Assembly: GCA_963789185.1 (NCBI GenBank)
Contig: CAWBJU010000020.1
Location: forward strand, 47,304-111,303
Length of the DNA: 64,000 nucleotides
Direction: 5' to 3'
From: an uncultured Acidobacteriota bacterium
GTDB taxonomy: Bacteria; Acidobacteriota; Blastocatellia; Pyrinomonadales; Pyrinomonadaceae
Position numbers and translations under genes: made by a program. The notes under the pieces are model-generated. The model saw only the letters and a program-made list of their open reading frames with translations. It did not search any database and was not told the DNA's origin. The stretch's first letter is position 1; every line of letters begins with the position of its first letter. Positions 1 to 64,000 of this stretch are shown here, one piece after another.

Positions 1-788
1 TACGACAACACAGTCGCGCCCGTGATCAGCAATCCGGAGAGACGCAGATCACGCGACCACCGCGGAAGCTGAATCAGACCAAAGTAAAGCTCAACACCGA
101 TCGCACCGAGTGCCCACGTGAACCAGTGCGACGCAGCAGCCTCCGGAACCGGCAAACCGTAACTGAACTTCACCCACACGAAGTAACTCAGAAACATCCA
201 CGCTACACGCGCTGCCAAACAAACCGCGATCGTCACCCGCCAACCCCAACGAATCCGCACAAACAGCAACAGAAAATAGGCGAGATAGAGTTGCTCCTCG
301 ATCGCGAGCGTCCAGAACACGCCGTTGATCGTGTAGCACGTTTGCGGATCGAGGTTGTGCAGCATCAACAGATGCATCACGATGTCGTAAAAGAAAAAAT
401 GGGTGAAGTTGAGTTCGCCGTAGGAATAGGCGACGAGGAGAAAAAGTCCGAGGGCGATTATGTACGGCGGGTAAAGCCGGCGCAGACGTCGTTTCCAGAA
501 TGGACCAAAGCGAACGTCGGGCTCGACTCCCGTTGCTTTCGCCTTGGCCCATTGCAGATGAATGCAAAAACCCGAAATGACGAAAAACAGGAAGACGCCG
601 ATGTAGCCATACGAGCTGATGAACTGGAGCGCGCGGACGGGATAATCGAAGAAGTTGTTTGGCAGGGCATTTTTGCCCTGCTCGATAGCGTGATAGAGGA
701 CGACGCCTAAAGCCGCGATTCCGCGCAACGCGTCGATGCTGCGCAGGCGGCTGGTTTCGGTCGGGGGAGATTGGACCAGAGAGCTCAA
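1..788 (-). CDS. Acyltransferase family 3 membrane protein (OafA/YrhL-like); C-terminal part lies beyond the window edge
   Basis: The third minus frame is open from 788 to position 1, so the ORF track does not list it. My translation reads ...RSIDALRGIAALGVVLYHAIEQ...YGYIGVFLFFVISGFCIH...VFWTLAIEEQLYL..., the typical N-terminal motif set of this family. A TTG at 786-788 lies just after the stop of the upstream regulator gene; the exact start is uncertain. Confidence 0.7.
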   Translation of the reverse strand, partial: MSSLVQSPPTETSRLRSIDALRGIAALGVVLYHAIEQGKNALPNNFFDYPVRALQFISSYGYIGVFLFFVISGFCIHLQWAKAKATGVEPDVRFGPFWKRRLRRLYPPYIIALGLFLLVAYSYGELNFTHFFFYDIVMHLLMLHNLDPQTCYTINGVFWTLAIEEQLYLAYFLLLFVRIRWGWRVTIAVCLAARVAWMFLSYFVWVKFSYGLPVPEAAASHWFTWALGAIGVELYFGLIQLPRWSRDLRLSGLLITGATVLS

Positions 789-791
789 AGG

Positions 792-2243
792 TTATGCGGA
801 AACCAATGACGGTACGTCGATATTGTACTTCCGGATCTTGCTATACAGTCGCGGCCTGTAGATTCCCAAAAGATTGGCCGCTGCCTGTTTATTTCCACCG
901 GTGCGCTGCAACGTCCGCTCGATCACGAGCCGTTCGATGTCCTCGAGCGTCATGTTTGGCGGTACGTCCCAGGTAATTTGCGACGACGAACCTTCCGGCA
1001 CTGTTCCGTTATCGAAAGGCAAATCGATCGGTTCGATCTGCTTGTCCTTCGCGAGCAACACCGCGCGCTCAATCACGTTTTGCAACTCACGGACATTGCC
1101 GGGCCACGTGTGACCAAACAATCGCTGGTACGCAGCCTGCGAGACGCCCGTGATCGCGCGCTCATATTTTTGAGCATACATGTGAAGGAAATGCTCGGTC
1201 AAAAGTTGAATGTCTTCGTTTCGTTCGCGCAACGGCGGCACGTGAATCGTGATGGTCGAAATGCGATAGAAAAGATCGTCGCGCAGCAGCCCGTCGCGAA
1301 TCGCATCGGCAGGCGGACGATTGGTCGAACACACAAGACGAAAATCGACCGCGTACGTCTTTTCCGACCCGATCTTTCGATAACTTCTTTCCTGCAACAC
1401 GCGCAACAGCTTTGGCTGCAACTCGATCGGCATCTCGGCAATTTCGTCGAGCATTAGCGAACCACCGGCAGCGTGTTGCACGAGACCTTCCTTGTCGGCG
1501 TGCGCGCCGGTGAATGCACCTTTCGTATGTCCAAACAGTTCCGACTCGATCAGTTCCTTCGGTAACGCCGCGCAGTTTACTTTGATGAACGGCTTTTTCG
1601 ATCGCAGCGACTGGTAATGAATCGCGTTCGCGATCAACTCCTTGCCCGTGCCCGACTCCCCAACGATCAAAACATTCGCGTCAGACTTCGCCACCGATTC
1701 GATCGTTTCGTAAATCTGCTGCATCGGCTTTGACGCCCCGATGATGTTGAAATACTCGGCGCGCGTCGAAAGTTGTCGTCGCATGTTCGCGGTTTCAGCG
1801 ACGAGCTCGCGGCGTTCGAGCGCTTTTTCAACCAGCGGCTGAAGTTCCTCGAAATCAAACGGCTTCTCGACAAAATAGAAAGCACCGGCTTTAGTCGCGT
1901 CGACTGCTTTCTGCACCGTTCCGTATCCAGTGACAACTATCACTTCCGTAGTCGGTCGCGCGTCCTTCATGTGACGCAACACTTCGAGGCCGTCCATGTC
2001 CGGCAGTTGCAGGTCGCAAATCGCCAGGTGATGCGCGCCCTGGTCGAACAGTTCGATGGCGGCCGCACCAGTCGCCGCTGTGTCGACCGAATAGCCTTCC
2101 TCCATGAAGTTTTGTCGCAACGAGTCAGCCATCATCGGCTCGTCGTCTACGACAAGAATCCGCACTTCTTTGTTCTCCACCTTTTTCTCCTCTCTCGAAA
2201 TCGCCGCGCCTTGAGGCACCATGATGGTTTTACTCCCTATCAA
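792..2243 (-). CDS. Sigma-54-dependent response regulator (NtrC/AtoC-type enhancer-binding protein: REC + AAA+ + Fis-type HTH)
   Basis: Receiver motif VRILVVDDEP. Walker A GESGTGKE. Sigma-54 contact loop TKGAFTGA. C-terminal HTH NKQAAANLLGIYRPRLYSKIRK. Confidence 0.9.
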   Translation of the reverse strand: MIGSKTIMVPQGAAISREEKKVENKEVRILVVDDEPMMADSLRQNFMEEGYSVDTAATGAAAIELFDQGAHHLAICDLQLPDMDGLEVLRHMKDARPTTEVIVVTGYGTVQKAVDATKAGAFYFVEKPFDFEELQPLVEKALERRELVAETANMRRQLSTRAEYFNIIGASKPMQQIYETIESVAKSDANVLIVGESGTGKELIANAIHYQSLRSKKPFIKVNCAALPKELIESELFGHTKGAFTGAHADKEGLVQHAAGGSLMLDEIAEMPIELQPKLLRVLQERSYRKIGSEKTYAVDFRLVCSTNRPPADAIRDGLLRDDLFYRISTITIHVPPLRERNEDIQLLTEHFLHMYAQKYERAITGVSQAAYQRLFGHTWPGNVRELQNVIERAVLLAKDKQIEPIDLPFDNGTVPEGSSSQITWDVPPNMTLEDIERLVIERTLQRTGGNKQAAANLLGIYRPRLYSKIRKYNIDVPSLVSA

Positions 2244-2255
2244 AAGAATCAGTTG

Positions 2256-2921
2256 TTAACCGGCTCCTGAAAGCGGAAGCACTACGACAAGCTTGTGTTC
2301 CGCGAGATTTGTCGAGCCGCCGTGCGCCTCGATAATTTTCCTGGCCATCGACAACCGGATCTCGTCGCTACCGGCGAAAGTACGAAACGGATCGTGATCC
2401 AACGGCCTGAGGCCCGACCATTCGATCACAGCGTTGTTGTCGGAGGCTTTGAGGGACACTCTAACGGGCGCCGCACCCTCGTCTTTCTGTTTGAACTTAA
2501 TGGCTCCAGCAAACATCGACTTGATAGCGTCCGCGAGTTTGGAATGATCGAAGTCACCCTGTATCGAATCCGCGTCTAATTCGCAAACAACCTGGGCCTC
2601 GCCCTCCTGGAAACTCGAGCAAAGATTACGCAGCACTTTGGCGATTTCGAACCCGGGCTGTTTCTTCAGTTCGACCTCCCTCCCAAGCTCGACAATCATT
2701 GAAAGATCGGTGGCGGCGCGGTCCAGTCCGCTAATGAGCTTTCCAATCGTTTCCTGTTCGTCGTCTGGTCTTTCGCTCTTCTCGATCCGGCGCCGAAGGA
2801 ACGTGGCATACAGTTTGAGACCATTGAGCTGGTTCTTGAGGTCATGGACGATTTGAATCGAAGCTCGTCCGAGGTCTTGAAGCGATTTCGTATCTTCTAT
2901 CCTCGACATTGACGCCTTCAT
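2256..2921 (-). CDS. Small cytoplasmic histidine kinase (H-box plus HATPase-like C-terminus), partner of the regulator 12 nt downstream
   Basis: H-box IVHDLKNQLNGLKLY and C-terminal ...MARKIIEAHGGS.... No TM segments. Tight linkage to 792-2243. Confidence 0.65.
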   Translation of the reverse strand: MKASMSRIEDTKSLQDLGRASIQIVHDLKNQLNGLKLYATFLRRRIEKSERPDDEQETIGKLISGLDRAATDLSMIVELGREVELKKQPGFEIAKVLRNLCSSFQEGEAQVVCELDADSIQGDFDHSKLADAIKSMFAGAIKFKQKDEGAAPVRVSLKASDNNAVIEWSGLRPLDHDPFRTFAGSDEIRLSMARKIIEAHGGSTNLAEHKLVVVLPLSGAG

Positions 2922-3091
2922 CGATGCGAAAACTCTCTAATTCTTTTTAGGGGGCCGTAGGGGGAGGGAACCTCACACCGGACCGAGTGTACGAAAGAGC
3001 CTTTGGTCCAGCAGCTTTATGTGTTGTATTTCAATGCGGCATGGTAACAAAAAAGGCGCACGTATTCTAGTGATACAGTAAAATCAACAAC

Positions 3092-3520
3092 TTGGGGTGG
3101 GTCGGGCGTCCAGAATACGCTCAGTTTGGTCAGCAAATGCAGAATCCGGAACCAATCGAGACCGTCTTGCTGGTCGAAGACACGGAAGACAATCGTTTCA
3201 TGATGCGGCGTCTTTTGGAGATGACCGGGTACCGGGTGGTCGAAGCGACCAACGGCGAGGAGGCTGTTCGCCTTGCCGAGTCCGAGCAGCCGGACCTAAT
3301 CCTGATGGACCTGAGCCTGCCGGTAATCGATGGCCTCGCCGCCACGCGCGCCATCCGAAAACTTAATGGGCTGAGCAAGACACCCATCATTGCCGTTTCG
3401 GCCCACGACACTTCCGACTTCCAGTCCGACGCACTTGCCGCCGGCTGCGACAGCTACATCACCAAGCCAATCGATTTCAGCCAACTGGAACAGCTCATCG
3501 CCAAACTACTTGGGAAGTAA
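3092..3520 (+). CDS. Single-domain response regulator (CheY-like receiver)
   Basis: Motifs VLLVEDTEDNRFMMRR, PDLILMDLSLPVIDG, PIIAVSAH and ITKP. The real start is more likely the in-frame ATG at 3137 (MQNPEP...). Confidence 0.85.
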   Translation: MGWVGRPEYAQFGQQMQNPEPIETVLLVEDTEDNRFMMRRLLEMTGYRVVEATNGEEAVRLAESEQPDLILMDLSLPVIDGLAATRAIRKLNGLSKTPIIAVSAHDTSDFQSDALAAGCDSYITKPIDFSQLEQLIAKLLGK

Positions 3521-3547
3521 GCCGCAGTTTTATACAATTCCGTCACT

Positions 3548-4057
3548 ATGGCTGCTCCGGACCGCCGACTCGAAGCAAGCGAGTCGAACCGAACGCTGAT
3601 CATTGCCGTCGCAATTGGCGCTGCTGTTGTGATCGCAATCATCTTTGGATTTTTAATGTGGGCGATTAGCAGCGGTCCAAGTGCCGGTGTCACGTTGCAA
3701 GGCGCCATTCGTGCGGGCAATCCGGAGTTTGAAAAGCACAAGCCGAACATCGCCCTGGATGAGCCTGAAGGATTCGAAGCGAAACGTGCGCTGGGCGACC
3801 TTACGATGACGCTCCGAACCACCGTTCGTAATCTCACCGGAAAGACCATCACTGGTCTCGAGATCAAAGGCTCGGTCGTCGACTACGAAGGGAAGCCGGT
3901 CAAGGAGAAGACACTAATCTTCGTGCCGTCAGAGCGTCAGCCAGAGTTGCTGCCAAACAAGACGATGCAAGCACAAATGATGCTGGACGGAATGAAAGAC
4001 ACTGATCCACGCGCCAACATCAAGATGGAAGTGGTGGCATTTAAGATTAAGGATTAA
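3548..4057 (+). CDS. Hypothetical protein with an N-terminal membrane anchor
   Basis: Single hydrophobic helix LIIAVAIGAAVVIAIIFGFLMWAI followed by a soluble domain. No recognisable motif. Confidence 0.45.
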   Translation: MAAPDRRLEASESNRTLIIAVAIGAAVVIAIIFGFLMWAISSGPSAGVTLQGAIRAGNPEFEKHKPNIALDEPEGFEAKRALGDLTMTLRTTVRNLTGKTITGLEIKGSVVDYEGKPVKEKTLIFVPSERQPELLPNKTMQAQMMLDGMKDTDPRANIKMEVVAFKIKD

Positions 4058-4980
4058 GACTGGGATGATCCGTCGAGGAAGAGTTCCTCCAACGACTGCT
4101 TGATGGGTTGAATCGAAACAACTTTCCCGCCTGCTTTTCTCAACGCTGCAAGCGCACTTTCAATTTCATTTTCGCTGGAGATTTCGATTCGAAGTCCACG
4201 TGGCGTCGCAGAGATGTCGGCATTTGCGAGGTGTAGCGCCGATGCTTCGGCTCCCGCCGCGAGTATCTCCATCCGATTCGGACCTTCTGTCTTTTGACGT
4301 AACTCGTCGAGGTGTCCAACTTGCGCGAGCTTTCCGCGTTTCAGAATTGCGACGCGATCGCAAAGCACTTCGATATCGGAAAGAATGTGGGAACACATGA
4401 AGACAGTTTTTCCGTCTTCTCGCAGCGACGCGATCAGGTCGCGCACTTCACGACGTCCAACTGGATCGAGTCCGCTCATCGGTTCGTCAAGAAAGACGAT
4501 CTCAGGATCGTTTATCAACGACTGGGCCAGGCCGACGCGCTGTAGCATTCCTTTCGAAAACTTCCGGAGTTGCGTGTCCCACTTCTTTTCGTCGAGCTTG
4601 ACTCTCGCGAGGAGATCCGCGGCGCGTTTTTTCCGCTCGGCAGCCGAATAGCCGAAGATCTCAGCGCAGTACTCGAGAAACTCACGCCCGGTCAGGTAGT
4701 CATAGAAGTAAGGATTCTCGGGCAAGTAACCGATGTGTTCGTGCATGCGCACGTCCTGGATGTCGCGGTCGAGAATTCGTGCCGTACCGCTGGTCGGAAA
4801 GATCAAACGCATGAGGAGCTTGAGCGTGGTGGTTTTGCCTGCGCCGTTCGCGCCGAGAAAACCGAAGATCTGTCCCGCGTCGACCGAAAGTGAAAGATCG
4901 TCCAGCGCACGCACCCTACGTTTGCGGAAAAAACCGACCTGGTAGTCTTTCGTCAGATTTGCGATTTCGATAACCGGCAT
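4054..4980 (-). CDS. ABC transporter ATP-binding protein
   Basis: Walker A GANGAGKTT, signature FSKGMLQRVGLAQ, Walker B IVFLDEPMSGLD. Confidence 0.9.
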   Translation of the reverse strand: MPVIEIANLTKDYQVGFFRKRRVRALDDLSLSVDAGQIFGFLGANGAGKTTTLKLLMRLIFPTSGTARILDRDIQDVRMHEHIGYLPENPYFYDYLTGREFLEYCAEIFGYSAAERKKRAADLLARVKLDEKKWDTQLRKFSKGMLQRVGLAQSLINDPEIVFLDEPMSGLDPVGRREVRDLIASLREDGKTVFMCSHILSDIEVLCDRVAILKRGKLAQVGHLDELRQKTEGPNRMEILAAGAEASALHLANADISATPRGLRIEISSENEIESALAALRKAGGKVVSIQPIKQSLEELFLDGSSQS

Positions 4981-4996
4981 GGCGTTTAAATCGACT

Positions 4997-5908
4997 CTAT
5001 TTCATAGGAACTTTAGTCTGTTTCGGATCCAATTCGACTTCGCAGGCGCCGGCTTGCAGCACATACGGCGCGCCTGAAGGATCGAGTGGGGCTCCCGATT
5101 CGTCCATCGGGATGCGCAACGTGCGAAAGATCTGAGCGAGTTCGCGCCACGAATCAGGACATTTTCCGTAGCGTGTCTTGAACGCTGCGAATAACTTTCG
5201 CAACGCGTCCTGTTGGTCCAACGATTCCAATCGCATTAGTTGCTTCTGCGCCATTTCTCTGACGTGTTCTTCGCCGGCCTGCTCGTACATGCGCGTATAG
5301 ATCTCGCGTGCCGTCGAGCGACTCCCGCCCTCAGAGATGAGCTTTGCTTTCATCGCTTCCATCCACGTGGGAGCGCCGGGAATCTGCGCACCTCGTCCGT
5401 AGGTCTCACTCGCCTTTTCATAATCGCCCTGGCGCCAGTAGATGTAACCAAGATGGTGATAGAGCCGCCACGCATTCGGATTAGCGTCAATGCCTTTTTG
5501 TGTTAGGCGAATGGCTTGTTGCACGTTGATCGCCGGCAATACAGCGGCGGCGTATTCGTACGGTTCGATAAACTCCGGATCCAGCGTCGTCGCCGTGTCC
5601 AATAAAGGCGCGAGCAACGTCATGTTTAGTCCACGGAGATCGTCGAGAGAAATATCGCCTGTGGAGTTGAAAAGCTTCGTACCGGCGTATTGCAGCGAAC
5701 GCATCCAGTACCAATCGGCCGCCAGACCATTAAAACCGAGACTCATTCTCCGCACGGTCTTATCGTTTAGATAAAGAGCCTCGTCAATTGCGTTCGGATC
5801 AACCGGCGGTCGCAATGTATCGGTCCAGCGAACAAGCAGCGCGGCACTGGCCAACCCGACCACTACGATCAGACCCAGCGTGACATTCTTCAGGCGCTCG
5901 TTGTTCAT
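4997..5908 (-). CDS. Membrane-anchored TPR-like protein encoded between the ABC permease and ATPase genes
   Basis: N-terminal TM VTLGLIVVVGLASAALLV. TPR-like helices (YHHLGYIYWRQGDYEKASETYGRG). 3-nt and 16-nt gaps to its neighbours. Confidence 0.55.
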   Translation of the reverse strand: MNNERLKNVTLGLIVVVGLASAALLVRWTDTLRPPVDPNAIDEALYLNDKTVRRMSLGFNGLAADWYWMRSLQYAGTKLFNSTGDISLDDLRGLNMTLLAPLLDTATTLDPEFIEPYEYAAAVLPAINVQQAIRLTQKGIDANPNAWRLYHHLGYIYWRQGDYEKASETYGRGAQIPGAPTWMEAMKAKLISEGGSRSTAREIYTRMYEQAGEEHVREMAQKQLMRLESLDQQDALRKLFAAFKTRYGKCPDSWRELAQIFRTLRIPMDESGAPLDPSGAPYVLQAGACEVELDPKQTKVPMK

Positions 5909-5911
5909 CTC

Positions 5912-6769
5912 TTATTTGAAGTTTCGACGGCTGAAGATGAGAGTTGCCGCCGCGAGTGTCACGGTGATGTAGACGAATGCATACAGCGCGCTGGCGAAAA
6001 CAAATCCCGCCTCCGGTGTGCGACCATGAGCGGCCGGAGTAATAAAACTGTAGTTAGCAAGATTCGGCAGCAGGTAATACAAAGCAGTGAAGAACCACCG
6101 GGCCCCCGTGCTGCCGAGAGACGCCGCGAGCAGTTTCAGGTCGGCACTAAAGTGACCGGCAACAAAGATCAAGAACGTCAACAGAGCAGATAATGCCGGG
6201 GACGAAAACGAAGAGAACAGCAAAGCCACCGCAGTTAGCAGCATCAACTCGAGGTAGATTAATAATACCGCGGGCCAGATAGTGGGAATCAGCGGATCCC
6301 AACCACGACTCACATACAACAGCGCGAGGGAAACTCCCACTCCCATCACCACCACATTCACCAGGAGGGTGAAACAAAGACCGAAATATTTGCCAACTAA
6401 AAATTCGCCGCGACCGACCGGCTTCGAGAAAACCGCGTAGATCGTTCTCCGTTCGATCTCTTTGTAAACGAGTCCGACGCCAACAAAGATTGAGATGAAC
6501 ATGCCAAAGAGCAGCATTGCGCTCAGACCCAGGTCGACGATGATCTTGCGTTCCTGCCCGCCGGATAATTCACCGATAAAGATCGAGGCTGCGGTGAGCA
6601 GCAGCACAAACAACACGAGGTTATACAAAACACGATCGCGCACTGCCTCGCGAAAGGCATTGCGCGCGATTGCCGAAATGCGCCCAACGGTGCCGTTTCG
6701 GCGGAGCTTGGATTCTTCGAGGTGTGTGGTTGGTTGAGCCGCGTCCAACGTTCTCAGTTGTTGTTCCAT
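5912..6769 (-). CDS. ABC-2 type (NosY-like) transporter permease
   Basis: About six hydrophobic segments and a length typical of ABC-2 permeases. Operon context with the ATPase at 4054-4980. Confidence 0.7.
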   Translation of the reverse strand: MEQQLRTLDAAQPTTHLEESKLRRNGTVGRISAIARNAFREAVRDRVLYNLVLFVLLLTAASIFIGELSGGQERKIIVDLGLSAMLLFGMFISIFVGVGLVYKEIERRTIYAVFSKPVGRGEFLVGKYFGLCFTLLVNVVVMGVGVSLALLYVSRGWDPLIPTIWPAVLLIYLELMLLTAVALLFSSFSSPALSALLTFLIFVAGHFSADLKLLAASLGSTGARWFFTALYYLLPNLANYSFITPAAHGRTPEAGFVFASALYAFVYITVTLAAATLIFSRRNFK

Positions 6770-6851
6770 TGAGCTATTGCGGGCAACACAAATCTACCTT
6801 AAACGCATGGGGTGCGGAAGAGGATTTTTTGCCCGGGTTCGAACAATCGAT

Positions 6852-7376
6852 CTAGTTGTTGTTGAGAATAGTGCTACCGGCGGCCATAGCACGTAAAGCA
6901 TTAGCTGAGCAGGTTGGAGCGGTAGCGGTTTTGTTGAAGTACACGACGCCCAATTCGTTGACGTAAAAACTTCGTGATCCAGTAGCGAAGAGAATATTAA
7001 CAGATGTGTGTAGGAAAGCCTGCGCTTTCGCATCGAACGCAGGGACTCCGACGCCAGCGACACTGACTGCTGAAAATAGGAAACCACTCCTGGGCGTGCC
7101 CGGTCCGGCAATAGTTGCTCCACCAACTTTTGCATCAACAAAATTCAGAGTAGCGAGCGCTGTGAGGTCTCCGTAGTTACCGCCTCCGGCAGTCGCTCGG
7201 TAAGTGGCTTCGCCGCTGGAGATGACCCGTAACGCACTTAATGCAGAAGCCTCATTTGCAGCGCGTTTCGAGGACAGCAGGTTTGGAACCGCGATCGCTG
7301 CGAGCACGCCGATGACGGTGACCACGAGGATAAGCTCTATCAGCGAAAAGCCTTTATTAGATTTGGGGGATCTCAT
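6852..7376 (-). CDS. Type IV pilin-like protein (prepilin-type N-terminal cleavage/methylation domain)
   Basis: Class III signal MRSPKSNKG/FSLIELILVVTVIGVLAAIAVPNL with Gly-1, Phe+1 and Glu+5. Paralogue of 7488-7991. Confidence 0.85.
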   Translation of the reverse strand: MRSPKSNKGFSLIELILVVTVIGVLAAIAVPNLLSSKRAANEASALSALRVISSGEATYRATAGGGNYGDLTALATLNFVDAKVGGATIAGPGTPRSGFLFSAVSVAGVGVPAFDAKAQAFLHTSVNILFATGSRSFYVNELGVVYFNKTATAPTCSANALRAMAAGSTILNNN

Positions 7377-7429
7377 AATCGCGGTACTCCGCGTAAGTGT
7401 TTAAGAGTTGAGTCGTATGTTTGACTCGT

Positions 7430-7463
7430 AAAAAGTTGCGGAGGCGAGCCATCCCGCCTCCGC
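7430..7463 (-). terminator. Intrinsic terminator after the upstream pilin gene
   Basis: On the minus strand: GCGGAGGCG-loop-CGCCTCCGC (9-bp stem, 7438-7446/7455-7463) followed by AACTTTTTAC. It lies 25 nt after the stop at 7488. Confidence 0.6.
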
Positions 7464-7487
7464 AAGTGGTGAGATTGAGGAGGACGT

Positions 7488-7991
7488 TTAGTTGAGCAGC
7501 GTGGGTGCACCCACCATCGCACGGGCCGTGGTAGCGGCACAGGTCGGCGCGGCAGCGGTCGTGTTGAAGTACATGGGTCCAACTTCATTCACGTAGAAAC
7601 TGCGTGAACCGGTTCCGGTGATAGGGTTAGCCGTGGTGTGAGCTGATGGTACTGCGGTCGCATCGAAAGCATTCCAGTTAGCAATGACGGGAACCGCTGC
7701 TGCGAAGCCATAACCGCTCTTTGCGGTGACGCCGCTATTGGCGACGACTGAATCGACCAAGCCAACCGCAGCGAGGGCAGCCAAGTCACCGTAGGCGCCG
7801 CCACCAGCGGTTGCCTGATAAGTGGCCTCTGAACTGAAGATAACGCGCAGGGTCGCGATAGCCGAACCTTCGTTAGCGGCGCGACGTGAAGCGAGCAGGT
7901 TGGGGATAGCGATCGCGGCGATGATGCCGATGATCGCGACGACGATGAGAAGTTCGATTAGCGAAAAGCCTTCTTGGCGTTTGGTAGTCAT
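7488..7991 (-). CDS. Type IV pilin-like protein (probable major pilin)
   Basis: MTTKRQEG/FSLIELLIVVAIIGIIAAIAIPNL. The C-terminal block GSRSFYVNE.G..YFN.TA.APTC is shared with 6852-7376. Confidence 0.85.
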   Translation of the reverse strand: MTTKRQEGFSLIELLIVVAIIGIIAAIAIPNLLASRRAANEGSAIATLRVIFSSEATYQATAGGGAYGDLAALAAVGLVDSVVANSGVTAKSGYGFAAAVPVIANWNAFDATAVPSAHTTANPITGTGSRSFYVNEVGPMYFNTTAAAPTCAATTARAMVGAPTLLN

Positions 7992-8105
7992 TCGAGTTAG
8001 GTGCTCCTTAAAAGATTAGGGGGTTTTCCATTTAGTTAATCTCGCGCCACCGGCTTTCCGTTCCCTTGTGAGCCGCGCAAAGCGCGAAGTGTCGATATGG
8101 GCTTT

Positions 8106-8121
8106 AACAACCGGTGTGCCA
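8106..8121 (-). promoter_or_regulatory. Candidate sigma-54 promoter upstream of the pilin gene
   Basis: The minus strand reads TGGCAC-ACCGG-TTGT, about 115 nt upstream of the ATG at 7991. The -24 element is perfect; the -12 element is TTGT rather than TTGC, so this is a weak call. Confidence 0.35.
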
Positions 8122-8282
8122 CTGGAGGTTTTCCCGCGAAAGGCAAAAAAGAGATCTTTTTTGATCGAAATTTTGCTCGTGAGAGGGTTGGACCAAGGGG
8201 GTCTCAGAAAGGCTGACAAAATTCGGCAGAGCGGAAATGACGGTTTCCGGCAGGCACCAGGATTTGTAAGGAAATGGGTGGG

Positions 8283-9797
8283 TTAGTTTTCCCCAACACC
8301 GGCAGCGAACTCGCCGGTGTCGTCCTCGCGGCGGCGGCCCGGGGCATCGGTGGACCGGCGGCGGGGATGGGAATCTGGACCACGTCGCTCATCACGCATC
8401 TGAGCTGTCAGACCGCGAACGCCGTGCTTGTCCAGTAAGTGCCTCAGCGAGCGTACCGACAATCGCAAGAGCTCCGCAGCGTTGGTCTGATTGCCCGATG
8501 TGCGGCGAAGTGCCTCAAGTACGTAGGTCTTTTCGAGCTGGTCCAAGTGGGCCGTGAGATTGATACCTTCGTCTGGAAACTCCATCGCTTCCGCGACGCG
8601 ATACGGATTGTAGTTGGTGATCTTTTCAGGTAGACGTTCCGGCTCGATCGAGTTCGTTCGTTCGAGGGCGACAGCACGTTCGATCGTGTGTTCCAACTCA
8701 CGCACGTTTCCGGGCCACGAGTAGCGTTCCAGCAACCGCATCGCGGTTTCGCTGATGCCTAACGAGCGTCCCGCGGGCGCGCAAAACTTCTGCACAAAGT
8801 GTGTGGCCAGATCGGATATATCTTCGGCCCGCTCACGCAGCGGCGGAAGCTCGATCGGGATCACGGAGATGCGATAGTAAAGGTCCTCGCGAAACGTTCC
8901 GGAGGTAACCATACTCGCAAGGTCGCGATTGGTGGCCGCAATGACCCGAGTATCGACTGTGCCCTCTTCAGTTGCGCCAACCGGGCGAACTTTTCGCTCC
9001 TGCAAGACCCTCAAGAGCTTGACCTGCATGGCCGGCGACATCTCGCCGATCTCGTCGAGAAAGATCGTGCCGCTGTTTGCTGCTTCAAAAAGCCCTTTGC
9101 GGTTAGCGTTCGCACCCGTGAATGATCCCTTGACGTAGCCAAACAGCTCAGACTCGAGCAACGTCTCCGTGAAAGCTCCACAGTTGACCGACACAAACGG
9201 CTTCTCGGCGCGCGGACTGAGATCGTGAATCGCGCGGGCCACCAGTTCCTTACCCGTGCCAGATTCGCCGGTGACGAGCACCGTCGACTGCACCTGCGCA
9301 ACGGTTTCCACCATCTGGTAAAGCGAAAGCATCCGCTGGCTGCGACCGATGATGTTGCCGAGCTTTCCGCGCGTGCGTTGTCCCTGGATCAGCGCCTTGT
9401 TCTCTTCGAGCAAGGCTTCTTTCTCTTTAACGAGCGTGATCTTGTCGAGCGCGCGGGTGACAGTCTCTTTGAGCAGATCGTTGTCGAATGGTTTTTGAAC
9501 GAAGTCGTAGGCGCCGAGGAGAAATGCCTCACGTGCGGTGTCGACGTTCGCGAAGGCCGTCATCATGATTACTTCCACTTCGGGCAATAACTCCTTCGCG
9601 ACCCGCAAAAGATCGACGCCGTTCATGTCAGGCATGCGAATGTCGGAGATGATCAGATCCGGGGCCTGCTCGCGGAGCTGGGCCATGGCTTCATTGCCAT
9701 TCTCGGCGACCCGTACGGTGTGTCCCTCGCGTTGGAGCAGGTGCGTCAGAAACTGCCGCATCCCGAGCTCATCGTCAACAATTAGAAGATTGGCCAT
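8283..9797 (-). CDS. pilR: Sigma-54-dependent response regulator, PilR-like
   Basis: REC LLIVDDELGMRQFL, Walker A GESGTGKE, loop VKGSFTGA, HTH NQTNAAELLRLSVRSLRHLL. It sits between a PilS-like kinase and the pilin genes. It has an Arg-rich C-terminal tail. Confidence 0.8.
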   Translation of the reverse strand: MANLLIVDDELGMRQFLTHLLQREGHTVRVAENGNEAMAQLREQAPDLIISDIRMPDMNGVDLLRVAKELLPEVEVIMMTAFANVDTAREAFLLGAYDFVQKPFDNDLLKETVTRALDKITLVKEKEALLEENKALIQGQRTRGKLGNIIGRSQRMLSLYQMVETVAQVQSTVLVTGESGTGKELVARAIHDLSPRAEKPFVSVNCGAFTETLLESELFGYVKGSFTGANANRKGLFEAANSGTIFLDEIGEMSPAMQVKLLRVLQERKVRPVGATEEGTVDTRVIAATNRDLASMVTSGTFREDLYYRISVIPIELPPLRERAEDISDLATHFVQKFCAPAGRSLGISETAMRLLERYSWPGNVRELEHTIERAVALERTNSIEPERLPEKITNYNPYRVAEAMEFPDEGINLTAHLDQLEKTYVLEALRRTSGNQTNAAELLRLSVRSLRHLLDKHGVRGLTAQMRDERRGPDSHPRRRSTDAPGRRREDDTGEFAAGVGEN

Positions 9798-9809
9798 GAT
9801 TTCATTTCC

Positions 9810-9900
9810 AATTGCCGATTGCCGATTGCCGATTTGGTCCGTTGCTGATTGCCAACTCGGGTTCGAGAAATCGGCAATTGGAAATTGGCAATCGGCAATT
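9810..9900. repeat. Long imperfect inverted repeat built from ATTGCCG heptamers, filling the pilS-pilR spacer
   Basis: Left arm AATTGCCGATTGCCGATTGCCGATTT (9810-9835). Right arm AAATCGGCAATTGGAAATTGGCAATCGGCAATT (9868-9900). 14 bp pair perfectly, then about 11 bp more after a 6-nt bulge. Confidence 0.7.
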
Positions 9901-9903
9901 ACT

Positions 9904-11571
9904 TCACTGGTCGCCGTTCGACGTTGTCATTGGGAGTTCGACGGTAATCGTCGTTCCCTGTCCTTCACGACTGCGGACATTGATTGTACCACCATGCTCG
10001 CGAATGATTTGATAAACAATTGACAGACCCAGGCCCGTGCCGCCCGTCGTTGACGAAAAGGGTTCGAATAGGCGTTCGACCTGGTCGGGCGTCATGCCGC
10101 GTCCCGAGTCCGAGAACGCAATGCGCAGGCGGTCGTTCGAATTCTTGTCCAGCGTCGCGCGGAGAGTTCCACCCTGCGGCATCGCCTGAAGCGCGTTGCG
10201 CGCGAGGTTCCAAAACACCTGTTTCAACTGTCCTTCGTCCGCGTTTGCGAAGATACGTTCGTCGGGGACTTCCTCTTCAACCACCTGGTTCGAACTGAGC
10301 TCCGGACTATGCCGCAGCAGGGAAAAGGTTTGATGCAGGAGATCGCCGACGTCCACGCGCGCCTGCACCAGTGATCGTGGCCGCGCATAACTCAGGAAGT
10401 CAGTGATGATTTGATTCAGCCGGTCTGACTCGCGCAGGATGATCTCCATCAACTCCGCCTGCGACGAATCATTGTCAACTTCCGAACGCAGCATCTGGAT
10501 CGATCCACGCATCGCGGCGAGTGGGTTGCGGATCTCGTGTGCGATCGACGCCGCCATCCGTCCGATCGCGGCAAGACGATCCTGCCGGCGCGACGTTTCT
10601 TCCAAAGAGCGCACCTGCGTCAGATCCTGAAAAGTGACCACCATGCCCGTTGTCTCGCCCGCCTCAGAACTCAATGGGGAGATGCTGTAACCAAGACGCA
10701 GTCGCATGCCTTCTGAAGTGAGGCAACTCGTTTCGAATCGCGGACTCGTCGCGCCCGCTTCCGCTGCGGCCAGTGCGTCTGCGACGTGGTCTTTCATCTC
10801 GCCAAAAAGAATGGAAGCGTCCTGTCCGCGGATTGCTTCTTCGCTGTAGCCGGTGATCTCCCGCGCCGCAGCGTTGAAGGTGTAGATACGACCTTCGAGG
10901 TCAGTCGTCACCACGCCGGAGCGAATCGAGGCGACGATGCGTTCGTGCAGCGCGCGCAGGTTTGCGAGTGACTTTCGCGCTGCCTGCAAGCGCACGTCAG
11001 AGCGCGTTTGTCGTTCAGCTAGCCGGCCGGAGAGCAGACCAACTACGAAAAACGCGATGACAAACAGTCCGATCCACTGGACCGTCTGCGATAACGAACC
11101 GCCAATCAGCCGCGAATCGGCAGTCGGACCGAGCGCCCCAGTCAACACGAGCGAACAAGCGGTGAACATGACCGCACAGCCGACAGACGTAGCCACCACT
11201 TCGCGCTGGCTCAGAAAAAGACTCGAGATCGCGATGATCAGTATGTAGAGCGCAATGTACGGCGACTGGATGGCTTTGGAGTCCCAAACCAGTGCCGTAA
11301 CGAGGACGACGTCGAGGGCGAGTTGGAACCTCGCCTGCATGCGGATGTTTTTATAGAAGCGAAAGAGGATTGCGTAAGCGATCGTGAGGCACGCCACCGT
11401 CGTCAACAGCAGCATGCTTTTCTGAAATGACTGCTGCGGTTCTCCAGCGCGAATCCAAAGCGTGGCGACGATGCTGAGGACCACGGCCGTCACCAGCCGA
11501 CCCGCGATCAACCAGCCGAGCTTCGAACTCGCCGATCGACCCGACTCGCTGGTGTGTGCAGCGACCATCAT
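9904..11571 (-). CDS. pilS: Membrane sensor histidine kinase, PilS-like (multi-TM, PAS, HisKA, HATPase)
   Basis: About 6 N-terminal TM helices, a PAS-like region, H-box AHEIRNPLAAMRGS and G-box GTGLGLSIVYQI. It lies directly upstream of the pilR-like gene. Confidence 0.8.
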   Translation of the reverse strand: MMVAAHTSESGRSASSKLGWLIAGRLVTAVVLSIVATLWIRAGEPQQSFQKSMLLLTTVACLTIAYAILFRFYKNIRMQARFQLALDVVLVTALVWDSKAIQSPYIALYILIIAISSLFLSQREVVATSVGCAVMFTACSLVLTGALGPTADSRLIGGSLSQTVQWIGLFVIAFFVVGLLSGRLAERQTRSDVRLQAARKSLANLRALHERIVASIRSGVVTTDLEGRIYTFNAAAREITGYSEEAIRGQDASILFGEMKDHVADALAAAEAGATSPRFETSCLTSEGMRLRLGYSISPLSSEAGETTGMVVTFQDLTQVRSLEETSRRQDRLAAIGRMAASIAHEIRNPLAAMRGSIQMLRSEVDNDSSQAELMEIILRESDRLNQIITDFLSYARPRSLVQARVDVGDLLHQTFSLLRHSPELSSNQVVEEEVPDERIFANADEGQLKQVFWNLARNALQAMPQGGTLRATLDKNSNDRLRIAFSDSGRGMTPDQVERLFEPFSSTTGGTGLGLSIVYQIIREHGGTINVRSREGQGTTITVELPMTTSNGDQ

Positions 11572-11615
11572 CGGATCGACAGCGTATCACAGTTTTTAAG
11601 TCCGATCGGTGGTTC

Positions 11616-14282
11616 TTATTCGTATCGCAACGCCGTCATCGGATCGATACGCATCGCGCGCCGTGCCGGTAAGTAACACGCGAGCAGCGAGACGAACACG
11701 AGCAGCAGCGAGATCGTCGTAAACGTGGTCGCATCGACTGCTTCGACTCCAAACAGCAGCCCCGTCAACAGTCGCGTTAAAGCGAACGCTGCGACCAAAC
11801 CAAGTCCGACGCCCACCACGGTCAACGTCAATCCCTGCTTCAGAATCAACAGCAGCACCTGACGCGGTTGGGCGCCGACGGCCAATCGCAAGCCGATCTC
11901 GCGCGTGCGCAGAGCCACTGAATAGTTCATCACACCGAAGATTCCTACAGCGGACAACAACGTCGCCAGGCCAGCAAACAGTGCCAGTAGCAGCGTGTTG
12001 AAACGTGACCGGCTTACGGCCTCCGACATCACCTGGTCCATCGTGCGTACGTCTGACACCGGTTGATTCGGATCGAGCGCGCGAATCTCTCGTTGCACTG
12101 CCGGCGCGATTGCTTTGGGATCGCCGTCGGTGCGCAGCACGAGTGTCATGAACGGGTAAGCCAGGTCCGGGTGCGGAAAGTAAACCGCTTCGGGCGCCTC
12201 GTCGATCAAGCTGTCGTAACGGACGTTGCCGACGATGCCGACGATCTCAGCCGGCATCGGCGTTTCAAACATCGCGACGTCCAGACGTTGCCCGATCGGA
12301 TCTTCATTCGGGAAGTGTTTGCGAGCGAGCGCATCGTTGATAAGGATCACGTGTTTCGATTCGCGCAGTTCGGCGTCAGAGAAGTTGCGGCCGCGCAGGA
12401 GCGGAATGCCGAGCGTTGGAAAATAGCCCGCGTCTACAACGCGCACATCGCAGCTTGGTCCCTGCCCCGGCGGCGGCTCTGGTCTGCCAATAATCTTGAA
12501 TCCGGTGGACGAACCCAAACCGCCATACAGCGGCAGGAAGTTCACCATACCCGCGGAACGCACGCCCGGCAGGTTTCGCATTCGTTCCATCGACTGGTTG
12601 AAAAACTGGACCAGCTGCGCGTCTTCCGGATATCGCGCGAAGGGTAAACGCACCACCATCGACAGGACGTTGTCAGAATTGAACCCGCGATCCACTTGTT
12701 GGAGGCGAATGAAACTCCTGATTAATAGTCCGGCACTGGCAAGCAGCACGACGGCGAGCGCGATTTCAGAAACTACGAGCACGCTGCGCAAACGCCGGCT
12801 GCCCGTTGCCTGGCCCGAGTCTGCTTTGCCGCCTTCTTTTAGTGATTCGTTCAGGTTGAGTCGCGAGATGTGAAGCGCAGGCGCGAGTCCAAAGATAATG
12901 CCGGTCAGTATCGACACGCCGAGTGTCCACATCAGCACCGACATGTTCAAAGTAACTCCTTGCAAGCTCACAACGTCGCGTGGACTTATTAACGGCAGCG
13001 CTTTGATTCCCAACCAGGCAACACCGAGGCCGAGTGCACTGCCGAGTAATGCAAGCAGAAGACTCTCGGTCAGCAACTGTCTCACGATGCGCGAACGACG
13101 GGCGCCAAGTGCGGCTCGTAAGGCGATTTCTTTCTCACGCGAAGTGGCGAGTGATAGCAAGAGATTGGCGACGTTCGCGCACGCGATCAACAAAACGAAT
13201 CCGACTGCACCTAACATCAACCACAGCGGGCGTCGCACGTTGCCGAAGAATTGCTCGCGCAACGGCAGGACTTCGGCGCTGTAATTCTTGTTGAATTCAG
13301 GAACTTCGTCTGAGAGTCGCGCTTCGATGGTCCTTAGTTCAGCGCCAGCCTGCTCAGCGGTGACACCGGGTTTCAACTTCGCCACGGTCGAGAGAAAACG
13401 ACCACGCTCGTTCTCGGTGTTTCCGGTCCCCATCGGCAGATTGAGCCATAGTTCCGCGGGGCTGCCGGTTCCCGATCGCTGTTTGATGTGAAATTGAAAA
13501 TTCGGCGGCATTACGCCGACCACTTGACGGTTAACGCCGTTAAGCATGATCGGTTGTCCGATCACGCTGGCTTGTCCCCCAAAGCGTCGTTGCCACAGAC
13601 CATGACTTAGCACGACGACGAGCGGACTGTTGGGTTGAGCATCTTCGGGTAATAGTGTGCGGCCAAGAATCGGCTGCACTCCGAGGACTTTGAAGATCTC
13701 CGGCAGTGCGAGCTGACCCGAAACTTCTTCTGGTTCGAAGTTGCCGGTGAGCGTGAGTCGCTGATCGCTGAACGCCGCCATGTGCTCGTAGCTTGTGCTC
13801 TGAGCACGCCAGGCGCGGAAGTTTGCCCGCGAGGTCGTGTTCTGACGGCGGCCTTCGGGTGAAACTTCCCACAGCATGACGATACGATCCGGATCCTGAT
13901 AAGGAAGTGGCCGCAATAGCAGTTCGTTGACTACGGAAAAGATCGCACTGTTGGCGCCGATACCCAGCGCGAGTGTGATCACGGCGATTGAAGTGAAGCC
14001 CTTGTGTTTGAGCAACACGCGCGTGCCGTAGCGAATGTCCTGCACGAGTGTTTCGAAGAGGCCGCCGCCTTTCACGTCGTAGGCGGCGTCGACGGCGCGA
14101 TTCAGGTTGCCGAAGCTACGCCTGGCTTTCTCGCGCGCTTCTTCCGGCGACATACCCGCTTTGATGTTTTCTTCGATCTGGAGGTCGAGATGGCTGCGCA
14201 TCTCGCGGTCGATATCGTGAATGACGGAATCGCGCCTGCGTAGCGCTCGCAGGCGATCGCGAAGAATATTGAACCACTTCAT
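11616..14282 (-). CDS. ADOP-family duplicated MacB/FtsX-type ABC transporter permease
   Basis: From the ATG at 14282 the protein starts MKWFNILRDRLRALRRRDSVIHDIDREMRSHLDLQIEENIKAGMSPEEAREKARRSFGN, the characteristic prefix of this family. Two FtsX-like 4-TM modules follow. The 33 codons upstream in the ORF track overlap the PadR gene end and look spurious. Confidence 0.85.
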   Translation of the reverse strand: MKWFNILRDRLRALRRRDSVIHDIDREMRSHLDLQIEENIKAGMSPEEAREKARRSFGNLNRAVDAAYDVKGGGLFETLVQDIRYGTRVLLKHKGFTSIAVITLALGIGANSAIFSVVNELLLRPLPYQDPDRIVMLWEVSPEGRRQNTTSRANFRAWRAQSTSYEHMAAFSDQRLTLTGNFEPEEVSGQLALPEIFKVLGVQPILGRTLLPEDAQPNSPLVVVLSHGLWQRRFGGQASVIGQPIMLNGVNRQVVGVMPPNFQFHIKQRSGTGSPAELWLNLPMGTGNTENERGRFLSTVAKLKPGVTAEQAGAELRTIEARLSDEVPEFNKNYSAEVLPLREQFFGNVRRPLWLMLGAVGFVLLIACANVANLLLSLATSREKEIALRAALGARRSRIVRQLLTESLLLALLGSALGLGVAWLGIKALPLISPRDVVSLQGVTLNMSVLMWTLGVSILTGIIFGLAPALHISRLNLNESLKEGGKADSGQATGSRRLRSVLVVSEIALAVVLLASAGLLIRSFIRLQQVDRGFNSDNVLSMVVRLPFARYPEDAQLVQFFNQSMERMRNLPGVRSAGMVNFLPLYGGLGSSTGFKIIGRPEPPPGQGPSCDVRVVDAGYFPTLGIPLLRGRNFSDAELRESKHVILINDALARKHFPNEDPIGQRLDVAMFETPMPAEIVGIVGNVRYDSLIDEAPEAVYFPHPDLAYPFMTLVLRTDGDPKAIAPAVQREIRALDPNQPVSDVRTMDQVMSEAVSRSRFNTLLLALFAGLATLLSAVGIFGVMNYSVALRTREIGLRLAVGAQPRQVLLLILKQGLTLTVVGVGLGLVAAFALTRLLTGLLFGVEAVDATTFTTISLLLVFVSLLACYLPARRAMRIDPMTALRYE

Positions 14283-14329
14283 TACTGAAAACCTTCTGTG
14301 TTGCTTGTGCGTTTTGTGTCTTCTTGTAG

Positions 14330-14665
14330 CTAAGTCGTCGCCTGTCGAACTTTGGTGATCGCGAGCACGAGCCGATCCCAACTCGCTTCCTGTGTCTCGA
14401 GTTGCTTCCGTCCGCTGCGCGTTAGTTTGTAAAACTTCGCCTCGCGTCCAGTATCGTGAACGTCCCAGCGCGCCGACACCCAGCCCTTTTGCTCAATGCG
14501 ATAGAGCGCCGGATACAACGACCCCTGTTCGACATTGAGCATTTCATCCGAAAGCTGTCGAATACGCTGAATAATGCCGTACCCATGCAATTCTCCGAGG
14601 GACAACGACTTGAGAATCAGCATATCGAGCGTCCCCTGCAACAGATCGGCCTTAGCTTTTGCCAC
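14330..14665 (-). CDS. PadR family transcriptional regulator
   Basis: LDMLILKSLSLGELHGYGIIQRI...GSLYPALYRIEQKGWV. A GTG at 14665 is preceded by AAGGAG 5 nt upstream, so I prefer it to the ATG at 14725. Confidence 0.85.
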   Translation of the reverse strand: MAKAKADLLQGTLDMLILKSLSLGELHGYGIIQRIRQLSDEMLNVEQGSLYPALYRIEQKGWVSARWDVHDTGREAKFYKLTRSGRKQLETQEASWDRLVLAITKVRQATT

Positions 14666-14715
14666 AAGATCTCCTTGAATTGAGCAACGCAGAAGTAAGT
14701 GATACCTAGAAACGG

Positions 14716-14741
14716 TAGGCATCATAGACAGGGCATGCCTA
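14716..14741. promoter_or_regulatory. Inverted repeat TAGGCAT-N12-ATGCCTA upstream of the PadR gene (candidate operator)
   Basis: 7-bp arms at 14716-14722 and 14735-14741, 51-76 nt upstream of the preferred GTG start. The half-site GGTAGGCAT recurs at 14914-14922. Confidence 0.3.
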
Positions 14742-14973
14742 GATTGTCAAAGTGTGGGTGAGAATATTGGTTGATGTGAGCGGATCAATGTAACGTCCGG
14801 CAATTAATTGGTTCCAATTTCCCGGAAAAGTACAAAAAAAGGTCCTGAACTACTGCTTGCCGTAGATTCTTAACCGCTCTTTTAATTCATTTCGCAACTC
14901 ACGTCGCTAGGAAGGTAGGCATGCAGTTCGTCCTTCCATCAGCAGCAACGACAATCTAAGATTAGCAATCGTC

Positions 14974-15282
14974 ATGGCTAAGCAAATCTCCATGGTCCGA
15001 ATCCTCCGGGACCCAGATGACGACGTGGAAGACGTGACTGTCGGCGATTCTCTGGCGGAGATTCTCGATGTTAATGCAAACATCACCGCGAGATGCGACC
15101 TCCCACAGCTTGAAACCGTGTTCCGTATAAACCCGGCGACCCACTCGCACCAATTGAAATACGCGATGCCGTATTTTGAGAACCAGTCAGAATCGCACCA
15201 GCTTCAAACTACTACCCTGAACTCGTCACCGGAACGTGGGATTACTATCCCGCAGTGTCCTGCACGGCATCGACGAAGCTGA
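14974..15282 (+). CDS. Hypothetical protein (orphan ORF in the AT-rich islet)
   Basis: The only sizeable ORF here. No Shine-Dalgarno sequence and no motif recognised. Confidence 0.25.
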   Translation: MAKQISMVRILRDPDDDVEDVTVGDSLAEILDVNANITARCDLPQLETVFRINPATHSHQLKYAMPYFENQSESHQLQTTTLNSSPERGITIPQCPARHRRS

Positions 15283-15460
15283 ACAAAACAATCTCCGATT
15301 AACTCCTATTTCAAATTCCAAGTGGTTTAAGAGATAAAGCACTCGCCGAAGTTATGCAGTTACTTGATGGTCTGAAGGTAAAGGTGAGCACAAACCACCT
15401 AAATTCCTTCGTAGAATTTATTGGTGTTTATCTTTTGGAAGAAGTACCTTCTAAGTGCGA

Positions 15461-15901
15461 TCAGAGAGAAAGGTTGAGACGGGAGCCGCCCTTGATGAGG
15501 TACTGGTCTCCTACGGCATCCGTGGATCCTTCGACGTCTTTTAAAAAGCTGATATTAAGCGTTGACCTATCGTTGTAATTTCCAGCCTGCATATGCGTGC
15601 CTGGTACGGTAAACACGTAATTCTGCAACTTGACGGTCAAGATTCGAGCTGATACGTCATACGTTACCTCCATCTCATAACCATGTGTCGTGCTACGGGC
15701 ATTTCCTTTAGACCGCCAAGTACGATTACGCGCATCATACTTGGTATCAAGGTCAAACTGTATCAGGCTCCATCTCTGTGTAGCGCCACCCGCCTTTGTA
15801 TATTGGAGATCAATTCTGCCTACCGCCTTGATGCCAGGCACACGATTGCTCTCATCCGTTGAATCCGACGATTCCAATTCTTTTTGTTGTGAGTTTTCCA
15901 T
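15461..15901 (-). CDS. Hypothetical protein, probably beta-rich (orphan, AT-rich islet)
   Basis: The ATG at 15901 (MENSQQKE...) is preceded by GGAGGAG. No family recognised. Confidence 0.5.
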   Translation of the reverse strand: MENSQQKELESSDSTDESNRVPGIKAVGRIDLQYTKAGGATQRWSLIQFDLDTKYDARNRTWRSKGNARSTTHGYEMEVTYDVSARILTVKLQNYVFTVPGTHMQAGNYNDRSTLNISFLKDVEGSTDAVGDQYLIKGGSRLNLSL

Positions 15902-16343
15902 AGCTTCTCCTCCGCGTTTCGTTCTAGAAAGCACTTCTATTTATATGACAACATTTCATGCACAGCAACGAATTGGCGGGGGCAAGAGCAGACTCTGTTG
16001 CGATGCTATCGTTGCCAATGATTAGCATATATATGATGCGCGACATGAGCGGTTTCGTCCGCCAGCACAGCTAACGTTCCCAAGAATAGTCGATGGCTGA
16101 CTCTAAAAATCCTTATGTCAATAGAAACTAATGATACTAGATTGATTCCCCGTCACGATCAGTAGCTTAACCTGTCCTCTCCGAACTTCCGGCAAGGCTT
16201 GAGTTCCAATTTGCACTTCCGGCAATGTAATGGTTCCAAAACACGAATCGTAGACAAGGTGGAGATGCGAACTCTCTCGGTTTTGATTGAACTTGCGGCA
16301 AGTAACTGCTTCCAGCGGCGCAAAGAATTGGTTCAAGTCACAA

Positions 16344-18131
<1,788 letters not shown>

Positions 18132-18168
18132 TGCCCATCTGTGGCTCCAAGAGAGCGATTTGACACTC

Positions 18169-19092
18169 CTAATTGCCGCTCAAATAATCAGCGACAGCTT
18201 GAGAGATCGGCTGGCCCGTCTGCGATTCGTAGTAGCTGAACGCGGGGCTGGGGTTTACCTCGAAACAGTAGACGTAGTTCTCGGGTGTGATCTTCAGATC
18301 GATACCGGCGAAAGCGAGACCAAGTCCGGCCGATAGCTTCACGCACATCTCTGCCAGGTCGTCAGCTAATTCGACAGGACGGAGATCTGCATGGTCTCCG
18401 CTTTGACGATGGGCGTAACGATAGTCGGTCGCGTCGGTGTTGATTGCGGTTGCGAAAACTTTCTCGCCGACTGTGTGAACACGCACATTCGTCCCTTCGA
18501 CAAAGGCCTGAAACTGAGTTGGGCACCAGCGAATGTTGTCGATGCGCGTCATGTCGTCGTCAGTCAACGTTTGCACGATCGAACGCACGCCGCTGATCGA
18601 TTTGTAAATAACTCGGCCGTGACGAGCGCGAAACGCACGCACCAAATCAGGGTCGTTGGTGATTAAAGTTTCCGGAACTTCGAAGCCGTAGCGCCTGATT
18701 AGCTGCGCCTGGTAAGGCTTGGAAAAGTTTGACCCCATCGGCGCAACGCGATTCACGACGCGTGCGGGACTGATCTCGGCCCAACGAGTCAACGTCTCAA
18801 ACAAGTTGCAGCAAAACTTCAGCTCGGGCGCGTCGGCCGGAGCGTCTTGCAACTCGGGCAGGAAGTGGTAGTCCATCAACCGCGTGAAAACGCCTGTGAA
18901 CTCGTCGACCGAATAGCTGTCGCCGTTCAGTTGCAGCTTGCCGCTTGGCTTTCCGCCTTGAATGTCCAGCGACATCTTCATGCTGGCAAACTTTCGCTGG
19001 TTCAAGACGACGTAACGCGTGCCATTGCCGTCGAGTGCGTCACGCACGAGGGCCATCGGTGTTTCAGTAGGAATGCCACAAAGGAGAATCAT
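18169..19092 (-). CDS. ATP-grasp ligase, RimK / MvdC-MvdD (peptide-modifying) style
   Basis: C-terminal ATP-grasp signature: RVIYKSISG, FQAFVEGTNVRVHTVGEKVFATAI, DYRY, LAFAGIDLKITPENYVYCFEVNPSPAF (Mg-binding E and N present). From memory it resembles microviridin ligases (MdnB/MdnC) in layout. Confidence 0.8.
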   Translation of the reverse strand: MILLCGIPTETPMALVRDALDGNGTRYVVLNQRKFASMKMSLDIQGGKPSGKLQLNGDSYSVDEFTGVFTRLMDYHFLPELQDAPADAPELKFCCNLFETLTRWAEISPARVVNRVAPMGSNFSKPYQAQLIRRYGFEVPETLITNDPDLVRAFRARHGRVIYKSISGVRSIVQTLTDDDMTRIDNIRWCPTQFQAFVEGTNVRVHTVGEKVFATAINTDATDYRYAHRQSGDHADLRPVELADDLAEMCVKLSAGLGLAFAGIDLKITPENYVYCFEVNPSPAFSYYESQTGQPISQAVADYLSGN

Positions 19093-19844
19093 GAGTTGCT
19101 CCGCTTCCGATTCACATAGAGTTGTCGCGCAAGTTCATTGAGTAGCGCTTCACCGCCAAGACGCAGATCTGGCATTGGCGTCGCGCCGGCGAAGGTCCAT
19201 AAGCGGTGGGACTGGCCCAAGGTCAGTTCGATCCCCAGCAGTCGATTTTGCGCGAGACGCGCGAGCGCTTTGCAGGCATCGGCGATGTGCGGCGGCAGGG
19301 TTGGACCAAACACGTGGTCGCCCAACACGATCGCCATTGTCGTGGGTGTGCCCTCGGGAACAATGCGTCGAAGATGTTTCGTTTCGTCGATGTCGTCGTG
19401 GCTGGATTGACTGTATGTGGCGGTGGGAAGTCCTGACTGCGCGGCCATCCATACCCACTCGGAAACGTGACGCCACGCTCCCGACAAACCCTGCGACTGA
19501 ACGCCGTTGAAGATCGGCGTGGGAAGTGTTTTCAGCCAGCTCATAAACAGCGCCGTGTATTCCTGCTGCGCGTACTCGAAATCGGGCGTGCCCGCGAGAT
19601 GTTGCAATGGAACATGCGTGAGCCGGTTGACGACACCATTCACGTATCGATTGTCGATAACGCGTCCGTCGGCAAGTGTGACATTGAAGTTAGCGCCATC
19701 GACTCCGACTGTGTGTTCCCAACGCGCGCTCGTCGTCAACATTTCAGCCGTGACCAATTCAAACGGTTGAAGTCCACGCGCACGCAAACCGTGGAAAGCC
19801 CAAAGTGCGGACGCATCGTGAGCAGAGCAGATCATTAACCACAT
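19089..19844 (-). CDS. Truncated ATP-grasp paralogue that looks catalytically dead
   Basis: The N-terminal region and C-terminal block (LLGIELTLGQSHRLWTFAGATPMPDL) align with 18169-19092 (FAGIDLKITPENYVYCFEVNPSPAF). The central nucleotide-binding part is missing and the E/N metal ligands are replaced by A/A. AGGAG Shine-Dalgarno present; ATGA overlap with the next gene. Confidence 0.6.
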   Translation of the reverse strand: MWLMICSAHDASALWAFHGLRARGLQPFELVTAEMLTTSARWEHTVGVDGANFNVTLADGRVIDNRYVNGVVNRLTHVPLQHLAGTPDFEYAQQEYTALFMSWLKTLPTPIFNGVQSQGLSGAWRHVSEWVWMAAQSGLPTATYSQSSHDDIDETKHLRRIVPEGTPTTMAIVLGDHVFGPTLPPHIADACKALARLAQNRLLGIELTLGQSHRLWTFAGATPMPDLRLGGEALLNELARQLYVNRKRSNS

Positions 19845-19856
19845 ATGTCTCCTAAA

Positions 19857-19895
19857 GTCCGTGTTTCCGATGCAGGGACGTACGGAAACACGGAC
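19857..19895 (-). promoter_or_regulatory. Perfect 13-bp hairpin between the K/E-repeat gene and the ATP-grasp genes (possible attenuator or RNA-stability element)
   Basis: GTCCGTGTTTCCG (19857-19869) pairs with CGGAAACACGGAC (19883-19895) around a 13-nt loop. On the mRNA it is followed by only UUU and then AGGAG-ACAT-ATG, so it is not a full terminator. Confidence 0.5.
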
Positions 19896-19917
19896 TCAGA
19901 ATAGTAGTTACAAAGCG

Positions 19918-20628
19918 CTACTTCGGTTTCTTCTTGTCATCTGGCTTGACTTCGTCACCAGCGACGTCCGGTTCGCCTTTCAACGCGCCTGTAGTGAGAT
20001 CAGGGCGAAGGTCGACGCCGATGAAGTGTGTGAGTCTCTCAACTGCGTCTTCGAGTTCGCGGATACGATCCTCGGGGTTGCCGACGCCTTTGAACAATCG
20101 GGTACCGGGATCCAGCTTGGTCTCTGCGCTGGGTTTTTCAAATTCGGATTTGAATTGGAACTTTTCGGGGAATTCTTTCTCAGGCTTGATTTTCTCGATC
20201 TGGTATTTCTCGAACTCCTTCTCGGGTTTGATCTTTTCGATCTCCTTGTGAAGCTTGTCCGGAAATTCTTTCTCGGGCTTGATCTTCTCCAGTTCCTTCT
20301 GCTTCAACTCTTCCGGCTTCGGCGCAGCGGCCGCTCCTTCTTCGGGCTTTTCGGCGCGGAAAACGATCCCGGGGTCAAAGCCGGGGCCTTCGACGATCTC
20401 CTTGCTGGGCTTCTCCAGGTGCTTCTCACGTTCCTTGAAATCCTTGATCCGTTCCTTGATTTCAATCTTCTCAAGTTTTTCGTGCTTCTCGATCTTTAAC
20501 TCCTTGTACTCCTTGATCTCACGCTTTTCGGGTTTTTCCTTGATCTCGATCTTGAGTTCCTTCTCAGGCTTGATCTTCTCGATCTGCTCCTTTTCGAGCT
20601 TCTTTTCGAAATCTTTGTTCTTACTCAT
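19918..20628 (-). CDS. Lys/Glu-rich repeat protein (EKIKPEKE repeats) with a non-repetitive C-terminal domain
   Basis: Supported by an AAGGAG Shine-Dalgarno 7 nt upstream and a sigma-54 promoter. The motif EKIKPEKE(F/L) occurs 4 times, with many KPEKE/EKPEK variants. The tail reads ...RIRELEDAVERLTHFIGVDLRPDLTTGALKGE.... The plus-strand ORFs over the same DNA are mirror images of the repeat. Confidence 0.75.
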   Translation of the reverse strand: MSKNKDFEKKLEKEQIEKIKPEKELKIEIKEKPEKREIKEYKELKIEKHEKLEKIEIKERIKDFKEREKHLEKPSKEIVEGPGFDPGIVFRAEKPEEGAAAAPKPEELKQKELEKIKPEKEFPDKLHKEIEKIKPEKEFEKYQIEKIKPEKEFPEKFQFKSEFEKPSAETKLDPGTRLFKGVGNPEDRIRELEDAVERLTHFIGVDLRPDLTTGALKGEPDVAGDEVKPDDKKKPK

Positions 20629-20687
20629 GAAACTAACTCCTTGTGTGGGTGAAGTGAGTGGTTGTCTGTGTCAGGTGCGATCACTCG

Positions 20688-20702
20688 GCAAGGAATGTGC
20701 CA
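20688..20702 (-). promoter_or_regulatory. Sigma-54 (-24/-12) promoter of the K/E-repeat / ATP-grasp unit
   Basis: The minus strand reads TGGCAC-ATTCC-TTGC (preceded by C, which is outside this span). This matches the TGGCAC-N5-TTGC consensus exactly. It lies about 60 nt upstream of the ATG at 20628. Confidence 0.7.
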
Positions 20703-20808
20703 GCACAAAAGGCGCAGACGGGTGGGGTTTTCTGACTGTTTTATGACTGAGGGACGAACAGAACTGTAGACAGCCGGAGACACTCGCTATCCGATCGGTT
20801 TCAGTCTT

Positions 20809-20846
20809 AGAAAAAGAAAAACACCCGGGACGTGAATCCCGGGTGT
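20809..20846 (-). terminator. Intrinsic terminator after pilC
   Basis: The minus strand reads ACACCCGGGA-TTCACG-TCCCGGGTGT (10-bp stem) followed by TTTTCTTTTTCT. It lies 43 nt after the pilC stop. Confidence 0.8.
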
Positions 20847-20888
20847 TTGTCATAATGATTATTTTTGTCTCACGACGCTAATTAGTGT

Positions 20889-22118
20889 TTAGTGACCTGC
20901 CGAGAGTTTGCCGATCAGCGTGAACAACGGCAGGTACATCGCGATAACGATCGAACCGATCGTGACGCCGAGAAAACCGATCAGCAACGGTTCGATCAAG
21001 GTCAGCAGGTTGGCGATCGCGGAATCGACTTCGGCTTCATAGAAATCAGCGATCTTGCCGAGCATCGCGTCGAGCGCACCTGTTTGTTCGCCGATGCCGA
21101 CCATCTGCGCCACCATGTGCGGAAATACTTCTGTGGCCTTTAGCGGATCGACGAAGCTTTCACCGCGCTCAACCGCGCTGCGAACCTTCGTAATCGCCTC
21201 TTCGATGATCACGTTACCTGAAGTTTTCGCCGTAATGTCGAGCGATTGCAGGATTGGGACACCAGACGAAAGGAGCGTCGAAAGCGTACGCGAGAAGCGA
21301 GCAACGGATATTTTACGGAAGATGTCACCCAGGACCGGGATCTTGAGCAGGATGCGGTCGATGATTTTGTGGCCGCTCGGAGTTTTGTAATAGAACTTTA
21401 TAGCGACGCCGGTCCCGATCACGCTCGCCAGTATTATCAGCCCTCCCCAACCAGCAAGAAAGTTGCTGATGCCGACCACGATTCTCGTCGGCAACGGCAA
21501 TTGCTCACCTGGTCCGAGCAAACCAAGGAAGATGTTCTGAAACTGCGGGATCACTACCACCATGATCACCGCAACAGCGACGATTGCGAGCACGATCACC
21601 GCGGATGGATAAATCAACGCCGAGATAATGTCGCGTTTTAACTTGACGATCTTCTCGATGAAGGTCGACAAACGTTGCAGAATCAAGTCGAGAATACCGC
21701 CGGTTTCTCCCGCTTCGACCATGTTCGCATAAAGCTGATCGAACACGCGCGGATGGCGGGCCATAGCAGCCGCCAGCGTCGAGCCTTCTTCGACGTCCTG
21801 CCGCACCTGAAGGAGAATCTGCTGAAAGTACTTGTTGTCCTGTTGTTGGGCCAGGATTTCGAGACACTGAACGAGCGGCAAACCGGCGTCGATCATCACC
21901 GAAAACTGGCGCGTGAAGACCGACAGGTCTTTGGATTTAACCTTCTTGCGGTTGCCGATCTTGGGAATTCCGATTTCGCGTCCCTTTTCTTTGACAGAAG
22001 TCAGCGTCACTTGTTCGCGGCGCAGGATCTGTCTCAGGGCCTCGCGATTGTCGGCAACACGTTCGCCGACAACGATCTCGTTCAGTTTGTTGCGTCCTTT
22101 AAAGACGTACGTTGGCAT
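20889..22118 (-). CDS. pilC: Type IV pilus platform protein PilC (GspF family)
   Basis: Two GspF-type repeats, three TM helices, typical length, and position after pilT. Confidence 0.9.
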   Translation of the reverse strand: MPTYVFKGRNKLNEIVVGERVADNREALRQILRREQVTLTSVKEKGREIGIPKIGNRKKVKSKDLSVFTRQFSVMIDAGLPLVQCLEILAQQQDNKYFQQILLQVRQDVEEGSTLAAAMARHPRVFDQLYANMVEAGETGGILDLILQRLSTFIEKIVKLKRDIISALIYPSAVIVLAIVAVAVIMVVVIPQFQNIFLGLLGPGEQLPLPTRIVVGISNFLAGWGGLIILASVIGTGVAIKFYYKTPSGHKIIDRILLKIPVLGDIFRKISVARFSRTLSTLLSSGVPILQSLDITAKTSGNVIIEEAITKVRSAVERGESFVDPLKATEVFPHMVAQMVGIGEQTGALDAMLGKIADFYEAEVDSAIANLLTLIEPLLIGFLGVTIGSIVIAMYLPLFTLIGKLSAGH

Positions 22119-22142
22119 GGCAGTGAACTCCGCGGTTGCTTC

Positions 22143-23318
22143 TTATCTTACGTTTGGTCTTTGACCAACCGGTCGGGGTTGAGCATAAGGACTCGCGTGC
22201 GGTTTCCCGTTGTTGGTATTAACGCCGGCGCCGCGATCGATCAGCTCGCGCAGTTCGTCCACATTCGACGAACGCTGCAAGGCAGTGTCCATACTGATAT
22301 GGCGCTTGTGATAGAGAGTGGCCAGTGCCTGATTGAAGGTCTGCATTCCGTACTTGTCCTGACCGGTCTGCATCATCGAGTAGATCTGGTGGACCTTGTC
22401 TTCGCGGATCAGGTTACGGATAGCACCGTTGGGAACCAGAATTTCAAGGGCCATCGCGCGTCCACTTCCTTCCGCGCGTGGCAGTAATGCCTGACACAGA
22501 ATGCCCTCGAGCACGAGCGAGAGTTGCGCTCGAATCTGGGCCTGCTGGTCAGCCGGAAACACATCGATGATACGGTTGATCGTCGACGACGCTGAGTTCG
22601 TGTGCAGAGTTGCAAGCGTCAGGTGGCCCGTCTCCGCGATACGCAGTGCTGACTCGATCGTTTCGAGGTCACGCATTTCGCCGACGAGCACGACGTCAGG
22701 GTCCTGACGAAGCGCGGTGCGTAGCGCAGCGGCGAAACCGTGGGTATCGGCATTCACCTCGCGCTGGTTGATAAGACAGCCTTTGTGATTGTGAAGAAAC
22801 TCGATCGGATCTTCGATCGTCAGAATGTGCTCGTGACGGTCGCGATTGATCTTGTCGATCATGGCGGCGAGCGTGGTTGATTTTCCCGACCCGGTTGGAC
22901 CAGTGACGAGGATCAGGCCGCGCGGCTTGTTGCACAGTTCTTTGACCACCGCGGGCAGTCCTAACTCTTCGAATGGCTTAATCTCATAAGGAATGGCACG
23001 GAAGACCGCACCAACCGCGCCGCGCTGGTTGAAGAGATTCGCTCGGAAACGCGACAGGCCTTTGACGCCGAAGGAGAAATCGAGCTCCAGGTTTTCCTCG
23101 AAACGATGCTTCTGCGCGTCGGTCAACACCGAGTAAGCGAGTTGCTTGGTGTCGGCCGAAGTCAGGACCCGATACGACTCGAGTGGACGGAGATGTCCGT
23201 CCACTCGAACCTGTGGGGGGGAGCCCGTGGTGATGTGCAGGTCCGAGCCGCCGACCTCCGAGAGCTTTCTCAGCAGTTCGGACAAAGAGATTTGAGGAAC
23301 GGTTTCGTTCAGTCGCAT
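22143..23318 (-). CDS. pilT: Type IV pilus retraction ATPase PilT
   Basis: SDLHITTGSPPQVRVDG, Walker A GPTGSGKST, and the pattern HLTLATLHTNSA. It carries an extra Gly/Pro/Asn-rich C-terminal tail of about 35 aa. Confidence 0.9.
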   Translation of the reverse strand: MRLNETVPQISLSELLRKLSEVGGSDLHITTGSPPQVRVDGHLRPLESYRVLTSADTKQLAYSVLTDAQKHRFEENLELDFSFGVKGLSRFRANLFNQRGAVGAVFRAIPYEIKPFEELGLPAVVKELCNKPRGLILVTGPTGSGKSTTLAAMIDKINRDRHEHILTIEDPIEFLHNHKGCLINQREVNADTHGFAAALRTALRQDPDVVLVGEMRDLETIESALRIAETGHLTLATLHTNSASSTINRIIDVFPADQQAQIRAQLSLVLEGILCQALLPRAEGSGRAMALEILVPNGAIRNLIREDKVHQIYSMMQTGQDKYGMQTFNQALATLYHKRHISMDTALQRSSNVDELRELIDRGAGVNTNNGKPHASPYAQPRPVGQRPNVR

Positions 23319-23360
23319 CTGAATGATCTCTCCTGGAGCAATTTAGTTAACCCCCCGGGG

Positions 23361-24389
23361 TTACTCCTTGCCGCCCTCTGATTTAGCGCGCAACGACTGG
23401 ATGAAGCGTTCTGCTTCGACCGTCATGCGTTCCGCGTATTCAACCGGCGATTCCGTGGTCAGTCCGTAAACGCGGCCATCAGATTCCGTGAAATAGAAGG
23501 TCCACGCCTTTTCGGGTGTGAGCGCATCCTTTGGAGTGCGGCCCGTCACGACGAAAACGCGAGCGCCATTAACTTCGCGGATGAAGTCATTAACTACCCA
23601 GCCACCGTTGTTGACCATCTTGTCGATCACGATTCGTTTCAGATCGGCAACCGGAACACCGGCGAGCATCTTTTTCTGTTCGCGCTGGGTCAGGAAGATC
23701 GGATTCGGACGGCTGAGAGCCACGACTGACAGGTTCATCTGACCCGGCAGTTTGGGTGCACTGCTGTTCGGCGCGATCACCGGACGGACTGCGTTAACAA
23801 CACGCGGTCTCGTAGCGCTAACCGCAGCGTGCGCTGAAACTGTCGCGTTAGCAGGGATCGCTGGTGCGGCGTTAGCAGCCATCGCAGGAGCTACGGCAAC
23901 AGGCGTCGCTGGCGCTACGGCAACAGGCGTAACAGGCGCCTCGGCAGGAATCGCGATTGGTTCAGTGATTGAACGCATCGACGGTCTCGTGGCTTGGGCT
24001 GCGGTCACGTCAGTCTGGATCGTGGCCGGCGCTCTCATTCCACGCGGCGGCAGATCGTTGAACGACAACGAAGTGGCCTTTGCGGGCATTGCAGGCGAAG
24101 CTGGTCCGGCAACGACTGATAGATCGCCAGTCTCAACATTCTGCGGTAAGGCTGTCGCGAGATTCTGCGGTATAGCCATCATCGCGTTGCGACGCGCCAA
24201 TTCTTCCGCCGCACGCCTCGCTCGCAAACGCGCGCGATACCGTCGCCACCAGGCACGTGAACGGTAACGTTTCGACTTCTTCTTCGTTATTTGTGTGCTC
24301 TGCCTGATTCCGTGCGCTGAGTTTGCAAACGGCAGCATTACGCCCACGGAGAGCAGCAGCACCAGCGTTATTGCAATTGTTCTTAACAT
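23361..24389 (-). CDS. Hypothetical secreted protein with a basic stretch and Ala/Pro-rich repeats, embedded in the pilB-pilT operon
   Basis: Signal peptide MLRTIAITLVLLLSVGVMLPFANSA, basic stretch KKKSKRYRSRAWWRRYRARLRARR, repeat APATPVAVAPATPVAVAP, and a globular C-terminus. Gaps of 18 nt and 42 nt to pilB and pilT. Confidence 0.6.
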   Translation of the reverse strand: MLRTIAITLVLLLSVGVMLPFANSAHGIRQSTQITKKKSKRYRSRAWWRRYRARLRARRAAEELARRNAMMAIPQNLATALPQNVETGDLSVVAGPASPAMPAKATSLSFNDLPPRGMRAPATIQTDVTAAQATRPSMRSITEPIAIPAEAPVTPVAVAPATPVAVAPAMAANAAPAIPANATVSAHAAVSATRPRVVNAVRPVIAPNSSAPKLPGQMNLSVVALSRPNPIFLTQREQKKMLAGVPVADLKRIVIDKMVNNGGWVVNDFIREVNGARVFVVTGRTPKDALTPEKAWTFYFTESDGRVYGLTTESPVEYAERMTVEAERFIQSLRAKSEGGKE

Positions 24390-24407
24390 GTTCGGGTTTC
24401 TCCTCGA

Positions 24408-26207
24408 TTAGGCGACCGTTTCGCGAACGACTTCTTCGATCGTTGTCACGCCTTCGCGAATCTTGTACAGACCCGATTCGCGCAACGTGATCATGCCGTC
24501 GTCGACCGCCTTCTTCCTCAATTCAAGTGCGGAGGCACCGATCAGGATCAACTCGCGGATCTCGTCGGTGATTTCCAACACTTCGTAAAGTCCGATACGC
24601 CCTTTGTAACCGGTATTGTTACAGGTCGAACAACCTTTGCCTTTGTAGGTCTTGATCGACTTAGCTTCGTCAGCCGAGAAGCCAACTTCAACCAGGGCCT
24701 CCATCGGGGTCTGTTGTTCCTGTTTACAGTCCTTACAAACGCGACGAATCAGACGCTGAGCCTGGATGAGGTTCACGCTAGTGGCGACAAGGAAGGGTTC
24801 GATGCCCATGTTCATAAGGCGGGAAATGGTTGAGGGAGCATCGTTGGTGTGAAGGGTGGAGAGTACGAGGTGTCCGGTGAGCGCGGCCTTGATGCCGATT
24901 TCCGCGGTTTCGAAGTCGCGGATTTCGCCGACGAGAACAATGTTCGGGTCTTGCCGCAGAAACGCTCTAAGCGCTGCGGCGAAGTTCAATCCGATCTGCT
25001 CTTTCATCTGCACCTGGTTGATGCCCATCAGGTTGAACTCGACCGGGTCCTCGGCGGTCATGATGTTCGTATCGACCGTGTTCAAAGATTGGAGCGCAGA
25101 GTAGAGCGTGTTTGTCTTACCGCTTCCGGTTGGTCCAGTCACCAGGACCATGCCGTAAGGCTTCGAGATATTGCGTTTGAACTTGGTCAACGACTCAGGC
25201 TCGAAACCGAGCTTTGTCATGTCGAGCATCAGGTTCTGTTTGTCCAACAAACGCAGCACGACTTTCTCGCCAAACAACGTCGGCAAGGTCGAGACACGAA
25301 AGTCGAGTTCGCGCGAACGCGCGTCGACCTTCACTTTGATCTTGATGCGGCCGTCCTGGGGGAGACGCTTTTCTGAAATGTCGAGCTTCGACATGATCTT
25401 GATGCGTGAGATCAACGCGTCGCGCATCTTCAGCGGTGGATGCATCACGTCGTAGAGCACGCCGTCGATTCGGAAACGGATGCGCAGCTCTTTCTCGTAA
25501 GGTTCGACGTGAATGTCGGAAGCACCGCGGCGAAGCGCGTCAACCAGCAACACGTTCACGAGCCGGACCACGGGCGCGTCCTCGCTCATGCGCGACAATG
25601 TCGAGAGATCGATCTCTTCGTTGTCTTCGAGTACTTCTACGTCCTCGGCGTCGCCAGGTGTGAAGTCGATGCTGTCGAGCGAAACTAGATCGGCGTGTGT
25701 GATCGAGCCGTTGGAACCATTCGATCCGTTGCGTGACTCGACAGTGACTTCCTCGATGGTCGCGGCGAGTTCGATCTCGCGCGAAGTTCCGTAGTACTTC
25801 GCGATCGCCTGCTGAACGCTGCCTTCGGCAACTACAACCGGTTCGACGTTCAAGCCAGTCATGAACTTGACGTCGTCCATCGCGAAGACATTCGTCGGGT
25901 CGACCATTGCGAGTGTCAGCGTGGCGCCGACGCGCGAGAGCGGCAGGACGCAATGTTTCTGCGCGACTTCCTGGGGAATGAGGCGAAGCACCGCGGAGTC
26001 GATGTTGAAGAGATCGAGGTTGACTGATGGAATGCCGTATTGCCTTGAGAGTACGGCGGTGATCATGTCATCGCTGACCAGACCCAGTTTGACGAGATTG
26101 AAGCCGAGACGGCCGCCATGCTCGCGTTGATAGTCGAGGGCCTCTCTCAGTTTTTGGGGACTAATTAAATTTTCGCGGACGAGAAGTTCGCCTAATTTGG
26201 CTGACAT
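24408..26207 (-). CDS. pilB: Type IV pilus assembly ATPase PilB (GspE family)
   Basis: From the ATG at 26207 the protein starts MSAKLGELLVRENLISPQKLREALDYQ (GspE N-terminal domain). Walker A GPTGSGKTNT; zinc motif CKDCK...CSTCNNTGYKGR. The 39 codons upstream in the ORF track overlap the promoter. Confidence 0.9.
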   Translation of the reverse strand: MSAKLGELLVRENLISPQKLREALDYQREHGGRLGFNLVKLGLVSDDMITAVLSRQYGIPSVNLDLFNIDSAVLRLIPQEVAQKHCVLPLSRVGATLTLAMVDPTNVFAMDDVKFMTGLNVEPVVVAEGSVQQAIAKYYGTSREIELAATIEEVTVESRNGSNGSNGSITHADLVSLDSIDFTPGDAEDVEVLEDNEEIDLSTLSRMSEDAPVVRLVNVLLVDALRRGASDIHVEPYEKELRIRFRIDGVLYDVMHPPLKMRDALISRIKIMSKLDISEKRLPQDGRIKIKVKVDARSRELDFRVSTLPTLFGEKVVLRLLDKQNLMLDMTKLGFEPESLTKFKRNISKPYGMVLVTGPTGSGKTNTLYSALQSLNTVDTNIMTAEDPVEFNLMGINQVQMKEQIGLNFAAALRAFLRQDPNIVLVGEIRDFETAEIGIKAALTGHLVLSTLHTNDAPSTISRLMNMGIEPFLVATSVNLIQAQRLIRRVCKDCKQEQQTPMEALVEVGFSADEAKSIKTYKGKGCSTCNNTGYKGRIGLYEVLEITDEIRELILIGASALELRKKAVDDGMITLRESGLYKIREGVTTIEEVVRETVA

Positions 26208-26322
26208 TTGTGACTCTTGACCTAGCGCGACCGCTACCGGATCTTGGAAAGGATGGAGGCGCCGAAACGGCGCGAGGCATGCTCTACTCAGACAACGATG
26301 AGACCAACATCGTTGTGCACTC

Positions 26323-26352
26323 ATAGTACTGTTTGAACATCAGGAGTGTCAA
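26323..26352 (-). promoter_or_regulatory. Candidate sigma-70 promoter of the pilB operon
   Basis: The minus strand reads TTGACA-N18-TACTAT. It would give a leader of about 110 nt containing two short hairpins (CAACGATG...CATCGTTG and GCGCCG...CGGCGC). Confidence 0.45.
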
Positions 26353-26388
26353 GGGAGGTTTTCCAGCAAAAAGCGTGGGTAATCTAAC

Positions 26389-26427
26389 AAAAAACCGCGC
26401 CGTCTGTTGCGTGAGCAGACGGCGCGG
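26389..26427 (-). terminator. Intrinsic terminator after the TPR gene
   Basis: 12-bp stem CCGCGCCGTCTG / CAGACGGCGCGG with a 9-nt loop, followed on the minus strand by TTTTTTG. It lies 30 nt after the stop at 26457. Confidence 0.8.
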
Positions 26428-26456
26428 ATTGTTGACCAATGGTAGGTCGATCGTTG

Positions 26457-27806
26457 CTATGGACGACGCTTCGGAGGCGCTTTCTTGTCCGGAGTAATAT
26501 TCTCGCTGGCCTTCATTTCCGCCAGGATCGCCTTGGCGTCGTCCTTGAACTGGTGACCGTCAGGCGCCTTGTCGACGAACTTTTGCAGGTAGTTCGCGGC
26601 ATCCTGAAACTTCGCCTTATCGCCCGCGGCATAAAGCGAGAGTCCGGCCCCAAGGTTAGCGTCAGGGCTGTCCGGTGTGGTGGCCAGGATTGCCTGATAC
26701 TCCGCGAACGCCTTATCGGCAGCACCGGAATCGAGCAGCATCTGCGCCAGATCGAGTTGGGCCTTAGTCTTCTTAACGGGATCGGTTTCGGCCGCGATGT
26801 AGTCCTTAAACGCGGTGACTCCGGCAGCAGCCTGCGTGCCGTCGACCTTGCTGACGAACAATCGCATTGATTCCGCCTGTGTTATCAATCCGGCGTATTT
26901 GTTGCCGTTGTACCGCTGTAATTCCGCTGGATCGGTTGGAACCGGCTGTGCTTTGAGAAGTGTTACCGCTTTAGTCGACGCTTCGGCAGCGGCTTTGAAG
27001 TCTGACTTTGCCCCTTCGATCAAAGCGGTTTTGGCAGCATCGTCAACCGTCTTTGCGCTTACAGCGGCATTGTATTTTTGGACGCCCCGGCCTTTTAACG
27101 CGACGGCTTTATTGGTCAAAATTGCCGGCTGTTCCGAGTCGGCCGCGAGTCCTTCATCAAACTGGGTGATAGCCTCGTCGTACTTCTGAATCGCCAACTC
27201 GTTGTTCTTGCCCGCGGCAGTGGCGGCTGTAAGAGCTTCGTTACCAGCCTTGAAAGTTCGTGCGATGATCGCGTTGGCGGCCTCGATCTTCTTGTTACCC
27301 TCTTCGATCTCCTTGTTCTTGCGGAGCAGTTCTTCGCGTTTGGCCTTGTCCTCTTCGCTTTCCTTACCACCGCCAGTGTTGGCCGGCGCGCCTGGGTTGG
27401 CCGGTGCCGCTGTGGCGCCGCCCGCGTTTTTGATCTCGTCGAACGTCAAACGCTTTCCGTCACCCGGTTTGACTTCCAGTTCAACGGGAACACCACGTCC
27501 CGCTCTGACGCCTGGCATGAAGTTCGGCGACGCGGTTGGATGGCTGACGGCGACCACGTAAGTGCCGACGAACGGTATGCCTGCGAATACCCACTCGCCT
27601 TTTTTGTTTGTCTTTGTCTTGTACTCACCTTTTATGTCGGTGCGGAAAACGTCGATTTGGGCGTCAGCGAGGGGAACCTTTTGGCCGTCGGCCTGTGCCA
27701 TCATCACTGTGCCACGGAGTTCGCCAACCTGGGCGACTGCGCTAATCGAAGCGAAACTAAGAAGGACTGCAACTGCAAGCGCTCCGAAAAAGTATTTGCC
27801 AATCAT
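26457..27806 (-). CDS. Secreted protein with an N-terminal carboxypeptidase-regulatory-like beta domain and a helical TPR-like C-terminal region
   Basis: The ATG at 27806 (MIGKYFFGALAVAVLLSFASISAVAQ, signal peptide) is preceded by GGAGGA. LRGTVMMAQADGQKVPLADAQIDVF...GEWVFAGIP is typical of CarboxypepD_reg-like domains. Confidence 0.65.
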   Translation of the reverse strand: MIGKYFFGALAVAVLLSFASISAVAQVGELRGTVMMAQADGQKVPLADAQIDVFRTDIKGEYKTKTNKKGEWVFAGIPFVGTYVVAVSHPTASPNFMPGVRAGRGVPVELEVKPGDGKRLTFDEIKNAGGATAAPANPGAPANTGGGKESEEDKAKREELLRKNKEIEEGNKKIEAANAIIARTFKAGNEALTAATAAGKNNELAIQKYDEAITQFDEGLAADSEQPAILTNKAVALKGRGVQKYNAAVSAKTVDDAAKTALIEGAKSDFKAAAEASTKAVTLLKAQPVPTDPAELQRYNGNKYAGLITQAESMRLFVSKVDGTQAAAGVTAFKDYIAAETDPVKKTKAQLDLAQMLLDSGAADKAFAEYQAILATTPDSPDANLGAGLSLYAAGDKAKFQDAANYLQKFVDKAPDGHQFKDDAKAILAEMKASENITPDKKAPPKRRP

Positions 27807-27908
27807 TGTTAAAGATTCCTCCATCCTGTGTGGTTCGCGTCATCGAGACAGAGTCGTAAGATGCGTGCCCACTGTTGTCTAGTTGTAACTCTGAAAAGTG
27901 CCCTAAAC

Positions 27909-28655
27909 TTAATAAGCTGAGCGACTACTGTCAAGCATGTACGGGATCGGATCGGTCACTCCCGCCTCGCGAAATGCGCGCAGCCGCAGCGCGCAGGAAT
28001 CGCAATTTCCGCAGGCGCGATCCGACTCCTGATAACAGGACCACGTCAGATGCAGCGGCGCGCCGAGATCCAACCCCTTTTTAACGATTTCCGACTTCCG
28101 CATGTTGATGACGGGAGTCTTTATCATTATCTGCGTTTCGGGTTTTGTGCCGACGTCAATCGCCTCCTGAAACGCTGCGTAAAACTCGGGACGACAATCG
28201 GGATAACCGGACGAATCTTCGGCGACCGCTCCGATGTAGATCGCGCTCGCGTTGATAACTTCACCCCAGCTCACGGCAGTCGAAAGCAAGTGCGCGTTTC
28301 TGAACGGGACGTAACTCGAGGGGATCGTGCATGTGGTTAGATCGGGAGCGGTTACCGCGATCTGAGTGTCAGTCAACGAAGAACCACCGATTCGTGCGAG
28401 ATGGTCGAATGAGATAACGAGGCGCAAGTCGACGTTGTAATGATCGGCGATCGCTTCAAAGGCTTCGAGTTCCCGTTGCTGGGTGCGCTGGCCGTAGGAA
28501 ATGTGGAGAAACGCAAGCGCGTCATTCTCTTCGTGGGCGATGGCGGCCGTGACGCACGAATCCATGCCACCGGAAACGAGACAGACTGCGAGCCGTGGTT
28601 GCTCGACGTCTTCGATGTTGACGACCTCTGTCGCCAGTTCCTCCGATCCGCCCAT
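27909..28655 (-). CDS. queC: 7-cyano-7-deazaguanine synthase QueC
   Basis: PP-loop VCLVSGGMDSCV and C-terminal zinc motif CGNCDSCALRLRAF. The ATG at 28655 overlaps the queE stop (TGATG). Confidence 0.9.
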   Translation of the reverse strand: MGGSEELATEVVNIEDVEQPRLAVCLVSGGMDSCVTAAIAHEENDALAFLHISYGQRTQQRELEAFEAIADHYNVDLRLVISFDHLARIGGSSLTDTQIAVTAPDLTTCTIPSSYVPFRNAHLLSTAVSWGEVINASAIYIGAVAEDSSGYPDCRPEFYAAFQEAIDVGTKPETQIMIKTPVINMRKSEIVKKGLDLGAPLHLTWSCYQESDRACGNCDSCALRLRAFREAGVTDPIPYMLDSSRSAY

Positions 28656-29299
28656 CAAACTCCTTTCACGTCCGGGCCCCAAATGTACTTGTGCAGTTGC
28701 AACTGCATGCGAACTTTCAATCCACTTGCGGCGATCCAGTTAGCGAGTTGCTCCAGATCGATCTCTCCCCACGCAGGCGAGATCAGCACAGCGTGCGCAC
28801 GAGTTTGCAGATCGTATTCTTCGATCACTTTCTTTGCGTACAGCCAATCGCCTTCATCTGCGATGACAAACTTCACTTCGTCGAGATCTGCGCGCAGACG
28901 GTCGAGGTTGGACCAATCCTGCCGTGCTTCCTCGCCGGACGCGGGGCACTTGATGTCGAGAATCACTTTCGCCCGCGGATCCAAACCGGCTGTCGAAACG
29001 TAACCGCCAGTTTCAATAAGAACTTCAAAACCTTCGTCGCAGAGACGCGCGATCAAATCGAATGCCTCTTTCTGCGCGAGCGGCTCGCCCCCTGTTACTT
29101 CAACCAGGTTCACGCCGAACGCGCGCACCTGGTCCATCACCGCGTTCTGCGACATGTGGTCGCCGCCCGTGAAGGTGTATTCGCTATCGCACCACACGCA
29201 CCGCATCGGACAGCCCGTTAGCCGCACAAACGTGCACGGACGGCCCGCGTGGGTCGATTCACCTTGAATCGAGCGAAAGATTTCAGTGACGCGTACCAT
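28655..29299 (-). CDS. queE: 7-carboxy-7-deazaguanine synthase QueE (radical SAM)
   Basis: IFRSIQGESTHAGRPCTFVRLTGCPMRCVWCDSEYTF (CxxxCxxC cluster motif). Confidence 0.9.
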   Translation of the reverse strand: MVRVTEIFRSIQGESTHAGRPCTFVRLTGCPMRCVWCDSEYTFTGGDHMSQNAVMDQVRAFGVNLVEVTGGEPLAQKEAFDLIARLCDEGFEVLIETGGYVSTAGLDPRAKVILDIKCPASGEEARQDWSNLDRLRADLDEVKFVIADEGDWLYAKKVIEEYDLQTRAHAVLISPAWGEIDLEQLANWIAASGLKVRMQLQLHKYIWGPDVKGV

Positions 29300-29301
29300 G
29301 G

Positions 29302-30333
29302 TTGACGAGCGAGTTTCTGAATCTAGCTCAGCCCTACTTGCGTGTCAAAAGACGAGTTTCTGCATCAAACTCTGGGTTGAGAGTGATAGGATTAGGCCGA
29401 AATTTGAGACTTCCCGTGGAATCCAGACGCCGCGAAATCGAAACTCTGCTGAACGAGGGCGCGGAACAGTTGCTCGCCCGGGCCGAGGACCGTCGTTCGC
29501 TTGGCAGCGACTGTCTGGTAACTCGGATCCGCGGCGCGGTTGAGAAGTATCTCTTACGGGACGATCCGAATGCGCCCGACACGGAGATCGCGAAGTTTAT
29601 CGATGAACTTCAGGCGGATGATTTGTGTTTGATCATCGCGTGTGAACGCGGTGACGAAAAGGCCTGGACGGAGCTTGTCGAGCGCTTTAAACCGACCGTC
29701 CGCTCAGCGGCCCGCTCCGCGAGTTCGAACGAAGATGCGGCCGAAGATCTCGCCCAGTCAATCTGGGCGGAACTCTACGGATTGCGCACTCGCAACGACG
29801 GACGGCCCGCAAGTAAGCTCGCGTACTATTCGGGTCGCGGTTCGCTCGCAGGTTGGCTGCGCGCGGTGGTTGCGCAGTTAGCGGTTGACGTGTTTAGAAA
29901 ACAGTCGAAGCTGGTACAAACTGAAGAGGACGCCGATCTCGATCGACTCGCGCAGGAAGTGCAGGTTGCGCAAGGTCAGCCTGCGCTGGCAGAAATGCAG
30001 AACCCCGAGGAGTCGATGTCGAATCGATTCGCCCGCGGCGAGATGCAGCAGGCGTTGAACAGATCGGTGCAGGAGCTTAGCGCGGAGGATCGATTGCTCG
30101 TGAAGCTTTACTACTTCGACAATCTGCGATTGCGCGAGGCTGGAGCGGTGCTCGGCGTCCACGAAGCGACTGCGAGTCGTCGTTTGACTCGGATACAGAC
30201 TGACCTGCGCAAACGCGTGAGTGAAATTCTGGTTAGCGAGCGGGGTTGGACAAAGGCGGAAGCCGAAGCTTCCTTTTCCGAGGTGGGGCAGCAGCTCGAC
30301 ACGGATGTCGAGGCGCTTTTAAACCAAAGATGA
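29302..30333 (+). CDS. ECF-type sigma-70 family RNA polymerase sigma factor (start uncertain)
   Basis: Region 2 DLAQSIWAELY. Region 4 LREAGAVLGVHEATASRRLTRIQTDLRKRV. There is no in-frame ATG near the 5' end; plausible TTG/GTG starts lie at 29377-29416. Confidence 0.8.
   Translation: MTSEFLNLAQPYLRVKRRVSASNSGLRVIGLGRNLRLPVESRRREIETLLNEGAEQLLARAEDRRSLGSDCLVTRIRGAVEKYLLRDDPNAPDTEIAKFIDELQADDLCLIIACERGDEKAWTELVERFKPTVRSAARSASSNEDAAEDLAQSIWAELYGLRTRNDGRPASKLAYYSGRGSLAGWLRAVVAQLAVDVFRKQSKLVQTEEDADLDRLAQEVQVAQGQPALAEMQNPEESMSNRFARGEMQQALNRSVQELSAEDRLLVKLYYFDNLRLREAGAVLGVHEATASRRLTRIQTDLRKRVSEILVSERGWTKAEAEASFSEVGQQLDTDVEALLNQR
29320..29348 (-). promoter_or_regulatory. Candidate sigma-70 promoter of queE-queC
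   Basis: The minus strand reads TTGACA-N17-TAGATT, ending about 20 nt upstream of the queE ATG. It lies inside the first codons of the plus-strand ORF 29302-30333, so that gene probably starts later. Confidence 0.5.
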
Positions 30334-30382
30334 TGCGCGCCCGCGTGCAAGGTATGGTGAAACGTACGTTCTTTAACTGGAG

Positions 30383-31585
30383 ATGAGACCCGAACCAAAC
30401 AACGATATTGATCTGTTATTGCGCCAGCTAAACCGGCGAAACGGCGTTCCTGTCTCAGAAATTGACGAGCCGCATCTGGATGCCGACGAGTTGAATTCGT
30501 ATGTTGCGAACGCGTTGCCGGCAGCGGCACGTGCGCGCTACACCGCGCATCTTGCTGATTGCTCGGGTTGTCGAAAACTGGTGGTGGAACTGAGCGCGGC
30601 GCATGGGCCGGTTGTGCAACCAAGCCAGCCTGTAATCGCACCCTCGGGGTTGAGGAGTTTTCTTGCGAGCCTGTTTTCGCCGACGGTGATGCGGTATGCC
30701 GTGCCGGCGGTCGGGTTGATGTTAATCGCGGTGATCGGAGTTGTTGTCATGTTGCGCCAGGACGCGAGACGCAGTTCGGTTGCGCAGTTGAATGAAAGCG
30801 AAAACAGAACCGCGACCGCACAGCCAGAATCGACGTCCGGATCCGCGTCGCCTGGTGGTGATGCAGCTGTCCAAACCAATGAAGCGCAACGTCAACCTGT
30901 GGCTCAGGCCGCGAAAGAAGATGCAGTAGCGAGAGCTGCTCCAGTCACGAAAGAAGCTCCTCCAGTCGTAGCGAACCAAGCGAACCAACCGGGCGACGCA
31001 GCTGGTGCTGTCGCGGCAGAAGCGCCGCCACCACCAGCACCGAAAGTAGCTCAGACTGATGATTCAACAGCCCGCGCGGAAGTTGACAAGGTAAAAAAAC
31101 AAGAAGCGCCGAAAGCGTTGGCGGCGGCTGATGAGGCGAAAGAGCGCGCCGCGGAAGCGGACAAGAATGCACCTCCGAAAAAAGCAGGCGAGGTCGTGAC
31201 TGTTACTCCCGGAACGACTACCCGAAGAGACATAGCCGTTCGCAGTGCGAAAAGCACCGAATCCGCGACCGTCACCGGCAGCGCCAGCGCCGGTCAGGAC
31301 GCAAAGCGCGCGCCCGCCGCTGGAAGAGGACAATCGCGCGAAGAGTTCAAAGACTCAGAACGCGAAGCCGAAGTGCGCTCTGTCGCTGGTCGCCGCTTCC
31401 GCAAGAGCGGCCGTGTTTGGATCGACACCGCTTACGACGATTCGAAGCCGATCATGACCGTGCGGCGCGACTCGGAGCAGTACCGTGTGCTCGTTGCCGA
31501 CGAGCCGTCCATTCGCAGGATCGCCGACGAACTCGACGGCGAAATAGTAGTCGTCTGGAAAGGTCGCACCTACCGTATCCGCTAA
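30383..31585 (+). CDS. Anti-sigma factor (zf-HC2-like, single TM, Ala/Pro/Lys-rich extracytoplasmic region)
   Basis: HLADCSGCRKLV motif and TM VPAVGLMLIAVIGVVVML. It starts 49 nt after the sigma gene. Confidence 0.7.
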   Translation: MRPEPNNDIDLLLRQLNRRNGVPVSEIDEPHLDADELNSYVANALPAAARARYTAHLADCSGCRKLVVELSAAHGPVVQPSQPVIAPSGLRSFLASLFSPTVMRYAVPAVGLMLIAVIGVVVMLRQDARRSSVAQLNESENRTATAQPESTSGSASPGGDAAVQTNEAQRQPVAQAAKEDAVARAAPVTKEAPPVVANQANQPGDAAGAVAAEAPPPPAPKVAQTDDSTARAEVDKVKKQEAPKALAAADEAKERAAEADKNAPPKKAGEVVTVTPGTTTRRDIAVRSAKSTESATVTGSASAGQDAKRAPAAGRGQSREEFKDSEREAEVRSVAGRRFRKSGRVWIDTAYDDSKPIMTVRRDSEQYRVLVADEPSIRRIADELDGEIVVVWKGRTYRIR

Positions 31586-31620
31586 ATCCGCGGTCCAATC
31601 AGTGTTAAATTAGGGAAGCC

Positions 31621-33054
31621 ATGAAGCCCACAACACTGCTTGCTCGCGCGCTCTTTTGTCTACTCGTCTTTTCGTTCACGGCAAACATCGACGTCGTTGC
31701 ACAACAACGCACGCCAGTTGCGCGCAATCGCACGATCGCGGCGGTGGTGCGCGACATCGACGCGCGTAACATCGAGCAATCGATACGCAAGCTCGTCTCG
31801 TTCGGTACACGCAATACTTTGTCGGAACAGAACGATCCGAAACGAGGCATCGGCGCCGCACGCGACTGGCTGTACGCGGAATTCTTGAAAGCAGCCGAAT
31901 CGTCAGGCGGGCGAATGACTGTTGAGAAGCAGTCATACGAGCAGGCCAAAGCGCAGCGCGTGCCGCAGCCGACGATCATCACAAACGTTGTTGCGACGTT
32001 GAAGGGTACACAGCCCGAATCGTCCGAGCGCATTTACGTCGTCAGCGGTCACTACGATTCGATGTGCAACAGCACAACCGACGCGAAGTGCGACGCGCCC
32101 GGCGCGAACGACGACGCGTCCGGAACTGCGGCGGTGCTCGAGATGGCGCGTGTGATGGCGAAGCATCAGTTTGAAGCCACGATCGTTTTCATGGCCGTCG
32201 CGGGCGAAGAGCAGAGTCTCCTAGGCTCGACTCACTACGCAGAACAAGCCAAGCAGAAGAACTGGAACATCGACGCGATGTTTACCAACGACATCATCGG
32301 TAACACGCTCGGTGGAAACGGCGTGCGAGATCGTAGCAACGTGCGCGTGTTTTCTGAGGGCGTGCCATCGAACGAAACGCCCGCCGAAGCGAACACACGA
32401 CGCAGCGTCGGCGGCGAGAATGATTCCGCATCGAGACAGTTGGCGCGCTTCATCAAGGAGACGAGCGAACGTTACGTGCCGCAGATGAAAGTGATGATGG
32501 TCTATCGTCGCGATCGATACGGTCGTGGCGGCGATCACATCCCGTTTCTCGAGCGCGGTTATCCCGCGGTCCGCTTCACGGAAGTGCACGAAGACTTCCG
32601 GCATCAACATCAGAACGTGCGCGTGGAGAATGGCGTGCAGTTTGGTGACCTGCCTGAGTTTGTCGACTTTGCTTACGTAGCTAATGTGGCGCGTGTGAAT
32701 GCGGCGTCGCTAGCGATGCTGGCACTCGCGCCGTCGAGACCGAAAGGCGTGACGATTCTGTCGGCGCGCTTGTCTCACGATACCGACCTGCGTTGGGAAG
32801 CGAACAAGGAACCGGACCTCGCGGGTTATGAGATAGTTTGGCGCGATACCACGGCGGCCGTTTGGACCAATTCGCGAACCGTCGGGAAGGTCACGACGTT
32901 TACGATGAAGGGCATGTCGAAGGACAACTACTTTTTCGGCGTTCGCGCTATAGATAAGGACGGAAATCGCAGCCCGGTGACGTATCCGCGCCCGCAGGCC
33001 CGGCAGCAACCAGCGGATCGCACGACCTCGACGACAACCTCAGCCGATCCATAA
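31621..33054 (+). CDS. M28 family metallopeptidase with a C-terminal FN3-like domain
   Basis: Signal peptide; VSGHYDSM, GANDDASGTAAVLEMARV, AGEEQSLLGS, GGDHIPF. The C-terminus DLAGYEIVWRD...YFFGVRAIDKDGNRSP looks FN3-like. Confidence 0.85.
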   Translation: MKPTTLLARALFCLLVFSFTANIDVVAQQRTPVARNRTIAAVVRDIDARNIEQSIRKLVSFGTRNTLSEQNDPKRGIGAARDWLYAEFLKAAESSGGRMTVEKQSYEQAKAQRVPQPTIITNVVATLKGTQPESSERIYVVSGHYDSMCNSTTDAKCDAPGANDDASGTAAVLEMARVMAKHQFEATIVFMAVAGEEQSLLGSTHYAEQAKQKNWNIDAMFTNDIIGNTLGGNGVRDRSNVRVFSEGVPSNETPAEANTRRSVGGENDSASRQLARFIKETSERYVPQMKVMMVYRRDRYGRGGDHIPFLERGYPAVRFTEVHEDFRHQHQNVRVENGVQFGDLPEFVDFAYVANVARVNAASLAMLALAPSRPKGVTILSARLSHDTDLRWEANKEPDLAGYEIVWRDTTAAVWTNSRTVGKVTTFTMKGMSKDNYFFGVRAIDKDGNRSPVTYPRPQARQQPADRTTSTTTSADP

Positions 33055-33102
33055 TTGGTGTTTTTTCGACCAACGGTGCGGGTGCGCCGTCTAACGATTG
33101 TT

Positions 33103-34815
33103 ATGAAAAGTTTCCTAAGAAAAACCGCCGTGCTTTCGCTAATTGCGGCCATCGTGGGCACGCAGTCGATCGTTTCGTTCTCAAAAACGCCGCGTCTCAC
33201 CGAGGAGCAGCGCATCGTCCATGTACTGAATCGACTCGGTTTTGGCCCCCGGCCCGGCGACGTCGAGCGCATCAAATCTATCGGTCTCGAGAATTACATC
33301 AACCAGCAACTGGCGCCGGAAAAGATCGCCGACACGTTAGCGGAAAACAAGACGCAGGATCTCAGCGCGTTGAAGATGTCGACCGCCGAGCTGTACGAGA
33401 AATATCCGCAACCGGCGCAACTTATCCGCCGGATGCAAGAGCGCGGAATGTTGCCCAAGGAGCTCTCCGACGCCAAGGGCGATCAGAAGAACCCGCAGGA
33501 GAATCCCGAGTACCGTAAGTTGATCCAGGAATTCTACAAAGAAAACGGTCTCGAACAGCCGCAACGCATCATCGCGCAACTCCAGGCATTTCGAATTCTT
33601 CGCGCAGTCTACAGCGAACGACAGTTACAGGAAGTGATGGTCGACTTCTGGACCAACCACTTCAACATCTTCTTCGGCAAGGGCGCGGATCGGTGGTTAC
33701 TCCCCGCTTACGATCGCGACACGATTCGCCCGCACGCGATGGGAAAGTTTTCCAGTCTGCTACAAGCTACCGCGCAGAGTCCGGCGATGCTTTTTTATCT
33801 CGACAACTTCCAGAGCGTGAGTCCAAATGCTAATAGCGGCCGGGCGCAGGAGATGATGATGAACGCGCAGCAGCGACCGCGTCGCGGCATCAACGAAAAC
33901 TATGCGCGCGAGTTGATGGAGCTGCACACACTCGGCGTCGATGGTGGTTACACGCAGAAAGACGTGACGGAAGTTGCGCGATGCTTCACCGGTTGGACCA
34001 TCTTTCAACCGCGCGGGGGCGCCGCTGCCGTCAACGCACTCGCTGGCGAAGAAGCCCGGACGCGGCGAAACACTGCAAGACCCGCGGGTTCGTTCTTCTT
34101 CAACATGCGAACGCATGACGACGGCGAGAAAGTTGTTCTCGGTAACAAAATTCCCGCCGGTGGCGGTTTCAACGACGGACTGAAGGTGCTCGACATTCTT
34201 GCGCGTCATCCGTCGACCGCGAAGTTTATCGCGACCAAACTCGTGCGCCATTTTGTTGCCGACAATCCACCGCCAGCGTTGGTCAATCGCGTCGCAGCTG
34301 CTTTTACAAAGAGCGACGGTGACATTCGCGAGACGCTGAAAGTGATCTTTTTCTCAAACGAGTTTTATTCGCCTGAAGCACATCGTGCAAAAGTGAAGCG
34401 ACCGTTTGAACTTGCCGTCAGCGCGATTCGCGTTTTGGGCGCCGACACCAATGGTGGACCAGGCACGCATCAATGGATCGCGCGCATGGGCGAACCCCTT
34501 TACGGTTTCCAGACTCCGAACGGTTATTCCGATGCCGCGGAGAGTTGGGTCAACACCGGCGGTTTGCTCGAACGCATGAATTTCGGCGTTGCTTTGGCGG
34601 GTAATCGAGTTCAGGGAACCAAAGTCGACCTGGCGCAAGTCGTGAAGCAGAACACCAACAAAAACAAAATGGTAGACGAGTCTTTACGAACGATTCTCGC
34701 GGGAGAAGTATCTTCTGCGACCAGGGATTCGTTGAGGAAAAAGGTAGACCCGGCTGATCCGGTTACGAAGGTCGTGGGATTAATATTGGGCTCGCCCGAG
34801 TTTCAAAGGCAGTAG
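33103..34815 (+). CDS. DUF1800 domain-containing protein
   Basis: The ATG at 33103 gives the signal peptide MKSFLRKTAVLSLIAAIVG. Family motifs DFWTNHFNIF and ELHTLGVDGGYTQKDV. Confidence 0.85.
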   Translation: MKSFLRKTAVLSLIAAIVGTQSIVSFSKTPRLTEEQRIVHVLNRLGFGPRPGDVERIKSIGLENYINQQLAPEKIADTLAENKTQDLSALKMSTAELYEKYPQPAQLIRRMQERGMLPKELSDAKGDQKNPQENPEYRKLIQEFYKENGLEQPQRIIAQLQAFRILRAVYSERQLQEVMVDFWTNHFNIFFGKGADRWLLPAYDRDTIRPHAMGKFSSLLQATAQSPAMLFYLDNFQSVSPNANSGRAQEMMMNAQQRPRRGINENYARELMELHTLGVDGGYTQKDVTEVARCFTGWTIFQPRGGAAAVNALAGEEARTRRNTARPAGSFFFNMRTHDDGEKVVLGNKIPAGGGFNDGLKVLDILARHPSTAKFIATKLVRHFVADNPPPALVNRVAAAFTKSDGDIRETLKVIFFSNEFYSPEAHRAKVKRPFELAVSAIRVLGADTNGGPGTHQWIARMGEPLYGFQTPNGYSDAAESWVNTGGLLERMNFGVALAGNRVQGTKVDLAQVVKQNTNKNKMVDESLRTILAGEVSSATRDSLRKKVDPADPVTKVVGLILGSPEFQRQ

Positions 34816-34822
34816 GAGTGAA

Positions 34823-36085
34823 GTGATGAATCGCAGGTTTTTTCTGAAGTCAGGAAGTATTGCGTTGGCGAGCGTGGGCATGTCGCTTTCGGCGCCGTCG
34901 TTTCTCGAACGCGTCGTGATGGGCCGCGAAGCGAGCGCCGCCGGCGGCCGCCGCAAAGTTCTGATCGCGATCTTCCAGCGTGGCGCTGTTGACGGACTGA
35001 ACATGGTCGTGCCGTTTGGCGAGTCGAACTATTACAACGCTCGCCCGTCGATTGCGATTCCGAAACCCGCATCAGGAAATGCGGAGTCGGCAATCGATCT
35101 CGACGGCTTTTTCGGTCTGCATCCATCGATGCGGTCGTTCAAACCATTGTGGGACTCGCAGCGGTTGGCGATCGTTCACGCCTCCGGTTCTCCTGACAAC
35201 TCTCGCTCGCATTTCGACGCGCAAGACTACATGGAATCGGCAACGCCCGGAGTGAAGTCGACCGCCGACGGCTGGCTCAATCGATACCTGCAAGCGAAGA
35301 AGGATTCCAAGCAAACATCCTTCCGCGCGGTGTCGATGACACGGAATATGCCGCGCGTGTTGATGGGACGCGCTCCTTCGATTGCAATGGCGAACCTGAA
35401 CGAGTTTTCCATTCGTGCAGGTAAGGCGTCGGCAAACGTGCAGAGCGGCTTCGAAGAGATTTATGCGCAGCAGAATAAAGACGTCATTGCGAAAACGGGT
35501 CGTGAGACGTTTGATGCCGTCAATTATTTGAAGCAGGCCGATCCCGGAAAATACAAACCCGAGAATGGCGCGGAGTATCCGAATGGTCCATTCGGCAATT
35601 CACTCCGCCAGATTGCCCAATTGATCAAGGCTGACGTTGGTCTGGAGATCGCGTTCACCGACATGGGCCAATGGGACACGCATGTAAACCAGGGTAGCAG
35701 TCGCGGTCAGCTCGCGAACCTCTTGAGCCAGTTCAGCGTGGGAATCGCCGCACTTTATCAGGACCTGGGCCAGCGAATGGACGACGTCGTGATTCTAACG
35801 ATGTCGGAGTTTGGCCGAACGGTGAGAGAGAACGGCAACCGCGGCACAGATCACGGACATGCAAACGCGATTTTTGTGATGGGTAATTCAGTGCGTGGCG
35901 GAAAGGTTTACGGACGCTGGCCGGGATTGAAGGACGATCAGCTTTTCGAAGGCCGCGACCTCGCGTTGACGACTGACTTCCGTGAGGTGTTTGGCGAGAT
36001 TGCCATCAGCCACCTCGGAGCCACGAACATAAAATCGGTGTTTCCTGGTTACCACCTTACGCGGCCGAACCGGTTAATCACGTAA
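34823..36085 (+). CDS. DUF1501 domain-containing protein (Tat-exported, sulfatase-like fold family)
   Basis: Twin-arginine-like N-terminus MNRRFFLKSGSIALASVG and the motif GTDHGHAN. It starts 7 nt after the DUF1800 gene, the usual pairing. Confidence 0.85.
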   Translation: MMNRRFFLKSGSIALASVGMSLSAPSFLERVVMGREASAAGGRRKVLIAIFQRGAVDGLNMVVPFGESNYYNARPSIAIPKPASGNAESAIDLDGFFGLHPSMRSFKPLWDSQRLAIVHASGSPDNSRSHFDAQDYMESATPGVKSTADGWLNRYLQAKKDSKQTSFRAVSMTRNMPRVLMGRAPSIAMANLNEFSIRAGKASANVQSGFEEIYAQQNKDVIAKTGRETFDAVNYLKQADPGKYKPENGAEYPNGPFGNSLRQIAQLIKADVGLEIAFTDMGQWDTHVNQGSSRGQLANLLSQFSVGIAALYQDLGQRMDDVVILTMSEFGRTVRENGNRGTDHGHANAIFVMGNSVRGGKVYGRWPGLKDDQLFEGRDLALTTDFREVFGEIAISHLGATNIKSVFPGYHLTRPNRLIT

Positions 36086-36708
36086 AGCATAAACGCTGCG
36101 ATTACTGACACTGTAACTGCAAGAGTAAACGCTTCGTTATCACGTCCCGCCTGGACCGCGTCGTAAATGGCCACAGACGCAGTTTGCGTCTTGCCGGGAA
36201 TGTTTCCGGCGATCATGATCGTCACCCCAAAATCACCGAGGGCGCGCGCGAATGCGAGTGCCGTCGCCGCCAGCACACCTCTCGACGCCAACGGCAGCGT
36301 CACTCGAAGAAATATCCGCCGATTGTCGAGACCCAGCGTTCGTGCAGCCGCTTCGAGGTCCGTGTTGACTCCTTCAAACGCTGCGCGGAGACTCTTCGTC
36401 ACGAGTGGTAGCGCATGGATCGACGCGGCAATGATCGCGGCGGTAACGGTGAACGTGAGTCGAATGCCGAAATTGCGGTAGAGAAATCCGCCGATTGTTG
36501 ATCGTGTGCCGAGTAAAACCAGCAGGTAATAGCCGAGAACAGTAGGCGGCAGTACGAGCGGCAGCGTGACCAGCGCATCGACCACGTTTCGGCCGGGAAA
36601 GCGTTTGCGTGCGAGCACCCACGCTAAGCCCGAACCGGCCACCAATGCGATCAGTGTCGCCGCCGTAGCAACGGCGAAGGAAAGCCTGATGGGGAACCAG
36701 TCGATCAC
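36049..36708 (-). CDS. modB: Molybdate ABC transporter permease ModB
   Basis: LPLVLPPTVLGYYLL and EAA loop LEAAARTLGLDNRRIFLRVTLPLA. GTG start at 36708. Confidence 0.85.
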   Translation of the reverse strand: MIDWFPIRLSFAVATAATLIALVAGSGLAWVLARKRFPGRNVVDALVTLPLVLPPTVLGYYLLVLLGTRSTIGGFLYRNFGIRLTFTVTAAIIAASIHALPLVTKSLRAAFEGVNTDLEAAARTLGLDNRRIFLRVTLPLASRGVLAATALAFARALGDFGVTIMIAGNIPGKTQTASVAIYDAVQAGRDNEAFTLAVTVSVIAAFMLYVINRFGRVRW

Positions 36709-37324
36709 GGGATTCTGGCGACGGAAACTTGCGCTGATTTATAGACGGGTTGAAACGAATCCGCAACATGATACAGGAAAACAGGGTTCCCACGATCATG
36801 CCGCAGAGGTCCCACTGTAGATCGGTTGCGGTGTCGTATTTACTCCAGATTCGCTGGCCTCCGAAGTAAACTTCATCCCACAGTTCGATGATCTCGTAAG
36901 CCGCGGAGAGACTGAATACGACTGTTGCTGCGAAGAACGCAGTCAGCTTGAGTGGCAGTGGGTAGCCGAACTCGTGAAGCAAACGTGTGACGAACCAGAC
37001 GATGATTGGACTGACAAGCACCTGCACCGTGAGGTGTGAGAATTCGTCGTACTGCATTGGTCCAAACTGGCTGCCGTACATGCGAAAGTAATTTCCCAGC
37101 GCGTCGACTTGCAACGCGGCGAACACCAGGCCCAGCAACACGAGAGGAACACGCAGGTTGAGCCGCTTGCGCACGTACCAGTAAAAGATTCCGAGAAACG
37201 CGACGGCGAAGAGCGTGTTGAAGGCGAGTGACAGGTAACACATCTTCGTCAGGAACGCGGCGCCCGCGAAGAGGGCCAGCATCACGAGGGGTACTTCGAG
37301 TTTGTGTAATAGAGTTGGCTTCAC
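36374..37324 (-). CDS. Polytopic membrane protein, family not recognised; the last ~110 codons overlap modB and are probably artefactual
   Basis: The first ~205 aa are membrane-like (5-6 helices; motifs YDEFSHL, ELWDE, DLQWDLCG). The remainder is an Arg-rich read-through across modB in another frame. Confidence 0.5.
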   Translation of the reverse strand: MKPTLLHKLEVPLVMLALFAGAAFLTKMCYLSLAFNTLFAVAFLGIFYWYVRKRLNLRVPLVLLGLVFAALQVDALGNYFRMYGSQFGPMQYDEFSHLTVQVLVSPIIVWFVTRLLHEFGYPLPLKLTAFFAATVVFSLSAAYEIIELWDEVYFGGQRIWSKYDTATDLQWDLCGMIVGTLFSCIMLRIRFNPSINQRKFPSPESRDRLVPHQAFLRRCYGGDTDRIGGRFGLSVGARTQTLSRPKRGRCAGHAAARTAAYCSRLLPAGFTRHTINNRRISLPQFRHSTHVHRYRRDHCRVDPCATTRDEESPRSV

Positions 37325-37348
37325 GTTAATATCCCGTTTCGAGAGTCG

Positions 37349-38098
37349 ATGAAATCCCTCAAGCCCAAGGTCCTGCGGTTCGAGTCGTTGCCTTCCACGA
37401 ACACTGAACTGGCGCGGCTGGCGTCAGAAGGCGCCGGGGAGGGCCTCTCGATAGTTGCGGATGAGCAAACGGCGGGCCGGGGTCGTTTGCAACGGCCGTG
37501 GTCCTCGCCGCGTGGCGCGGGCCTGTATTTCAGCATTCTTTTGCAGCCGGCAATCGCCGTAGATCGGTGGCCGTTGATAGTGTTTGTGGCGGCGCTGGCG
37601 GTGGGTGATGCGTTGAGCGAGGCGTGCGACGTCGATACTGATATCAAGTGGCCCAACGATCTTCTTTCAGGTGAGCGAAAAATCTGCGGGATACTTGCTG
37701 AGACGGTCGAGACTCCGGGCGGTCGTGCGGTGATCGTCGGCATCGGCATTAATCTTACTGCGCACGCTTATCCGGTTGAACTGTCTCAGGTGGCGACTTC
37801 GATAGCAGAAGCGTCAGTCCGTGCGCCTGAACGCGAAACTGTGCTGGCTGCGCTGTTGCGCGCGCTGTCGCGCTGGTACTCATTGCTGCACGAAGTCGAT
37901 GGCCGTGAGAGGATCGTCGCCGCCTGGACCAGTCGCTCGTCTTATGCCGACGGAAAGAGCGTGCAAGTGGCGAACGGCGATGAGGTCTGGCAAGGTATCA
38001 CTCGCGGCGTGGAGAGTGACGGCGCCCTCCGCCTCGAAACCACAGATGGGATGAAAATAGTGCGAGCCGGAGACGTAAGTATTAGAGCTAGCCAATAG
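37349..38098 (+). CDS. birA: Biotin-[acetyl-CoA-carboxylase] ligase BirA (no N-terminal HTH)
   Basis: GRGRLQRPWSSPRGAGLYFSILL and KWPNDLL. Confidence 0.85.
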   Translation: MKSLKPKVLRFESLPSTNTELARLASEGAGEGLSIVADEQTAGRGRLQRPWSSPRGAGLYFSILLQPAIAVDRWPLIVFVAALAVGDALSEACDVDTDIKWPNDLLSGERKICGILAETVETPGGRAVIVGIGINLTAHAYPVELSQVATSIAEASVRAPERETVLAALLRALSRWYSLLHEVDGRERIVAAWTSRSSYADGKSVQVANGDEVWQGITRGVESDGALRLETTDGMKIVRAGDVSIRASQ

Positions 38099-38103
38099 AG
38101 TCA

Positions 38104-39408
38104 ATGCGCATCGTAATCAACACTTTTGGATCGTTCGGCGATCTTCATCCCTACATGGCGCTTGCCGGGGAGCTGCGCGCGCGGGGGCATGTTCCGGTCA
38201 TAGCGACAATGGAGTTATACCGCGAGGGGATCGAATACGCGGGTTTCCAGTTCGCACCCGTGCGGCCGAACATACCTCCGCCAAAAGAGCAGGACGAGGA
38301 ACTGATCGCGAAGATCATGGAACCCCGAACCGGTCCGCAGTTTCTGATGGAACAGATCGTGTATCCCGCTGTTCGTGGTGCTTACGAGGATTTGCTGATT
38401 GCAATCGATGGCGCCGACCTGTTGATAACTCATCCGGCAGCGCCGGCTGGTCCGCTCGTTGGTCGAAAGACGGGCATGCCGTGGATCTCGACCGTACTCG
38501 CGCCGCTCTCGTTTTTCTCCGTCTACGATCCGCCAATTCCTCCGGTTATGCAGTGGACCACAAAAGTGTTCAGCCTGCTCGGGCCGCGGTTCCTGAAGTT
38601 GTTTTTCGACGTAATGAAGAGCGAATACAAAGCGAAGCCCGTAGCTGAGTTTCGTGAAGAGCTTGGTCTGAGCGACTATGGCAATCCGATGTTTGAGGGA
38701 CAACACTCGCCGCTTCGAGTGTTGGCGATGTTCTCGAAGATCTTCGCCGCCCCGCAACCTGACTGGCCGCCACAAGCCGAGGTCACGGGCTTCTGTTTCT
38801 ACCATGACAGTCACGAAGCGACATTCCCGCCGGAGCTGTCGGACTTTCTCGACAACGGCCCGCCGCCGATCGTTTTCACGCTCGGATCTTCGGCAGTGTG
38901 GGTCGGGCGCGAGTTCTACCGCGAAAGCATCGAGGCCGCGAAGCAGTTGGGCCAACGTGCGGTCTTGCTGATTGGTGACGAACGCAATCATCCCGGCGGT
39001 AAGCTGCCGGACGGCATAATCGCCGCCGACTATGTTGCTTATCAATCGCTCATGCCGCGCGCGAGTGTTGTCATTCATCACGGCGGCGTCGGCACAACGT
39101 CACATGGCTTACTGGCAGGAGTGCCGACGTTGATCGTTCCGTTCGCGTTCGATCAATCAGACAATGCTGCGCATGCGGAGCGTCTCGATGTGAGTCGTAC
39201 TGTTTACCGGAACAAGTATCGTTTGCCGCGTGTCGCGAAGGAGTTGCACAAGCTGTTACGCGATCCGTCGTACGCGCAGAGAGCATGCGAGGTGAGCGCG
39301 CAGTTGAAACAGGAAAACGGGCCTGCGCGTGCAGCGGATCTGATCGAGCAAGTGCTGGACGGCTCACCAAACAGGATCGAGGAGCTCGCATATGCTTCTG
39401 GCGATTGA
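38104..39408 (+). CDS. GT1-family glycosyltransferase (MGT / UDP-glycosyltransferase-like)
   Basis: MRIVINTFGSFGDLHPYMALAGELRARGH and HHGGVGTTSHGLLAGVPTLIVPFAFDQSDNA. Confidence 0.85.
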   Translation: MRIVINTFGSFGDLHPYMALAGELRARGHVPVIATMELYREGIEYAGFQFAPVRPNIPPPKEQDEELIAKIMEPRTGPQFLMEQIVYPAVRGAYEDLLIAIDGADLLITHPAAPAGPLVGRKTGMPWISTVLAPLSFFSVYDPPIPPVMQWTTKVFSLLGPRFLKLFFDVMKSEYKAKPVAEFREELGLSDYGNPMFEGQHSPLRVLAMFSKIFAAPQPDWPPQAEVTGFCFYHDSHEATFPPELSDFLDNGPPPIVFTLGSSAVWVGREFYRESIEAAKQLGQRAVLLIGDERNHPGGKLPDGIIAADYVAYQSLMPRASVVIHHGGVGTTSHGLLAGVPTLIVPFAFDQSDNAAHAERLDVSRTVYRNKYRLPRVAKELHKLLRDPSYAQRACEVSAQLKQENGPARAADLIEQVLDGSPNRIEELAYASGD

Positions 39409-40154
39409 CGCGGGTAACACGCATATCAAGGTGGGCGTCTATCAAGGGCCGCAATTGCTGGCGAAGTGGCGAATGATTCCGGAGAACTTCGGCCCGTTGG
39501 ACGAGTATGGGACAGAGGTGGTACGCCTGTTTGATCGCTCGGGCCTCGACGCCAAAAAAGTCGAAGCAATCATCGTCGCGAGCGTCGTTCCGCGACTGAA
39601 CCCCGGGCTGCAACTGATGTCGGATCGTTATTTTCAGTTGACGCCGAGCTTTGTCGATCACACCACCAACACAGGCTTGAAGTTACTTTACGATCAGCCT
39701 TCAGAGCTCGGCGCGGACAGAATCGTCTCCGCAGTTGCTGCGGTTGAGAAATATGGTGTGCCTTGTATAGTCATCGACTTTGGAACGGCGACGACATTCA
39801 ACGTAGTCAATTCGCAGCGCGAGTTTCTCGGCGGCATCATTGCGCCGGGGATCATGACCGCTGCCGAAGCGCTGTTTTCTCGCGCCGCAAAACTTCCGCG
39901 TGTTCTGATCGAGCGTCCGGAGAAACTCATCGGTACGTCAACCGTCGAAGCGATGCAATCGGGGCTGTTTTATGGTTATACGAGTCTGGTTGATGGTCTG
40001 ATCAGGCGTCTGATGGCCCAAGATATGAGCGCGGCTACGGTGGTCGCCACCGGTGGTCTTGCTCATCTCATGCAAGGTGCTTCGGAGTCATGCGTACCAA
40101 ATCGACGAAAACCTGACACTCGACGGCTTACGAATCATTCACGAAAGAGCTTGA
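39392..40154 (+). CDS. coaX: Type III pantothenate kinase CoaX with an apparent frameshift about 20 codons before its end
   Basis: LLAIDAGNTHIKVGVY, GADRIVSAVAA, IDFGTATTFN, VVATGGLAHL. The family C-terminus YQIDENLTLDGLRIIHERA-stop (40095-40154) is in a different frame from the N-terminal part. The ORF track instead shows a 482-aa fusion with the next gene. Confidence 0.8.
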
Positions 40155-40840
40155 ACTACTTCAACTATTTCACCGAGATTGAGGACGCATTCGTCAGGCG
40201 ACGCGCTAAGCATCTCTTTCTCAGCCCGTTGGACTGGGCGCTGATGGAAACCTGGAAGCAGCAGGGAATTCCGTTGCACATCGTGTTGCGTGGGATTGAA
40301 CGATCGTTTGATTCGTATGAGTCGCGGCCGCGCAAGCGATCGGTGAAGACGCTGCTTTACTGTCAGGAAGAAGTCGAAGCGCAATACGCTGAATGGCTCG
40401 AGTCGCGCGTCGGCGCTTCAGAGCAGACGGACGCGCCTGACTCAAACGAAACTAAATTTTCCGCGACCGCAATCAGTGAACACTTACAACGCTGCCATAG
40501 CGAGCTGATTCGCTTATCGCAGTCCAGAAAACAAGATGATCTATCGGAGGCACTCACGCGGGCTGCCGCTCTGTTACAGGAAATTCAGGAAGATACGGTT
40601 CTCGACACGCGCCGGCTCGAAGACTCACTCACCGGCCTTGAGCGAATGCTGACCGACGCGATTCTCAAAGTGATCACCACCGCGGATCTCGACGCACTGA
40701 AGAGTGGCGTTAAAGATCAGCTCAAACCGTATCGCAGCCAGATGGAAACTGCCGTTTACAATCAAACCTTCGATAACCTTCTGCTAAAGCGTTTGCGGGA
40801 GCAATTTGCGGTGCCGCGACTCAGCCTGTTTTACGTTTAG
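40151..40840 (+). CDS. Hypothetical protein (helical), in frame with the frameshifted coaX
   Basis: A TTG at 40151 overlaps the coaX TGA (TTGA). Sequence NYFNYFTEIEDAFVRRRAKHLFLSPLDWALMETWKQQGIPLHIVLRGIE...; no family recognised. Confidence 0.5.
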   Translation: MNYFNYFTEIEDAFVRRRAKHLFLSPLDWALMETWKQQGIPLHIVLRGIERSFDSYESRPRKRSVKTLLYCQEEVEAQYAEWLESRVGASEQTDAPDSNETKFSATAISEHLQRCHSELIRLSQSRKQDDLSEALTRAAALLQEIQEDTVLDTRRLEDSLTGLERMLTDAILKVITTADLDALKSGVKDQLKPYRSQMETAVYNQTFDNLLLKRLREQFAVPRLSLFYV

Positions 40841-40848
40841 AAAGATCT

Positions 40849-42025
40849 GTGTTATGCGTGTTTCCGATCATGGAAATACGTATTGAGCGGATTCTGCCGG
40901 GCGGCGTCGGCTTGGCCCATGCAGAGGGTAAGACGGTCTTAGTTTCACTTGCTGCGCCTGGAGATCATCTACGCGTGCAGGTTGAACGCGAGCAGGGGAG
41001 CGTTCTGTTTGCATCCGTGGTTGAGGTCCTCACGCCGTCGCCGGTCCGCGTTGAGCCGCCGTGTCCGTACTTTGGCCGCTGCGGCGGTTGCGACTTTCAA
41101 CAACTCACATACGAAGCACAACTCGCCGCGAAAGCCGGCATCATCTCAGATTGTTTGCAACGCATCGCGCGGCTGGACGAGGTGCCGGAGATTACCGTGC
41201 ATCCGTCTCCGAATAACTGGCGCTATCGAGTGCGGGCGACGTGGCAGATCGATCAGGAGAAGAGCGAGATCGGCTATTACGAGCGTGGTTCCCGACGTGT
41301 TTGCGACGTTGTGGATTGTGCGGTGCTGATGCCGGAGTTGCAGGAAACACTCGAACGAGTGCGAGCGACGGATTGGGAAGAGTTTCCGCCGGATCTCAAG
41401 CATCTCGATGCGGTTACGGGCGAGAATGGGGTTTCGTTATCGCCGCCGTTGGGCGAGTTTGAGACGAACGAGCTGAGCATGCGAGTTGGGAACGAAGTTT
41501 ATCAGTACAACGCCGAGTCGTTCTTTCAGATCAATCCCGCGCTGTTGCCGGACTTGCTTGAGTTTGCGTTGAGCGAGGCCGGTGGTGAGACTGCGTTGGA
41601 TCTTTACTGCGGAGTTGGACTTTTCACACTGCCGCTCGCGAGACGTTTTGAAAAGGTGGTGGCAGTAGAAGCAAATGCGGTCGCCACACGGTTCGCGCGC
41701 CGAAATTTGGACCAGGCAGGGTTGACGAATGCGCGCGTGTTGACGGCGACCGTCGCGGGTTGGATCCGATCGTATTCGAATGGCGAGGTCTGATTTTGTC
41801 CTTCTTGATCCACCGCGAGCCGGTGCTGAGTCCGTCGTGATCAAAGGGATAGTTGATCTACAGCCAAAACGTATTTCCTACGTTTCCTGCGATCCAGCAA
41901 CGCTCGCTCGCGATCTGAAGAAACTAATCGCTGGTGGTTACACGATTGATTCAATAGCCGGGTTCGATCTGTTTCCGCAAACTCATCATGTGGAGACAGT
42001 GGTCCTGTTGCGATCGTTACGGTAG
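40849..42025 (+). CDS. rlmD: RlmD/TrmA-family RNA (uracil-C5)-methyltransferase, split by a frameshift near 41783-41793
   Basis: TRAM-like N-terminus, Fe-S motif CPYFGRCGGCDFQQL, SAM motif LDLYCGVGLFTLPLA (ORF 40849-41793). LLDPPRAG, YVSCDPATLARD and FDLFPQTHHVE follow in the next frame (ORF 41780-42025). Confidence 0.8.
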
Positions 42026-45000
42026 TTCTGAACAAGTCTTCCGGTATGCTCCGAGATTACTAGCGACGTGCGTGTTCCACTCGTCGATAGTCAGGTTGCG
42101 TATCAGCCGCGAGCACGCCTCGTATCGGAGGTTGTCTGTTACCGGCTCTCGCAGTTTGAAGACGTTGATGAAATTATCCGCGCCAGTCGTAACTACGAAA
42201 TTCGGATTGCCGAAAACGAAACGCCGTGGACGCGACTTGTAAATGAGGGATTCGACTTCTGTAAAGGAAGAGCCATTGTACTCCCAGATTCGTGAAACGT
42301 TGTCCCCGGGGGCGATGAAATATTTGCCATCCTCACTTTCAAGAATCGGGCTATTGACGTCATATTGAATGCCCGTGTCTTTCGTGTCGGAGACAATGTC
42401 CCACACGAGAATACTTCCGTCCGAGGCTGCTACTAGAAACTTACTGTCAGCGGAGAACCATATTGGATACGGTCCTTTGGCGCTCTGATAACGCCTGATC
42501 GGTGTCGCAGTCTCAACATCCCAAAGTTTTAAATCCCCACTACTTCCCAATGCGGTTGTCGCGAGGTAGCGGCCATTGTGGCTAAGGGCAATCCAAAACT
42601 GATTTGGGTTGTCAACGTTTATTTTTATCGAATAAGACAACCGTGCCGAACGGGAGATATTTCGCAGGACGTGGACACTGGAACTGCCATCCGTTACTGC
42701 AAGGTGCTGGCTGTCGCCACTAAAGCGCATGAGATTTACGGGCGCGGTGGAAGTGAACTCTAACGGTGACGCGCGTCTGTCACTATCTCTGAGATTCGTT
42801 AAAAGCAAACGATTGCCGCTGGCAGTCGCGAAGTATGTCCCATCGGGACTAAAGGCCATCCAGCGGAGCGGATTATTGCTCTGTTGACCCATGAGAACTT
42901 TCCCGGTAGTCGCTTCGCGCACCTCCACTACACTGCCAGATCCTTGAATTACCGAATCAGCCAGATACCTCGCATCGGTACTGGGTAGGAATGTACGTGA
43001 TCCCTCGAAGGGAATGCGGATGATTGTTTCGCCCGTCGAAAGATCGTTCAGTTGCGCTGTCCCGGTATCTGGTAATAATTGGCCGGAGCCTATCGGTACT
43101 CCTGTTACGGAAAGCACCTGCGAACCACTGGGAGCGAGCGCGAGATTGAGGACATAGGTCTTGATATCGATGCTTGCGATTTTTCGTGGCAGACGGGCGA
43201 GATTGGTTTTGAGAAGAGACTCAGCTTTTGCGTTGGCTGCGACCTGTTGAGCTTCGACGGCGAGCAATAGCCCTAGTTGAAACTGGTCCGGCGATAGTTG
43301 CGATGCTGTCGTCGCCGAGGCGATCTGTGTTTCGGCGATTGACGCGATGCTCTCCGCCATTCTCGTTTTATCGGAACTTTTCTTTAGGAAATAGCCACCG
43401 ACAGGCGCGACCAGTACAAGCGCAAACACAATCACATATGCCGTGATGAACAATTTAAAACTCGTTCGGATATAAGCAGCTTCGTCGGTGCTCAAGAACA
43501 TGCGATGGCTCCTGTACCATCGAGTGGCGTTCCATAACCGGCGTCCCGTCATTAGATCGAACCAGCGTCTACCGTGTTCCTTCCATTGGGCCATGCTGGA
43601 TCGCAAATCCTGTCGCCACAGCATCAGATCCCGATTCTCAACGATCCAGCGATCCAACGTGGGCCAACTTCGCAGTAGTTCCTCGTCCTTCACTTCAACT
43701 GTCGTCTCGCCGCTCTGGTCATCCTTGCTCACCGTCACCACTCCGGCATTAGCAAATTTCTGGATGACCGGATTGCTGTCCGCACTAAGCTGCTTTAGCG
43801 GTACGCGTACTTTGCTGTTCTCGATGTTTTCTCCTGGTCGAGGTATGCGAACTAGTCGCATCCACAACAGGCGAGCTTGTTCGCGTTCTTCCTCGTTGAG
43901 ACTGCGCAAAGTCGATTCGGCGCGACGTAGCGATCCCTCAAGTGGGCTCTCGGCACTCTCGTCAAATGCGGCGGTTACGGGAAAGCGGACGTTTTTCGCC
44001 GCGGCGCCACCATCGTCTGCGGCACCGGTCGCACGCGCCAATTCGGGTACGCTGGCAAAGTCCTGCAAGACAGCGTCTCTGTTTTCCGGCGAAATCAGCG
44101 GAACGAATCCTGTCACCTCCCGCTCCGTAATCTCCGTGGCGATCCGTGTGAAAGCTGCCAGACAGGTATTGGGATCTCTGGGGTCATCCTTGAATACAGC
44201 TAAAATCTCTTCGTAGGAGAAATAGGGAATGTATGGAACTGTCACTGCTCCCCAATAGGCCCGTCGGTCGAGAACCCTCTTACGGTACAGGAAAGGATCA
44301 AACTTGCGTCGAGCGTATGCGCGGCGCATTTCGAGTTTGTCCCTTTCGCTTTGGTCCACCCGCATTGGTACCGGAAAGATCTTGAATAGATGAGGGCTAA
44401 GATAGAACCAGTCGGCAACAGACTGCTCTTCCTCGCGCGGAAAGAGCAATGACGAAATAGAATACTGGTCAGAGCGCTGATCAAATACGCCTTGGGTAAT
44501 AGAGGCCGCTCCTTCAATACTCTGATTGTTCAAGGTAAAGCACACTACCAGCGTGTCGGGTAGTTGAATGGTACAAATGCCCGATGTGTCGCTTACACCG
44601 GTACGACTATCAACCAAGATGTAGTAGTATTGCGAGCGCATGTTGATTTTTAGTTGTTCGATGAACGCGCAGCCTCCTAAAACATAGTAGAACTTCTGCC
44701 AGTTAATAGCGGAGAACCGCTGGCCGTAGTCAGGTCCCTGTCGGCCCGCTGGAATAAAGTCGAGTTGGCCTCGGTCAAACTTCCAGTTAAGAGAGATCAC
44801 GTACGGATCGATATCTGTCTTAGGAAGAAACGAATCAGGCGCCAGTTTCTCGCCTTTCTCGAGCGGCGTGATGGCTTCAAGGATGAAGTCGCTAATGAGA
44901 TCCACGACACCGGGGGAGGATGTTAGTTCATGGTCAACCAGGAAGGGGCGAAAGTAGCGTTGCAAACGCGGAGCTTCGAGGTCCCAATAGACCACCAGCA

Positions 45001-45115
45001 CTCGCTTCGAATTTGAAGCGAGAATACAGGCGATGTTGGCCAAGGCCATTGAGCGGCCGGTCCCGCCTTTATATGAATAGAACGTGATGATCTTGCCCTG
45101 TTTGGCGTCGGTCAA
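42017..45115 (-). CDS. Giant ParA/MinD-like ATPase (KGGTGR variant Walker A) fused to a helical module, one TM helix and a WD40-like beta-propeller
   Basis: ITFYSYKGGTGRSMALANIA at the N-terminus. Middle TVEVKDEELLRSWPTLDRWIVENRDLMLWRQDL. TM FKLFITAYVIVFALVLVAPVGGYFL. Blades FSPDGTYFATAS, FSGDSQHLAVTDGSSSVHV, GDLKLWDV, FSADSKFLVAASDGSILVWDI, NVSRIWE. TTG start with AAGGAG 7 nt upstream. Confidence 0.8.
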   Translation of the reverse strand: MTDAKQGKIITFYSYKGGTGRSMALANIACILASNSKRVLVVYWDLEAPRLQRYFRPFLVDHELTSSPGVVDLISDFILEAITPLEKGEKLAPDSFLPKTDIDPYVISLNWKFDRGQLDFIPAGRQGPDYGQRFSAINWQKFYYVLGGCAFIEQLKINMRSQYYYILVDSRTGVSDTSGICTIQLPDTLVVCFTLNNQSIEGAASITQGVFDQRSDQYSISSLLFPREEEQSVADWFYLSPHLFKIFPVPMRVDQSERDKLEMRRAYARRKFDPFLYRKRVLDRRAYWGAVTVPYIPYFSYEEILAVFKDDPRDPNTCLAAFTRIATEITEREVTGFVPLISPENRDAVLQDFASVPELARATGAADDGGAAAKNVRFPVTAAFDESAESPLEGSLRRAESTLRSLNEEEREQARLLWMRLVRIPRPGENIENSKVRVPLKQLSADSNPVIQKFANAGVVTVSKDDQSGETTVEVKDEELLRSWPTLDRWIVENRDLMLWRQDLRSSMAQWKEHGRRWFDLMTGRRLWNATRWYRSHRMFLSTDEAAYIRTSFKLFITAYVIVFALVLVAPVGGYFLKKSSDKTRMAESIASIAETQIASATTASQLSPDQFQLGLLLAVEAQQVAANAKAESLLKTNLARLPRKIASIDIKTYVLNLALAPSGSQVLSVTGVPIGSGQLLPDTGTAQLNDLSTGETIIRIPFEGSRTFLPSTDARYLADSVIQGSGSVVEVREATTGKVLMGQQSNNPLRWMAFSPDGTYFATASGNRLLLTNLRDSDRRASPLEFTSTAPVNLMRFSGDSQHLAVTDGSSSVHVLRNISRSARLSYSIKINVDNPNQFWIALSHNGRYLATTALGSSGDLKLWDVETATPIRRYQSAKGPYPIWFSADSKFLVAASDGSILVWDIVSDTKDTGIQYDVNSPILESEDGKYFIAPGDNVSRIWEYNGSSFTEVESLIYKSRPRRFVFGNPNFVVTTGADNFINVFKLREPVTDNLRYEACSRLIRNLTIDEWNTHVASNLGAYRKTCSELP

Positions 45116-46430
45116 GAGGGAGCTCCTTCAGTAGACTTGTGTGCCATGATGGGTCTGGTTATTTCAGTTTCAATCCGCCGCGGTATGGTGTCCTTTGTCG
45201 CCTTCTCCATCACGCCCTTACCCACCTGAGTCTGGAGTTGTTTGAGGGCGTCTTTGAGCCGATCTTCCAAGTCACGCCTGGATTCGATCGAATCGTAAAA
45301 GAAAGGCAAACCAGCCTTACCAAACATAGACCAACGTCGAAATATATTGTTGCGCACAAAGTCGAGTAACACGTCACGCCTTGCGAAGGTCTGTGGATCG
45401 CTGTTGTTAAGTGGAATGATGACGCTGCAATTGAAGTAGTTGTTGCGGTCAAAGGCTTGCAAGAATCTGCTGATAGGTGGGTAGCTCTGCGGTCCAACAA
45501 TCGACGAATAGCACAACAAGACTACCATCGTCTTCAGCGTCACGGACTTCTTTGGCTAAAGTTGGACCGAACGGCAGTTCATCGCTAAAAATGCCGACAT
45601 CAAGCGCACTCTTTTGGGCTACCAACATAATTGCAGTCGGATCCTCGTCGTAATATGGTTTCCATTCCGGGCCACCGATCTTAATGTAATACTCTGGCGC
45701 GCGTACCCTGCCGGAAACTCGGTGGGATTGCCGGCTACGAACACAAATCGAACATACTGTGGACCTCTGAGACGCGCGGATGGAACAGGCAGCGGCGCTG
45801 GTACACGGCCGTCGTCAGGATGGAAAGCACTGTCGATCTGTTCCAAAGTGGTGAAATTCGACAGCGGCGGTAAGTTGAAATTACGGGCGGCGAGAATCTC
45901 CCTCTTAAGGCTCTCCATGAAGGGTTCATAACTATCTGCGTACGAGTTGTAACGCTTCCCCATCTGCTTCAGTCCAATTTTGTTATGGTTAGCTTAAGGA
46001 TAGCCTATGTAATACTGCCAGCGGCTAATAGCGTAGGGCGCAGTCTGGCTGTCCCCAAGAGGAATACAAATGACGGGTTTGATTACAGGTGGATAGTTGA
46101 CATCTTGTCAGTTTGCCAGAGCGTTGTTGACGTATAACTCCTGGCGCGGCAGAAAACCTCCCATTCTTTTCCGCAATAAGTGCTATTAAAGTAAGCCGGT
46201 GAGTACATGCTGACTATTACAGGACATGTTTGTAGCGAGTCGTTGAGTTCCGCCTCCCAATCGCCGCAGAGTTTGATTTCAGGCTGATCAAAAAAACCTA
46301 CGGCTTCATTTGCATCGAGACCCAACTGGTCGCGAATCCGTTGGGAAAGATCCTCAAAGAATTGATTAAGGTAGTTGTCATTAGCGTTAGCTCTTGCATA
46401 GCTAAAGAAAAATAGGTGGGGCATATTCAA
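45112..46430 (-). pseudogene. Decayed TIR-like gene (FxsC-like architecture)
   Basis: The N-terminal piece (46083-46430) reads HLFFFSYARANANDNYLNQFFEDL...GFFDQPEIKLCGDWEAEL...VSMYSPAYFNSTYCGKEWEVF, which is TIR-like. The reading frame then changes near 46150. It carries an in-frame TGA (46108-46110) and TAA (45994-45996), shifts again near 45708 and near 45460, and ends at 45112 in a TTGA overlap with the ATPase gene. Confidence 0.7.
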
Positions 46431-46632
46431 AAAGCCTCCAGACTAATGCACCGCGGAAGGTGGAGCTGAGTCATAAGGCATGCCCGAGAGCGGTGTTTTG
46501 AGGTAGCGAAAGCGTAGAATGAGCTTTCAGGCTTGTCAACTAAATAACTCTAATAGTTGTTGAGTTGGTTTTTGTGAAAGTATCATGTAGTATGACGAAA
46601 AAGTAGTTTAAGTTTTTAGTTGGGTAGAATTG

Positions 46633-49206
46633 ATGGAGATAATTAACTACGAAATGAATCCTCACAGAGACCTCTTCAGCCAGTATCCGCTTGTTCAAAT
46701 TGCAATTCCGTTTTGTGTAGGTGTTTGTGCGGTGGAGTATGGGTCACCGGTGCGAGCCGTGTATTTGGTGGTCGCGGGTGTGAGCTGTTCGATCGCGGCG
46801 GTCGTTGCAGTTTGGAAGAACTGGTTGACAGTGGCTGGGTGTGCGTTGCTTGCGGCAATGTTTCTTGTTGGTGCGCTGCTGGCGACTCAGGAGCGAAAGC
46901 CTCAGGTCATCCCCGGTGGTCAGACATTGGTGCTAACCGGTGTGTTGGATGCGCCGCCCGAATATGCGCGTGATCGCGTTTACTTGAGCTTAAAAGTAGA
47001 AGACGGATCGGTGCTTCTGATTGCCGAGAGTGCGCCAGTAGACCTTCGTTACGGATCACGGATTCGAGTTACGGCGAAGCTCAGGCGCACCGACAACTAT
47101 CGAAATCCCGGCGTGTCGCCGCTTTCTGAGTATCTGGAACGCAAGGGGTATGTTGCGACTGGAGTGATCAAAGGCGCGATTGAGAGGCTCGGTGATACGT
47201 CGGTCTTTCCACCACTCGCATGGCTCTACGAATGGCGAGAACGATTGCAGCGTGAGATCGATTCGCGATTCTCGCCCGACACTGCCGGCGTGCTCGACGC
47301 TGCGCTCCTCGGCAATCGACACAACCTCAGTCCCTCGACCTCGGAACGTTTTCGCGAAGGCGGCACGTTTCATGTACTCGTAATCAGCGGACTGCACATC
47401 AGTTTCATCGGCGGAATTGTTCTGTTAGCGGTGCGCCGGCTCACGAAGCGACGCTTGCTCCAGTTTGTAATTCCCGCCGGCCTTGTTTGGTGTTACTCGT
47501 TGGCGGTCGGAGCAGAGGCGTCGGTGGTGCGGGCGGCGCTGATGTTTACATTCGCTGGACTCGGCGGCGTTCTGTTTCGCCCCGCCACGTCGCTGAATGC
47601 ACTGGGTGGTGCCGCGCTCATTCTTCTGGTCCAAAGACCGAAAGAGATCTTTGATCCATCGTTTCAGTTAACTTTTCTTTCGGTTCTTGCGATCGTCGTG
47701 ATCGCCTGGCCGCTGCTGCGAAAGTTTTCCGCTATCGGTGCGTGGTACCCACGCAGCGAAACACCTTACCCGCCGAACTGCTCGCGCTCGCTCAAGGCGT
47801 TTTGCGAGACATTGTTCTGGACCGAAGGCACGTGGAAGCGGGAGATGGCGCGGTCGACGCATCACTATCGACTCTTCAAGGTCCCGCTTGCGGCAGCGTT
47901 GGAGCGTTACAAGATCCAATGGTGTTTGAGATACGTGTTCGGCGCAATCATTGTCTCGGCTGCTGTTCAGATCGTTTTGCTGCCGCAGATGATCGTCTAT
48001 TTCCACCGGCTGTCATTGTCGTCGCTGTTGCTGAATATTGTCGTCAGCGTGTTGCTCGCGTTATTGGCGGCGGTGGCGCTCGTGGCGTTGCTGCTGGCAC
48101 AACTTAGTGCGCCGATTGCGATGCCGTTGCTAAAGCTCGCAGAAGCGATCAACTGGCTGATGGTCCACAGTGTCGATCCGTTTGCAGATGCTGGTATCGC
48201 TTCGTTACGGTTGCCGGAGTACTCAGGTTGGTTTCGCATCGTTTACGTCTTGTATTACGTGCCGTTGCTGGTGCTCGTCATCGCGCTTCATCGCTGGGAG
48301 CCTTTGTCGCGATTCACAAGAAAGACACGGATCATGCCGCTCACGATGATCCAAGTGGTGCTGGTTGTGATTGTGATCTTTCATCCGTTCAGCGCCAGGC
48401 ACGCGGATGCACAGCTTCAAATTGATTTCCTCGATGTGGGCCAGGGTGACTCTGCGCTAATCACTATGCCCAATGGAACAACGTTGATCATCGATGGTGG
48501 TGGACGACCAAAGTTTGGATCCGAGAGGGAAACACGAAGCATCGGAGAGTCTGTCGTTTCGGAGTATTTGTGGTGGCGAGGATTAAATCGAGTTGATTAC
48601 GTACTCGCCACGCACGCCGATGCAGATCACATCGATGGACTCAACGACATCGTGCGCAACTTTGGCGTCAATACGGCTCTGGTTGGACGAGCACCGGCAA
48701 ACGATCCGGAGTTCGCGCAGTTTGCCCGCTCTCTGATCAATACAAACTTGCAAATCGTGCAATCAGGAGACGTGATCCGTTTCGGCGAAGTCGAGTTGCG
48801 AGTCTTGTGGCCGCCGCCGGGAACCGAATCAACGAACGACGACTCGGTAGTGTTGAAGCTACAGTTTCGCGAGCGCTCGATCTTGTTGACGGGTGATATT
48901 GAGAAAAAAGCTGAACGATCGCTCATCACGCCGGAGCTAAAGGCGGACGTCGTAAAAGTCGCGCATCACGGAAGCAAGACGTCCTCGACCGACGCGTTCG
49001 TCTCAGCAACGAACCCCCGCCTCGCAATCATCTCTGTCGGACAGGATTCAATGTTTGGGCATCCGCATGCGGAAGTTGTCGAACGTTGGAAGCAAGCCGG
49101 CGCGGAGGTGTTAACAACCGGCAAATGCGGAATGATCACTGTGAAAACTGACGGCACAAACTTGTCGGTTCACGAATTTGTCCCCCCGTGTGCGAGTCAA
49201 AACTGA
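46633..49206 (+). CDS. comEC: DNA internalisation competence protein ComEC/Rec2
   Basis: Multi-TM competence domain plus a metallo-beta-lactamase domain: IDFLDVGQGDSALI, ATHADADHIDGL, VAHHGSKTSS. Confidence 0.9.
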   Translation: MEIINYEMNPHRDLFSQYPLVQIAIPFCVGVCAVEYGSPVRAVYLVVAGVSCSIAAVVAVWKNWLTVAGCALLAAMFLVGALLATQERKPQVIPGGQTLVLTGVLDAPPEYARDRVYLSLKVEDGSVLLIAESAPVDLRYGSRIRVTAKLRRTDNYRNPGVSPLSEYLERKGYVATGVIKGAIERLGDTSVFPPLAWLYEWRERLQREIDSRFSPDTAGVLDAALLGNRHNLSPSTSERFREGGTFHVLVISGLHISFIGGIVLLAVRRLTKRRLLQFVIPAGLVWCYSLAVGAEASVVRAALMFTFAGLGGVLFRPATSLNALGGAALILLVQRPKEIFDPSFQLTFLSVLAIVVIAWPLLRKFSAIGAWYPRSETPYPPNCSRSLKAFCETLFWTEGTWKREMARSTHHYRLFKVPLAAALERYKIQWCLRYVFGAIIVSAAVQIVLLPQMIVYFHRLSLSSLLLNIVVSVLLALLAAVALVALLLAQLSAPIAMPLLKLAEAINWLMVHSVDPFADAGIASLRLPEYSGWFRIVYVLYYVPLLVLVIALHRWEPLSRFTRKTRIMPLTMIQVVLVVIVIFHPFSARHADAQLQIDFLDVGQGDSALITMPNGTTLIIDGGGRPKFGSERETRSIGESVVSEYLWWRGLNRVDYVLATHADADHIDGLNDIVRNFGVNTALVGRAPANDPEFAQFARSLINTNLQIVQSGDVIRFGEVELRVLWPPPGTESTNDDSVVLKLQFRERSILLTGDIEKKAERSLITPELKADVVKVAHHGSKTSSTDAFVSATNPRLAIISVGQDSMFGHPHAEVVERWKQAGAEVLTTGKCGMITVKTDGTNLSVHEFVPPCASQN

Positions 49207-49921
49207 AACCATACTTTGCCAATATCTCCCGCCCCTTCGACCCGGTGACGAAATCAGTAAACGACCGCGCCGCGTCTTCGTTCGTCGTTCCCTTTATGAC
49301 GGCCATCGCCTGCAACAGCGGCTTGTGTAGCGTTTCCGGTATCAGAACGCAGCGTCCTTTGTTCTGCGCGCTCAACGACACCGCGACGATCGCGACCTCG
49401 ACATTCCCCGTCTCGGCGAACTGAAGCGCCTGGCGAATGTTGTCACCGTACACGAGCTTCGGTTGCACCGTTTGCCAGATGCCCGCATTTTCGAGCGCCT
49501 CGCGCGCCGCCATTCCGTAAGGTGCGTGATCGGGATTCGCTATCGCGACGCGATGGACATCGGGACTCGCGAGGTCTTCGATCTTCTCGAGCTTCAACGT
49601 GCTTTCGGCCATGGTCCACATGGTGATCCGGCCGCGTCCGTAAATGGTCTTTGTTCCTTCAACGGTCAGTCCCTTTTGTTGAAGCTGATCGATATAGCTT
49701 TCATTGGCTGCCGCAAAGACGTCGAAGGGCGCACCATTCTCAATCTGTCTCGTCAGTAAACCTGTCGAGCCAAACACGAAGATGGGCTTGATCTTGTCGC
49801 GCGCTTCAAAGTCGCGTCCGATTTCTTCAAAGGCGGCTGTGAGATCCGACGCAGCAGCGACGGTCAACTGCGCGGCTTCGGGCGAGCGTGTCCCACGACA
49901 CGCGACACTTATGATCAGCAA
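49136..49921 (-). CDS. modA: Molybdate ABC transporter substrate-binding protein ModA (start uncertain)
   Basis: AASDLTAAFEEIG...VFGSTGLLTRQIENGAPFDVFAAAN...ILAKYGF. A lipoprotein-like signal (FFSLLLLIISVAC) extends upstream of the TTG at 49921 with no canonical start codon. The 3' end overlaps comEC by 71 nt. Confidence 0.8.
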   Translation of the reverse strand: MLIISVACRGTRSPEAAQLTVAAASDLTAAFEEIGRDFEARDKIKPIFVFGSTGLLTRQIENGAPFDVFAAANESYIDQLQQKGLTVEGTKTIYGRGRITMWTMAESTLKLEKIEDLASPDVHRVAIANPDHAPYGMAAREALENAGIWQTVQPKLVYGDNIRQALQFAETGNVEVAIVAVSLSAQNKGRCVLIPETLHKPLLQAMAVIKGTTNEDAARSFTDFVTGSKGREILAKYGFSFDSHTGGQIREPTSLCRQFSQ

Positions 49922-49996
49922 TAACAGCGAGAAGAACGGCGTGAGAGTTTCCAGCGATCCTAACTTTCCGGCGCGAAGGTTCTGGGAGAGAACATC

Positions 49997-50596
49997 TCAC
50001 GTCGGAAAGTCATTGGGAGTGTAAAGGTCTATCTTCGAACTACCCACCTTGTACGTGTTAAGTACTCCGAGCGGCGGCGCGTAAACGTGGACAGTAATAA
50101 GATCCTGTCCGCTTACTTCAGGATTTCCAAGCTGATGAATATCAGGAACTTCGGCCCCGGTCACTGTTCCGGTGGGACACTCGCGGCCCGTGTTGTAGCA
50201 CAGGCCGCGTTCCTCCTCGTAGCAAAAGGTCGTTTCCCACATAAGTCCCTTATGGACACGGACAACTCCATGCGATCCGTTGTGGTCGTGAATCGGTGTT
50301 TTCTGACCAGGCCGCCAGCAGATAATCAACATCTCGACGGCTGCGTTACGACAAACGCGGTGACGCCAGTAATTTCCCTCTTTAAAACCCAGGTAAGGCT
50401 CGACATCCAGTTGATCGATCTCGACATTTGCCAGCCACGAACCGATTTGTTCGAGCGAGGGTGGAGAGGTCTGAGCTTTCAATTCCTCGACCAGTCCGGA
50501 AAACGTCAGCGAACCGGATTCGGGCGGCGCGGTCGAAATCGTCGTTTTCGTATCAATAGTAGTCGACAAACTGGCGGCTCCGGGCGGAAGTTGCAA
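49997..50596 (-). CDS. Cupin-fold cysteine dioxygenase type I-like protein
   Basis: KTPIHDHNGSHGVVRVHKG...ITVHVYAPPL resembles the CDO-type metal-binding cupin motif. Confidence 0.55.
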   Translation of the reverse strand: MQLPPGAASLSTTIDTKTTISTAPPESGSLTFSGLVEELKAQTSPPSLEQIGSWLANVEIDQLDVEPYLGFKEGNYWRHRVCRNAAVEMLIICWRPGQKTPIHDHNGSHGVVRVHKGLMWETTFCYEEERGLCYNTGRECPTGTVTGAEVPDIHQLGNPEVSGQDLITVHVYAPPLGVLNTYKVGSSKIDLYTPNDFPT

Positions 50597-50644
50597 AAGA
50601 GCTTATATTCGCTCAGGTAGTTATGAGTCAAGAAGAAGTTACGG

Positions 50645-51803
50645 TTAAGGTGTTTTTAAAACAATGCGCAGATCACGAACGTTTGTGCCGGTCGGTCCGG
50701 TGACGATCATATCCCCTAATCTTTCAAACAACGTGAAGGAATCGCTATGCGCGAGAAATTCGGCGGGGTCCAGACTAAGACTTCGAGCGCGAGCGATCGT
50801 CGTCGGATCAGCGATGGCGCCGGCGGCTGGACTGTTACCGTCGATACCGTCTGTACCCGCGCTGAGAACTACGACATTCTCGCTCCTCCAGAGCGCAACG
50901 CAGAACGGTTTCCAGATTCCGACCGCCAATCCCATCGCCTCTTACGGGACACGAAAACTCGCCTCCTGAGATCAAACAATCCGTGTTTTCTTGTGAGAGT
51001 CGCGCGAGAAGAAGATCACAACCCTCCTGAATTGGTTGTTCGCAAATATCGTGTGCGATGCTTGACCTAAATCCGAGTTCTAGTGCCTTCTGATTGGCTG
51101 CTTGGAGGGCAGTCAAGTTATCCAGCAAGACGCGATACGGGGAGTTTGGCAGGGTCGGACCGGAAGCGACGTTTGCTTCATCGTCGAGATTCGTATCGGA
51201 AACGATCAAGGTAACGATACGCGCATGCGTCGCGCGTTGGGCCAACTTTCCACCCTTCACCGCCGAGTACGTGCGCCGGACCGCGTTGATCTCGCTGATT
51301 CTAGCGCCGCTCCCAATCAGCTCTTCATTTACCCGGCGCAGATCGTCGAGTGAGACCGCCGGGCTGATGGGCCATTCCATCATCGCCGAACCGCCACCCG
51401 AGACTAAAAAGATCACGAGGCCACGCGCGTCATTCGCCCAGTCCAACAGATTGAACGCAGCCTCGGCAGCCTCCAGACTCGCTTCGTTCGGAAGCGGATG
51501 TCCGCCTTCGAAGATCTCCCACCGTTGCGGCAGCGACTCTGAGAACACAGGAGCGCTAATCACGCCGCGCATCAAGTGCTCGCCGAGCGCATCCTCAACT
51601 CCGAGCGCCATCGAAGTTGCCGCTTTGCCGAGAGCAATTACAAAAACTGGTGTTGACGAAGCGTCGAAGCGCTCACCGCACACGTCGACCGTCGGCCCAT
51701 CGCGCACGATAGCCTGCTTTACCGCCTCTCGCGGATCGACTGCCGATAGTGCGGCGTCGAAGATCTCACGAGCAGAGCGGCGAAGTTGATCCAGGTTCGG
51801 CAA
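50645..51803 (-). CDS. Glycerate kinase (DUF4147 + MOFRL type), split by a frameshift near 50875-50890
   Basis: The N-terminal ORF (50835-51803) ends ...GGEFSCPVRGDGIGGRNLETVLRCALEE. The family continuation ENVVVLSAGTDGIDGNSPAAGAI...TGPTGTNVRDL is in the next frame (ORF 50645-50935). Confidence 0.8.
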
Positions 51804-51871
51804 GACTTTCGAGTTTAACGGGGCGAGTCTCGGTGTTCTGAGCGTTGCTCAAAGCCTGCAATTGCTGGAAG

Positions 51872-52048
51872 CTACGATCCTGAACCTTCCTCTTCTTCGT
51901 CCGGATCCGCGGGGGACAGATTGCCACCACCCTGGTTGTCCGGAGGATCAATCGGAGGCGGTGGGTCAGGAGGAGTGCTTTCCATCAAGTAACCGCCAGC
52001 TAGTAAGGAAGCCACGTCTGGAGTGGCTGTTGAGAGTTTTATTTGCAT
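51872..52048 (-). CDS. Possible small acidic, Pro-rich protein (58 aa)
   Basis: The ATG at 52048 is preceded by GGAAGGAAA. Sequence MQIKLSTATPDVASLLAGGYLMESTPPDPPPPIDPPDNQGGGNLSPADPDEEEEGSGS. No homology recognised. Confidence 0.3.
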   Translation of the reverse strand: MQIKLSTATPDVASLLAGGYLMESTPPDPPPPIDPPDNQGGGNLSPADPDEEEEGSGS

Positions 52049-52193
52049 CGGGTTTTTCCTTCCATCAAAAAACACGTATCTTCCACCGCGCCTGTGGAAA
52101 AGCCTGTGGAGAAAATCCGTGTTAACGCACTTAAGTTTTTGCTGCCCCTTGGTTTATAGCAAAATGCACACGTGCGTGGCGCTGATCATTTTT

Positions 52194-52271
52194 CATTTTC
52201 CGTTTGTCATTTACCATTTACCATTTTCTTTGAATGGCAAATGAAAAACGACCAATGACAAATGGAAAATG
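52194..52271. repeat. Long imperfect AT-rich inverted repeat (CATTTNCC-type units) downstream of ftsK
   Basis: CATTTTCCGTTTGTCATT (52194-52211) pairs with AATGACAAATGGAAAATG (52254-52271), 18 bp including one G-U pair. An inner stem CATTTACCATT/AATGGCAAATG follows. Confidence 0.65.
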
Positions 52272-52276
52272 GTCCC

Positions 52277-54815
52277 CTAGTCTTCCGCAACACCCATCTC
52301 GTCCCAGTCGGCAACCATCTCGTAAGCCCGGCCGAGCACCGGACGAGGACGCGAACCGTCTGCCTGACCGATGAGTCCTTCGCGTTCCATCACGTCGAGA
52401 ATTGCGGCGGCGCGACCATAACCAATACGCAGCCGGCGTTGCAACACCGACGTCGACGCTCGCTTCATCTCGACGCAGATGCGCAGCGCTTCTTCGAAGA
52501 GTTCGTCGTGTTCGCCTGCGCTACGCCTCGAGTCCAAGAGCTTCTTCTTCAGACTGCGTGATGCTCTCGTCATACGACGGCGGACCTTGGGCCTTGATGT
52601 GGGCCACGATCTTGCCGATCTCTTGTTCGTCGATGTACGCGCCATGAACGCGAATCAGTCGCGAAGTTCCGGGCGGCAGGAAGAGCATGTCGCCGCGACC
52701 GAGTAGCTGCTCGGCGCCGTTTGTATCGATGATCGTGCGGGAGTCGATCTTCGAAGAGACGCGGAACGAAATGCGCGAGGGGAAGTTGGCTTTGATCAGT
52801 CCCGTGATCACGTCCACTGAAGGACGTTGAGTCGCGAGCACGAGATGGATACCGACAGCGCGCGCCATTTGCGCGAGACGCGTGATCGACTCTTCAACTT
52901 CGCGTCCCGACGTCATCATCAAGTCCGCCAACTCATCGATGATGATCACGATGTACGGGAGCGGCTTCCACGGTTCGCCGTTATCGTCGTACTCCTTCAC
53001 GAGGTTGCGACGCATGATCTCGGTGTTGTAGCCGTCGATGTTTCTTACGCCCCAGCCAGCGAGATCGCGATAACGACGTTCCATCTCGGCGACGGCCCAT
53101 TTCAACGACCGTGACGCGACTTTCGGATCGACGATGATGGGCGTCGCGAGATGCGGGATGTCTTCGTAAAGACCGAGTTCAAGCCGTTTCGGATCGATCA
53201 GGATGAACTTCACTTCATCCGGACGCGCGCGATAAAGAATGGAAACGATGAGGGCGTTGACGCCGACTGATTTTCCGGCGCCTGTGGTTCCGGCGATCAG
53301 CAGGTGCGGCATCTTCGCGAGGTCGGCGACGTAGTTCAGACCGTCGATCGTCTTGCCGAGCGCGATCGTGAGTTTCGAAGGCGATTCCTGGAACGGACGT
53401 GACTCTATCACTTCGCGCAGGAAGATCGTCTCGCGGCGCGGGTTCGGCACTTCGATGCCGACGTGCGGTTTGCCGGGCATGCGATCGATGCGAATCGATT
53501 CGGCTTTCAGTGCCAGGCAAAGATCGTCGACGAGGGATACGACGCGCGAGTATTTCACACCGGGATCGGGTTTGAATTCGTAAGTCGTGACGACCGGACC
53601 CGGGCAGATGTGTTTGATCTGGCCCGTGACGTTGAACTCTTTGCACTTTTCAGCGAGACGGTTGGCGAGTGCGAGCAATTCAGCATCTGCCTGTTCGCTG
53701 TGTGGCGGAGCTTCGTTGAGAAAGTGCAGGGCAGGGCCGCTGTAGTCGTCGTAATTGACGGCGCGTCGATTCGCGTCGAACGGCAGTTTTGCAGGCGCGT
53801 CCTCTACTTTCACGCGCAACACAGATGCGCCCTTGACCATCTCTTCGACGCCATCCGCATCGTCTGTCGTGCTCGGGGTGATTGAACGTCTTGACGAACG
53901 CTCGGTCGGAACAGTCGGAATCGGTGTTGTCGCGCCTGCTGCGGCGCCGGCGGCTACGCTGGCGACGATCACCGGTGGCTCAGGTTCCGGAGTGATAGTT
54001 CGTTTCGCCTCGCCGCGGATGACTTTCGCGGTCTCGACTGGCGCGCTCTCCTTCATGAAATCGGCGACGCGCTCTGCGGGCGTTAGATTGAGTGTCTGCT
54101 TCAGAGTGCTGCGTGCTGCTTCGCGTTCAGCTTTGAGCGCAGCTTTCATCTCTTGTCGCTTGACTGCTTGTTCGTGACGAAGTTGCCGCCAGGCGGCGAA
54201 GCGCTCCGGTATCCGGCCGACAAATGCGAAGCGCGTGGCAATCAGGTTGACGACAATCTCGTAAAGTCGAATGAAGGAGAAATTCGTTGCGAGCAGCAAA
54301 CCGCTTGCGGCGATCGCGACAAGCAGCACAGTCGCGCCGATGCGGCTTAAACCGCTGGCGAGGCCTTGCGCGACAACTGAACCGAGTAGACCACCCGGTT
54401 GAACGCTCGAGTCGAACAACGGGCGCATTTGCGAAATTGAGAGCAGCGCCGAAGCGGCAATCACGAGGACGAGCAAGCCCGCGACGCGCGTGATCGGGCT
54501 CTGGATCGCGTTGCGACGAAAGCGACGCCAGGCGCCGGCGAACAGAAGCAACGGCAGCAGGTACGCCGCGAGTCCGATGAATTGAAACGCAGTCGCAGCG
54601 ACGTTCGCGCCGATTGCGCCGGCCCAGTTTTGCGTCTCGCTCTGACCGGCGGAGTTCCACGACGGATCGTTTGGATAGAACGCCGCGGAGATCAGGCAAA
54701 GCGCGAGGAGCAAGCCCGTTGCCAGCAGAAGGATCGCGAATATCTCGCTGCCTCGACTCGCGCGCGGAGTAATCACGCGCGGTCGTTGTTCAATCTGTGT
54801 AGTTGTAGTTGACAT
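52277..54815 (-). CDS. ftsK: DNA translocase FtsK/SpoIIIE, with the gamma (winged-helix) domain out of frame near 52524-52560
   Basis: 4-5 N-terminal TM helices and Walker A GTTGAGKSV (ORF 52521-54815). The gamma domain ASTSVLQRRLRIGYGRAAAILDVMEREGLIG is in the next frame (ORF 52277-52645). Confidence 0.85.
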
Positions 54816-54857
54816 AAAACTCCAGCACTCACAAGTCCGTGTTAAAACACGAATCGC

Positions 54858-55968
54858 TTAAGCAGCCTTGCGCGCGAGCAAGTAGGCTTTGATGAAGTCG
54901 TCGATGTCTCCGCCCAAAACGGCGTCGACGTTACCTCGTTCAAGTCTGGTGCGCGTATCTTTGACGAGCTGATAGGGGGCCAGCACGTAGCTTCTGATCT
55001 GCGAGCCGAAGGAGATGTCGGCCTTGTTGGCTTCGAGCTCCGCCGTTTCGGCTTGCCGCTTTTCTAATTCGAGTTCGTACAGCCGGGAACGCAGCACCTG
55101 CATGGCCACGGCCCGGTTTTGATGTTGCGAACGCTGGTTTTGACAGGAAACGACTATGCCCGTGGGGATATGCGTAATGCGCACGGCAGAGTCGGTGGTG
55201 TTGATATGTTGACCTCCGGCGCCGGTCGCGCGGTAGGTGTCGACGCGTAAGTCTTTGTCCTGGATATCGACCTCGATGTCTTCGTCGATTTCAGGATAAA
55301 CAAACAGGGAAGCAAACGACGTGTGACGCCGCGCTGCCTGGTCAAACGGCGAGATGCGCACGAGTCGATGCACGCCGGCTTCAGCGGCCAGCAGGCCGTA
55401 GGCGTACTCGCCTTCTACTCTAAACGTAACGCTCTTCAGTCCGGCTTCCTCGCCCGGTTGATATTCAAGCACTTCTGCTTTGAAACGGCGCTGTTCGGCC
55501 CATTTCAAATACATGCGCAACAGCATCTCGGCCCAATCCTGCGACTCTGTGCCGCCGGCGCCTGGATGAATCGTACAGATCGCATTGCGGCGATCGTTCT
55601 CGCCCGCAAGCAGCATTTCAGTTTCGGCCTGCTCCAACTCAGGTTGGAGACGTTTAAGCAACGATTGGAGTTCGTCGATGGAACTCTCGTCTTCCTGCGC
55701 AAACTCAAAGAGGACTGCGGCGTCGGCTATCTGTGACTCAAATCGCTCCTGGCGCCCAATGTCGCTTTCGAGGCGGCTGCGGTTCTGGAGCAGTTTCTGA
55801 GCGGCCTGCTGATCGTTCCAGAAGTCTGGCGCGGAGGCCTGGGCCTCGATACGGTTTAACTCTTCGCGGCGCGCCGGGACATCAAAGAAACCTCCCGAGC
55901 TGTTCAACTCGCGCGCGAAGATCGTCAAACGAAACTCGCAATTCCTGAAGTGACAAAATCTCGTTCAT
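54858..55968 (-). CDS. prfB: Peptide chain release factor 2 with the canonical programmed +1 frameshift
   Basis: Frame 0 from the ATG at 55968 reads MNEILSLQELRVSFDDLRARVEQLGRFL-TGA. The +1 frame continues DVPARREELNRIE...SPA?...GAGGQHINTTDSAVRITH (GGQ motif). The ATG overlaps the lnt stop (ATGA). Confidence 0.9.
55882..55896 (-). other. RF2 autoregulatory +1 frameshift site
   Basis: The minus strand reads GGG AGG TTT CTT TGA: an internal Shine-Dalgarno-like GGGAGG three nt before the slippery CTT followed by in-frame TGA. Confidence 0.85.
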
Positions 55969-57521
55969 CTTAACTTTCTAAAACTCCCTAAGAATCTTGG
56001 CCTGGCTACCAATCGAACAACCAACAGCATTGCTGTGATCGCGGCGCAAATGTGGGCGAACAGATCGCCGTGCTTCGTGTAAAACGTGTCGTGCTTGCCC
56101 GATGGCCCGACTTGCCAGTTTCGGACATCCGCTTGAAATGGCGCGGTCAGATCCTGCACGGCGCCAATCGCTGAAATCTTTGCTGTCAGACCGGTGTTCG
56201 TGACTCGCAGCAGCGGTCGCCCATTCTCAGCGGCGCGAAAGATCGCATTCGCCAGGTGCTGACGCATCACCGCTGTTGGTCCAAGGTAACCATCGTTGGA
56301 GATATTGATCAGCAAGTCGGCGCCTTCGGCGGTCATCCTGCGTGCGATCCACGGATAGGCTGACTCGATACAAATGAAGACGCCTGCTCGATGATCCGCG
56401 ATCGGCATCAACGTGTACTTGTCGCCTGGAGTGAACTCACCGACGATCCCAGATATCAAAGACGCTCCCGGTAACCATTGAGGGAGCGGGACATATTCGC
56501 CAAACGGCATCAGGCGAATCTTATCATATTGCGCGATCAGGCGGCCCTCTTCATTTACGAGCAACGCTGAGTTGTACGAACCGTCACCCGGTGCTGGTTC
56601 GAGTGAATTGAACAAGAGCGAGGTTCGGTTTGTCTTCGTGAAGCCGGCGATCCCAGTCTGCAAAGTTATATCGGAAGAGTAGGTGAAGTTCATCGGCGAC
56701 TCGGGCCAGATGACGAGTCGCGGTATTTCAGAGGAAACAGAGTTCAATGTGTCTCTGCTCATTGTCAGGTGACGCACGCGTAGTTGATTCAGTTCATCTG
56801 TGGTCTTGGCGGTTGTCATCGGCACGTTTGGTTGTAACGCGACGACGTTCACGTAAGGTTTCGAGTAGGAGTTCTTGGTGGCAAGCAACGACGAGTAACC
56901 AACTACCGCAGCGACCAGACCGATGAAAAGTATCGCCGAAGCAACGGACCAAATAGCTCCTCTCGCGAGAATCGCGAACGCAATCGCCGCGTTGACCAAG
57001 ACGATCAAGAAGCTGACTGCGTAAACTCCACCCCATGTCGCCGGTCCAAGCAGGAACGAGTGGAAAGCTTGCGAGTAGCCGAGTGCGTTCCACAGTTGCC
57101 CCGTCACACCTAGTCGGGCCCACTCGAAGGCGGTCCAAAACACCGGCGCGAGTAGAACCAACCCGATACCCCAGCGCTTGATCGCCATCGCTGCCACCAT
57201 CATCGACAGACCCGGAAAGATCCCGATCACAATTGCTGGTGGAATTAGTGAGGCGTAGGCAACGACCGTCGGCAGACCGCCGTAGTGGATCATCGAGTAG
57301 GTGAGCCAGTAGCAGGTCGTATAAAAGAAGACGGTTCCAACCGCCCAGCCGAGGATCAACGCCCGCAGCGGCGACGGTCGTCGGGCCATCACCACGAGCA
57401 GCGGCACCAGTGCGATCCACGCGAGAAAGAAGAACTCGAAATTCGGAAACGAGAGGATCAGCGGGAGGGTCGTCGCACCCGCCGCGACCCATTCAGAGGA
57501 TGTAGGTAATGCTTGCCGCAC
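55965..57521 (-). CDS. lnt: Apolipoprotein N-acyltransferase Lnt
   Basis: Multi-TM N-terminal half and a CN-hydrolase domain with WPESPMNF, a conserved K, and VFICIESAYP (Cys nucleophile). Confidence 0.9.
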   Translation of the reverse strand: MRQALPTSSEWVAAGATTLPLILSFPNFEFFFLAWIALVPLLVVMARRPSPLRALILGWAVGTVFFYTTCYWLTYSMIHYGGLPTVVAYASLIPPAIVIGIFPGLSMMVAAMAIKRWGIGLVLLAPVFWTAFEWARLGVTGQLWNALGYSQAFHSFLLGPATWGGVYAVSFLIVLVNAAIAFAILARGAIWSVASAILFIGLVAAVVGYSSLLATKNSYSKPYVNVVALQPNVPMTTAKTTDELNQLRVRHLTMSRDTLNSVSSEIPRLVIWPESPMNFTYSSDITLQTGIAGFTKTNRTSLLFNSLEPAPGDGSYNSALLVNEEGRLIAQYDKIRLMPFGEYVPLPQWLPGASLISGIVGEFTPGDKYTLMPIADHRAGVFICIESAYPWIARRMTAEGADLLINISNDGYLGPTAVMRQHLANAIFRAAENGRPLLRVTNTGLTAKISAIGAVQDLTAPFQADVRNWQVGPSGKHDTFYTKHGDLFAHICAAITAMLLVVRLVARPRFLGSFRKLR

Positions 57522-57715
57522 TGCGCCGTCAGTGTAGCAAAAGTACCGGAAAATATTTTTTCGCGCGGGCCGAAACCGGTTGACTGAGTTGCGTCAATTC
57601 GCCGAAAAATGGCTCAAAAAGACAGAAACCGTCACTGTCAAAGTGACAAATTTCGTCGCTCACCAACAAAGTGTCGGAGATTGGGTTGAGACTCGGAATG
57701 TGGAATGAAGGTACT

Positions 57716-57751
57716 TAAAAAGCGGGAAGACCCGGCCAATTTCGCCGGGTC
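57716..57751 (-). terminator. Possible intrinsic terminator after the TPR gene
   Basis: The minus strand reads GACCCGGC-GAAATTG-GCCGGGTC followed by TTCCCGCTTTTT. The T-run is 7 nt away from the stem, so this is weak. Confidence 0.35.
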
Positions 57752-57909
57752 CACGTTTCGGGGGGAAGCACTGAAGGGTCGCTCGGAAGGTTAGCTGGCG
57801 CAGCGGCAGGCGGCGCTCAGGGGATGTTGGCGGCGGGGGCACGGTCAACTTTTTCGTGTATTCCGTGTCGTGCCGGTTATCCCTTGAGCACCTCGCGTGC
57901 CACAAACCT

Positions 57910-59715
57910 TCAGTTTCCCATTGTGACTTGTCGTTGGAGAGCGATCGCCTCCTGGTTATTCGGATCGATCGTTATTGCGCCCAGCGCATACTTGCGCGCC
58001 TCACCTCGATCGCCGCGATCGAGAAAGATCCGACCCAAAAGAATGTAAGCGTCGATCAGTTTCGGATCCCAGAAGATCGCAGTCTTGAGCGCGGCGATTG
58101 CGGCTTCCTGATCGCTGCGACGAAGATTGATTCGTCCGCTGAGCAAGTAAGCCTCGGCGTTTGTCGGTTCTATCATGACCACGCGATGCAGTTCTGGCAG
58201 TGCTTCGTCGTCGCGTCCAGCCTGATAAAGATCGCGCGCCTTAATGAGCAGATCCTGCGTCGCCGAGCTTGGCGTCTCGGCATTGGCGGTCGCCAGCATC
58301 TTGGTGCGTTCCAGATCGAAAACTTCATCACGATTCAAAACATCGCGCATGCGCAGGTTCACGCCGCTGGTCGTTTGCGACTTCTGCCACTCGGTTTCCC
58401 AACGGGCGTACGACGTTTGGAGAAAACGGCGGGCCTGGTCGTCAGCGGCGGTCGCCGCTTCGGTCTTGCCAGTTTTCGCCAGCGATTTCGCAAACAGGAA
58501 ATACGCCTGTCCATCGCGCTGATCGTTGGTGATTACCGGACGAAGATGGTCGGCGGCTTCATTGAACTTGCCTTGCAGGAACAAAGCGTAAGCGTAATTG
58601 AACCGGACCATCGGGTCCGACGGCGCTGACTCGTACGCTCGCGCGAGAAAGTCGCTGGCCTGCGCGAGCAGCCGTTTCTTTTCGGCGTCATTCTTGTTCT
58701 CGCGCGCTGCCTGCACCGCTACCGCACCGGCGTTGTTGTAGACGCCAATCAACGGCAGATCGCTGGAGAGCGGGACGATCGTCGCGAGGGCGCGCCCGTA
58801 GTCTCCGAGCTTCATGTAGCCGAGGCTCGCGTAAAACGCTGCTTCCGCGTAGTGCGGCTCTTTTTTCTGAATCCGTGAAAAGTACTCGGTAGCTTCTTTC
58901 CAATTACCGAGACTCATGTAACTGAGTCCAAGCTCAAACGCCGCCTGCGGATAACTCGCTCCGCCTAATGCTTCGGCGTAGTAGTGCAGCGCATTCTTGA
59001 GATAGTTGGTGCGCGTTTCAGAGCGCAGGTCGAGCTGGACGGCTTTCACATAAGCTTCGAAAGCCTTCTGCGGGATCTTGGTCGCTTCCTGGACGATCTG
59101 GTTTTGCGAGAACGGCAGCGCTTTGTCGCGTTGATAGAGAATCTGGTACGCGAGCCGGCCGTGAATGTCCTGGAGTGTCGTCAGCGCGCCGCCGTAGTCA
59201 AACTGGCGCGTCGCCCAACCACCATCCATCACTTCGCCGAGCGTGCGGCCTTCGTTGACCTTGATCACGCGCGCAGTGACTTGAACGTAAGCGTCTGCGG
59301 GAACTTTGTCTTTATTGTCTCCACTAATTGCGGGTGGCGTTACCGAGTAGTTGCCGACGACGATCATCGTCGCTTTTGCCTGGCGGGCGAGCTTGATGGC
59401 AGTCGCTCGCGAGGGGATGACTGTTTTCGGTAGACGCAGGCGCTGATAAGCGAGTTCACGCTCGTCGCTCGAGACTACGATCAAACCGGGCTTGTTCAAC
59501 AGCTCGGCGATCGCATCGGCGAAACTCTCGCCGACCCAGTTGTATTCGGCGCGATTGGAGGTGTTTTCGAACGGCAGGACCATCACCACGTCGGCCGCCG
59601 GATTCTGTGTCCGCGCGACCGTAAACTGTGGAACGATTACCGTTGTAAGAACAAGGGCAACAACTAATTTCAAACTCAAAACTCGCATGCGGTCATGGTA
59701 GCAGAAAAGGCCCAA
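57910..59715 (-). CDS. Secreted TPR repeat protein with a TolB-N-like N-terminal domain
   Basis: Signal peptide, VVMVLPFENTSNRAEYNWVGESFADAIAELL, then more than 8 TPR-like repeats. Confidence 0.75.
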   Translation of the reverse strand: MGLFCYHDRMRVLSLKLVVALVLTTVIVPQFTVARTQNPAADVVMVLPFENTSNRAEYNWVGESFADAIAELLNKPGLIVVSSDERELAYQRLRLPKTVIPSRATAIKLARQAKATMIVVGNYSVTPPAISGDNKDKVPADAYVQVTARVIKVNEGRTLGEVMDGGWATRQFDYGGALTTLQDIHGRLAYQILYQRDKALPFSQNQIVQEATKIPQKAFEAYVKAVQLDLRSETRTNYLKNALHYYAEALGGASYPQAAFELGLSYMSLGNWKEATEYFSRIQKKEPHYAEAAFYASLGYMKLGDYGRALATIVPLSSDLPLIGVYNNAGAVAVQAARENKNDAEKKRLLAQASDFLARAYESAPSDPMVRFNYAYALFLQGKFNEAADHLRPVITNDQRDGQAYFLFAKSLAKTGKTEAATAADDQARRFLQTSYARWETEWQKSQTTSGVNLRMRDVLNRDEVFDLERTKMLATANAETPSSATQDLLIKARDLYQAGRDDEALPELHRVVMIEPTNAEAYLLSGRINLRRSDQEAAIAALKTAIFWDPKLIDAYILLGRIFLDRGDRGEARKYALGAITIDPNNQEAIALQRQVTMGN

Positions 59716-59799
59716 AAGCCTTAAGTGCGATGTGTCTGATGGATTTGTGAGTGTTTGTGTTGTCCGTGTTTTTGTTACACGGATTTGAAGGATAAAGCG

Positions 59800-62025
59800 T
59801 TACATCGAGTAGCCGACGACAACGACTTCATCAGCCAAATGAGGACCGAACTGCGACTCCGAAACCGTATCACGATGCGCATCCTTCGCGAGCAGACGCA
59901 CGACGCCTTCGTTATCGACCGGTTGCGAGAACAGAAAACCCTGACCGTATTCGCAACCCAGCATCCGCAACTGCTGATACTGCTCCTCGGTCTCGATTCC
60001 TTCCGCGATCACTTCCATCCCGAGATTCCGAGCGAGCGTTGAAATCGTGCGAACAATCGCGTTGTCGTTATCGGTCGTAAGACGCATCACAAACGAGCGA
60101 TCGATCTTCAGGTAGTTCAACGGGAACCGATGGAGATAACTCAGCGACGAGTAACCCGTGCCGAAGTCGTCAATGCTCAACTGAACACCCAGCGAGCGCA
60201 GTTGTTTGAACATCAACGCCGCCGCTTCCGCGTTCTCCATGACGACGCTTTCCGTGATCTCGAGTTTCAAACAGTGCGGACTGAGCCTGCTCCTTTCGAG
60301 CGCTTCCTTGATGCGCTCGAGCAGATCACTCTGCGCTACTTGTCGCGCCGAGAGATTGACGCTCAAGCATAACGAACGATGTCCGGGCGACGCGATCTGC
60401 CACTCACGAATACGAGTACAGCTTTCTGTCAAAACCCATTCACCAATCGGAACAATCAAACCGGTTTCTTCAGCCACCGGAATAAAGTCCGCGGGCGAAA
60501 CCAGTCCTCGTCGCGGATGGTTCCAGCGCACGAGCGCTTCAAACCCTGCGAGCCGTCCTGTTTCCAGCGAAACGATCGGCTGGTAGTAAACACAAAATTC
60601 CTTCTGTTCGACGGCCTGACGAAGATCGCTCTCGAGTTGCAACCGCGACACAGCGCGTGCGTGCATACCGTGGTCAAACACTTCGTAACGCGCCTTGCCG
60701 TTCTCCTTCGCGCGATACATCGCAGTGTCAGCGTCGCGCAGAATGTCTTCCGGTTTGTCGTAGCCGGTTGAACTGAGCGCGATGCCGATACTCGACGTCG
60801 CAAACGCAGAATTCTTATCGAGCACGAACGGCTGGCTGAGTTCGTTCTGAATTCGTTGAGCAACGCGCACCGCATCCGTCGTGTCGCTCATGCCGCTGAG
60901 CAGGATCGCAAACTCATCGCCGCCAAAGCGTGCAAGTGTATCGACTGGACGCAGCGTGCGCTCGAGTCGTTCAGCAAACGCGACGAGCAGTAGATCGCCG
61001 TGCGTGTGACCAAGACTGTCGTTGATGTTCTTGAAACGGTCGAGATCCAGGAAAAGCACCGCGAACATGTGGTCCGACTGCCGTTTGGAACTTTCGATCT
61101 CCGCCTGAAGCAACTGCGTAAACATGCCGCGATTCGGCAGACCCGTGAGTGAGTCGTGAAACGCTGCGTGACGGAAGTGTTCCTTCGTCTCTTCCAGTAC
61201 CCGGCTAATGCGTTCCTGTTCGACGATGTAGTTGTTGAGTTCGAGAACGTGACGCTCCGCTTGTTCAGCGCGTTCGTGTTCGCTCTCGGCACGTCGACGT
61301 TCAGCTTCCTCGGCATAACGCGCTGAGGCCTTAACTTCGCGCATGTAACGGTCGTAACTGAAGTAGACGATGATGATGATCGGAATACATACGAGCAGGG
61401 CCCAGATGCGGGAGGTGCCCATGCTGCTGAGGATGAATCCTGCGCCTGCCGCACCGGAAAAATAACTGATCGAAATCCAGAGAAAATTGCGGCTCCACAT
61501 GTGCCAGATCGTTTCGCCTGTTTTGAAGGCGGTGGCCATCGCGCCGATCATAGTGTGGACCAGATACTGGACCAGCCCCATCAAACATAGAGCGCTGATG
61601 GCAATGCCAAGGTCAGATGTGAGCAGGTCTGTAGTTGACCCAAAGACGAGTTTTAAAACGGTTCCGGTGGCGAAAACAGCGCACGCCAGTGCGCCCCCGC
61701 CGAACGCGACGGTGCGAACCTTGCGACTGATTCTCAGCCCTGCGCAAACACCCGCGAGCGCGCCAACCAGCACGCCCGCCTCCCCGCCGTACTGCAGTAA
61801 AGCGATAAAAACGAACGTGTCTTCGACCGTGATATTGACGTTAACTTGCGGGATGCGAATCGCGATGCGCGATCCGATCGCAGCAGTCACGATCGCCAGC
61901 AGGAAGAAATAGCCGTCGATCCTATTTGGCGGGAGATTGAAGGCGGCATAGAGGCAGGCCGCAGCGCCTGCCGCTACGACCAGCCACATGAAATTGCCCT
62001 GTAGGTTTTTGTGTAGGTTTTTCAT
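59800..62025 (-). CDS. Membrane-bound GGDEF/EAL protein (diguanylate cyclase/phosphodiesterase)
   Basis: About 7-8 N-terminal TM helices, RFGGDEFAILL, EALVRWNHP, DDFGTGYSSL. Confidence 0.9.
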   Translation of the reverse strand: MKNLHKNLQGNFMWLVVAAGAAACLYAAFNLPPNRIDGYFFLLAIVTAAIGSRIAIRIPQVNVNITVEDTFVFIALLQYGGEAGVLVGALAGVCAGLRISRKVRTVAFGGGALACAVFATGTVLKLVFGSTTDLLTSDLGIAISALCLMGLVQYLVHTMIGAMATAFKTGETIWHMWSRNFLWISISYFSGAAGAGFILSSMGTSRIWALLVCIPIIIIVYFSYDRYMREVKASARYAEEAERRRAESEHERAEQAERHVLELNNYIVEQERISRVLEETKEHFRHAAFHDSLTGLPNRGMFTQLLQAEIESSKRQSDHMFAVLFLDLDRFKNINDSLGHTHGDLLLVAFAERLERTLRPVDTLARFGGDEFAILLSGMSDTTDAVRVAQRIQNELSQPFVLDKNSAFATSSIGIALSSTGYDKPEDILRDADTAMYRAKENGKARYEVFDHGMHARAVSRLQLESDLRQAVEQKEFCVYYQPIVSLETGRLAGFEALVRWNHPRRGLVSPADFIPVAEETGLIVPIGEWVLTESCTRIREWQIASPGHRSLCLSVNLSARQVAQSDLLERIKEALERSRLSPHCLKLEITESVVMENAEAAALMFKQLRSLGVQLSIDDFGTGYSSLSYLHRFPLNYLKIDRSFVMRLTTDNDNAIVRTISTLARNLGMEVIAEGIETEEQYQQLRMLGCEYGQGFLFSQPVDNEGVVRLLAKDAHRDTVSESQFGPHLADEVVVVGYSM

Positions 62026-62055
62026 TCCCGCACGAACTGAATACTGGTCAGCCTT

Positions 62056-63990
62056 TTACTTCATTCCCGGCCCACTATCGCCGAGTGAACAATCGCCGAC
62101 CGCAAAGCCATCGCCGACTGCGAAACCATCGCCGACCGCAAAGCCGTCGCCGACTGCGAAACCATCGCCGACTGCGAAACCGTCACCCATGGCAAAGCCG
62201 TCGCCGATCGCGAAGCCGTCGCCCAACAGCAGCACGTTGTTGAAGAACTGTGCACCGCCAAACAGCGCGGAACCATCGCTCTTCATCAGGTAGTTGCCGA
62301 TCACGACTGTTTTCACCCACATGGTGTTATTGAGACTTTGCGACCACATTCCTTCAGTGACGCCGTCGCCGAGCAGGTAGCCTTTGCCATAACTGACCTG
62401 GTACTTGGTGATGAGGTCTTTGCCGGTGATCGTGGTTCGTTTGAGAACTAGTCCCTGGGTCCAGATGAAAGTGAAACCCGAGATCGTAGTTTGCGGAGCA
62501 GGAGCCGACTGCGTCAGGAAATTGGATCCGAAGGTCGGTTTTAGCAGGCCTAAGAGGTCGCCGCGAATGATTTTGGCGAGAGCCACGGCGCCCGCGACGT
62601 TGAGTTGACCAGCGCCCTGTTCGAAGGTGTTGAAGCCTTCGAGCGGCTGCGCTGTGTACATTAGTAACATTTTGACGACGTTAGGCGTCAAGCTCGAATT
62701 TGTTTCCAACAGGAGAGCGGCTGCGCCGGCAACCATGGGCGCCGACATCGACGTACCGCTGAGGTACATCAGCTTCATGTTGGTGGTTGAGTATTTATTC
62801 GTCGCCAGTTCGGGATATTTCTTGACGAGATTGTTATTGAGAGCTTCGGCGGAGATGATCTTGTTACCCGGCGCGACGAGATCCGGTTTGATCAGGTTGT
62901 CGTAGTGTTTCAGACCATATTCGTCTGTCGAATAGCCGCGCGTTGGACCACGCGAGCTGTAGCTGGTGACTTCGTCTTCGTGACGCGAGTCAGTACCGAA
63001 GCTATTGCTGGCGCCGACGGTGATGGCCGAAGGTTCGATGCCAGGGTTGTGAATCCCACCATAAATCTTCTGTCCGTCGTCGGTTTTGCCGATGTTTCCC
63101 GCGGCCGCGACGACCACCACACCGGAATCGACCAGCTTGCGAACAGCGTTGCACAACGGGTCGTCCTGGTAAGAGTTGATTGCGCGCGTGCCGAGACTCA
63201 GGTTCACAACGCGGACGCCATAGTTACTCTTGTTGGCAATCAGCCAATCGAGCGCGGCCAGCACGCCTGAAACTGATCCGACACCCTGCGAGTTCAGGAC
63301 GCGTAAATTGACGAGGCTTGCCTTGGGCGCGATGCCTTCGTAAGCACCGCCTGTGGCCGCACCATCGCCCGCCGCGATCGCCGCGACGTGTGTTCCATGA
63401 CCCCACGGGTCGTCGATGCGGTTCTCCCCGGTGAAATCTTTGCTGAATTTGATCTTGCCGCTGACTGCGAATGACTTGTGCTTAGAGTCGATGCCGGAAT
63501 CGAGGATGGCGATCGTCATACCCGAGCCGTCGATGTTGTCGGGCAGTCCAAGCAGACCCTTGCGTTCGCGAATTTGCTGCGTGCCGGTCGTCGTCGTGAT
63601 GTGGCCCGATGCGCTTACGGGTGCGTCGAGAGAAACATAAGTGACATCCGGATCGGCAGCGATCTGTTCAACCGAACTCGCTACCGTATCAATGATGCGA
63701 ATGTTCAGATTTGAAAGCAGGCCGACGACGAGGCCTCCGACGGTGTTGAGCAATCCGCCGAGTAGACCCGCTGGAGCGGCTGGCTTTGTTTGCACGATGA
63801 CTTTAACGCGGCGGTTGCTGTCACCCGATAGAAGCAGTTGGCGCAAGTCGGGCGAGATCTTGCTCGTTAAGAGGTTCGCTTGATTGCTCGCGGCTTCCGC
63901 CTTCGTGTTGGTCGAAATTATCAGCGCCGAGCCGAGTGAGAGCAGCAGGGCGACACTCACAAGTCGTTTCCATGGTTGGGGGCGAAACAT
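62056..63990 (-). CDS. S8 family (subtilisin-like) serine peptidase with a C-terminal GDGFAx repeat tail
   Basis: Signal peptide. Catalytic motifs AILDSGID, HGTHVAAIAAG and GTSMSAPMVAGAAALL. Confidence 0.9.
   Translation of the reverse strand: MFRPQPWKRLVSVALLLSLGSALIISTNTKAEAASNQANLLTSKISPDLRQLLLSGDSNRRVKVIVQTKPAAPAGLLGGLLNTVGGLVVGLLSNLNIRIIDTVASSVEQIAADPDVTYVSLDAPVSASGHITTTTGTQQIRERKGLLGLPDNIDGSGMTIAILDSGIDSKHKSFAVSGKIKFSKDFTGENRIDDPWGHGTHVAAIAAGDGAATGGAYEGIAPKASLVNLRVLNSQGVGSVSGVLAALDWLIANKSNYGVRVVNLSLGTRAINSYQDDPLCNAVRKLVDSGVVVVAAAGNIGKTDDGQKIYGGIHNPGIEPSAITVGASNSFGTDSRHEDEVTSYSSRGPTRGYSTDEYGLKHYDNLIKPDLVAPGNKIISAEALNNNLVKKYPELATNKYSTTNMKLMYLSGTSMSAPMVAGAAALLLETNSSLTPNVVKMLLMYTAQPLEGFNTFEQGAGQLNVAGAVALAKIIRGDLLGLLKPTFGSNFLTQSAPAPQTTISGFTFIWTQGLVLKRTTITGKDLITKYQVSYGKGYLLGDGVTEGMWSQSLNNTMWVKTVVIGNYLMKSDGSALFGGAQFFNNVLLLGDGFAIGDGFAMGDGFAVGDGFAVGDGFAVGDGFAVGDGFAVGDCSLGDSGPGMK
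62095..62225 (-). repeat. 18-bp coding tandem repeat, about 7 units, encoding GDGFA(I/M/V)
   Basis: The DNA unit GCCGAC[CT]GC[AG]AA[AG]CC[AG]TC is repeated head to tail. The protein reads GDGFAIGDGFAMGDGFAVGDGFAVGDGFAVGDGFAVGDGFAVGDCSLGDSGPGMK-stop. Confidence 0.85.
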
Positions 63991-64000
63991 TCAATTTTCT

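Follow-up and report, generated by a model that had tools for sequence, protein, structure and literature searches.

A lysine/glutamate-repeat protein with a conserved C-terminal module as a candidate protein-sized substrate of a graspetide-type ATP-grasp pair

Introduction

Why should a protein built largely of lysine and glutamate be encoded directly ahead of two ATP-grasp-type genes, and what might its ordinary-looking C-terminus do there? The question is raised by an ORF of 236 codons with an ATG start at 19918..20628 (minus strand) of the window, by which we mean the whole 64,000-nucleotide stretch of DNA from an uncultured member of the Pyrinomonadaceae (Acidobacteriota) that was analysed. 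A preliminary description, whose protein sequence is identical to the one in our ORF listing, had remarked on the repeats, a hinge and a tail, and had proposed the tail as a recognition element for the neighbouring genes.

Makarova et al. 2022 (PMC8939145) describe graspetide-like ATP-grasps (branch 7/8) that are linked to peptidases of several unrelated families, with a truncated, inactive ATP-grasp also present in branch 8, for which no precursor was predicted; the peptidases were proposed to supply the substrates. Here we suggest, with a probability of roughly 0.55, that the K/E protein (hereafter the carrier) is a protein-sized, graspetide-like substrate on which a C-terminal 'follower' docks a ligase/pseudo-ligase pair that would make Lys-Glu/Asp isopeptide links.

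Results

Table 1. Features of the carrier locus (positions in the window).
Feature	Position	Strand	Evidence
Intrinsic-terminator-like hairpin, 13-bp stem then T-run, 3' of pilC	20819..20848	-	sequence
Shine-Dalgarno AAGGAG, 9 nt 5' of the ATG at 20628	20637..20642	-	sequence reading
Carrier (candidate substrate) gene, 236-aa K/E-repeat protein with C-terminal module	19918..20628	-	ORF listing, orthologue alignment, composition
Block A, residues 1-80, K/E repeats (IEIKEKPEKRE, IEKHEKLEK) without regular prolines	20389..20628	-	AF2, orthologues
Gly/Ala/Pro hinge GPGFDPGIVFRAEKPEEGAAAAPKPEE, residues 81-107	20308..20388	-	composition; conserved in Pyrinomonadaceae
Block B, residues 108-177, three ~16-17-aa units KEIEKIKPEKEFPDKxH	20098..20307	-	orthologue alignment, AF2, composition
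Amphipathic tail helix PEDRIRELEDAVERLTHFI, residues 185-203	20020..20076	-	AF2 helix 185-202, pLDDT about 75
Recognition-like core of the tail HFIGVDLRPDLTTGALKGEPD, residues 201-221; no variation at F, I, R, P, L, E	19966..20028	-	alignment, profile
C-terminal K/D-rich end VAGDEVKPDDKKKPK, residues 222-236	19921..19965	-	alignments
Stable RNA hairpin between carrier and enzyme genes	19854..19897	-	-27.3 kcal/mol, z -4.4
251-aa putative pseudo-ATP-grasp, graspetide-ligase fold	19089..19844	-	AF2, Foldseek, hhalign vs active paralogue
307-aa graspetide-type ATP-grasp ligase	18169..19092	-	NCBIfam, PDB profile search, invariant residues

The carrier ORF is real and coding, and its composition, hinge and ordinary-looking tail all agree with the preliminary description. 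It has a Shine-Dalgarno sequence, its minus-strand frame is retained in orthologues of 231–358 aa, which conserve the start (MSKNKD...), hinge, repeats and tail and differ in length by whole repeat units, and its tail has hundreds of relatives; a tail without homologues and an ORF absent from relatives had been named among the outcomes that would count against the proposal. The plus-strand ORFs at 19861-20499, 19934-20251 and 20255-20746 had been dismissed as the complement of the repeat, and their translations are indeed S/F/L-rich, as the complement of K/E codons predicts. Direct reading of the N-terminus, MSKNKDFEKKLEKEQIEK, likewise bears out the absence of a signal peptide, there being no hydrophobic segment. 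The K/E protein has no match in Pfam, NCBIfam or PADLOC. Gene callers and assemblies mostly miss the carrier, and a database of 5.8 billion proteins holds only fragments of 42–181 aa, as might be expected of a spurious or non-functional low-complexity frame. However, these entries are short because they come from frameshifted long-read MAGs and contig ends, and the in-frame repeat-unit indels of the orthologues, the ribosome-binding site and the conservation of the tail across phyla make a spurious frame extremely improbable.

Residues 1–176 of the carrier consist of 25.0% K, 24.4% E, 9.1% I, 8.5% P and 5.7% F (72.7% in total), and EKIKPEKE[FL] occurs four times, at residues 17, 114, 131 and 145. 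Block A, which is kept in the orthologues, is predicted by AF2 to form long helices at residues 5–29 and 33–71 with pLDDT up to 98. The proline-bearing block B is predicted to be disordered (pLDDT below 50) and the tail helical, which answers the earlier call for structure prediction. The comparison of repeat number that had also been suggested places the variation in block B, whose copy number differs among relatives by whole units. Tandem Repeats Finder detected no DNA-level array within the gene except one 12-nt match in two copies, so the peptide repeats have diverged in DNA and are not fresh products of slippage.

The tail quoted in the preliminary description spans residues 178–236 and is a distinct conserved module, as had been supposed. 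It consists of a helix with the family consensus LExRLxxLExAVxxLxHFI, running into HFIxxxLRPDLxxGALxxExD, and an alignment of 35 sequences drawn from many phyla shows no variation in F, I, R, P, L and E of the shared pattern HFIxxxxRPDLxxxxLxxE. A profile of the tail finds 486 cluster representatives among 1.84 billion proteins, with the match nearly always at the extreme C-terminus. The module has no Pfam or NCBIfam model, and comparison of its profile with PDB sequences brought up no known leader peptide and only chance matches to thymidylate kinase (E about 0.8). The search with the tail alone that had been proposed, run on a word index, returned no more than two fragments (42 and 48 aa), which come from a long-read MAG with a frameshift and from the end of a contig, and so are no evidence of a separate small gene for the tail.

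None of the invariant tail residues is Ser, Thr or Lys, so the motif looks like a docking site and not like a ring-forming core. After it, the K/D-rich end reads ...AKQAKDNKDxEKxxE in other lineages or is missing altogether, and since some family members terminate directly after ExD, the only universal supply of Lys and acids is upstream of the motif. The post-motif segment (AKQAKDNKDxEK or KPDDKKKPK) was for this reason rejected as the universal substrate; it may serve as an extra site. The proteins that bear the module range from 171 to 1,834 aa and are often enzymes: in other phyla the K/acid-rich stretch and tail form the ends of subtilases, trypsin-like proteases, astacins and TIG proteins, whereas in Pyrinomonadaceae they stand alone with no fused domain.

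A 30-aa window with at least 50% K/E/D lies upstream of the motif in 146 of 154 tail-bearing representatives and in none of 120 controls, and those few tail-bearing proteins that lack any K/acid-rich stretch resemble miscalled or frameshifted ORFs. These regions follow a regular K-[E/D]-x pattern whose register is kept across phyla, and the motif is flanked on either side by recurring K/D-rich patterns. In residue-spacing statistics for the family, which in a low-complexity region are partly a by-product of the repeat, KK is almost totally avoided (O/E 0.03), K-to-K spacing peaks at +3, and K-to-E/D is enriched at +1 and +4/+5; depleted are K-to-acid at +3 (O/E 0.59) and E-to-K (O/E 0.62 at +3 and 0.89 at +4). 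Of the 51 lysines in the 236-aa carrier, 22 have an acid at +4, KxxxE/D being its commonest K-to-acid spacing. Despite the regular pattern, the K/acid-rich region has no alignable, fixed Lys/acid pair that is conserved.

The extreme K/E content is shared with single alpha-helix (SAH) domains, in which the salt-bridge register is E-to-K at +3/+4, and the proline-free block A is predicted to be a long helix as well. In the carriers, by contrast, an acid follows K at +1, KK is nearly absent, prolines recur and block B is disordered. With the E-to-K spacings of the salt-bridge register depleted, an E/K SAH domain was rejected as the family pattern, so that the earlier argument against a simple SAH, made from the prolines, is borne out, block A nonetheless being predicted helical.

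The tail had tentatively been tied to the adjacent ATP-grasp pair, and the association holds in every evaluable locus. Among genome loci, which were seeded on the neighbour gene, an ATP-grasp gene lies directly 3' of the 250-aa gene in 37/37 and a module-bearing ORF directly 5' of the pair in all 36 that have upstream DNA. Three loci seeded on tail proteins all have the pair, one of them (L041) being fragmented by frameshifts so that the pair there is deduced from unnamed gene fragments. In tail-seeded metagenome loci, which are the best-scoring 80 of 244 and biased towards soil Acidobacteriota, both enzymes are present in 34/34 and the first enzyme in a further 30/30 (64/64 evaluable, no exception). 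Homologues without an ATP-grasp neighbour, which would have told against the proposed recognition, were thus not found among evaluable loci, and a single ORF of 575 aa encodes both enzymes as a fusion in one Longimicrobium locus (L026). The trio loci examined conserve no leader peptidase or exporter, unlike most graspetide clusters, nor any other candidate substrate gene. A released peptide may not be what they produce.

The same loci bear on a reading in which the K/E protein is a scaffold, regulator or adaptor and its K/acid region a mere charged spacer, the tail tethering variable 'cargo' (proteases, TIG proteins and here none) to an ATP-grasp complex whose ligase acts elsewhere. Variable N-terminal domains are indeed combined with a constant C-terminal tag and constant partner genes, an arrangement resembling the cargo-targeting peptides of other systems, and both the predicted helicity of block A and the absence of a specific conserved reactive pair would suit such a role. 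A neutral spacer, however, needs neither the avoidance of KK nor a K-[E/D] register kept across phyla, and it leaves the patterns flanking the motif on both sides unaccounted for. The cargo-free Pyrinomonadaceae proteins, moreover, keep and expand the repeats, and the loci offer no other conserved substrate for the ligase. We consider this reading unlikely and prefer the carrier as substrate.

The 307-aa ligase gene, whose start overlaps the stop of the 251-aa gene (ATGA), has its best NCBIfam matches in TIGR04187/04184/04185 (TIGR04187 2.6e-37, MvdD/MvdC about 1e-27), all below cut-off. Its score of 128.7 bits lies far below the trusted cut-off of 350 bits for known graspetide maturases, so its chemistry could differ. 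In a profile search of the PDB it is nearest to PsnB (9.7e-37), MdnC (2.5e-28), CdnC, MdnB, AMdnB and PruB (1e-36 to 1e-17), with RimK following at about 1e-8 to 1e-10, a gap of about 25 orders of magnitude in favour of the graspetide macrocyclases. Across 17 orthologues there is no change at K164, D223-Y224-R225 or E278-V-N280, and the DYR aligns with the DFR of PsnB, a motif called critical for graspetide synthetases in PMC13097080. With graspetide macrocyclases as its nearest relatives, a candidate substrate gene in the same unit, the ATP-binding Lys, a DFR-type motif and a Mg-binding ExN, the protein belongs by its sequence to the graspetide-synthetase clade and is apparently catalytically intact.

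The neighbours had been called an ATP-grasp pair, which is right at the level of fold. The 251-aa protein has no Pfam or NCBIfam match, but its AF2 model (pLDDT 88.8) matches PruB, MdnB, MdnC, CdnC and PsnB in Foldseek (E 1e-10 to 1e-7, TM 0.62–0.73), and it has at least 246 homologues. In an alignment of profiles that is itself weak (hhalign, probability 25%, E 7.6e-4) neither the lid nor the ATP lysine, DYR or ExN has a counterpart in it, and it appears to be a catalytically dead ATP-grasp paralogue. Its apparent catalytic death lay beyond what the preliminary description could see. When the three proteins were searched with PADLOC, the sole match was a marginal one to the 251-aa protein (13.8 bits, E 0.0044).

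The relatives of the ligase raise the question of whether docking could occur as proposed and the chemistry be of another kind, the ATP-grasp attaching something to the tagged protein rather than closing rings in it. Amino acids or poly-Glu might be placed on Glu side chains or the C-terminus (RimK/TTLL-like), or the invariant Glu of GALxxE might be the attachment point, following the carrier logic of LysX/LysW. The RimK, LysX and MptN families are detectable relatives in NCBIfam (E 6.5e-15 to 1e-6), as are RimK structures; one tail Glu is invariant across phyla, the motif has no conserved nucleophile, and an exporter or leader peptidase is not conserved in the loci. Yet the 236-aa carrier ends in KKKPK, and S6 and LysW have acidic C-terminal residues. 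Addition also leaves unexplained why lysines are as abundant as the acids and as regularly placed, the graspetide macrocyclases are by far the closer relatives, and the invariant D-Y-R is typical of graspetide synthetases (PMC13097080). A tail ligase system of RimK/LysX type was therefore rejected, and addition chemistry as a whole seems to us improbable beside the formation of isopeptide links.

Directly 5' of the carrier and on the same strand lie pilB (24408-26324), pilT (22143-23318) and pilC (20889-22118), an arrangement shared by related Pyrinomonadaceae MAGs, and the carrier might on this ground be taken for an accessory or structural component of a type IV pilus with the ATP-grasp genes as unrelated neighbours. 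The strong terminator-like hairpin with its T-run after pilC, however, sets the three-gene unit apart from the pilus operon, and pil genes adjoin the trio in only 7–8 closely related loci, all Pyrinomonadaceae, whereas the trio recurs without them in Nitrospira, Chloroflexi, Gammaproteobacteria, Verrucomicrobia, Gemmatimonadota and Actinomycetes. A role in the pilus was rejected as highly improbable. Within the unit, hairpins between precursor and enzyme genes are common to many precursor-enzyme operons; the one found here was equalled in stability by none of 200 shuffles, and its position, although not its sequence, is kept in 16 related loci.

Discussion

In the mechanism we propose, the three genes from 20628 to 18169 (minus strand) would act as one unit. 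The first would contribute a long Lys/acid region with the regular pattern (K-[E/D]-x)n, which in the 236-aa carrier takes the form of EKIKPEKEF-type repeats, and a C-terminal docking element, the amphipathic helix ending in the conserved motif. As their constant co-occurrence suggests, this element would be a natural follower that recruits the enzymes, the dead paralogue and the active ligase working as a hetero-complex. The ligase would then phosphorylate Glu/Asp side chains and couple them to lysines of the flanking K/acid-rich region, KxxxE being the commonest spacing in the 236-aa carrier, and the outcome would be a string of isopeptide (macrolactam) staples or cross-links. Block A, as a confidently predicted helix, would be a poor substrate if really folded.

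Much of this resembles the graspetide systems for microviridin (MdnA/B/C), plesiocin (PsnA/B) and chryseoviridin (CdnC): the 307-aa ligase is a close relative in structure and sequence, the candidate substrate gene lies directly 5' of the enzymes, and the carrier joins a short helical recognition-like element to a repeated region rich in donors and acceptors. The HFIxx of the tail also loosely recalls the 'Phhx(1,2)h' signature of graspetide leaders (PMC8939145). The differences are that the recognition-like element is a follower and not a leader, that the candidate core is a long, low-complexity K/acid-rich region without conserved Thr or Ser, that a pseudo-ATP-grasp partner is obligate, that no release protease or exporter is conserved, and that scores against the existing precursor and maturase models all stay below cut-off. 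With the motif at the extreme C-terminus and carriers that are long and often enzymes, a short precursor with N-terminal leader and C-terminal core was rejected. With the graspetide synthetase ThfB, a leader engineered onto the C-terminus is functional (PMC13003496).

Two described systems start from large or repetitive precursors, on which an ATP-grasp forms numerous lactams between nearby Lys and Asp/Glu residues: corallotide (graspetide group 15, CorA/CorB) has a ~22-kDa precursor, CorA, with five KxxxD lactams (PMC13097080), and MyxF lactamises (KxxE)n of myxomiditide (PMC12848669). The carrier is similar in favouring KxxxE/D, but the known precursors carry their leaders at the N-terminus and contain discrete motifs, CorB depends on an oxygenase context and not on a dead paralogue, and the KxxE spacing used by MyxF is depleted in the tail family. 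Dependence of a ligase on a second protein has parallels in MirB/MirC (PMC13097080) and in MyxD2, which needs the partner ATP-grasps MyxF/MyxD1 for substrate engagement (PMC12848669). MirC is, however, a SurA-like chaperone and the partners of MyxD2 are active ligases, whereas the partner here is a shortened, apparently inactive paralogue that is always beside the ligase and once fused to it.

The tail family fits the account of branch 7/8 noted above, to which we liken it by description: there is a truncated paralogue and, in other phyla, peptidases. Our results suggest that the peptidases carry the substrate tag themselves, which is unlike the earlier proposal, and the carrier may be the missing substrate of the peptidase-linked loci without a precursor (PMC8939145). 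In other phyla, the K/acid-rich region and follower would then extend cytoplasmic subtilases, trypsin-like proteases, astacins and TIG proteins at their C-termini, and in Pyrinomonadaceae would be the tag alone with expanded repeats. Because the same extension occurs on such varied proteins, the system looks like a general modification of tag-bearing proteins. More tentatively, and with some doubt, we suggest that a portable module of (K-[E/D]-x)n and HFI..RPDL follower marks cytoplasmic proteases and other proteins for a heterodimer that would introduce numerous isopeptide bonds between Lys and Glu/Asp, in one chain or from chain to chain. Since known graspetides inhibit serine proteases, the cross-linked tail could be an enzyme-made latch or inhibitor of a fused serine protease; alternatively, cross-linking might polymerise carriers into a covalent scaffold.

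If these suggestions are true, the carrier would provide a substrate where a dedicated survey predicted none (PMC8939145) and a natural counterpart of the follower arrangement so far shown by engineering only (PMC13003496). Graspetide chemistry directed by a natural follower, or acting on full-size enzymes, would be seen for the first time, and its range would grow from small secreted peptides to targets of protein size, apparently cytoplasmic and with proteases among them. Two unannotated families would be defined, the tail module (about 490 representative clusters) and the pseudo-ATP-grasp (at least 246 homologues), and, should the chemistry be confirmed, a compact portable tag with a two-enzyme set could interest protein engineers. 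Because of the repeat, assembly and gene calling systematically drop or break up carrier genes, and the family escapes peptide-centred genome mining.

The Lys/Glu-repeat gene and its transcription unit

The minus-strand ORF encoding the Lys/Glu-repeat (K/E) protein matches exactly the 236-aa sequence read in the preliminary description, and the three plus-strand ORFs mentioned there are present in the ORF listing as the S/F/L-rich complement of the K/E codons. A Shine-Dalgarno sequence, AAGGAG, lies 9 nt 5' of the ATG. Residues 1–176 are 25% K, 24% E, 9% I, 8.5% P, and 6% F, with EKIKPEKE[FL] occurring four times. No DNA-level tandem array was found within the gene except a single 12-nt ×2 match, and the peptide repeats are thus old and diverged. 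The window shares ~94% DNA identity with a Pyrinomonadaceae/Acidobacteriota MAG, and among nine related MAG loci plus P0155, a more distant stand-alone relative, the start MSKNKD.EKKLEKE, block A, the hinge, the block of KEIEKIKPEKEFPDKxH units, and the tail are all retained, the nine MAG orthologues (231–358 aa) differing by whole repeat units. The ORF is a real gene with orthologues; that it is spurious is contradicted by this conservation and is scarcely credible. In a 5.8-billion-protein database the protein is present as fragments only, because long-read MAGs frameshift and short-read contigs stop in the repeat. Carriers (proteins ending in the tail module) from Pyrinomonadaceae appear in public protein sets only as tail fragments of 42–181 aa; in the carrier region of loci L001/L008 and L005, long-read MAGs have frameshifts inside the A-rich K/E repeat, where short-read contigs often end. 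The AF2 model (pTM 0.29) predicts long helices in block A, disorder in the proline-bearing block B, and a helix at residues 185–202, with the remaining tail disordered.

Upstream, the same strand carries pilB, pilT, and pilC, an arrangement that raises the idea that the K/E protein is a pilus accessory. However, a strong terminator-like hairpin and T-run follow pilC, so the pilB/pilT/pilC transcript appears to end there, and synteny also contradicts such a role, which we consider highly improbable. The K/E, 251-aa, and 307-aa genes form one unit: the second starts 73 nt downstream of the first, the third overlaps the second by ATGA, and the histidine kinase gene that follows has its own promoter-like site. 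The 73 nt between the first two genes form a hairpin of -27.3 kcal/mol (z -4.4), and equally strong hairpins of unrelated sequence occupy the same position in 16 related loci, unlike the subtilase-type loci, where carrier and enzyme genes abut. Between pilB and pilT, the product of a 342-aa ORF without Pfam or NCBIfam match is hydrophobic at its N-terminus and contains an Arg-rich stretch as well as an Ala/Pro/Val repeat (PVAVAPATPVAVAPA); the ORF may encode a lineage-specific pilus-associated protein. The sole match of a 157-aa ORF is a non-significant, below-cut-off one to the thiol-activated cytolysin beta-sandwich domain (E 0.049); it sits in a stretch of lower GC (49.5% vs about 56%).

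Coordinates of features in the window, in the K/E protein, and in compared loci (L0xx)
Feature	Sequence	Position	Strand	Remark
K/E gene	window	19918-20628	-	236 aa
251-aa gene	window	19089-19844	-	putative pseudo-ATP-grasp
307-aa gene	window	18169-19092	-	putative ATP-grasp ligase
Hairpin	window	20819-20848	-	13-bp stem, GC-rich (7 GC pairs), then T-run; immediately after pilC
342-aa ORF	window	23361-24389	-	
157-aa ORF	window	15461-15934	-	
C-terminal segment of 251-aa protein	window	19140-19200	-	WTFAGATPMPDLRLGGEAL
Gly/Ala/Pro hinge	K/E protein	residues 81-107		
'Ordinary' tail	K/E protein	residues 178-236		
Fused enzyme ORF	L026	5995-7722		Longimicrobium MAG
Second subtilase gene	L017	1946-4189		
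~95-aa ORF	L021	2561-2833		
~95-aa ORF	L025	547-825		
~95-aa ORF	L028	3644-3961		
~95-aa ORF	L030	3674-3961		
~95-aa ORF	L031	3680-3979		
~95-aa ORF	L035	3641-3982		
Peptidase neighbours	L042	1-4544		stand-alone-type locus

A C-terminal module strictly associated with two enzymes

Searching with the tail alone, the check advised in the preliminary description, revealed widespread homologues: among 1.84 billion cluster representatives the tail profile matched 486 (202 at E≤1e-10), in proteins of 57–872 aa and almost always at the extreme C-terminus, and the profile search found no PDB sequence resembling it. The 35 tails from genome loci align as LExRLxxLExAVxxLxHFIxxxLRPDLxxGALxxExD, an alignment in which F, I, R, P, L, and E never vary and H, D, and L rarely do. 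Some members end directly after ExD, while many lineages add ...QLQKQAADAKQAKDNKDxEKxxE and the Pyrinomonadaceae ...KPDDKKKPK.

With the putative 250-aa pseudo-ATP-grasp gene as seed, 37 genome loci were compared, from Acidobacteriota, WOR-3, Gammaproteobacteria, Nitrospira, Nitrospinota, Chloroflexi/Dehalococcoidia, Gemmatimonadota, Verrucomicrobia, Alphaproteobacteria, and Actinomycetes. An ATP-grasp gene adjoins the seed in all 37, and a module-bearing ORF lies directly upstream in all 36 with upstream DNA (variant motifs RPEV, RPSL, and RPEL in three; two such ORFs in one locus). From the tail as seed, the trio was found in 3/3 protein look-ups, one on a frameshift-fragmented contig where the pair was deduced from gene fragments. 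Among the best 80 of 244 metagenome stretches encoding relatives, both enzymes were present in 34/34 loci that extend 2.3 kb or more downstream and the first enzyme in 30/30 that extend 450–2300 nt; no evaluable locus (34 + 30) lacked an enzyme neighbour. The association is strict in both directions. Because neither seed gave an exception, tail homologues without an ATP-grasp neighbour, which would speak against the earlier proposal that the tail is a recognition element for the ATP-grasp pair, did not appear; comparative genomics supports that role, presumably exerted by docking. Beyond the trio, no conserved gene, exporter and leader peptidase included, was found in the compared loci.

An ATP-grasp ligase and its probably inactive paralogue

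By sequence, the 307-aa protein is an ATP-grasp enzyme whose best relatives are graspetide maturases: its NCBIfam matches (TIGR04187, 2.6e-37; MvdD/MvdC, about 1e-27) are all below curated cut-offs, and in the PDB it matches PsnB (9.7e-37), MdnC (2.5e-28), CdnC, MdnB, AMdnB, and PruB, with RimK at 1e-8 to 1e-10. K164, D223-Y-R225, and E278-x-N280 are invariant in 17 orthologues. The 251-aa protein has 246 homologues and no match among Pfam or NCBIfam models; its AF2 model is confident (pLDDT 88.8, pTM 0.85), and the top PDB matches of the model are all the same graspetide ligases (E 1e-10 to 1e-7, TM 0.62–0.73, 9–15% identity). In a weak but colinear profile alignment with the active paralogue, deletions cover the lid, the ATP lysine, and the DYR region, and the ExN strand is replaced; we read it as a pseudo-enzyme, with residue-level equivalences tentative. 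A single 575-aa ORF of a Longimicrobium MAG encodes both proteins, joined by a Pro/His-rich linker, downstream of a TIG-repeat carrier of >1,800 aa. The profile alignment sets a conserved C-terminal segment of the 251-aa protein, WTFAGATPMPDLRLGGEAL, opposite the ExN strand (CFEVNPSPAF) of the active ligase; this segment resembles the carrier tail THFIGVDLRPDLTTGALKGE (F.G....PDL..G.AL); the likeness could be mimicry, shared origin, or chance.

A patterned Lys/acid region and the proposed modification

A K/E/D content of 50% or more over 30 aa is reached no further than 130 aa upstream of the motif in 146 of 154 evaluable tail-bearing representatives (median maximum 63%) and in 0/120 control proteins; the exceptions look like miscalled ORFs. 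In many members a K/acid-rich region recurs downstream of the motif. Across 189 regions (12,168 aa; K 28%, E 23%, D 7%), KK dipeptides are avoided (O/E 0.03, z -42) and K-K spacing peaks at +3 (1.65); acids are enriched at +1 (1.9), +4 (1.4), and +5 (1.6) from lysine and depleted at +3 (0.59), and E to K in the SAH register gives 0.62 (+3) and 0.89 (+4). The K/E protein has 51 lysines, 22 of which are followed by an acid at +4. The Lys/acid region thus belongs to the module and is patterned. A scaffold or adaptor with this region as passive spacer is unlikely, since KK avoidance disfavours it, as do the Pyrinomonadaceae proteins, cargo-less yet repeat-expanded.

The invariant positions of the tail hold hydrophobic side chains or Arg, Pro, Asp, and Glu, and no nucleophile is conserved; therefore the HFI..RPDL motif looks like a docking element, not a ring-forming core. 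As no region but the adjacent one supplies both nucleophiles and carboxylates in all members, we propose follower-directed isopeptide formation: the tail would dock the enzymes as a follower, the active ligase would form Lys-Glu/Asp isopeptide bonds, and the dead paralogue would be an obligate partner, possibly the docking subunit. RimK/LysX-like addition is improbable, being disfavoured by the similarity ranking of the ligase and by the Lys pattern. Precedents exist for parts of the isopeptide scheme: one report describes KxxxD lactams in a ~22-kDa corallotide precursor, as well as partner-dependent graspetide ligases (PMC13097080); (KxxE)n lactams and a ligase requiring partner ATP-grasps to engage its substrate are described elsewhere (PMC12848669); and an engineered C-terminal leader, termed unnatural by its authors, functions with ThfB (PMC13003496). 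We would place the system as a new variant within graspetide-type ATP-grasp modification, its binding and chemistry being what we infer; recognition at the C-terminus, carriers of protein size, frequently proteases, and a pseudo-ligase partner set it apart from known types.

Carriers

Outside the Pyrinomonadaceae the module is C-terminal on larger proteins: subtilases (HGT and GTSxA intact), trypsin-like/Nal1-like proteases (GDSGS and (S/T)NFHV intact), astacins, a tyrosinase, TIG-repeat proteins, and a lectin-like protein. No inspected carrier has a signal peptide-like N-terminus. Makarova et al. describe ATP-grasp branches that accompany 'peptidases of several unrelated families', in one branch together with an inactive, truncated ATP-grasp, and could predict no precursor (PMC8939145); the trio with protease carriers fits this description.

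At one locus the module-bearing ORF is preceded by another subtilase gene, whose product combines a K/E-rich stretch with a LEQRLARLEAVLARL helix, has no HFI..RPDL, and runs on into another domain; the stretch may be a diverged or decayed module copy. Directly upstream of subtilase-type carriers at six loci is a conserved ~95-aa ORF ending ...AAYLKP..ELP; judging by where it lies and how long it is, it may encode a propeptide- or inhibitor-like partner. At a stand-alone-type locus, a Peptidase_C11 gene and a TPR-CHAT (caspase-like) gene precede the trio; thus peptidases also neighbour the system when the module itself is not fused to one.

What the first reader, a model, noticed from the sequence alone, without database searches (positions are those of the whole stretch)
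42017..46630. Lower-GC island carrying a TIR-like / variant ParA-like ATPase-WD40 two-gene module (conflict-system-like)
Seen: my hand counts on sample lines give roughly 48-53 % GC in 42.0-46.4 kb, against roughly 63-67 % in the flanking rlmD and comEC genes. The spacer 46431-46630 is extremely AT-rich. The block contains a TIR-like gene (now decayed) whose stop overlaps the start (TTGA) of a 1032-aa ATPase-helical-TM-WD40 gene. The end of that gene overlaps the rlmD end by 9 nt.
Established knowledge: TIR domains are NAD-consuming or signalling effectors in many antiphage systems. NTPase-plus-WD40/TPR proteins are typical sensors of such systems. From memory, public annotation names a 'TIR-like protein FxsC' and a 'KGGVGR-motif variant AAA ATPase' that tend to be neighbours, with no assigned function.
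Inference: this is a horizontally acquired sensor/effector module of that uncharacterised type, here with the effector gene inactivated.
Basis: partly seen in the sequence, partly recalled or inferred. Interest (0 to 1): 0.7.

Follow-up and report, generated by a model that had tools for sequence, protein, structure and literature searches.

The report
FxsC-type TIR/ATPase cassette, burst-mutated copy
The segment is a real two-gene cassette of a widespread but untested family (a TIR-like enzyme plus a membrane-anchored ParA-like ATPase with a WD40 sensor), but it is an old resident of this chromosomal site rather than a recent import, and most of its apparent gene decay is a one-strand burst of G-to-T changes seen only in this assembly.

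Summary
The gene calls are right. 42017-45115(-) encodes a KGGVGR-motif ParA/MinD-like ATPase, then an nSTAND1-type helical module, one TM helix and a WD40 propeller. 45112-46424(-) is a broken FxsC-type TIR-like gene. The pairing is near-universal: 81 of 82 relatives' loci carry an intact FxsC-like gene directly upstream.

The GC dip is real but small (50.9% against 55-56%, not 63-67%). Relatives' cassettes show a similar dip.

Horizontal acquisition is not supported. Six more distant relatives' contigs carry the cassette; the five whose contigs reach a flank have comEC and/or rlmD beside it. Five ~92%-identical relatives lack exactly 42013-46651. No mobility marks were found.

The decay is mostly not evolutionary. 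A 99%-identical contig from another assembly (L084) has no differences in 42011-44286. In 44287-46628 it differs at 59 positions, 55 of them at G on the gene strand (41 G>T, CpG-biased). These private changes make both true stops, two frameshifts and 12 replacements in the ATPase. They show no sign of selection. I judge a single-molecule damage or consensus artefact most likely (about 0.6), and a real recent hypermutation possible (about 0.35). One +G frameshift (45460) is shared with L084.

My inferred function is an outside-in membrane sensor driving a TIR NADase. This is untested.

The parts
42013..46651 (.). Presence/absence segment holding the whole cassette and its promoter spacer
   Evidence: Homology to five ~92%-identical relatives (L085-L089) ends at 42012 and resumes at 46652. 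Those relatives have 26 nt in place of the segment. Contig L084 spans essentially this segment alone.
42017..45115 (-). Gene for the 1032-aa KGGVGR-motif ParA/MinD-like ATPase, helical module, TM helix and WD40 protein (TTG start)
   Evidence: ORF. NF047398 scores 130.4 bits against a cut-off of 90. Pfam finds the nSTAND1 C-terminal part plus WD40. More than 3000 homologues were found. An AF2 model of homologue P0004 has pLDDT 86.9.
44096..45094 (-). ParA/MinD-like ATPase domain (aa 8-340). Walker A is KGGTGRS, with the P-loop Lys replaced by Arg. In this copy 12 residues are replaced, including D43Y in DWDLEAPGL.
43565..43927 (-). Helical, winged-helix-like module (aa 397-517) matching only positions 262-377 of 379 of Pfam nSTAND1
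   Evidence: The secondary structure of the homologue model agrees.
43385..43453 (-). Single predicted transmembrane helix (aa 555-577)
   Evidence: Read directly from the sequence. 105 of 117 homologues have a strong hydrophobic helix at aa ~500-630. K+R counts are 4.1 on the N-side and 2.5 on the C-side. The model shows one long helix there.
42101..43198 (-). WD40 beta-propeller (aa ~640-1005), predicted to be extracytoplasmic
   Evidence: Pfam WD40 and propeller models match. Foldseek hits are WD40 propellers. The topology is inferred; variants with PASTA domains occupy the same position.
45112..46424 (-). FxsC-type gene (TIR-like N-domain plus Rossmann-like C-domain), disrupted in this sequence
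   Evidence: Family scans. tblastn of intact relatives against the window. The repaired L084 version scores FxsC_Nterm 127.8 (cut-off 130) and FxsC_Cterm 61.2 (cut-off 55).
46083..46424 (-). TIR-like domain fragment. It retains the Glu of the YCGKEWE motif.
   Evidence: TIR_2 scores 35.1 bits against a cut-off of 28. This Glu is invariant in 35 FxsC-like proteins and at least 90% conserved in 80.
44287..46637 (-). Tract of strand-specific guanine changes relative to the near-identical contig L084. Over 44287-46628 there are 59 differences, 55 at G on the gene strand: 41 G>T, 6 G>A, 5 G>C and 2 single-G deletions. Two further differences (46637, 46639) lie in the first 19 nt of L084.
   Evidence: No comparable tract exists in 28-54 kb when compared with L085-L089.
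46151..46151 (-). Private deletion of one G, causing a frameshift in the TIR-like gene
46108..46110 (-). Private TGA stop created by a G>T change at 46110
45994..45996 (-). Private TAA stop created by G>T changes at 45997 and 45996
45709..45709 (-). Private deletion of one G, causing a second frameshift. A messy patch of differences follows at 45679-45696.
45460..45460 (-). Extra G (ATTCTT-G-CAAGCC, not in a homopolymer) shared with L084. It is the only lesion seen in two assemblies.
46425..46651 (.). Divergent spacer between the cassette and comEC. 38% of gene-strand G are changed here.
   Evidence: No sigma-70-like site was found.

Best explanation
What it is (shown). 42013-46651 is a self-contained two-gene cassette. 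Gene 1 is an FxsC-type protein with a TIR-like domain that keeps the conserved Glu, followed by a Rossmann-like domain. Gene 2 overlaps it by 4 nt, which suggests translational coupling. It encodes a ParA/MinD-like 'KGGVGR' ATPase, a helical winged-helix-like module shared with nSTAND1, one TM helix and a WD40 propeller.

History (shown). The cassette is an old resident of the rlmD/comEC site in this Pyrinomonadaceae clade. The closest sequenced relatives have lost it.

State here (difference shown, cause inferred). The promoter-proximal 2.35 kb carries a private, unselected, CpG-biased burst of changes at G on one strand. This burst creates nearly all of the 'decay'. The most likely cause is oxidised guanines on a single long-read molecule that dominated the consensus in a low-coverage, strain-variable segment. 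The alternative is a very recent real mutation cluster.

Mechanism (inferred). The ATPase and helical part are cytoplasmic and the propeller lies outside the membrane. Ligand binding outside would drive nucleotide-dependent dimerisation or oligomerisation of the ParA-like domain. That in turn would assemble and activate the TIR-like partner to consume NAD+ or make a signal, giving growth arrest.
For: Family identity.

Strict pairing: 81 of 82 loci. At least 15 FxsC hits sit on contigs whose lengths match those of ATPase hits.

Only the pair is conserved outside actinobacteria, and the C-terminal sensor varies between WD40, TPR, PASTA and none.

Topology.

TIR fold and conserved Glu.

Ancestral site and loss in the nearest relatives.

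The burst:
- There are 0 differences in 42011-44286 against 59 in 44287-46628, and 55 of the 59 are at G.
- The 5' neighbour is C for 30 of 42 G>T changes, against a background of 31%; Fisher p = 1e-5.
- In the ATPase, 12 changes are non-synonymous and 4 synonymous. Random G>T changes would give 83% non-synonymous.
- L084 keeps the family consensus at all 12 replaced ATPase residues.

Artefact context:
- The window also has private 1-nt insertions at 37333, 40088 and 41790. These break coaX and rlmD, which are otherwise about 95% conserved.
- L089, which carries the same 'contig_N' naming as L084, has private insertions too.
Against: - No reads are available, so coverage and strand support in the tract are unknown.
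- The left half of the segment is error-free although it is equally strain-variable.
- G hit density is highest next to the likely promoter, which would also fit transcription-linked damage in vivo.
- I could not establish the sequencing platform of the window.
- No member of the family has been tested, so the function is inferred.
- PADLOC models match only the P-loop.
- The locus has been syntenically stable for a long time and sits among housekeeping genes, which is unusual for defence systems.
- P-loop Lys-to-Arg proteins have been predicted to be inactive (PMC7159879).
Confidence: 0.6

Rival explanations
1. This is a recently acquired genomic island carrying a sensor/effector pair, and the effector has decayed by ordinary pseudogenisation while the sensor is kept.
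For: - GC is 4-5 points below the flanks.
- The segment is present or absent among ~92%-identical relatives.
- The family is patchy across phyla and sits in varied neighbourhoods.
- One frameshift is shared by two assemblies.
Against: - The cassette lies beside comEC and/or rlmD in five diverged relatives' contigs (both flanks seen in L001 and L092), and divergence is congruent with the flanks.
- There are no mobility genes, tRNA or repeats.
- A similar GC deficit is seen in 64 of 77 relatives' loci.
- The lesions are almost all G-specific, on one strand, private and unselected, and they hit the 'kept' ATPase equally.
- The repaired L084 gene departs from only 2 of 82 conserved columns.
Confidence: 0.1
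2. The burst is real. The gene (non-transcribed) strand of the promoter-proximal 2.3 kb was exposed as single-stranded DNA in one lineage, for example in R-loops or a repair or uptake intermediate. Its guanines were oxidised or otherwise adducted and fixed as G>T. This killed both genes very recently.
For: - The changes are strictly on one strand and at G.
- The CpG/CGG-type context fits 8-oxoG chemistry.
- The fraction of G hit falls from 38% in the spacer to 3-12% in the genes, and the tract ends abruptly.
- No such tract exists elsewhere in 26 kb of comparable sequence.
- The left half of the segment is identical between the two assemblies.
Against: - Only one assembly carries it.
- The same assembly has private single-base insertions in conserved housekeeping genes.
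- The tract stops within about 15 nt of the boundary of a strain-variable segment, as expected for a coverage drop.
- No selection has acted on the changes.
Confidence: 0.33
3. The cassette is not an immune system. It is a cell-envelope or developmental signalling module descended from the actinobacterial FxSxx-COOH peptide system, in which the TIR-like domain acts as a scaffold or nucleotide-processing enzyme.
For: - Synteny among housekeeping genes has been stable over long periods.
- PASTA-bearing variants exist.
- In Streptomyces the pair sits with the FxsB radical-SAM peptide maturase.
- No PADLOC system matches.
Against: - The Glu aligned with the catalytic Glu of TIR NADases is conserved.
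- The sensor domains are variable.
- The cassette is present or absent between close relatives.
- A SLATT protein is encoded next to the Streptomyces version.
- Related actinobacterial systems were classed as conflict systems on genomic grounds (PMC7159879).
Confidence: 0.3

Closest known systems
FxSxx-COOH (Fxs) system of actinobacteria: FxsA peptide, FxsB radical SAM/SPASM, FxsC TIR-like protein, and a KGGVGR ATPase fused to the FxSxx TPR protein (NCBIfam; discussed in PMC7159879)
   Same: The FxsC-like and KGGVGR-ATPase genes are homologous and lie in the same order and on the same strand. In Streptomyces L081, FxsC scores 236 and 221 bits and the ATPase 147 bits.
   Different: No FxsA, FxsB or SLATT genes are present here. 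The ATPase is fused to a TM helix and a WD40 propeller instead of the cytoplasmic AP-ATPase/TPR part. The FxsC scores sit at the family threshold: 127.8 against 130, and 61 against 55.
TIR-STAND receptors (bacterial TIR-NLR/Avs-type proteins, plant TNLs such as RPP1, and Apaf-1-like NTPase-WD40 proteins)
   Same: The logic is the same: a TIR effector, a nucleotide switch, a helical/winged-helix module and a repeat sensor. The best Foldseek hit for the FxsC model is RPP1 TIR-NB-ARC, with E = 4.6e-4. The nSTAND1 C-terminal module is present.
   Different: The parts are split over two proteins. The switch is a ParA/MinD-type domain with an Arg in the P-loop, not a STAND NTPase. A TM helix separates the switch from the sensor. 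The TM-score to RPP1 is low, at 0.19.
ParA/MinD/Soj deviant Walker A ATPases
   Same: The signature Lys of KGG is present, as are Walker A' (DWD) and Walker B (DSRTG) motifs. The closest solved structures by sequence are ParA, MinD and BceF.
   Different: The P-loop GK[ST] is GR[ST]. Scores fall far below the family cut-offs; for example, minD_bact scores 19.7 against 212.9. The protein is membrane-anchored and carries a sensor domain.
Single-pass receptors with an outside repeat domain and an inside signalling domain (animal Toll-like receptors; PknB-type PASTA kinases)
   Same: The predicted N-in/C-out single-pass topology is shared. Repeat or PASTA domains lie outside and a TIR-linked output lies inside.
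   Different: This is an analogy only. There is no homology of the receptor chain, the TIR is a separate polypeptide, and nothing has been tested.

Membership tests
TIR domain superfamily (Pfam TIR_2 PF13676) | Profile match above the gathering score | tested here: met
   The 46083-46430 product scores 35.1 bits against a cut-off of 28, E = 2e-8. A model of the 70%-identical P0157 matches plant and bacterial TIR structures.
TIR domain superfamily (Pfam TIR_2 PF13676) | Conserved Glu at the position of the catalytic Glu of TIR NADases | tested here: met
   YCGKEWE is present in the window. E87 is invariant in alignment A2 and at least 90% conserved in 80 loci. Its equivalence to the catalytic Glu rests on motif position and on my knowledge of TIR enzymes.
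TIR domain superfamily (Pfam TIR_2 PF13676) | NAD+ cleavage activity | not testable with these tools
   This needs an enzyme assay.
FxsC (NF040588 N-domain plus TIGR04276 C-domain) | N-domain score of at least 130 bits | tested here: inconclusive
   The window fragment scores 92.3. The repaired L084 scores 127.8, L001 scores 124.2, L083 scores 141 and Streptomyces scores 236.
FxsC (NF040588 N-domain plus TIGR04276 C-domain) | C-domain score of at least 55 bits | tested here: met
   The repaired L084 version scores 61.2. The window fragment alone scores 24.4.
FxSxx-COOH system | Linked FxsA precursor and FxsB radical SAM/SPASM maturase | tested here: not met
   The segment holds only the two genes, between rlmD and comEC. 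No third gene is conserved in 32 non-actinobacterial loci. FxsB is present in Streptomyces L081.
KGGVGR-motif variant AAA ATPase (NF047398) | Score of at least 90 bits and the KGGxGR[ST] motif | tested here: met
   The score is 130.4 bits here and 150.2 in the unmutated P0121. The motif is KGGTGRS.
KGGVGR-motif variant AAA ATPase (NF047398) | Family-invariant DWDLEAPGL and YDY motifs intact | tested here: not met
   The window has D43Y, G50R and D164Y, among 12 replacements. L084 has the consensus at all of them.
STAND NTPase (Pfam nSTAND1 PF20703) | Match to the NTPase core of the model | tested here: not met
   Only model positions 262-377 of 379 match, at aa 397-517. The N-terminal NTPase is of ParA/MinD type.
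Canonical ParA/MinD | Scores above the equivalog cut-offs and a P-loop GK[ST] | tested here: not met
   minD_bact scores 19.7 against 212.9, and the P-loop Lys is replaced by Arg.
Catalogued anti-phage systems (PADLOC-DB 2.0) | Full-length matches to the components of a system | tested here: not met
   PDC-M28B matches aa 5-73 only, and AriA scores 14 bits. PDC systems are untested candidates (10.1101/2024.01.29.577857).
Mobile genomic island | Integrase, tRNA target or terminal repeats | tested here: not met
   No tRNA occurs in the window. There are no terminal repeats. The segment holds only the two cassette genes.

The most novel reading that the evidence does not exclude
The one-strand, guanine-specific, CpG-biased burst (44287-46637) is a real in vivo event. 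It would be a kilobase-scale, strand-coordinated hypermutation confined to the promoter-proximal part of one transcription unit in a soil bacterium. It could be transcription-linked or caused by a guanine-modifying activity. It would have inactivated a TIR cassette in a single step.
Probability: 0.12. Interest if true: 0.8.

Novelty: new member of a known kind. Interest (0 to 1): 0.4.

Why it matters
1. The FxsC-like / KGGVGR-ATPase pair is a strictly coupled module. It is found in hundreds of species (593 hits among GTDB species representatives; more than 3000 proteins) across many phyla. It has no tested function and no model in defence-system finders. The predicted layout (sensor outside, TM helix, ParA-like switch inside, separate TIR enzyme) would be a new way of wiring a TIR effector. 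Cultured carriers make it testable: Caenimonas sedimenti, Azohydromonas aeria, Streptomyces and Frankia.

2. Apparent pseudogenes and AT-rich spacers in metagenome-assembled contigs can come from single-strand damage signatures confined to strain-variable, probably low-coverage segments. Comparing one independent near-identical contig exposed this.

3. A lower-GC, present/absent segment is not enough to call horizontal transfer. Here the evidence points to an ancestral locus being lost.

Tried and rejected
- Exact look-up of the window's own ATPase and of P0001 found no contig.
- Full-text searches for KGGVGR, FxsC, FxsA/B and PDC-M28 found no paper on this family. A search combining TIR with ParA/MinD-like and anti-phage terms found only unrelated TIR systems.
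- The PADLOC hit to PDC-M28B covers only the P-loop and was dropped.
- I first read the seven departures from invariant ATPase residues, and the relative-rate excess (116 against 90 unique residues), as relaxed selection. One search showed that all of them are private to this assembly.
- I first argued that the open 3.1-kb ATPase ORF implied purifying selection. I rejected this because random G>T changes give only 7% stops, so 16 hits without a stop is unremarkable.
- The metagenome scan for close relatives gave four loci at 50-61% identity and none near-identical, so it could not settle artefact against real.
- Repeat, promoter/terminator and tRNA scans of the segment and its ends gave nothing above chance.
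- Simple end-resection models do not fit the burst. Resection from a break at the right end would expose the other strand. Resection from a break at the left end predicts the opposite density gradient. This is my reasoning.
- The fold search of the ATPase model was dominated by WD40 hits and added little.

Full report
OBSERVATION

The ORFs are as described.
- A 1032-aa ORF lies at 42017-45115(-). Its TTG start overlaps the TGA of the upstream reading frame, giving TTGA at 45115-45112. Its stop overlaps the tail of rlmD by 9 nt.
- Upstream lie fragments at 46083-46430, 45619-45963 and 45112-45543.

The composition claim is only partly right.
- The window averages 55.6% GC. 42017-46630 is 50.9% GC and is the lowest 4.6-kb stretch in the window.
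- rlmD and comEC are 56.2% and 55.1% GC, not 63-67%. The spacer is 41.5% GC.

WHAT THE GENES ARE

The large protein:
- It passes NCBIfam NF047398 'KGGVGR-motif variant AAA ATPase' with 130 bits against a cut-off of 90. Canonical ParA/MinD models score far below their cut-offs.
- Pfam adds the C-terminal third of nSTAND1 (model positions 262-377 of 379, at aa 397-517) and WD40 repeats.
- Solved structures match only around the P-loop: BceF, ParA and MinD.
- An AlphaFold2 model of the 54%-identical P0004 (pLDDT 86.9) shows, in order: an ATPase domain; a disordered linker; a helical region with winged-helix-like hairpins; one long hydrophobic helix; a propeller; and two terminal helices. Foldseek returns WD40 propellers.
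- 105 of 117 homologues have one strong TM helix at aa ~500-630, with more Lys/Arg on the N-side (4.1 against 2.5).
- Sister architectures carry TPR or PASTA domains at the same position.
- I therefore infer an N-in/C-out topology with the propeller outside the membrane.

The upstream fragments:
- They hit TIR_2 (35 bits, cut-off 28), FxsC_Nterm (92 bits) and FxsC_Cterm (24 bits).
- A model of the 70%-identical intact homologue P0157 (pLDDT 83.6) has a TIR fold followed by a five-stranded Rossmann-like domain. Its best PDB hit is the TIR-NB-ARC core of RPP1, but the hit is weak (E = 4.6e-4, TM-score 0.19).
- The Glu of CGKEW is invariant.

ASSOCIATION

- A pattern scan of one genome per species found 593 relatives.
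- Among the best 80 plus two metagenome contigs, 81 of 82 loci carry a full-length FxsC-like ORF immediately upstream on the same strand. The exception, L046, has a KGGAGR ATPase with a different neighbour.
- Outside actinobacteria nothing else is conserved around the pair.
- In Streptomyces L081 the pair sits between FxsB (radical SAM/SPASM, 587 bits) and a SLATT protein. There the ATPase is fused to the FxSxx TPR protein.
- Kaur et al. described this actinobacterial arrangement computationally and called the ParA-like domain probably inactive (PMC7159879).
- I found no experimental work on the family.

ORIGIN OF THE SEGMENT

- Cluster look-ups place the window in Pyrinomonadaceae.
- Five contigs at ~92% nt identity (L085-L089) have an intact rlmD followed directly by comEC. 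Homology to the window stops at 42012 and resumes at 46652, with 26 unrelated nt in between.
- Six contigs of more distant relatives (ATPase 50-61% identical: L001, L002, L090, L091, L092, L093) carry the cassette. The five whose contigs reach a flank have comEC and/or rlmD beside it; L001 and L092 show both. L083 also carries an intact pair but has no informative flank. Five of the six also have a ~170-aa gene next to rlmD that the window lacks; L091 does not reach that side.
- Divergence of FxsC, ATPase, comEC and rlmD is broadly congruent across these relatives.
- No tRNA, integrase or terminal repeats occur.
- The cassette is below its flanks in GC in 64 of 77 relatives' loci, with a median of -2 points and -3 in L001.
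- The simplest history is ancestral residence with loss in the L085-L089 lineage, not recent import.

THE 'DECAY'

A second member of the 90% cluster, P0121 on contig L084, comes from another ENA assembly. That contig spans essentially the segment alone. P0121 is 1020/1032 identical to the window protein, and all 12 differences fall in the first 277 residues, with L084 holding the family consensus at each.

At the DNA level:
- There are no differences in 42011-44286.
- There are 59 differences in 44287-46628. 55 are at G on the gene strand: 41 G>T, 6 G>A, 5 G>C and 2 single-G deletions.

Further properties of the burst:
- G>T sites are preceded by C in 30 of 42 cases, against a background of 31%. 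CpG guanines are hit at 17.6% against 2-8% for other guanines (p = 1e-5).
- The fraction of G hit is 38% in the spacer, 11% in the 5' half of the TIR-like gene, 3-5% in the middle and 12% at 44288-44500. One more G is changed at 44287 and none beyond it.
- In the ATPase the changes are 12 non-synonymous and 4 synonymous. Random G>T changes would give 83% non-synonymous and 7% stops. They are therefore unselected, and the open ATPase ORF says nothing about constraint.
- The burst supplies both genuine stops (46110, 45996) and both private frameshifts (46151, 45709).
- Against L085-L089, no similar tract exists anywhere in 28-54 kb, including the start of comEC.

Reverting the burst raises the segment to 51.9% GC and the spacer to 48%.

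One lesion is shared by both assemblies: an extra G at 45460, which is not in a homopolymer. With it removed, the L084 protein is full length. It is 64-67% identical to intact relatives, passes FxsC_Cterm, and departs from only 2 of 82 conserved columns.

ARTEFACT OR BIOLOGY?

Evidence pointing to an artefact:
- The window has private 1-nt insertions at 37333, 40088 and 41790. The one at 40088 fuses coaX to the next gene. The one at 41790 splits rlmD, and removing it restores a protein 95% identical to L085's.
- L089 carries the same 'contig_N' naming as L084 and shows similar private insertions.
- Nanopore-only Flye/Medaka soil MAGs of this kind exist (PMC12313526). However, I could not tie the window to that project.
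- A one-strand, G-only signature with C-G context fits oxidised guanine read from a single molecule. Its stop at the edge of a strain-variable segment fits a local coverage drop.

Evidence pointing to a real event:
- The left half of the segment is flawless.
- The density peaks at the promoter-proximal end of the non-transcribed strand.

I put the artefact at about 0.6, a real recent cluster at about 0.35, and ordinary pseudogene decay at under 0.1.

MECHANISM (INFERRED)

- The 4-nt overlap and strict pairing suggest a stoichiometric complex.
- The ParA-like domain keeps the signature Lys and the Walker A' and Walker B motifs, but has Arg in the P-loop. This suggests a nucleotide-binding dimerisation switch with little turnover.
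- The variable outside domain would be the input.
- The TIR-like enzyme, with its conserved Glu, would be the output.
- TIR enzymes need ordered oligomerisation to become active, as recent TIR-like NADase work shows again (10.64898/2026.05.01.722283).
- Whether the role is anti-phage or envelope signalling is open.

VERDICT

The family assignment is right and the pairing is confirmed. The island-by-transfer and decayed-effector readings are not supported. This copy is either mis-sequenced or freshly wrecked. It is a new member of a known, annotated but uncharacterised kind.

Noticed in passing
window 41790 (rlmD, 40870-42025): A private single-base insertion splits rlmD into 307-aa and 81-aa ORFs. 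Removing it gives a protein 95% identical to the intact 383-aa rlmD of L085. A sequencing error is likely.
   Followed up: yes
window 40088 (39392-40840): A private 1-nt insertion near the end of coaX (type III pantothenate kinase, 253 aa in relatives) fuses it with the following 229-aa gene into one 482-aa ORF. Every other listed member of the cluster is at most 229 aa.
   Followed up: partly
window 37333: A private extra C in a C-run relative to four relatives. Its effect on coding was not examined.
   Followed up: no
window 46630-46654: comEC most likely starts at the ATG at 46654. Homology to relatives begins at 46652 and their comEC starts at the matching ATG. The TTG at 46630 and ATG at 46633 lie inside the cassette segment.
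   Followed up: partly
L001 11181-11711, L002 5092-5592, L090, L092, L093: A ~170-aa gene with a hydrophobic N-terminus lies between the ATPase gene and rlmD in five relatives' contigs. It is absent from the window, where the ATPase stop overlaps rlmD. It could be a third component that has been lost.
   Followed up: partly
L018 5899-8274, L021 5698-8235, L039 5839-8169, L041 5866-8963: In four loci a second FxsC-like region follows the ATPase domain. In three of them it lies in the same reading frame as the ATPase (an ATPase-FxsC fusion) and is full length. In L041 the match is partial and split over two frames. All four also have the upstream FxsC-like gene.
   Followed up: no
L046 2455-5923: This is the only surveyed locus where a KGGAGR ATPase (~480 aa) has no FxsC-like partner. 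A 662-aa ORF of unknown type follows it.
   Followed up: partly
L081 9963-10937 (Streptomyces sp. NBC_00158): A SLATT_3 plus SLATT_1 protein is encoded directly after the KGGVGR-ATPase/FxSxx-TPR gene, with a 4-nt overlap. This hints at a membrane effector in the actinobacterial version.
   Followed up: no
L089 (ENA ERZ25039504 contig_94790), matching window 48872-48929 and 33-35 kb: This related contig has its own private 1-nt insertions. They split comEC (753 + 98 aa) and a DUF1800 gene (129 + 220 + 178 aa). The contig appears error-prone for indels.
   Followed up: partly
window 41989-42010 against the end of L084: Four differences of mixed type lie within 22 nt at the rlmD-side end of contig L084. 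They could be a contig-end artefact or a different flank haplotype.
   Followed up: no
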